Notes under the pieces: generated by a model | What the model saw: only the letters and a program-made list of their open reading frames with translations | Databases searched by the model: none | Told to the model about the DNA's origin: nothing | Translations under genes and position numbers: made by a program | NCBI GenBank assembly: GCA_046293555.1 | Contig: JBKBOT010000005.1 | Location: 1-12,445, forward strand | DNA length: 12,445 nt | Source of the DNA: Pyrobaculum sp. | GTDB lineage: Archaea; Thermoproteota; Thermoprotei; Thermoproteales; Thermoproteaceae | Direction of reading: 5' to 3' | Shown here: positions 1-12,445 of the stretch, piece after piece | How the letters are laid out: every line of letters starts with the position of its first letter | Position numbering within the stretch: the first letter of the stretch is position 1

Positions 1-789
1 AGTGATGGCGCCGCTGGGACAACTGGCAGCAAGCCTCTCGGGATCGATCTCCCCGGCCTCCACCTTCTTTCTAAACAGCTCCTGATCTACATCCGGCGCG
101 CCCACCCACACCCCAATAAAGCCGAAGTCGGCACGGTGGACCGCTCTGGCGCAGTCAAATGGACAGCCGGAGAACTTAGCCTTGAACTTAAATGGGAACA
201 ACTGGTTTCCCAACCACTCGTGGATTTGCGGATGTGTTAAGAAGTAGTCTCTTGCGGCCAGGGTGTCATATAGCGCGAACTCGCATAGGGCGGGGCCCAC
301 ACAGGCCGCCAGCTCTCTTATCGTGTCGCCAGTACCCCCCACGTCTGTCCCCACCACATCTCTCAAGTAGTCAACTGCCTCGTCTGCCACCTCAGGCCTT
401 ATGGAGATAATCATCTGCCCCTGCTGGCCTGCCAGTTCTATCAGCCCAAGGCCGTACCTGTCTGCAAAATCCATCAGCTTCTTTAGCTTCTCTGTGGCGT
501 ATAGATAGCCAGAGGGCTGCCACACCCTGAAGTGTAGCTCCGCAATCGTGCCGTCTTTGGTACGCCGGGCGATAAAGCCGGTGTAGACATAACGTATTTT
601 CGCAGAGCCGGCTGCCCACATGGTCTTTCTAGCCGCCAGCCCCGCGGCGTATGCCTCTATGGGGTACTTGGTCTTCTTGAGCTCTGTGACGTGACTAGGC
701 CAGGGTCCCCCTTCATAATATTCAAGCAGCTCCATCCCCCTCTTGGCGTAGTCCTCCACCCGCTCCCCCTGCCTCTGGCTTGAAGCCAT
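1..789 (-). CDS. dsrA: Dissimilatory sulfite reductase alpha subunit, N-terminal 263 aa (continues past left edge)
   Basis: Not in the ORF track. Hand translation from ATG at 789 is open to base 1: MASSQRQGERVEDYAKRGMELLEYYEGGPWPSHVTELKK...HFRVWQPSG...DVGGTGDTIRELAACVGPALCEFALYDT...FPFKFKAKFSGCPFDCARA...CPSGAIT. It has the DsrA GPWPS motif, the siroheme-[4Fe-4S] motif CX5C (CVGPALC)...CX3C (CPFDC), the FPxKFKxK motif and the start of the ferredoxin domain. Confidence 0.95.
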   Translation of the reverse strand, partial: MASSQRQGERVEDYAKRGMELLEYYEGGPWPSHVTELKKTKYPIEAYAAGLAARKTMWAAGSAKIRYVYTGFIARRTKDGTIAELHFRVWQPSGYLYATEKLKKLMDFADRYGLGLIELAGQQGQMIISIRPEVADEAVDYLRDVVGTDVGGTGDTIRELAACVGPALCEFALYDTLAARDYFLTHPQIHEWLGNQLFPFKFKAKFSGCPFDCARAVHRADFGFIGVWVGAPDVDQELFRKKVEAGEIDPERLAASCPSGAIT

Positions 790-871
790 GGCTGAAACAC
801 GTTATGAAAAAATAAGACTTATTCTACATTTTTGGTAATAATGGTAAATAAGTATAAATGTGTTGGCTTTT
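790..871. promoter_or_regulatory. AT-rich divergent promoter region dsrA / hemD
   Basis: On the minus strand, CTTATT (816-811) lies 22-27 nt upstream of the dsrA ATG, preceded by AATAA. On the plus strand, TAAATA (845-850) lies 27 nt upstream of GTG 872. Contains the palindrome AATAAG-A-CTTATT (811-823). Confidence 0.7.
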
Positions 872-1615
872 GTGTGCAGGTGGACTGTGGTGATAACCTC
901 CGGGAGGCCCTCCAAGGCCGAGCTGTTAGCCAGGCTTGTACTTAAGGCAGGTTGCGACGTGGTCTATCTGCCGGCGGTAGAGGTGGAATCCGCCGAGTTG
1001 GGAGATGTGGCCGAATTAATGAGGTGGGCCGAGGTGGTTATCTTTCTCACAGGCCAGTCGGTATGGGGCCTTGCAGAGGGGTTAAAGGCGGAGGCGCTAC
1101 GTGAAAAAGTGGTATTGTGTAGGGGAAGCAAGGCTGCCGGCAACGTCAAAACCTATTTCGGCATTAACTGTATCAACGTGGGGGAAACCACAGAGGGGTT
1201 ACTGAGGGCAGATATCTACAGCGGGAGGAAGGTGTTAATCTCTTTCTACGGCGTGGTAGATCAAGAGCTTGTAGAAAAGATTAGAGAGAAGGCGGCTGAG
1301 GTGAGGGTGGTACAAGCCTACCGCACTAAGGCGACCCCTAGGGAAAACGCCATAGAGGCCGCAAGAAGGGCGGCGGCTGGGGGCCACATTTTGGTCTTCA
1401 CAAGCGCCCTAGGGGCCTCGGCCTTTTTCCAGACAGCAAAAGAGGTGGGGCTGTTAGAGGCGGTGGTGGATGCCGTCAATAGCGGCAAGTCGAAAATTGC
1501 GGCTATAGGGCCTGTGACCGAGAGGGAAGTTAGAAAATACGGCGTGGCGGAAGTAATTAAGCCAGAGAAGCCCTTCCTGTCCTATCTAGCTCAAGAACTT
1601 GCGAAGTTGTTTTGA
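872..1615 (+). CDS. hemD: Uroporphyrinogen-III synthase (HemD family)
   Basis: HemD-like motifs VVITS, VIFLTGQSV, LCRGSK, AYRT, LVFTSA, AAIGPVT, IKPEKP. Adjacent to siroheme-dependent dsrA. The ORF track starts at 860; GTG 872 fits the TATA spacing better. Confidence 0.8.
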   Translation: MCRWTVVITSGRPSKAELLARLVLKAGCDVVYLPAVEVESAELGDVAELMRWAEVVIFLTGQSVWGLAEGLKAEALREKVVLCRGSKAAGNVKTYFGINCINVGETTEGLLRADIYSGRKVLISFYGVVDQELVEKIREKAAEVRVVQAYRTKATPRENAIEAARRAAAGGHILVFTSALGASAFFQTAKEVGLLEAVVDAVNSGKSKIAAIGPVTEREVRKYGVAEVIKPEKPFLSYLAQELAKLF

Positions 1616-2238
1616 ATAATAACGTCGATAATTCTCCCCCCTGGAGAGACGTGGGCCTTTATGCCGTATTTCTCCAAGGCCACGGCGGGCCCCGCCGCCA
1701 CCACCACGGCGTTTTTCAAAACGTCAAGTTTAACCTCGGCGACAGCCGCCGCGGCCAGCCCGCTGAAGAAGACGTAAATCCCCCCAGGCGGCAGGGAGGT
1801 TAAGACGTCGCGGCGGGGTACAGCCCGATATGTAAAAAACTCGTAGACTCTACAGCTCTCCACAAGCGCCTCTGCCCTCTCGCCGTGGTGGAAAACCGTG
1901 GCGGCCACACAGCTGCTCACGGCGGCGGCTAGCTCCTCCGCGCTGTGGTAAACCAGCTGCGGCTTGACTCCAAAGACGTTTTGTATCATGACGGCGCCTT
2001 TGTCTCCCTCCGCCGTGGCCACCCTTTTGTTTCTCAAATCTAGCCACACCCCCTCCTCCCTCAGCCTATAGGCAGAACAGCCGGAGCCAAAGACCGCCAA
2101 GTCGCTTTCCTCCACTGCCTTAGCCACAGCCAGTCTGTCTATAGGCTCTGGCTGTAGTTCCAACACTGGGGCGACCACCACCTCTCTGAATACCCGTCTA
2201 AACGCCCCGCCGGCTTTCTCGCTAGTTACTACAATCAC
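1591..2238 (-). CDS. Divergent, shortened HemD-like paralog (215 aa)
   Basis: Colinear HemD-type motifs IVVTS, APVLELQP, VFGSG, TYRAVP, VFFSG, VVAAGP..ALEKYGI. The GTG start overlaps the upstream stop (GTGA, 2238-2235). Confidence 0.65.
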   Translation of the reverse strand: MIVVTSEKAGGAFRRVFREVVVAPVLELQPEPIDRLAVAKAVEESDLAVFGSGCSAYRLREEGVWLDLRNKRVATAEGDKGAVMIQNVFGVKPQLVYHSAEELAAAVSSCVAATVFHHGERAEALVESCRVYEFFTYRAVPRRDVLTSLPPGGIYVFFSGLAAAAVAEVKLDVLKNAVVVAAGPAVALEKYGIKAHVSPGGRIIDVIIQNNFASS

Positions 2239-2483
2239 GAGACGCCAATTTTTTCACAGATAGATAACATTTTCAAAGGCCCTATGGGCTTAGCTCCCGG
2301 CCTTATGTCGCCTGGTAGATATGTACAGACGTAGATATCCCACCCGGGGGGCACCTCGGCCTTTCTCCCCTCTCCAGCTAGAATTATCGCCATGTCTCCC
2401 ACATCTCTAAACACCTCCAGTAGCCTCCCGTCGAGATTGGGGGATAGGACCAATAGGCAGAGGGTGTATTTCTTCTCCGTCAC
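2235..2483 (-). CDS. Small DsrE/DsrF-like putative sulfur-relay protein (about 82 aa)
   Basis: GTGA overlaps at both ends (2483-2480 with the tusA stop; 2238-2235 with the next gene) support a real gene. The pattern LCLLVLSP / IILAGEG / IYVC / GAKPIG resembles DsrE/F beta-strand motifs (inference). Alternative TTG start at 2501. Confidence 0.55.
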   Translation of the reverse strand: MTEKKYTLCLLVLSPNLDGRLLEVFRDVGDMAIILAGEGRKAEVPPGWDIYVCTYLPGDIRPGAKPIGPLKMLSICEKIGVS

Positions 2484-2713
2484 TTCGTTCTCTTGATCCA
2501 AAATCTAATCCACCCGCCCTCTAGCTCCTCTATTTTCATAATTTCGTTTTTTGTGAACTTTGCCCAAACCCTTAGATCTTCTTTAGCGCATACGTCGTCA
2601 GTTATTATCTCCAATATGCCGCCTACTGGCACCTCAGAGAGCTCCCTATTTACAAGCACAGGCCCTAGGCAGTGAGACCCCGAGATCTTTATAGATCTGT
2701 GAGGGGCGTCCAT
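2480..2713 (-). CDS. tusA: TusA/SirA-family sulfur carrier protein
   Basis: 77 aa. GSHCLGPV (variant of CPxP), GGILEIITDD, EDLRVWAK and C-terminal RFWIKR match the TusA pattern. Confidence 0.8.
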   Translation of the reverse strand: MDAPHRSIKISGSHCLGPVLVNRELSEVPVGGILEIITDDVCAKEDLRVWAKFTKNEIMKIEELEGGWIRFWIKRTK

Positions 2714-2789
2714 ATGACGCCCCAGTTATGTAGTAATAAAGGTTGTTAACTAGGTGGTTGGTAACATATTTTAGCGCCATTTCTTCTCT
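2714..2789. promoter_or_regulatory. Divergent promoter region tusA operon / DUF1152 gene
   Basis: Minus-strand TTTATT (2740-2735) lies 22-27 nt upstream of the tusA ATG. Two GTTnnnAAC elements at 2742-2750 and 2757-2765. Plus-strand CATATTTTA (2765-2773) upstream of ATG 2790. Confidence 0.7.
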
Positions 2790-3719
2790 ATGGCTCTCCA
2801 CCTGGCTATTGGGGGCGGTGGGGATGTGGTCATGGCCGCCGTGTTGGCTGGAGGCGGCGAGGTGGGGCACATCCCGTGGGAGAGATATACGGTAGACCCA
2901 GAGCCCGGGCCGGTGCCGCTGTCTAGTTTTATAAACGCCGCGGTTTTTGACGACGGGGTGGCTATCGCCACTGGGGGTTCCCACGTGGAAAGAGGCGGGA
3001 GGAGGTTTAAAACTCAGGGCATCTGTGTGGCTGAAACTTTGGGAAAATCTATCTACGTTGTTGATAGCTATCTGCCCCCGTCGAGGCTGGCTAGATCTCT
3101 AGCCCGCTTTAAGAAGGTGGTGGGTGTCGACGTTGGTGGAGACGTCTTGGCTGTAGGCTGCGAGGAGGAAGTGGGAAGCCCCCTGTCTGACGCCTACGGG
3201 CTAGCCCTATTGGCCATGTTGAAAAAACTGGGGGTAGAGACAGAGGTTGTGGTCATGTCCCCAGGCGCCGACGGGGAGTTAGATAGGGAGTACTTCCTCC
3301 AGAGGGCGGCAGAGGTGGCCAGAATGGGGGGCTTCCTGGGCTCTGTGGGCCTATCTAAAGGACAGCTGGAGCTCCTCTCGGCTTTAACGCGGCGTTGTGT
3401 CACAGAGGCCTCCACAGCTGCCGCCAGGGCGGCCTTTGGGGAGTGGGGGGAGTTTCCCATTAGGGGCGGGGCGCGGCGTGTGAAGATAGACCTTTTCTCC
3501 ACCGTGGGGTTTAGGTTTGACCCAGAGGCGTTGCTTAAAGTAAACAAGGCGGCCCGTATTGTATATGAGAGAGACGCCTCGATGGACAAGGCGGCGGAAC
3601 TCCTCCTGGCTGCAGGCATCCCCACGGAGTGGCACCTAGAGACGTTATTAAGCAAGGGCGTGGAGTATAAAGACGCCGTCTCTACCCTAAAAAAACTTAA
3701 GAGATGCCACAATGTGTAA
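2790..3719 (+). CDS. DUF1152 family protein
   Basis: 309 aa with GGGGD near the N-terminus, GVDVGGDVL, SPLSDA, PGADGEL and TEAS motifs typical of DUF1152. Confidence 0.75.
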   Translation: MALHLAIGGGGDVVMAAVLAGGGEVGHIPWERYTVDPEPGPVPLSSFINAAVFDDGVAIATGGSHVERGGRRFKTQGICVAETLGKSIYVVDSYLPPSRLARSLARFKKVVGVDVGGDVLAVGCEEEVGSPLSDAYGLALLAMLKKLGVETEVVVMSPGADGELDREYFLQRAAEVARMGGFLGSVGLSKGQLELLSALTRRCVTEASTAAARAAFGEWGEFPIRGGARRVKIDLFSTVGFRFDPEALLKVNKAARIVYERDASMDKAAELLLAAGIPTEWHLETLLSKGVEYKDAVSTLKKLKRCHNV

Positions 3720-5054
3720 CACCTTCTGTATCACCTCCGTCGGGCTTCTCCCCAATACTGTAATCACGGGCTCTTTCCCCCAGTCCCCCCAATCTACTAT
3801 AAGGTCTGGCGTCTTGCCGCCAGTTTGTCTATACGCCTCCTCTACAATCCACCCCATTGTTGCCCCCTCCCTCCTCTTGACCTCTTCAGGCTCTAGCCTC
3901 CTGTCTATATAGGCTATTGTATACCCCGCCGCCTTAGCTCTCTCTATATACTCTTCTCTCAGCCTTATGTTCATAGCCGCCCTTATGTCGGGATCTCTTT
4001 TTAACACAGCCAAGATCTTTCTGGCCACGTGGTCACTTGCCCCAAAGGCCGGGGGGCCTGAGGGCTTGGCTTTCCCCATATAGTTCACAATTCTGCCAGG
4101 CACTGCGGCCACGTCTTCTTTGTTTTGAGCATATCTGGGGTTAATCGCATAGCCGAGATTGCTCTGTACTTCTGGAATGGCGCTTGCTAACAAATCGCCA
4201 TGTTTTTCCACAAGCTCTAGCGCTTTGGTTATCTCTTGGTATACACGCCACCTTTCAGCCGATATCTCAACCCACGCCGCGGGGTTCACCGGCCAGTGCC
4301 CCTTGCCTCTAGCTACCCCGTATTTAATAGCGGTGTAGATAAACTCCTTTGCCGTCTTTATGGCCTCCAGCGGGTCCAGCCCCTTGGCTAGCCCCGCGGC
4401 TATGGCTGCAGAGTAGGCACAGCCAGTGCCGTGTGTAGCTCTGGAGTCAAGTCTCGGCGTCTTGAGGTGGTGGAAAGCCCCCTGGCGGTACACCACGTCT
4501 ATAGCCTCGTCGGTCTCGAGATGGCCGCCCTTCACCACCACTGTGTCTACGCCGTATTCCCTATGGATGTACCCCGCGGCTTTCTCCGCGTCTTTGAGAG
4601 ACCTTATCTCAAAACCCGCCAGCCTCTCTGCCTCGTGTCTATTTGGGGTCACCACCCTGGCGGTGGGGAGCAGCCGCCTTTTTAACACCTCCACTGCGTC
4701 TTGATCTATCAGCGGGGCGCCAGATTTAGCCACCATCACTGGGTCCACCACAAGGGGGAAGCCCAGAGACCTGGCTGTGTCTGCCACCACCTCTATGAGC
4801 TCTCTAGTGCCCAACATGCCGGTTTTCCCCGCGTCTATCCCCATGTCGTCCCACACGGCTACGATCTGTTCCCTCACTAGAGCTGGGGGTAAACACTCCA
4901 CGGCCCTCACCTCATATGTATTCTGCGCGGTGACGCAGGTAAGCGCCGTGGCTCCATGGACGCCAAATGCGGCAAAAGTCTTCACGTCTGCATGTATGCC
5001 AGCCCCGCCGCCGGAATCTAGCCCAGCTATTGTGATGGCCACCCGCCAAGACAT
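3687..5054 (-). CDS. thiDN: Bifunctional HMP/HMP-P kinase - thiamine-phosphate synthase (ThiD-ThiN fusion)
   Basis: ThiD motifs TIAGLDSGGGAGIHAD, TAQNT, KTGML, VDPVMVAKSG, TPN, KGGH, HGTGC. C-terminal ThiN motifs IPEVQSN, VAAVPGRI, FGASDH, GDWGKEP. Confidence 0.95.
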   Translation of the reverse strand: MSWRVAITIAGLDSGGGAGIHADVKTFAAFGVHGATALTCVTAQNTYEVRAVECLPPALVREQIVAVWDDMGIDAGKTGMLGTRELIEVVADTARSLGFPLVVDPVMVAKSGAPLIDQDAVEVLKRRLLPTARVVTPNRHEAERLAGFEIRSLKDAEKAAGYIHREYGVDTVVVKGGHLETDEAIDVVYRQGAFHHLKTPRLDSRATHGTGCAYSAAIAAGLAKGLDPLEAIKTAKEFIYTAIKYGVARGKGHWPVNPAAWVEISAERWRVYQEITKALELVEKHGDLLASAIPEVQSNLGYAINPRYAQNKEDVAAVPGRIVNYMGKAKPSGPPAFGASDHVARKILAVLKRDPDIRAAMNIRLREEYIERAKAAGYTIAYIDRRLEPEEVKRREGATMGWIVEEAYRQTGGKTPDLIVDWGDWGKEPVITVLGRSPTEVIQKVLHIVASLKFF

Positions 5055-5083
5055 AAGTACCTAATCTTTTCTAGATAAAAACT

Positions 5084-5791
5084 TTACCGTCTTATCTCGC
5101 GGAGAAGCGGAATTTCTCTCAACATGTCCTCAGAGACGTAACTCCAGTAAATCCCAGTGGGCTTTCTATCCACACGACGTGTGTAAATAACCTCCCTGCT
5201 CGTGGCCACAATGTCTACAACTAGGTCGAATGGCTCTAGCGGAATCTCCTCTTCTACCAGCTGGAGGGGGTGCACGGTGGTAGCCACCGGCGTGTTTTCA
5301 CTAACTTTTCCAAACGTGTAGAGAATACCCCACTCGATTTCTGAATATCCATGCGATTTGCCCACACGGCGGCCGGTATGGGGATTTACGGCAACAGACC
5401 CGACGACAACTAGGTCTACGGGAGGGATCTCCCAAGGCTTGACCGGCCTCCCCCATTTGAACATGCCGGAAATAGTTGACGCCTCGCGGTAAGCCCCTAT
5501 GGTCGAGGGGTCTAACAGGTAGAACCCCTCTCTAATTCTCGGCGTGGGCACAATTAACAGCTTGCCTCCAGACAGGGCGGCGTGGCGGCAATATCTCTGC
5601 GGCGCGTCTGGATTTATCTTCACAACTCTAGCCCTCCGAAACTCCACAGTGGAGGCCAACTGTCTACAGGCCTCTTCAGAGTTCTTAAAATTGGGAATCC
5701 GCCCGTAGACGGGACGGGGGAAGTCAGCCACGCCCCTCTCTTCAAGAAGTCTCCAAATTCTCTCCCTAATAGACTGTTTCACATCTTTCAC
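5084..5791 (-). CDS. 5-formyltetrahydrofolate cyclo-ligase paralog (COG0212 / MTHFSD-like)
   Basis: KQSIRERIW, FPRPVYGRIPNF, KINPDAPQ, VPTPR, DLVVVGSVAV, GRRVGK.HGYSEIEW, TTVHPLQ, DLVVDIV. TATA-like TTTTATAT on the minus strand at 5817-5810. Confidence 0.88.
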   Translation of the reverse strand: MKDVKQSIRERIWRLLEERGVADFPRPVYGRIPNFKNSEEACRQLASTVEFRRARVVKINPDAPQRYCRHAALSGGKLLIVPTPRIREGFYLLDPSTIGAYREASTISGMFKWGRPVKPWEIPPVDLVVVGSVAVNPHTGRRVGKSHGYSEIEWGILYTFGKVSENTPVATTVHPLQLVEEEIPLEPFDLVVDIVATSREVIYTRRVDRKPTGIYWSYVSEDMLREIPLLREIRR

Positions 5792-5860
5792 AAGAAGTAT
5801 AGAGGGTTAATATAAAACGCCCCGATAGACATGTCGTGTTGGCTTGCGGCTCTATTTGAG

Positions 5861-6916
5861 TCATGCGAGTGGTGGGTGTGGAGCCAACAGGAGGACATAT
5901 ATGCCGACTGCTATAAACACCATGGCGCCTATGGGTAGTGCCAGTTTTATCCATTCTCTAAATCCTATTAACAACACGCCTGCGAGAACGATGTTAGGCA
6001 CGTTGCCGGGAATAGTTAGGCCTCCTGATAGCACTAGTGAAATCAAGAAACTCCTCAAGACCTCTACCTCCATTTCTGGAGTTACTAACGCCGCCACTAG
6101 GGTGGCGTTGTCTGCCACAGCCGAGAGGAGGCCGAAGATGTATAAAACCTCCTTGCCGAATCCGGCCACCACAGAGGCTAGAGGTTTGAAGAACTCTCCC
6201 AAAATCGTGAGGGCGAAGATAAATAGAAATATCTTAAACGCCCGTATGAAGACCTCTCGTAACTCGGGCTCGTAAGGCTCTATCTCCACTCCAAGCTTGT
6301 GTAGTCTCTTGAGTGTAATATAGGCATAGATGGCGAAAAACAGAACTATTATGGCCACGGCGTCTAGAAGCACGTGCACCAGGTAGAAAAATCCTTGTTT
6401 GAGTTTAGCCACCGCGATGGTAGATAGCGGCTCGCCGATAGGTAACAACGCGGCGCCGGCGCCTATGGCGAAAGCTCCATATACCGCAGCTCTCGCCTTG
6501 TATTCATGCGGGGCTTTTGCAAAACCCAGAAGTTCTGCCAACACCGCCGCCGCCACGATGGCTGAAATCACGCTACTTGACATGCCAAATAGAAATATCA
6601 AGATGGCTAAAACGGCGGGTTTCGCTATGACGTCCGCCTTTACGGCTAGCTTATCTCTAAAGTAATAAAACGTCAACCCAGCTATCAACACCACCTGCGT
6701 AATTCCAATAGGGATATAGCCCAACCCCGGCTGGTAGACTGCAACTGGGTGGAGGAGGGCCTCTTTAAGTAATGAAATACTCCAAAGGCCGCCGATAGTT
6801 GCCGCAATTAGCGACATCACGAAAAAGAAGGCCTCCAGGTTGTGTTCTACCTTTTTCGACACCAGCGGTGGGACTAGTAGCAACACTAAGAAGACCACTT
6901 GGAGTAGGAGATCCAT
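5861..6916 (-). CDS. DUF1646 family membrane protein, putative ion transporter (IT superfamily-like)
   Basis: 351 aa, highly hydrophobic. KKVEHNLE, SSVISA, GAALLPIGEPLSTI, SAVADNATL, GGLTIPGNVPNI. Confidence 0.75.
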   Translation of the reverse strand: MDLLLQVVFLVLLLVPPLVSKKVEHNLEAFFFVMSLIAATIGGLWSISLLKEALLHPVAVYQPGLGYIPIGITQVVLIAGLTFYYFRDKLAVKADVIAKPAVLAILIFLFGMSSSVISAIVAAAVLAELLGFAKAPHEYKARAAVYGAFAIGAGAALLPIGEPLSTIAVAKLKQGFFYLVHVLLDAVAIIVLFFAIYAYITLKRLHKLGVEIEPYEPELREVFIRAFKIFLFIFALTILGEFFKPLASVVAGFGKEVLYIFGLLSAVADNATLVAALVTPEMEVEVLRSFLISLVLSGGLTIPGNVPNIVLAGVLLIGFREWIKLALPIGAMVFIAVGIYVLLLAPHPPLA

Positions 6917-7022
6917 AGGTTGTGCAAAAAGATAACATCTTTTAAAGTTGATTACGGCTCCCCTTGTGCCGTATTAAAAAATTTTCGGTATAGAGTTTAA
7001 ATAGTTGTGGGTTTTGGGGGTC
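6917..7022. promoter_or_regulatory. Divergent promoter region DUF1646 / APC permease
   Basis: TTTAAA (6941-6946) lies 25-30 nt upstream of ATG 6916. TTTAAATA (6996-7003) lies 27 nt upstream of GTG 7023. Inverted repeats at 6927-6943 and 6953-6973. Confidence 0.7.
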
Positions 7023-8396
7023 GTGGAAAACACCTCTGAGGAGCCGCCAGATAGGCGGCTAAAAAGAGTCTTGGGAGTTTTTGACACATATGCGTTAGTT
7101 CATGCAGACGTACAGAGCACGTTTTACTTCTTGGCAGGCTTCATCGCGCTGGCGGCTGGGGGATTTGCGTTCCTAAGTACCATATATGGCGTCTTGTTGT
7201 TAGCAGCCATAGCGCTGATTTATGGAGAGATGGCCGCACGATTCCCAAAAGCGGGGGGCTCTTATATTTACGTCACATATGCCTTCGGCGGGGCGGCTGG
7301 ATATCTCGCCGCCTGGCTATTAGCGCTTGACCAAGCCATCATGATTGGCTACGGCGTGATTGACGCGGCTAAGATCTTCAACAAGGTGTCTGGACTCTCA
7401 GAGGTGGGGCTCGCCGTTGTTTTCTCAACGGCGATTTTCGTCCTCACGCTACTTGGCGTCAAGAAGTCTGCAAACGTGGCAAAGACCTTTGCCGCCATGG
7501 ACTTAGCCCTCGTGGCGACATTGATCGCAACCGCGCTGGCTTTACACCCGGCGTCCCCGCCGTTCTTCAAGTGGGGCGGCATAGAGGGGGTCAACTTGCT
7601 GCTAGCCTTCTCCCTCCTATCTAGGGGGTTTACCGGCATAGACGCGGTGGGCCAGCTGGCTGGGGAGGTAAAAAAGCCCCGCGTCTATATACGTAGGGCC
7701 ATGTGGACACTTGTGGCTATAGGCGCCATCCAGGGCCTCGGACTTATGGCTGCAATAACCTCAGCCCTCACCCCGACAGAGCTTAAAGACCCCGCGATAG
7801 CCCCTCTGTACCTGGCGGAAAAGATACACCCAGCTGTGTTTTACCTCATGGCTTTTAACATCTTCGCCGTTATGTTAATGGCGGCGTTGACTGGATATCT
7901 GGCCTTCTCCCGCCTTCTATATAGATTTGCGGAATCCGGCCTCCTGCCGGAAGCCTTTTCTAGGCTTCATAACAGGTTCAAGACGCCATATATACCGCTG
8001 GCGCTAGCCTACCTAATATCGCTGACGCTAGTGTACATAGGGGAAGTCGAGGTGATCCTGGCCATATATGCCATAGGGTCGTTAATAAATTACCTCGTGG
8101 TGTCTCTAGCGTTGGCCAAAATGTCGAGGAGAGGTCTCAACACCTTCGCCGTTGGGGGATTTGTATGGGTTGCCGTCTTCCTAATCCCTCTAGGCATAGC
8201 GCTGGCGCTATTAGAAAAGTATAGATACATATGGGTCCTCGCCGTCTGGATGGCTATAGGCGCCGTCTTGTATAAACGGAGGTATGTCGTAGCCCTGTAT
8301 AGAAACCTAATAGATGTAAGCATGACGTCAATAAGGGCGATGCTAATTGCGGCTAGAAAAGAGCTTTTCTATCTGCAAAGAGGAAGGCGGCTATAG
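7023..8396 (+). CDS. APC family amino acid permease
   Basis: About 12 hydrophobic segments; LKRVLG, YGEMAARFPKAGGSYIY, FTGID..QLAGEVKKP, SRLLY....GLLP..F..LH.RFKTP. The ORF track's TTG at 7005 abuts the TATA box, so GTG 7023 is preferred. Confidence 0.9.
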   Translation: MENTSEEPPDRRLKRVLGVFDTYALVHADVQSTFYFLAGFIALAAGGFAFLSTIYGVLLLAAIALIYGEMAARFPKAGGSYIYVTYAFGGAAGYLAAWLLALDQAIMIGYGVIDAAKIFNKVSGLSEVGLAVVFSTAIFVLTLLGVKKSANVAKTFAAMDLALVATLIATALALHPASPPFFKWGGIEGVNLLLAFSLLSRGFTGIDAVGQLAGEVKKPRVYIRRAMWTLVAIGAIQGLGLMAAITSALTPTELKDPAIAPLYLAEKIHPAVFYLMAFNIFAVMLMAALTGYLAFSRLLYRFAESGLLPEAFSRLHNRFKTPYIPLALAYLISLTLVYIGEVEVILAIYAIGSLINYLVVSLALAKMSRRGLNTFAVGGFVWVAVFLIPLGIALALLEKYRYIWVLAVWMAIGAVLYKRRYVVALYRNLIDVSMTSIRAMLIAARKELFYLQRGRRL

Positions 8397-8865
8397 TCTT
8401 GCCGTCTTTTATCGCACCTTTGTCTATCAGCTCTAAGACCTCCCTAGGGCTTAGGAGGGCCAACTCCATGTCTTCCTCTCCGGGATCTCTCTCGCCGACC
8501 CCCACGTGTTCTAGCTGGTTTGTGAAATATATCCTTACAAGCTCGTTGCTAACCCCGGGCGCGGGGTATATGTCAAGCATGTGGCTGAGCTGTAGCGGCT
8601 TATAGCCTGTCTCCTCTACCATCTCCCTCACGGCGGCCTCCTGTGGGTCTTCCCCAGCCTCCAGCGTGCCTGCCGGCATTTCTAAAGTCCACTGGCCTAG
8701 AGCTGGCCTAAACTGTTTTACCAAAATCGCCCTGTCGCCCAGTAGGGCCAATATCGCCACGGCGCCGGGGTGGACCAGGTATTCCCCCCAGACCGATCTG
8801 TCTCCCACACGGCGGGCTCTTTTGACAAGAGTAAACTTCCTCCCCCTGTAGATTATCTCATCCAC
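8353..8865 (-). CDS. Nudix hydrolase, ADP-ribose pyrophosphatase-like
   Basis: Nudix box GTLEAGEDPQEAAVREMVEETGY; HPGAV, KQFRP, downstream YPAPG and IKDGKT as in NudF-type enzymes. Confidence 0.9.
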   Translation of the reverse strand: MDEIIYRGRKFTLVKRARRVGDRSVWGEYLVHPGAVAILALLGDRAILVKQFRPALGQWTLEMPAGTLEAGEDPQEAAVREMVEETGYKPLQLSHMLDIYPAPGVSNELVRIYFTNQLEHVGVGERDPGEEDMELALLSPREVLELIDKGAIKDGKTIAAFLFADRKALF

Positions 8866-8932
8866 GGGCCCCTATTTATGCCATAGATAAAGATTTCTGA
8901 GAAGAGATATATCTCTATGTCGGCTTTCATCT
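8866..8932. promoter_or_regulatory. Divergent promoter region Nudix / SDR
   Basis: Minus-strand TTTATCT (8891-8885) upstream of GTG 8865. Plus-strand GATATAT (8906-8912) 27 nt upstream of ATG 8933, inside a 14-bp palindrome. Confidence 0.6.
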
Positions 8933-9628
8933 ATGCGGCTTGTGGGAAAAAACGTCGTAGTTGTAGGCGTCGGCCCCGGCTTGGGCTCCGCCGTGGTTTA
9001 CCTCCTGCTTAAAGAGGGGGCCTCTGTATACGCCTTCGCGCGAACTGTGGAGTTTCTCAGACAGCTCGAGGCCGAGTATTCAAGATATGGCTTTGTCAAG
9101 ACGGGGGCTAGGGACTTCTCCAAGCTACAGGAGACCCCCACGGAGGTGGACGGCGTGGTACACGGCTTGGTGGTAACCGCGGGGGGCTACGTCAGCGGCA
9201 GTATCGACGAGCTTAGAGAGGGGGAGCTAGAAGACATGTTGTCTCGTAACCTCAGGGCCCATCTCTATGCGGTGAAGGCCTTCCTCCCGTTGATGCGACA
9301 AGGCTCCTCCATAGTGCTCACCTCGTCTATAGGTGGGACGTATGCAGTCTGGCCTAGACACGTGGCTTATGTGGCCTCTAAGGCTGCCCTAGCCAAAGCC
9401 GTAGAGGCGCTGGCTGCAGAGCTGTTAGATAGGGGCATTAGGGTAAACGCCGTGGCGCCAGGCGGGATGACTAGAGACCTCAAGCCCGGGCGTGGATACA
9501 GCTTGGGTGACCCCCAGGCCCCGCCAGAAGAGGTGGCCAAGGTGGTTGTCTGGCTCCTAACTGAGGAGGCGAGTTGGGTGACGGGGGCAGTGATCCCAGT
9601 AGACGGGGGGAGGAGGTTTAAAAAGTAG
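8933..9628 (+). CDS. Short-chain dehydrogenase/reductase (classical SDR)
   Basis: GVGPGLG nucleotide-binding motif, catalytic Ser (TSS), YVASK (YxxxK), IRVNAVAPG, VTGAVIPVDGG. Confidence 0.92.
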   Translation: MRLVGKNVVVVGVGPGLGSAVVYLLLKEGASVYAFARTVEFLRQLEAEYSRYGFVKTGARDFSKLQETPTEVDGVVHGLVVTAGGYVSGSIDELREGELEDMLSRNLRAHLYAVKAFLPLMRQGSSIVLTSSIGGTYAVWPRHVAYVASKAALAKAVEALAAELLDRGIRVNAVAPGGMTRDLKPGRGYSLGDPQAPPEEVAKVVVWLLTEEASWVTGAVIPVDGGRRFKK

Positions 9629-9643
9629 GGCTTTTCCCCGCCC

Positions 9644-10597
9644 GTGGCTCTCCCCACGCTTGGGCCAATCGGCGTGGTGCCCGGCATTGTTTTAACTATC
9701 TTGTCTGGACTTCTGATCGAACAGCTGGTTCATTACATCTCGTGGCGCTACCAGAGGGCAGCTGTGGGGGTGGCCGCCATCTTCGCGCCGATAATAACGT
9801 CAAGCCCCGAGCTAGCTATATTCATCCTGGCGTTGTACTACGGCCATGTGGAAATCGCGTGGGGCTCTATCGTGGCGCAGCCCTTCATGGCCTCCACGGT
9901 GATATACCCCGTGGTGGTAATAACGGCGTTAGCCGCATGGGCGTTAGGAATGAGGCGGTATAGACTGCCCCACGTCCACAGGATTGTAGCTGTGCCCCTC
10001 CTGGTTTTCACCATCCCCCTTCTTCCCATCCTTTTTCTACACCCGGAGAGATATGGCATATACGGCCAGCTGTATGGACTGGGGCTTCTAGCTGTCTACT
10101 TCCTATATGCGAAATTCATGTTGAGAGAGGAGGAGGTAAAAAAAGCCGCCGCGCGGCTGTGGCTTAAACATCCAGCCCTACAGACTGTAGCAGCCATGGC
10201 CACTATATACCTCGGGGCTGAGTGGATTGTAGATGGGATAAAGGAGCTGGGAGCTGCCTTTGGGCTAGACAAGTTGGCCCTATCGGTAGTGCTCGTGCCT
10301 ATTGCCACCGTCGTGCCTGAATCCATCGTGGGCCTTATCTTTATAGCCAGGGGGAAAGACGACGAGGGCGTAGGCGTTATCGTGGGGGAGAAGGCTCTTT
10401 ATAGCACCTTCTACCCCGGCCTCGCCATGGCTCTGGGGGTATACAGCCTAGAGCCTGCGGCAGCCACGGCGTTAACTATAGCCATAGTGGTATCTCTACT
10501 AGAGGCCACGGCGGTTTGGTTTGGCTACTTTGGCCTCACGGCGCCCATAGGGCTGGCGGGCTATCTTTACTACCTACATAACGTCTTGGGGCTCTAA
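9644..10597 (+). CDS. CaCA (Na+/Ca2+ exchanger-like) membrane protein
   Basis: About 10 TM segments in two halves with alpha-repeat-like TSSPE and TVVPE motifs. TTTAAAAA (9617-9624) lies 27 nt upstream of the GTG. Confidence 0.75.
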   Translation: MALPTLGPIGVVPGIVLTILSGLLIEQLVHYISWRYQRAAVGVAAIFAPIITSSPELAIFILALYYGHVEIAWGSIVAQPFMASTVIYPVVVITALAAWALGMRRYRLPHVHRIVAVPLLVFTIPLLPILFLHPERYGIYGQLYGLGLLAVYFLYAKFMLREEEVKKAAARLWLKHPALQTVAAMATIYLGAEWIVDGIKELGAAFGLDKLALSVVLVPIATVVPESIVGLIFIARGKDDEGVGVIVGEKALYSTFYPGLAMALGVYSLEPAAATALTIAIVVSLLEATAVWFGYFGLTAPIGLAGYLYYLHNVLGL

Positions 10598-10625
10598 GTT
10601 TTAAAACCAGTCTTTTTATCCCTAT

Positions 10626-10877
10626 ATGCATAAAGACAAGTCGGTGGGCATTGGGCTTATGGCTGTAGGCATTGTGGGGATTCTGCTATACGGCTGGCTG
10701 TTATTCTTCTCGCCTTGGAGCCAGCTGGTTTTACAGTTGACAGCCTTTCTGGCCGTTGGGGGCGTTTTAGCCATATTGGCCTGGGTGGGCTACGCCCTAG
10801 CCACCACTCCGCCTCCAAAACCCATAGAGGAGATCGAGAGAGAGGTACAAAAGGCCCTAGAGGAAAGCCGGCAGTAA
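10626..10877 (+). CDS. Small 2-TM membrane protein with TTPPPKPIEEIE cytoplasmic tail, function unknown
   Basis: 83 aa, two hydrophobic helices plus a charged helical tail. Own TATA TTTTAAAA (10599-10606) 27 nt upstream of the ATG. Confidence 0.8.
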   Translation: MHKDKSVGIGLMAVGIVGILLYGWLLFFSPWSQLVLQLTAFLAVGGVLAILAWVGYALATTPPPKPIEEIEREVQKALEESRQ

Positions 10878-10879
10878 CG

Positions 10880-11776
10880 TCAAGATTTCTCTTTTTGTGT
10901 AGAGGGCTCCACGTGTACTGTCACCTCGCCGCCTAGTTCTCTTTTTAACACGTCTTCCACCCTGTCTGCAATCTCGTGTGCCTCTCTGACGGTAAGGTTT
11001 TCGTCTATGGCTATCACCACCTCTGCGTGATATATACTACCCGCCTTACGTATTTTTATAGATTTTACAGAATCTACCCCACCTATCTGCGACACCTTAG
11101 ATAACGCCCTTTTGGCCACCTCAGGGGGGGCGTAGTCCATTAGCTCCATCACGGTAGTTCTCAACAGCCTTAAGCTTAACGTCACGAAATATGTGGCTAT
11201 AACTGCCGCCAGCATTATGTCTACCAGAGGGCCCCACTGTGTGAAGAGCTGTGGCATATACTCCATGGCCACGTAGCCAAACACAAGAAATGTGAGTAGA
11301 GCCGACGTGGAGGCTAGATCTGTGGCGAAGTGGAGGGCATCTGCCTCCAGCGCTCTTGACACTCCTCTAAAACGCCTCAAGACAGTCACGCGGTTGTAGT
11401 CTATAAGGATCGCCGACGCCAGTATTGCCATAGAGAGGGGGGTGGGGACATAGGGCTCCCAGCTAATAGCCTTTTTAACTGCCTCATATGCCACAAAAAA
11501 GACCGAAGCTATGACGGCTAGCGACCCGCCGACGCCGCCAAGAGTCTCTGCCTTGTGGTGACCATATGGGTGTTCTAAATCTGGGGGCTTTAGGCTTACT
11601 CTCACCGCGATATAGGTGATAGCCACTGCCAGGAGGTCTACCGCAGAGTGTAACGCATCGGCCAGTACCGCCACAGACAGGCTCTGCGTCCACGCCAACG
11701 TTTTTAAGACGGCCACTAGGATGCCTGCAAGGAGGGATATAAAGGCGGCTCTCAGCTTATCCACGTCTCTCCACAC
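10880..11776 (-). CDS. Cation diffusion facilitator (CDF, FieF/CzcD-like) metal transporter
   Basis: ADALHSAVD (TM2), HPYGHHKAE, ADALHFATD (TM5), C-terminal dimerisation domain AHEIADRVE...VHVEP. The start may be GTG 11764. Confidence 0.92.
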   Translation of the reverse strand: MWRDVDKLRAAFISLLAGILVAVLKTLAWTQSLSVAVLADALHSAVDLLAVAITYIAVRVSLKPPDLEHPYGHHKAETLGGVGGSLAVIASVFFVAYEAVKKAISWEPYVPTPLSMAILASAILIDYNRVTVLRRFRGVSRALEADALHFATDLASTSALLTFLVFGYVAMEYMPQLFTQWGPLVDIMLAAVIATYFVTLSLRLLRTTVMELMDYAPPEVAKRALSKVSQIGGVDSVKSIKIRKAGSIYHAEVVIAIDENLTVREAHEIADRVEDVLKRELGGEVTVHVEPSTQKEKS

Positions 11777-12445
11777 ACCTGTCGGCAGCTCGTTTGAACT
11801 CCTTAACGGCCGCCGGGTTTTTCATAAGGGTGGTGCCAATTAACACCCCTTTGGCGTATAGCTCACACGCCTTCTCTACCTCCTCAACTCTAGACACGCC
11901 GCTCTCGATTATGAAATCCACGTCTCCCCGTAGCGCCTTGGCGATCTCAAAGGCTCTGGCTAGACTTACTTCAAGCGTCTTTAAATCCCGGGCGTTTATA
12001 CCCAACATATCCCCCCAGCTGGCGGCCTCTCGCGCGTCCTGAATGTTGTCCACCTCTACAATTGGCGTTATGCCCAGCCTTGAGGCATATTCGGCAAGCT
12101 CCATCGCCTTTTCTCTCCCCACAAGCCTATATATAATCAACACGGCGTCTGCCCCATAGCCAAAAGCCATATCTATCTGCCTCTTGTCAATTATAAAGTC
12201 TTTCATTAATACAGGCCTATAGGCTTTAGCCATGGGGATAAAACGGTAGTCTCCTAAAAACCAGATGGGCTCTGTCAACACAGAGAAGGCGGCGGCGTGG
12301 GGGTAAAGCTCCGAGAAGTAAACCCATGGCGGCAGATCTAGCCTAATTACGCCACGTGGAGAGGCCCTCTTATATTCCGCAATAATTCCAAACTCTCCTA
12401 ACGACTTGGCGAAATTTACAACTGGCGTCGTTCTCGCCGGAGGCA
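11757..12445 (-). CDS. trpC: Indole-3-glycerol phosphate synthase (5' end beyond right edge)
   Basis: The frame is open upstream of the ORF-track start, with the first full codon at 12443: PPARTTPVVNFAKSLGEFGIIAEYKRASPRG...FSVLTEP..F.G...PVLMKDFI...GADAVLII...GINARDL...IIESG...LIGTTLM. Confidence 0.95.
   Translation of the reverse strand, partial: PPARTTPVVNFAKSLGEFGIIAEYKRASPRGVIRLDLPPWVYFSELYPHAAAFSVLTEPIWFLGDYRFIPMAKAYRPVLMKDFIIDKRQIDMAFGYGADAVLIIYRLVGREKAMELAEYASRLGITPIVEVDNIQDAREAASWGDMLGINARDLKTLEVSLARAFEIAKALRGDVDFIIESGVSRVEEVEKACELYAKGVLIGTTLMKNPAAVKEFKRAADRCVERRG

Follow-up and report, generated by a model that had tools for sequence, protein, structure and literature searches.

Genes and promoter words at the two divergent spacers

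We analysed a stretch of 12,445 nucleotides from Pyrobaculum sp. (the window), in which two short spacers are each flanked by divergent genes. At the first spacer, the 5' part of dsrA (1..789, minus strand, 263 codons before the gene runs off the window) faces hemD1 (872..1615, plus strand), which encodes a uroporphyrinogen-III synthase of the sirohaem pathway. The DsrA fragment (263 aa) carries the Pfam domains NIR_SIR and NIR_SIR_ferr, has dsrA TIGR02064 as its best NCBIfam model (218.8 bits) and shows 75-83% identity to the DsrA proteins of five Pyrobaculum/Thermoproteales loci (L001 to L005). HemD1 matches Pfam HEM4 with 89 bits and NCBIfam uroporphyrinogen-III synthase models with scores under their cut-offs, and its start at GTG 872 agrees with that of the L005 orthologue (V-A-R-W-T-V). 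At the second spacer, a tusA-like gene of 77 codons (2480..2713, minus strand; Pfam TusA, 54.6 bits) faces a DUF1152 gene (2790..3719, plus strand; Pfam DUF1152, 279 bits, match beginning at residue 3). The names dsrA and tusA, given in an earlier note on this DNA, therefore hold. Start codons are 82 nt apart in dsrA/hemD1 and 76 nt apart in tusA/DUF1152. On the minus strand tusA is followed by an 82-codon ORF of no known family (2235..2483), whose start overlaps the tusA stop and whose stop overlaps the start of hemD2; its L005 homologue (70% identity across 47 residues) adjoins tusA there. The last gene of the tusA operon, hemD2 (1591..2238, minus strand), is a weak HemD-like paralogue (Pfam HEM4, 23.9 bits for a cut-off of 27.5) and is 55% identical to its homologue in L005.

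The earlier note had described four words shared by the dsrA and tusA promoters, and the series was found in the sequence exactly as claimed, with the same distances from the start codons and a 2-nt shift of TTACCAA. All are read on the minus strand. Upstream of the dsrA ATG (789-787), TTACCAA lies at 838-832 (-49..-43), the BRE-position block GAATAA at 819..824 (AATAA at 823-819, -34..-30), the TATA box CTTATT at 811..816 (-27..-22, with an A/T run going on to 807) and CATAAC, between TATA box and start codon, at 801..806 (-17..-12). AATAAG-T-CTTATT (823-811) forms a perfect 13-bp palindrome with a dyad score of 5/5. Upstream of the tusA ATG (2713-2711), TTACCAA lies at 2764-2758 (-51..-45), the BRE-position block GTTAACAA at 2743..2750 (AACAA at 2747-2743, -34..-30), the TATA box TTTATT at 2735..2740 (-27..-22) and CATAAC at 2725..2730 (-17..-12). 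On both strands, the window holds seven copies of CATAAC for 4.5 expected; TTACCAA has three for 1.4 expected. As had been stated, no further copy of either word stands at these promoter positions within the window. A window search for AAYAA-N2-YTTATT-N4-CATAAC with up to three mismatches returned the dsrA and tusA sites only, a circular result because the pattern came from those two sites.

As a background for the likeness of the two promoters, 81 upstream regions from the window and the five related loci were compared, giving 3240 real promoter pairs. An identical run of at least six bases in -21..-1 was shared by 20 pairs, an identity of at least 16/23 in -34..-12 by 5, and a 7-mer upstream of -35, with a shift of at most 2, by 55. 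No pair combined the run with the shared upstream 7-mer, so the dsrA-tusA pair is unusually alike; once the roughly 70-90 comparable promoter pairs of the window are allowed for, we estimate from these counts that such likeness would arise in about 1% of cases.

YTTATT and AAYAA occupy core promoter positions

An A/T box at -27..-20 was also present upstream of eight other first genes of the window (thiDN, 5-FTHF ligase, DUF1646, the permease starting at GTG 7023, Nudix, SDR, the Na/Ca exchanger and a small membrane gene), and the profile of the 81 promoters has A at -34, -33, -31 and -30. For a matrix test, a 20-nt BRE/TATA matrix was built from 55 promoters of the five loci, leaving the window out, and its predictions were compared with the starts of the window's 12 first genes. 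The match was exact at six starts (dsrA 789, tusA 2713, thiDN 5054, permease 7023, Na/Ca exchanger 9644 and small gene 10626) and 1-4 nt off at four (hemD1, Nudix, DUF1646 and DUF1152), while the two others, 5-FTHF ligase and SDR, had no match. The best match of dsrA (827-808, score 12.2) predicted the start at 789 and that of tusA (2751-2732, score 11.0) the start at 2713, both scores being inflated because about half of the training set consists of promoters of dsr, sulfur and sirohaem genes (the sulfur class). Profile and matrix thus place YTTATT and AAYAA at the TATA-box and BRE positions of these genomes, as had been proposed. The TATA boxes had also been called weak, and they are indeed below-average matches: scored for the TATA box alone with a matrix trained on other genes, dsrA ranked 60 and tusA 55 of 66.

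That start codons were predicted to the base by a matrix made from the loci only fits leaderless transcription. None of the ten transcripts mapped in P. aerophilum had a leader (Slupska 2001, as cited in PMC2151090), and PMC6028130 places the archaeal promoter box about 26 nt from leaderless starts. From this geometry and literature, we infer that the dsrA and tusA transcripts are leaderless and start at or within a few nucleotides of the start codon.

TTACCAA belongs to the divergent neighbours

TTACCAA had been taken for an extra site. On the other strand, it falls within the matrix matches of hemD1 and DUF1152. The sequence TTGGTAATAA (832..841, plus strand), which includes the reverse complement of the dsrA TTACCAA (832-838), contains GGTAATAA, the BRE-position block of hemD1 at -38..-31 from GTG 872; the matrix places the hemD1 TATA box TAAATAAG at 845..852, with matches at 833-852 (score 11.1, start 871) and 834-853 (score 9.4, start 872). 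Similarly, TTGGTAACA (2758..2766, plus strand), which includes the reverse complement of the tusA TTACCAA (2758-2764), contains GGTAACA, the BRE-position block of DUF1152. Here the match (2756-2775, score 8.3) predicts a start at 2794 versus the real ATG at 2790, and the block is out of register, 3-4 nt nearer the start than usual. G[GT]TAA begins at -39..-37 in 10 of the 81 promoters versus 0.0014 per position overall, and the words enriched at -58..-50 are the reverse complements of the blocks of partner promoters. TTACCAA was not seen upstream of the dsrA orthologues of L001, L002 and L003 or of L005 tusA. Being part of the divergent neighbour's promoter, it reads as an opposite-strand block. 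Three of the four shared words therefore belong to a single promoter grammar, of which the window has four instances.

CATAAC is not shared by orthologous promoters

None of the 81 other promoters has an exact CATAAC at -17..-12, and two of them carry it with at most one mismatch, versus about 0.9 expected from a composition estimate. The earlier expectation that CATAAC and TTACCAA would be conserved in orthologous promoters was not borne out: both are absent from the three intact dsrA orthologue promoters, where -17..-12 reads GAAAAC (L001), TCTAGG (L002) and TATATC (L003), none within one mismatch of CATAAC. L004 and L005 have disrupted dsrA genes, which stand outside this comparison, and the start of L005 tusA is ambiguous. 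Nor were the two words enriched at other sulfur-gene promoters of the window and the five loci: the dsrK orthologues of L001 and L003 lack CATAAC, and no 4-mer in -22..-5 separates sulfur from other promoters (best p 0.07). Near-copies do occur at the same position, namely CACAAC at L005 dsrK, AATAAC at a tusA/yedF-like gene of L004 and CATAAT at the L001 gene beside hemD. A at -16, A at -14 and C at -12 are retained in three of four dsrA promoters, and C at -12 has a frequency of 0.35 in the sulfur class versus 0.11 in the others. Pure chance is not a comfortable explanation for CATAAC, since among 465 sulfur-sulfur pairs only dsrA-tusA has a 6-base identical run in -21..-1. The word is probably either a coincidence or particular to dsrA and tusA.

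An A-rich block upstream of the TATA box as a probable mark of sulfur-gene promoters

AAYAA stood exactly at -34..-30 in 14/31 dsr/sulfur/sirohaem promoters versus 0/35 others (p 3.4e-6), a comparison in which the class labels and some motif definitions were set after the data had been viewed and the orthologous promoters of the six genomes are not independent. When the motif was fixed beforehand by the window and the loci alone were counted, the numbers were 12/28 versus 0/29; the locus start codons had been picked with a TATA criterion that discarded 57 of 123 candidate starts as having no A/T box. Anywhere in -38..-28, AAYAA was found in 21/31 sulfur-class versus 3/35 other promoters, the sample covering about 109 kb around dsr loci, with an "other" class that holds no highly expressed housekeeping promoters. 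AAYAA starts cluster tightly in the sulfur class, with 14 at -34 and 4 at -35, and the other class has none at -34. An unbiased scan of 4-mers by position put AATA (-35), TAAT (-36), GTTA (-38) and GTAA (-37) first; of these, AATA and TAAT exceeded the 5% family-wise threshold from 300 label shuffles. GTTA at -38 occurred in eight sulfur-class promoters and no others, and TATT at -24 in ten and one, respectively. Sulfur-class upstream regions are A/T-richer (0.69 versus 0.54 in -70..-40), and the control word AAA gave no class difference in the region scanned for AAYAA (13/31 versus 14/35). At least one member carries the block in 13 of the 16 sulfur-class gene families.

A at -31 and -30 is common to both classes and is all that generic promoters share, to which the dsr/sulfur/sirohaem promoters add A at -34 and -33 and G at -37. 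AAYAA had been regarded as a generic BRE; its BRE position stands, its generic nature does not, given its distribution between the classes. Likewise, the AAYAA block lends support to the notion of a promoter class for sulfur genes, with CATAAC and TTACCAA dropping out as its marks. A class with G-K-T-A-A-Y-A-A at -38..-30 is plausible because of the AAYAA counts, in the full set as in the loci alone. As far as sequence comparison goes, many genes for sulfur respiration in related archaea seem to be marked by an A-rich block directly before the TATA box.

Interpretation and alternatives

Altogether, we think it fairly likely that both stretches are back-to-back core promoters of presumably leaderless genes, that the block is a mark of the sulfur locus and that CATAAC is chance or gene-specific. 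YTTATT would then be the TATA box, rather poor here, and AAYAA would form the 3' part of a block at the BRE position, for which the consensus is G-K-T-A-A-Y-A-A (-38..-30). The weak TATA box may be compensated for by an extended contact upstream, with TFB or a factor that binds right beside the box as the possible partner, and the dsr and sulfur genes would thereby fall into one promoter class. Pyrobaculum has two TFB paralogues. Genes carrying the block may, on this sequence evidence, be co-regulated. A bolder version, which we hold only tentatively, takes the block together with an adjoining TTATT-type TATA box as the cis-signature of a dissimilatory-sulfur/sirohaem regulon in Pyrobaculum-like Thermoproteales, read by one of the two TFB paralogues or by a dedicated factor that brings the basal machinery to weak TATA boxes, with CATAAC as a second, gene-specific operator common to dsrA and tusA. 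Its members would be dsrAB and paralogues, dsrC, dsrE, dsrK, dsrM, dsrN, aprB, sqr, tauE, tusA, hemD and perhaps DUF1152.

The block might instead involve no specific regulation and be the optimal BRE for general TFB, carried by energy-metabolism genes because they are highly expressed, with CATAAC and the TT before GGTAA arising by chance. In favour of this reading, the BREs of strong crenarchaeal promoters resemble GTAAAG, and their key adenines precede the TATA box by 3 and 6 nt; moreover, AAYAA, which precedes the box by 3-7 nt here, is within BRE reach, A at -31 and -30 occurs in both classes, thiDN of the window has GGTAAAG, and about 0.5 of a window's roughly 78 promoter pairs would be expected to have a single hexamer in common (from 20/3240). 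However, letters are conserved as far out as -37 and -38, 10-11 nt before the TATA box (GTTA at -38, 8 versus 0), AAYAA at -34 is found in 0/35 other promoters, the TATA flavour of the sulfur class differs (TATT at -24, 10 versus 1), and dsrA and tusA have weak TATA boxes, not strong ones. We regard this reading as possible but doubtful. The earlier note proposed that CATAAC and TTACCAA may be sites of a dedicated factor, which would assist weak TATA boxes and mark out a sulfur-reduction regulon. The exact occurrence of both words in both promoters, a combined likeness met in 0/3240 pairs, TATA ranks of 55 and 60 of 66, the CATAAC run unique among sulfur-sulfur pairs and its near-copies at L005 dsrK, the L004 tusA/yedF-like gene and beside L001 hemD would all suit such a factor. 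It is nevertheless improbable, as CATAAC, allowing one mismatch, is found in 2/81 promoters versus about 0.9 expected, is missing from all three intact dsrA orthologues and from dsrK of L001 and L003, and is accompanied by no discriminating word in -22..-5, while the core promoters of the neighbouring genes explain TTACCAA, which is not seen at the dsrA orthologues or L005 tusA.

Two further alternatives start from other archaea. In Pyrococcus furiosus, bidirectional promoters of the BRE-TATA-BRE type are known whose two start sites lie about 50 bp from each other (PMC6640164), and by analogy CATAAC (GTTATG on the other strand) could be an inverted BRE around a single TATA box, with TTGGTAA at the divergent start site. 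On the plus strand, 796-815 does score 7.0 and predicts a start at 834, inside TTGGTAA, but the corresponding tusA reading falls under the listing threshold, GTTATG puts T,T,T,G (dsrA) or T,A,G,T (tusA) at the A positions -34, -33, -31 and -30, and hemD1 has a better promoter of its own in exact register with GTG 872, making this very unlikely. We give still less credence to a SurR-like sulfur-response regulator acting on GTTn3AAC sites as in Thermococcales, for which the motifs GTTn3AAC and GTTn3AACn5GTT, and a rule by which site position decides activation versus repression, are given in PMC12162507. The tusA/DUF1152 spacer has two GTTn3AAC words, GTTACCAAC (2765-2757) and GTTAACAAC (2750-2742), and the L005 dsrK promoter holds the perfect palindrome GTTAATAAC; against this, the dsrA promoter has none, the word is not enriched (3/31 sulfur-class versus 3/35 others), and the candidate 230-aa protein of L001 has no PDB or Pfam match.

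The favoured reading, back-to-back core promoters with a sulfur-locus block, makes the original finding mostly ordinary promoter grammar, with two of the four words explained away, and leaves the sulfur-gene block as the valuable lead: it is position-fixed in six Pyrobaculum-like genomes, whose neighbouring genes lack it. Our literature search turned up neither a regulon nor a promoter class of an alternative TFB that had been described for sulfur respiration in Thermoproteales, and with a defined cis-element the question of such a class becomes testable. If the block were merely a strong BRE, it would still give sharper promoter models for predicting gene starts in leaderless genomes.

Comparison with known promoter systems

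Ptr2 of Methanocaldococcus and TFB-RF1 of Pyrococcus are activators that help weak core elements. The dsrA and tusA promoters resemble their targets in having weak TATA boxes (rank 55-60 of 66) beside an extended upstream element, where such factors bind; unlike Ptr2 and TFB-RF1, the putative reader of the block could be TFB itself. With the SurR regulon (PMC12162507) they share a sulfur-related gene set and a short A/T-rich word beside the TATA box, some copies of which fit GTTn3AAC, although the exact word is not enriched here and is absent at dsrA, and Thermococcales are a different phylum. As in the Pyrococcus furiosus BRE-TATA-BRE type outlined in PMC6640164, transcription is divergent across a very short spacer and the dsrA BRE and TATA box are palindromic; in contrast to that type, both directions here have a separate BRE/TATA pair, each in register with the start codon of the gene it serves, and the inverted-BRE reading of CATAAC scores poorly. 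The dsrA and tusA promoters also resemble the leaderless core promoters of P. aerophilum as far as PMC2151090 and PMC6028130 describe them: an A/T box precedes the start codon by about 20-27 nt and is itself directly preceded by adenines, with no room for a leader or Shine-Dalgarno site. Unlike plain leaderless core promoters, those of the dsr loci have a longer fixed block, G-K-T-A-A-Y-A-A at -38..-30.

Shared motifs of the dsrA and tusA promoters

We looked at the four words described in an earlier note upstream of dsrA and tusA, two genes of the minus strand. For dsrA (start codon ATG at 789-787), these are CATAAC at 806-801 (-17 to -12), CTTATT at 816-811 (-27 to -22), AATAA at 823-819 (-34 to -30), and TTACCAA at 838-832 (-49 to -43). 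For tusA (ATG at 2713-2711), CATAAC lies at 2730-2725, TTTATT at 2740-2735, AACAA at 2747-2743, and TTACCAA at 2764-2758 (-51 to -45). The series is present as described, with three blocks equidistant from both ATGs and the fourth, TTACCAA, off by 2 nt. In the window, CATAAC occurs 7 times (4.5 expected) and TTACCAA 3 times (1.4 expected), and no other promoter carries either of them at these positions. Both gene names hold, since the dsrA fragment (1-789, 263 codons) has NCBIfam dsrA as its top match (218.8 bits) and the ORF at 2480-2713 is a member of Pfam TusA (54.6 bits). Each promoter lies within a short divergent spacer, opposite the uroporphyrinogen-III synthase gene hemD1 for dsrA and a DUF1152 gene for tusA. 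tusA is the first gene of an operon and is followed by an 82-codon ORF (orf82) without family and a weak HemD-like paralogue (hemD2).

To judge the likeness of the two promoters, the window was compared with five dsr loci (L001-L005) from Pyrobaculum/Thermoproteales assemblies, whose DsrA shares 75-83% identity with that of the window; they came from the matches listed by a genome scan, among which none was from the window's own genome. ORF prediction with a minimum of 90 codons gave 121 ORFs in the window and L001-L005 together, and the 81 upstream regions with an A/T box make 3240 pairs. An identical run of at least 6 in -21 to -1 was found in 20 of the 3240 pairs, an identity of at least 16/23 in -34 to -12 in 5, and a common 7-mer upstream of -35 (shift of at most 2) in 55, while the run and the 7-mer never occurred together (0/3240). 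The dsrA-tusA pair satisfies all these measures. By multiplying the rates over ~70-90 pairs per window, the probability of such a likeness by chance was estimated at about 1%. The likeness is thus real enough to need an explanation. Promoter duplication was rejected as its source: hemD1 and the hemD2-like gene of L001 are just 29% identical, and the window and L005 carry the tusA-orf cassette in opposite orientations.

With hemD2, the region of this cassette (tusA-orf82) spans 1591-2713 in the window and 7970-9121 in L005. In the window, tusA, orf82, and hemD2 are co-directional with overlapping tusA/orf82 and orf82/hemD2 junctions (GTGA), and hemD1 and hemD2 are convergent with a 25-nt overlap (1591-1615); in L005, tusA is divergent from hemD2, ~27-45 nt apart. 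The TusA-like protein (2480-2713, minus strand) has S-G-S-H-C-L-G-P round its cysteine, a stretch retained in the L005 TusA orthologue, whereas the L004 paralogue has C-P-Y-P. TusA proteins with this stretch may form a distinct subfamily tied to dsr loci.

Core promoter architecture

Nearly all first genes of the window have an A/T box at -27 to -20, and the profile of the 81 promoters showed A at -34, -33, -31, and -30. A 20-nt matrix was made from 55 promoters of L001-L005 only and scanned across the window, where the 99.9th percentile of its score over all positions was 8.9. Its best local matches predicted the start exactly at 789 for dsrA (score 12.2) and at 2713 for tusA (11.0). Among 12 first-gene starts checked, the prediction was also exact at thiDN, a permease (GTG 7023), a Na/Ca exchanger, and a small membrane gene, was 1-4 nt off at hemD1, Nudix, DUF1646, and DUF1152, and had no matrix match at the 5-FTHF ligase and SDR starts. 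Judged from the sequence, the promoter geometry at these first genes is that of leaderless transcription, a mode reported as first shown in P. aerophilum, for 10 out of 10 mapped transcripts (PMC2151090); the distance of the archaeal promoter box from leaderless starts is given as about 26 nt (PMC6028130). The matrix register and the A/T-box geometry together indicate that YTTATT is the TATA box and that AAYAA lies at the BRE position, as had been supposed. Both TATA boxes were also said to be weak, and this was borne out: scored on the TATA box only, dsrA and tusA ranked 60 and 55 among 66 promoters with a matrix trained on other genes, and 53 and 54 with one trained on sulfur genes. Their high combined score is due to the block at the BRE position, and half of the matrix training set is of the sulfur class (dsr, sulfur, and sirohaem promoters).

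Other promoter-like sites were detected on the minus strand. The top matrix score of the window, 13.9 (TCTGTAAAATCTATAAAAAT), belongs to a site at 11052-11071 within a cation-efflux gene (10880-11776). The start predicted from it is near 11033, and the site could be either a promoter internal to this gene or an A/T stretch that scores high by chance. Two further matches, neither with an assigned gene, lie at 12190-12209 (score 12.1; inside the indole-3-glycerol-phosphate synthase gene, predicted start 12171, in-frame ATG at 12170) and at 6972-6992 (score 12.5; ~35 nt upstream of the DUF1646 promoter, predicted start 6953).

TTACCAA and CATAAC

The two remaining words had been proposed as factor sites acting on weak TATA boxes. 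The reverse complement of TTACCAA, TTGGTAA, falls within the core promoter of each divergent neighbour. For hemD1, the matrix matched at 833-852 (TGGTAATAATGGTAAATAAG, score 11.1, predicted start 871) and at 834-853 (score 9.4, predicted start 872), and the start GTG at 872 agrees with that of the L005 orthologue. For the DUF1152 gene, it matched at 2756-2775 (GGTTGGTAACATATTTTAGC, score 8.3), with a predicted start at 2794 versus the real one at 2790. More generally, G[GT]TAA begins at -39 to -37 in 10 of the 81 promoters, for an overall background of 0.0014 per position. Read on the other strand, TTACCAA is thus the block at the BRE position of the neighbour and not an extra site; its distance is nearly constant because two promoters are packed tightly into 82 and 76 nt. 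Start codons exactly 82 nt apart were seen in three back-to-back pairs, dsrA/hemD1 in the window (789/872), dsrE/dsrC in L003 (13175/13258), and an unknown gene/aprB in L004 (16678/16761); 82 nt is close to the least that two 38-nt core promoters need.

CATAAC was not found at -17 to -12 in any of the 81 other promoters. Within one mismatch, it was found in 2 of the 81 (~0.9 expected, estimated from composition), as CATAAT before an unannotated 230-aa gene adjoining hemD in L001 and as CACAAC at dsrK of L005. AATAAC is at the same place in the tusA/yedF-like gene of L004, which is too short for the 81-promoter set. Among the matches listed, the orthologue comparison comprised 3 intact dsrA promoters and 1-2 tusA promoters; the three dsrA promoters all lacked CATAAC (GAAAAC, TCTAGG, and TATATC), as did the dsrK promoters of L001 and L003. 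A scan of 4-mers by position in -22 to -5 revealed no word that splits sulfur from other promoters (best p 0.07). Three points argue against pure chance: dsrA-tusA is the sole case of a 6-base identical run in -21 to -1 among 465 sulfur-sulfur pairs, A at -16, A at -14, and C at -12 are kept in 3 out of 4 dsrA promoters, and C at -12 is more frequent among sulfur-class promoters (0.35 vs 0.11 in the others). CATAAC is probably coincidental or gene-specific and no mark of a regulon. Two other readings were considered. AAATAAC at L005 tusA, taken as a conserved CATAAC, sits at -35 to -29 with the alternative GTG start (8402) and is the BRE block; CATAAC as an inverted BRE fits poorly. Altogether, the TATA box, its weakness, and the BRE position stand, the two extra words do not, and the finding as first stated is mostly ordinary.

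In L005, the closest syntenic relative among the listed loci, dsrA is a pseudogene (9961-10360) with an in-frame TAG in place of the CAG of the window (W-Q-P-S-G-Y) and a match that stops after residue 126. Upstream of it, no A/T box is present at -27 to -20, and the locus retains dsrB, dsrC, dsrE, and dsrK. The 5' end of L004 dsrA (7000-7260) is also disrupted: a stop follows M-T-Q-A-P-K-R-V, the frame changes, and an unrelated ORF lies directly against it; no dsrA promoter was readable there. This disruption may be an assembly fault.

A block enriched at sulfur-gene promoters

Candidate starts were filtered for at least 7/8 A/T at -27 to -20. This kept 66 out of 123, the 57 dropped being mostly operon-internal genes. 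According to Pfam/NCBIfam content, 31 were labelled sulfur/sirohaem (dsrA and paralogues, dsrC, dsrE, dsrE2, dsrK, dsrM, dsrN, aprB, sqr, tauE, a sulphur-transport (Sulf_transp) fragment, tusA, and hemD) and 35 other. AAYAA was found exactly at -34 to -30 in 14/31 sulfur-class promoters and 0/35 others (p 3.4e-6; the labels and part of the patterns were set with the data already in view), and anywhere in -38 to -28 in 21/31 versus 3/35, with the same direction in each locus. In the loci only, with the motif fixed beforehand by the window, the counts were 12/28 and 0/29 (start codons of the loci being picked with the TATA criterion). In the sulfur class, AAYAA starts cluster at -34 (14) and -35 (4), with none at -34 in the other class, and the control word AAA did not differ (13/31 vs 14/35). 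In an unbiased scan, the top words were AATA at -35 (16 vs 3) and TAAT at -36 (10 vs 0), both beyond the 5% family-wise threshold (300 label shuffles), followed by GTTA at -38 (8 vs 0) and GTAA at -37 (7 vs 0). A at -31 and -30 is common to both classes; the sulfur class has in addition A at -34 (0.81 vs 0.34), A at -33 (0.71 vs 0.40), and G at -37 (0.52 vs 0.29). As a caveat, its upstream spacers are richer in A/T (0.69 vs 0.54). The consensus is G-K-T-A-A-Y-A-A, with four copies in the window: GAATAA (dsrA), GTTAACAA (tusA), GGTAATAA (hemD1), and GGTAACA (DUF1152). TATT, TTAT, and ATTA were enriched at -58 to -50, where they are the reverse complements of the blocks of back-to-back partners. 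Orthologous promoters are non-independent, yet 13 out of 16 gene families include a member with the block. This class-specific block offers a new, if modest, lead.

Sulfur-class TATA boxes lean to TATT (at -24, 10 vs 1). A dyad AAYAA-N3-TTATT as operator was rejected, AAYAA and TATT being unassociated within the sulfur class (9, 11, 4, 7); the higher dyad scores of this class (3.19 vs 2.40) look like a by-product of A-rich then T-rich blocks. At dsrA, the block and the TATA box make a perfect 13-bp palindrome, AATAAG-T-CTTATT (811-823, minus strand), and a similar one, TAATAA-CAT-TTATTA, is in the dsrN promoter of L005. Upstream of the Sulf_transp fragment in L001 (14195-14260, plus strand) are two blocks of the sulfur-class type, each with a good A/T box (GTTAATAA-tgttatatttt and GTAAATAA-cgttttattatt) and with no start codon at the expected distance; they could serve a transcript with a leader or a small RNA, or be left from a decayed gene.

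Possible readers of the block

The picture with the best support is that of a promoter class whose members would make up for a modest TATA box by an extended contact on its upstream side, with a presumed reader of the block. General TFB could be this reader, in which case the block would simply be a strong BRE carried by highly expressed genes. Another candidate is one of two TFB paralogues, which are reported in all Pyrobaculum genomes (PMC3388794), and a third is a factor that abuts the TATA box. The block extends 10-11 nt upstream of the TATA box, beyond a canonical BRE, and this mildly favours an extra contact. The 230-aa protein of L001 (144-836, plus strand), without family and encoded directly upstream of hemD, appears by eye to have a helix-turn-helix-like stretch and is a putative regulator; as a candidate here, it was set aside, since Pfam had no significant match for it and PDB none up to E=10.

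A literature search returned no description of a Pyrobaculum sulfur-gene promoter motif. In Thermococcales, the SurR word is given as GTTn3AAC (PMC12162507). Some copies of the block fit this word, but it is unenriched (3/31 sulfur class vs 3/35 others) and absent at dsrA, and SurR was rejected as the explanation of these sites. The single-TATA bidirectional promoter modelled in P. furiosus (PMC6640164, as reported there) fits the divergent spacers poorly, because each direction has its own in-register promoter.

Follow-up and report, generated by a model that had tools for sequence, protein, structure and literature searches.

Why does Pyrobaculum keep a tusA-family gene, a very small cysteine-containing open reading frame and a relative of the uroporphyrinogen-III synthase gene beside dsrA, and do the three products form one system or more than one? 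We examined a stretch of 12,445 nucleotides from a Pyrobaculum sp., a hot-spring archaeon, which we refer to as the window. The original prediction described here a coupled operon of tusA, a "mini-DsrE" and a hemD-like gene next to a reductive-type dsrA. The window was compared with a metagenome-assembled genome (L001), Pyrobaculum oguniense TE7 (L002) and a second metagenome-assembled genome (L003). The relevant features of the window are as follows.

1 to 789, minus strand: 5' part of dsrA, encoding the N-terminal 263 amino acids; the gene runs off the window
860 to 1615, plus strand: bona fide hemD (Pfam HEM4, 89.2 bits, E 2.9e-25)
2238 to 1591, minus strand: HemD-like gene, 215 amino acids, GTG start, from the open reading frame list
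2501 or 2483 to 2235, minus strand: small cysteine protein gene, 88 amino acids (TTG at 2501) or 82 amino acids (GTG at 2483)
2713 to 2480, minus strand: tusA, 77 amino acids, ATG start, from the open reading frame list
2714 to 2789: divergent intergenic region of 76 nt between tusA and a DUF1152 gene

Gene layout

Four-nucleotide overlaps are common between genes of archaeal operons, and two of them, both GTGA, had been predicted to join the three genes. The plus strand reads "tcac" at 2480-2483 and 2235-2238, so that each junction carries GTGA on the minus strand. The second overlap (small gene and HemD-like gene, 2235-2238) is certain, but the overlap between tusA and the small gene is probably 22 nt in the window, because homologs of the small protein begin about six codons earlier. 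Four of its five homologs (P0005, P0017, P0018 and P0019) reach N-terminally past the version that starts at GTG; three of these four, as well as the P. oguniense ortholog, begin with MDEV or MDAV, and the P. oguniense gene likewise has 88 codons. Judged from these alignments, TTG 2501 and not GTG 2483 is probably the start used. In L002 the corresponding overlap is 34 nt, with the frame read by eye.

The genes look real: between the window and L002, dN/dS is 0.17 for the small gene (over 87 codons), a sign of purifying selection on its product, and the HemD-like gene has a value of 0.26, although synonymous sites are close to saturation. An A/T-rich, TATA-like box was located by eye about 20-27 nt upstream of the start codons of both tusA ("TTTATTA" on the minus strand, about 2740-2734) and the DUF1152 gene ("ATATTTTA" on the plus strand, about 2766-2773), a spacing that would fit leaderless transcripts. 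A scan of the window for bacterial-type promoters and terminators was set aside, as its model does not apply to archaeal promoters. Alignment of the three tusA upstream regions was uninformative as to a common operator, and Rfam gave no RNA gene in the window at gathering thresholds. A search for inverted repeats flanking the tusA-small-gene segment, as the trace of an inversion, found none, just two short internal pairs. PADLOC assigned none of four proteins to a defence family.

The partial DsrA matches TIGR02064 (E 1.1e-64) and the Pfam families NIR_SIR_ferr and NIR_SIR, and is 83% identical to P. oguniense DsrA at L002 11518-12306. From its start (789) to the end of the HemD-like gene (1591) is 802 nt, in agreement with the predicted 0.8 kb; the prediction had passed over the bona fide hemD that fills this gap on the other strand. 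That hemD is divergent from dsrA, converges on the HemD-like gene with a 25-nt overlap, and occupies the same place beside dsrA in L002 and L003. NCBIfam uroporphyrinogen-III synthase (UroS) models match its product with E-values as low as 5.6e-20, none of them reaching its equivalog cut-off. With a true hemD adjoining, the tetrapyrrole (siroheme-branch) context is the simplest reason for the position of the HemD-like paralog.

The TusA variant

The naming of tusA was borne out, the protein matching PF01206 with 54.6 bits (E 9.5e-15; cut-off 28.6), although it did not reach the NCBIfam equivalog for E. coli-type TusA (24.2 bits vs 78). TusA proteins carry an N-terminal active-site cysteine in a CPxP motif. 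In the window protein Cys15 lies in CLGP, the first proline being replaced; it aligns with the cysteine of "GSYCPGP" in PDB 1pav and with the CPxP cysteine of two canonical TusA paralogs of P. oguniense. A second cysteine, C42, is absent from the canonical paralogs and, together with C15, is invariant in all six TusA orthologs. Only three homologs were found by a word-index search. By its sequence, the protein is a variant member of the TusA family and a putative sulfur carrier that has retained its cysteine.

The small cysteine protein

The label "mini-DsrE" did not hold up in sequence comparisons. No Pfam (E≤0.01) or NCBIfam model matches the small protein, none of the six family members has a Pfam match even at E≤10, PDB sequences gave no match at E≤10, and hhalign against two Pyrobaculum DsrE-family proteins returned a probability of 0.1%. 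There is thus no detectable sequence or profile relationship to DsrE/DsrF/DsrH (PF02635, PF13686, PF04077). The family itself is minute: three proteins were found in a search of 5.8 billion clusters and five matches at E≤0.001 in an exhaustive HMMER search of 1.84 billion representatives. Over six sequences with identity down to 40%, 13 columns are invariant, three cysteines among them; the invariant residues include, in the numbering of the 82-residue version, C9, R40, E43, C53-T54-Y55 and C76.

The AlphaFold2 (AF2) model has moderate confidence (pLDDT 76.1, pTM 0.66; the five models range from 54 to 76) and a predicted order of beta-alpha-beta-beta-beta-alpha. Foldseek gave no PDB match at E≤0.001. 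At this moderate confidence the best TM-scores are with DsrE/YchN-like folds (TMq 0.52-0.63, E 0.18-0.45), namely the DsrE/DsrF-like 3mc3 (TMq 0.63, probability 0.93, E 0.18), 3pnx (TMq 0.61) and 1jx7 (TMq 0.52), but chains of DHFR rank above DsrE by E-value (E 0.089, TMq 0.50). The active-site cysteine of DsrE lies at the end of the third strand or the start of the following helix. In the model Cys53 ends the predicted third strand (49-53); C53-T-Y follows that strand, S14-P-N follows strand 1 and R40/E43 follow strand 2; being all just after strands, these conserved residues would lie on one edge of the sheet.

The N-terminus is shortened in two of the five close versions, P0006 (59 amino acids) and that of L003, which lacks a start codon downstream of the tusA stop and has Cys9 replaced (frame read by eye). 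Both come from metagenome-assembled genomes and could reflect decay or sequencing error. The small protein was also considered as a fragment of a HemD domain and rejected (hhalign probability 0.5%).

The HemD-like protein

The hemD-like assignment was confirmed. The window protein itself scores below the HEM4 (PF02602) cut-off of 27.5 bits (23.9 bits, E 2.7e-5), whereas its orthologs in L001, L002 and L003 exceed it (35.6, 51.0 and 53.1 bits), and all nine other family members carry a precomputed PF02602 annotation. Its AF2 model (pLDDT 87.1) retrieves UroS structures at Foldseek ranks 1-12, with E-values of 3.1e-11 to 1.7e-6 and TMq up to 0.76. Aligned by hhalign with the neighbouring true HemDs, it gives 98% probability and 25% identity over the full length. 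In a phylogenetic tree the HemD-like proteins group apart from the adjacent true HemD, in a clade with support of 100/100. The gene is thus a diverged paralog with the uroporphyrinogen-III-synthase fold and not an ortholog of the housekeeping hemD.

The protein shares the two-domain fold and an aligned tyrosine with HemD (PDB 1wd7, 1wcx, 3d8t and others), but is shorter than the true HemD (215 vs 251 amino acids) and only 25-27% identical to it. By hhalign, Y137, which is invariant in ten of ten paralogs, corresponds to the tyrosine of the true HemDs; TAEG, FHHGE, C110 and C129 are invariant as well. The wider invariant set comprises S6, S52-G53, T75-A76-E77-G78, H117-H118-G119-E120, F157-F158 and A182-G183, residues that AF2 places at or just past the C-terminal ends of predicted strands. 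His-His-Gly-Glu, Thr-Ala-Glu-Gly and the two cysteines do not occur in the neighbouring true HemDs. UroS has no established essential residues, a tyrosine being the only one implicated (PMC7242693), so the catalytic competence of the HemD-like protein is not decidable from its sequence.

Distribution and gene neighbourhoods

A motif-based scan of one genome from each of 185,579 species confirmed only three further HemD-like loci, L001, L002 and L003. Both the small-protein and the HemD-like families are tiny, and their members with a named source are from Pyrobaculum only. According to PMC4351914, archaeal-type dsrAB genes occur in seven Pyrobaculum, two Vulcanisaeta and one Caldivirga species.

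The genes tusA and the small gene are adjacent, overlapping and on the same strand in the window and in L002, and adjacent in L003. The HemD-like gene neighbours them in three of the four loci (window, L002, L003); it is co-directional with the pair in the window and divergent from it in L002 and L003, where the pair and the HemD-like gene have separate TATA-like boxes. One further case comes from a 3803-nt contig that encodes P0006 and P0008. P0006 has an odd C-terminus that matches the start of the HemD-like protein in a shifted frame, and the stop/start overlap of the window thus appears to recur there. In L001, the HemD-like gene overlaps the gene of a DUF1646 permease, and no tusA, small gene or dsr gene occurs within 1.8 kb upstream and 10 kb downstream.

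The surroundings in L002 include dsrAB, a second dsrAB-like pair, and genes for DsrC, DsrE and a DsrK-like protein, as well as for an SQR-like protein, a CobB/CbiA-type (DsrN-like) amidase, a tetrapyrrole methylase and two canonical TusA proteins. L003 contains DsrK-like, DsrN-like and methylase genes along with DsrE, DrsE_2 and DsrC. There dsrAB looks degraded, with a shortened dsrA and a split dsrB, but both tusA and the HemD-like gene remain intact, which argues against a strict dependence on DsrAB.

Tight coupling of TusA to a small protein with conserved cysteines thus stood, but the coupling of three genes is not conserved over L001-L003: tusA and the small gene are a conserved overlapping pair, and the linkage of the HemD-like gene is variable. 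The pair lies in dsr islands, in the window, in L002 and, with apparently degraded dsrAB, in L003; the HemD-like gene of L001 has no sulfur genes close by. The operon is a rare addition specific to its lineage rather than a general feature of sulfite respiration or archaeal Dsr.

Comparison with known sulfur-transfer systems

In E. coli TusA-TusBCD and Allochromatium vinosum DsrEFH-TusA, the TusA cysteine hands sulfur to a cysteine of a small flavodoxin-like protein, and the TusBCD and DsrEFH partners are heterohexamers of three paralogous subunits. The small protein of the window, in contrast, shows no detected homology to these partners. PMC13293266, where the A. vinosum relay is also brought up, reports for organisms with reductive dsrAB the in vitro transfer of sulfur from TusA to a DsrE cysteine and on to DsrC, in a system termed DsrEFH type II.

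[quoted passage not shown] It has in common with our locus a tusA that is co-transcribed with genes for small alpha/beta proteins bearing cysteines, and a host with reductive-type dsrAB. In the YTD cluster, however, three small genes are syntenic (E, F and H, forming a heterotrimer), whereas a single one stands beside tusA in the window, L002 and L003. The YTD bacteria have yeeE/yedE, but Pfam places none of the 15 open reading frames of the window in the YeeE/YedE family; archaeal examples of DsrEFH type II are accompanied by dsrMK or qmoAB instead of yeeE/yedE (PMC13293266). The window differs further in that its small protein matches no DsrE-family model and a HemD paralog is attached. Pyrobaculum is not mentioned in the portions of PMC13293266 drawn on here.

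The dsrE3A-dsrE2B-tusA genes of Metallosphaera cuprina, where a thiosulfonate passes from DsrE3A to TusA (PMC4175335), are likewise an archaeal case of TusA and a partner encoded side by side, with cysteine-based transfer in that organism. That system, however, comes from an organism that oxidises sulfur, has Hdr-like and lipoamide genes linked to it, and contains full-size Pfam DsrE members, unlike the 82-88 amino acid partner in the window, which matches no DsrE model. A literature search found no paper joining "uroporphyrinogen III synthase" and "TusA", and the module of tusA, small gene and HemD-like gene is not described in the parts of PMC10504309, PMC3654217 and PMC4175335 covered here.

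Two units or one

The explanation that we prefer, and to which we would give a little less than an even chance, is that the locus holds two units, one a pair of cysteine-based sulfur carriers and the other a HemD paralog of the siroheme branch, each of them a rare accessory of the Pyrobaculum dsr/siroheme island. In the first unit, the variant TusA would take up sulfane sulfur on Cys15 as a persulfide, or possibly a thiosulfonate, and would then exchange it from cysteine to cysteine with Cys53 of the small alpha/beta protein, so that the pair may serve the neighbouring Dsr system (DsrC/DsrAB) in the respiration of sulfite, thiosulfate or sulfur. In the second, the HemD-like protein, which keeps the two-domain fold and the candidate catalytic tyrosine, would bind or convert a tetrapyrrole of the siroheme branch; its gene adjoins hemD and, in the relatives, also occurs with the tetrapyrrole methylase and the DsrN-like amidase. 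In the lineage of the window the two units would have been brought together into one operon, probably leaderless. The analysis shows how the genes are arranged, to which families and folds they are assigned, how rare they are and what surrounds them; that sulfur is loaded and passed on, that a tetrapyrrole is bound and that the genes are tied to Dsr is inferred.

TusA proteins are multifunctional, with roles in tRNA thiolation and molybdenum cofactor synthesis. The pair might accordingly be engaged in general cytoplasmic sulfur trafficking, for cofactor or tRNA thiolation or for thiol/disulfide chemistry, and be found beside dsr through a shared island history. The intact tusA next to apparently degraded dsrAB in L003 agrees with this, as does the second invariant cysteine, C42, which is lacking in the canonical paralogs and would fit dithiol/disulfide chemistry. 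A thiD/thiN gene is also nearby, at 1 kb in the window and at about 4.6 kb in L003, but an opposite-strand gene separates it from the pair and its position is not conserved. All three loci with the pair are dsr/sulfur islands, and such extreme rarity would be odd for a housekeeping role; we consider this explanation unlikely.

Alternatively, the three proteins could constitute one machine, in which the HemD-fold protein does not make uroporphyrinogen III but carries out a metal- or sulfur-dependent step on the sirohaem of DsrAB, or acts as its chaperone, while TusA and the small protein feed or control it. The stop/start overlap of the window, apparently repeated on the P0006/P0008 contig, and the adjacency of the genes in three of four loci argue for such a machine, as do the invariant residues of a charged cleft, with its His-His-Gly-Glu and Thr-Ala-Glu-Gly, which do not occur in the neighbouring true HemDs; moreover, a second plain UroS looks redundant, given that a true hemD already adjoins. 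Transcription of the pair away from the HemD-like gene in L002 and L003, from separate TATA-like boxes, points the other way. So do the coupling to the DUF1646 permease gene in L001, where neither gene of the pair occurs within 1.8 kb upstream or 10 kb downstream, and the lack of profile similarity between the small protein and the HemD-like protein. On balance a single machine seems quite improbable. Its boldest form is a long shot: the HemD-fold protein would be re-tooled and no longer a uroporphyrinogen synthase, devoted to a metal- or sulfur-dependent step or to chaperoning the DsrAB sirohaem, and a dedicated two-cysteine TusA would work with the three-cysteine mini-protein as a minimal, single-subunit relative of the DsrE-type sulfur carriers.

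That the small gene is a decaying or non-enzymatic remnant, perhaps only a translational coupler or structural adaptor, so that tusA and the HemD-like gene alone would matter, is suggested by its tiny, orphan product without a family match, the model confidence (pLDDT 76, five models 54-76) and the short versions in two of five close relatives, but is made very unlikely by a dN/dS of 0.17 over 87 codons, the 13 invariant columns with three cysteines in six sequences down to 40% identity, and the 88 codons kept in both the window and L002.

Significance of the Pyrobaculum locus

TusA/DsrE-type relays are emerging in organisms with reductive DsrAB, blurring the line between sulfur oxidation and sulfur reduction (PMC13293266). 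If the TusA-small-protein pair transfers sulfur, as the two-unit explanation proposes, no smaller relay of this type would be known, and an archaeal example would rest on a protein family that escapes all profiles. Surveys of sulfur metabolism based on sequence would then seem to miss some carriers. Beside a sirohaem enzyme, the HemD paralog with its charged and invariant cleft might handle tetrapyrroles in a way not yet described. The ecological weight of these genes is limited by their occurrence in a few Pyrobaculum lineages, some copies being apparently degraded, and this narrow distribution suggests a dispensable accessory rather than a core step of sulfite respiration.

Gene organization

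The conserved unit at this locus is the pair formed by tusA and the gene for a small cysteine protein; the HemD-like gene, a diverged paralog of uroporphyrinogen-III synthase, is often a neighbour and only sometimes an operon partner. In the window all three genes are on the minus strand, and there is no intergenic space among them whichever starts are used:

2480..2713, minus strand: tusA, 77 aa, ATG start
2235..2501, minus strand: small cysteine protein gene, 88 aa, TTG start
1591..2238, minus strand: HemD-like gene, 215 aa, GTG start

The original prediction had these genes joined by two GTGA overlaps of stop and start codons. The plus strand reads tcac at both 2480-2483 and 2235-2238, so both overlaps exist. 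The one at 2235-2238, where the small gene meets the HemD-like gene, is not in doubt, but the one between tusA and the small gene (2480-2483) is probably not the actual junction, the likely start of the small gene being TTG at 2501 and not GTG. In four of the five homologs of the small protein that we aligned, the N-terminus reaches further than in the GTG-start version. Of these four, three begin with MDEV or MDAV, as does the Pyrobaculum oguniense ortholog (88 codons, as in the window), and the TTG at 2501 aligns with that start position. With the TTG start, tusA and the small gene overlap by 22 nt in the window; the overlap read from the P. oguniense sequence is 34 nt.

Pfam and NCBIfam scans of 15 window ORFs gave the surrounding gene order:

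789 to 1, minus strand: dsrA, 5' part
860-1615, plus strand: bona fide hemD (HEM4, 89.2 bits), between dsrA and the HemD-like gene
2790-3719, plus strand: DUF1152 gene (279 bits), divergent from tusA
5054 to 3687, minus strand: fused thiD/thiN gene
5861-6916, minus strand: DUF1646 permease gene, 3.1 kb upstream of tusA and on the same strand

The three genes had been placed 0.8 kb from dsrA; the distance is right (802 nt), but the true hemD takes up the gap. This gene diverges from dsrA and converges on the HemD-like gene, and the 3' ends of hemD and the HemD-like gene overlap by 25 nt. The 76 nt between tusA and the DUF1152 gene are A/T-rich, with a putative TATA-like A/T-rich box, read by eye, about 20-27 nt 5' of each start. 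The DUF1152 and thiD/thiN genes overlap by 33 nt at their 3' ends, and beyond thiD/thiN come genes for a 5-formyltetrahydrofolate cyclo-ligase and the DUF1646 permease, followed by unrelated housekeeping genes.

All three genes look to be under purifying constraint in comparisons of the window with P. oguniense, in which synonymous sites are saturated (dN/dS 0.17 for the small gene and 0.26 for the HemD-like gene; pN 0.18 and pS 0.81 for tusA).

TusA

Membership of the first protein in the TusA family is clear (54.6 bits, Pfam). In place of the CPxP motif it has CLGP, and the cysteine of that motif lines up with the corresponding residue in PDB 1pav and in two canonical TusA paralogs from P. 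oguniense. A second cysteine, C42, within DDxCAKEDL, is invariant in all six orthologs and absent from both canonical P. oguniense paralogs compared. This is a rare subtype, with three homologs among three candidates in a word-index search.

The small cysteine protein

The second protein had been called a "mini-DsrE". As a family assignment this name finds no support: the protein has no Pfam or NCBIfam match, six family members searched against Pfam at E≤10 gave nothing but one chance-level match to PhoU_div, no PDB sequence was similar at E≤10, and comparison with two Pyrobaculum DsrE-family proteins by hhalign gave 0.1% probability. The family is near-unique. Counting the window's own protein, there were three members in a search of 5.8 billion clusters and five at E≤0.001 in an exhaustive search of 1.84 billion representatives. 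Six sequences, 40-67% identical, share 13 invariant columns, including C9, R40, E43, C53-T-Y, and C76.

An AlphaFold2 model from a shallow alignment is moderate (pLDDT 76.1, pTM 0.66; five models ranging from 54 to 76) and predicts a little alpha/beta sandwich. No PDB match was found with Foldseek at E≤0.001. The best E-value, non-significant, was for DHFR chains (0.089, TMq 0.50). The top TM-score, likewise non-significant, was for 3mc3, a Sulfolobus DsrE/DsrF-like protein (TMq 0.63, probability 0.93, E 0.18), followed by the putative DsrE 3pnx (0.61) and YchN, 1jx7 (0.52), neither at E≤0.001. With DsrE and YchN folds leading by TM-score though not significantly, and with nothing from the sequence searches beyond that chance-level match, "DsrE-like" is permissible as a fold-level lead and not as a family name. 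The invariant residues fall at or just past the C-terminal ends of predicted strands 1-3, so that an active-site-type position for Cys53 is plausible in this model.

The HemD-like protein

The window HemD-like protein is under the Pfam cut-off (23.9 vs 27.5 bits), and its orthologs are above it (35.6, 51.0, and 53.1 bits). Its model is good (pLDDT 87.1), and every one of its 12 top-ranked PDB matches is a uroporphyrinogen-III synthase (E 3.1e-11 to 1.7e-6, TMq up to 0.76). Across 210 columns, profile comparison with three neighbouring true HemDs gave a probability of 98% with 25% identity. A 16-row maximum-likelihood tree, with long branches flagged, placed 13 paralogs and three true HemDs in separate clades (100/100 each). 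A word-index search recovered ten HemD-like proteins among 5935 candidates.

Ten paralogs share invariant TAEG and FHHGE motifs, C110, and C129, and the invariant Y137 of the family aligns with a tyrosine of the true HemDs. The motif residues are at the C-terminal ends of predicted strands, which in uroporphyrinogen-III synthase structures we take to form the cleft that binds the tetrapyrrole. C110 and C129 precede neighbouring predicted strands on the side opposite the cleft, and they might be linked as a structural disulfide; disulfides within the cell are reputedly common in Pyrobaculum.

Related loci

We scanned one genome per species (185,579 species) with two peptide patterns from the HemD-like alignment, so remoter relatives would escape. 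Of 77 matching stretches, three were confirmed, in P. oguniense TE7 (L002) and two Pyrobaculum MAGs (L001 and L003), and these were mapped by tblastn and Pfam. No DUF1152 homolog was found by tblastn in any of the three.

The order in L002 and L003 is the small gene and tusA (both leftward), the HemD-like gene (rightward), hemD (leftward), and dsrA and dsrB (both rightward), repeating the hemD-dsrA arrangement of the window. The tusA-small-gene pair is therefore kept, overlapping, but is divergent from the HemD-like gene; the roughly 75 nt between tusA and the HemD-like gene hold separate putative TATA-like boxes, read by eye. In L001 (783-2545) the HemD-like gene shares 4 nt with the end of a DUF1646 permease gene. 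Sulfur genes are absent from its vicinity: the sequence covered, 1.8 kb on the upstream side and 10 kb on the downstream side, contains neither tusA nor the small gene nor any dsr gene. Of the predicted three-gene coupling, then, the first two genes stay together in L002 and L003, but the third is divergent there and alone in L001.

The window's closest relatives are P0006 (small protein, 59 aa) and P0008 (HemD-like, 81% identical), both assigned to a 3803-nt contig. The unusual C-terminus of P0006 is the start of the window HemD-like gene translated in a shifted frame, and we infer that the co-directional overlap of the two genes occurs on that contig too.

L002 (1-20642) is a single 20-kb sulfur/sirohaem island encoding DsrC, DsrE, two dsrAB-type pairs, a tetrapyrrole methylase, a CobB/CbiA-type amidase (DsrN-like), a DsrK-like protein, an SQR-like flavoprotein with a DUF1641 protein, and the two canonical TusAs. 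Compared with the window DsrA, the N-terminal regions of its two DsrAs show 83% and 53% identity. In L003 (11546-13010 and 9516-9722) the DsrA similarity is shortened, ending after about residue 126, dsrB is split into two ORFs, and the small gene, its frame read by hand, has neither a start codon nor the first cysteine, Cys9; the adjacent tusA, HemD-like gene, and hemD are all intact. Such damage could reflect gene decay or, L003 being from a MAG, an assembly or sequencing error.

Possible role

The simplest account of the gene arrangements would have three parts. TusA and the small protein would be a putative cysteine-based sulfur-carrier pair serving the adjacent Dsr system; the HemD-like protein would be a separate tetrapyrrole-branch paralog whose gene goes together with those for HemD, the methylase, and the amidase; and in the lineage of the window the two would have come to be transcribed as one unit. 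Sulfur transfer from TusA to a small DsrE-type protein has been described for DsrEFH type II in organisms with reductive dsrAB (PMC13293266), and there is an archaeal precedent (PMC4175335).

Three observations point against a strict link to Dsr: tusA is intact in L003 where dsrAB appears degraded, the HemD-like gene is solitary in L001, and the module is very rare compared with the spread of archaeal-type dsrAB, which has been reported from seven Pyrobaculum, two Vulcanisaeta, and one Caldivirga species (PMC4351914).

A literature search found no paper with both "uroporphyrinogen III synthase" and "TusA", and no description of the module was found in the available portions of literature on Pyrobaculum with TusA and DsrE, or with TusA and thiosulfate. 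P. aerophilum hemD has been placed in a heme gene cluster, the available part of that paper mentioning no paralog (PMC3004389). The narrow distribution of the module tempers its significance, and we read it as a putative variant on the known TusA-partner relays together with an undescribed family of HemD paralogs.
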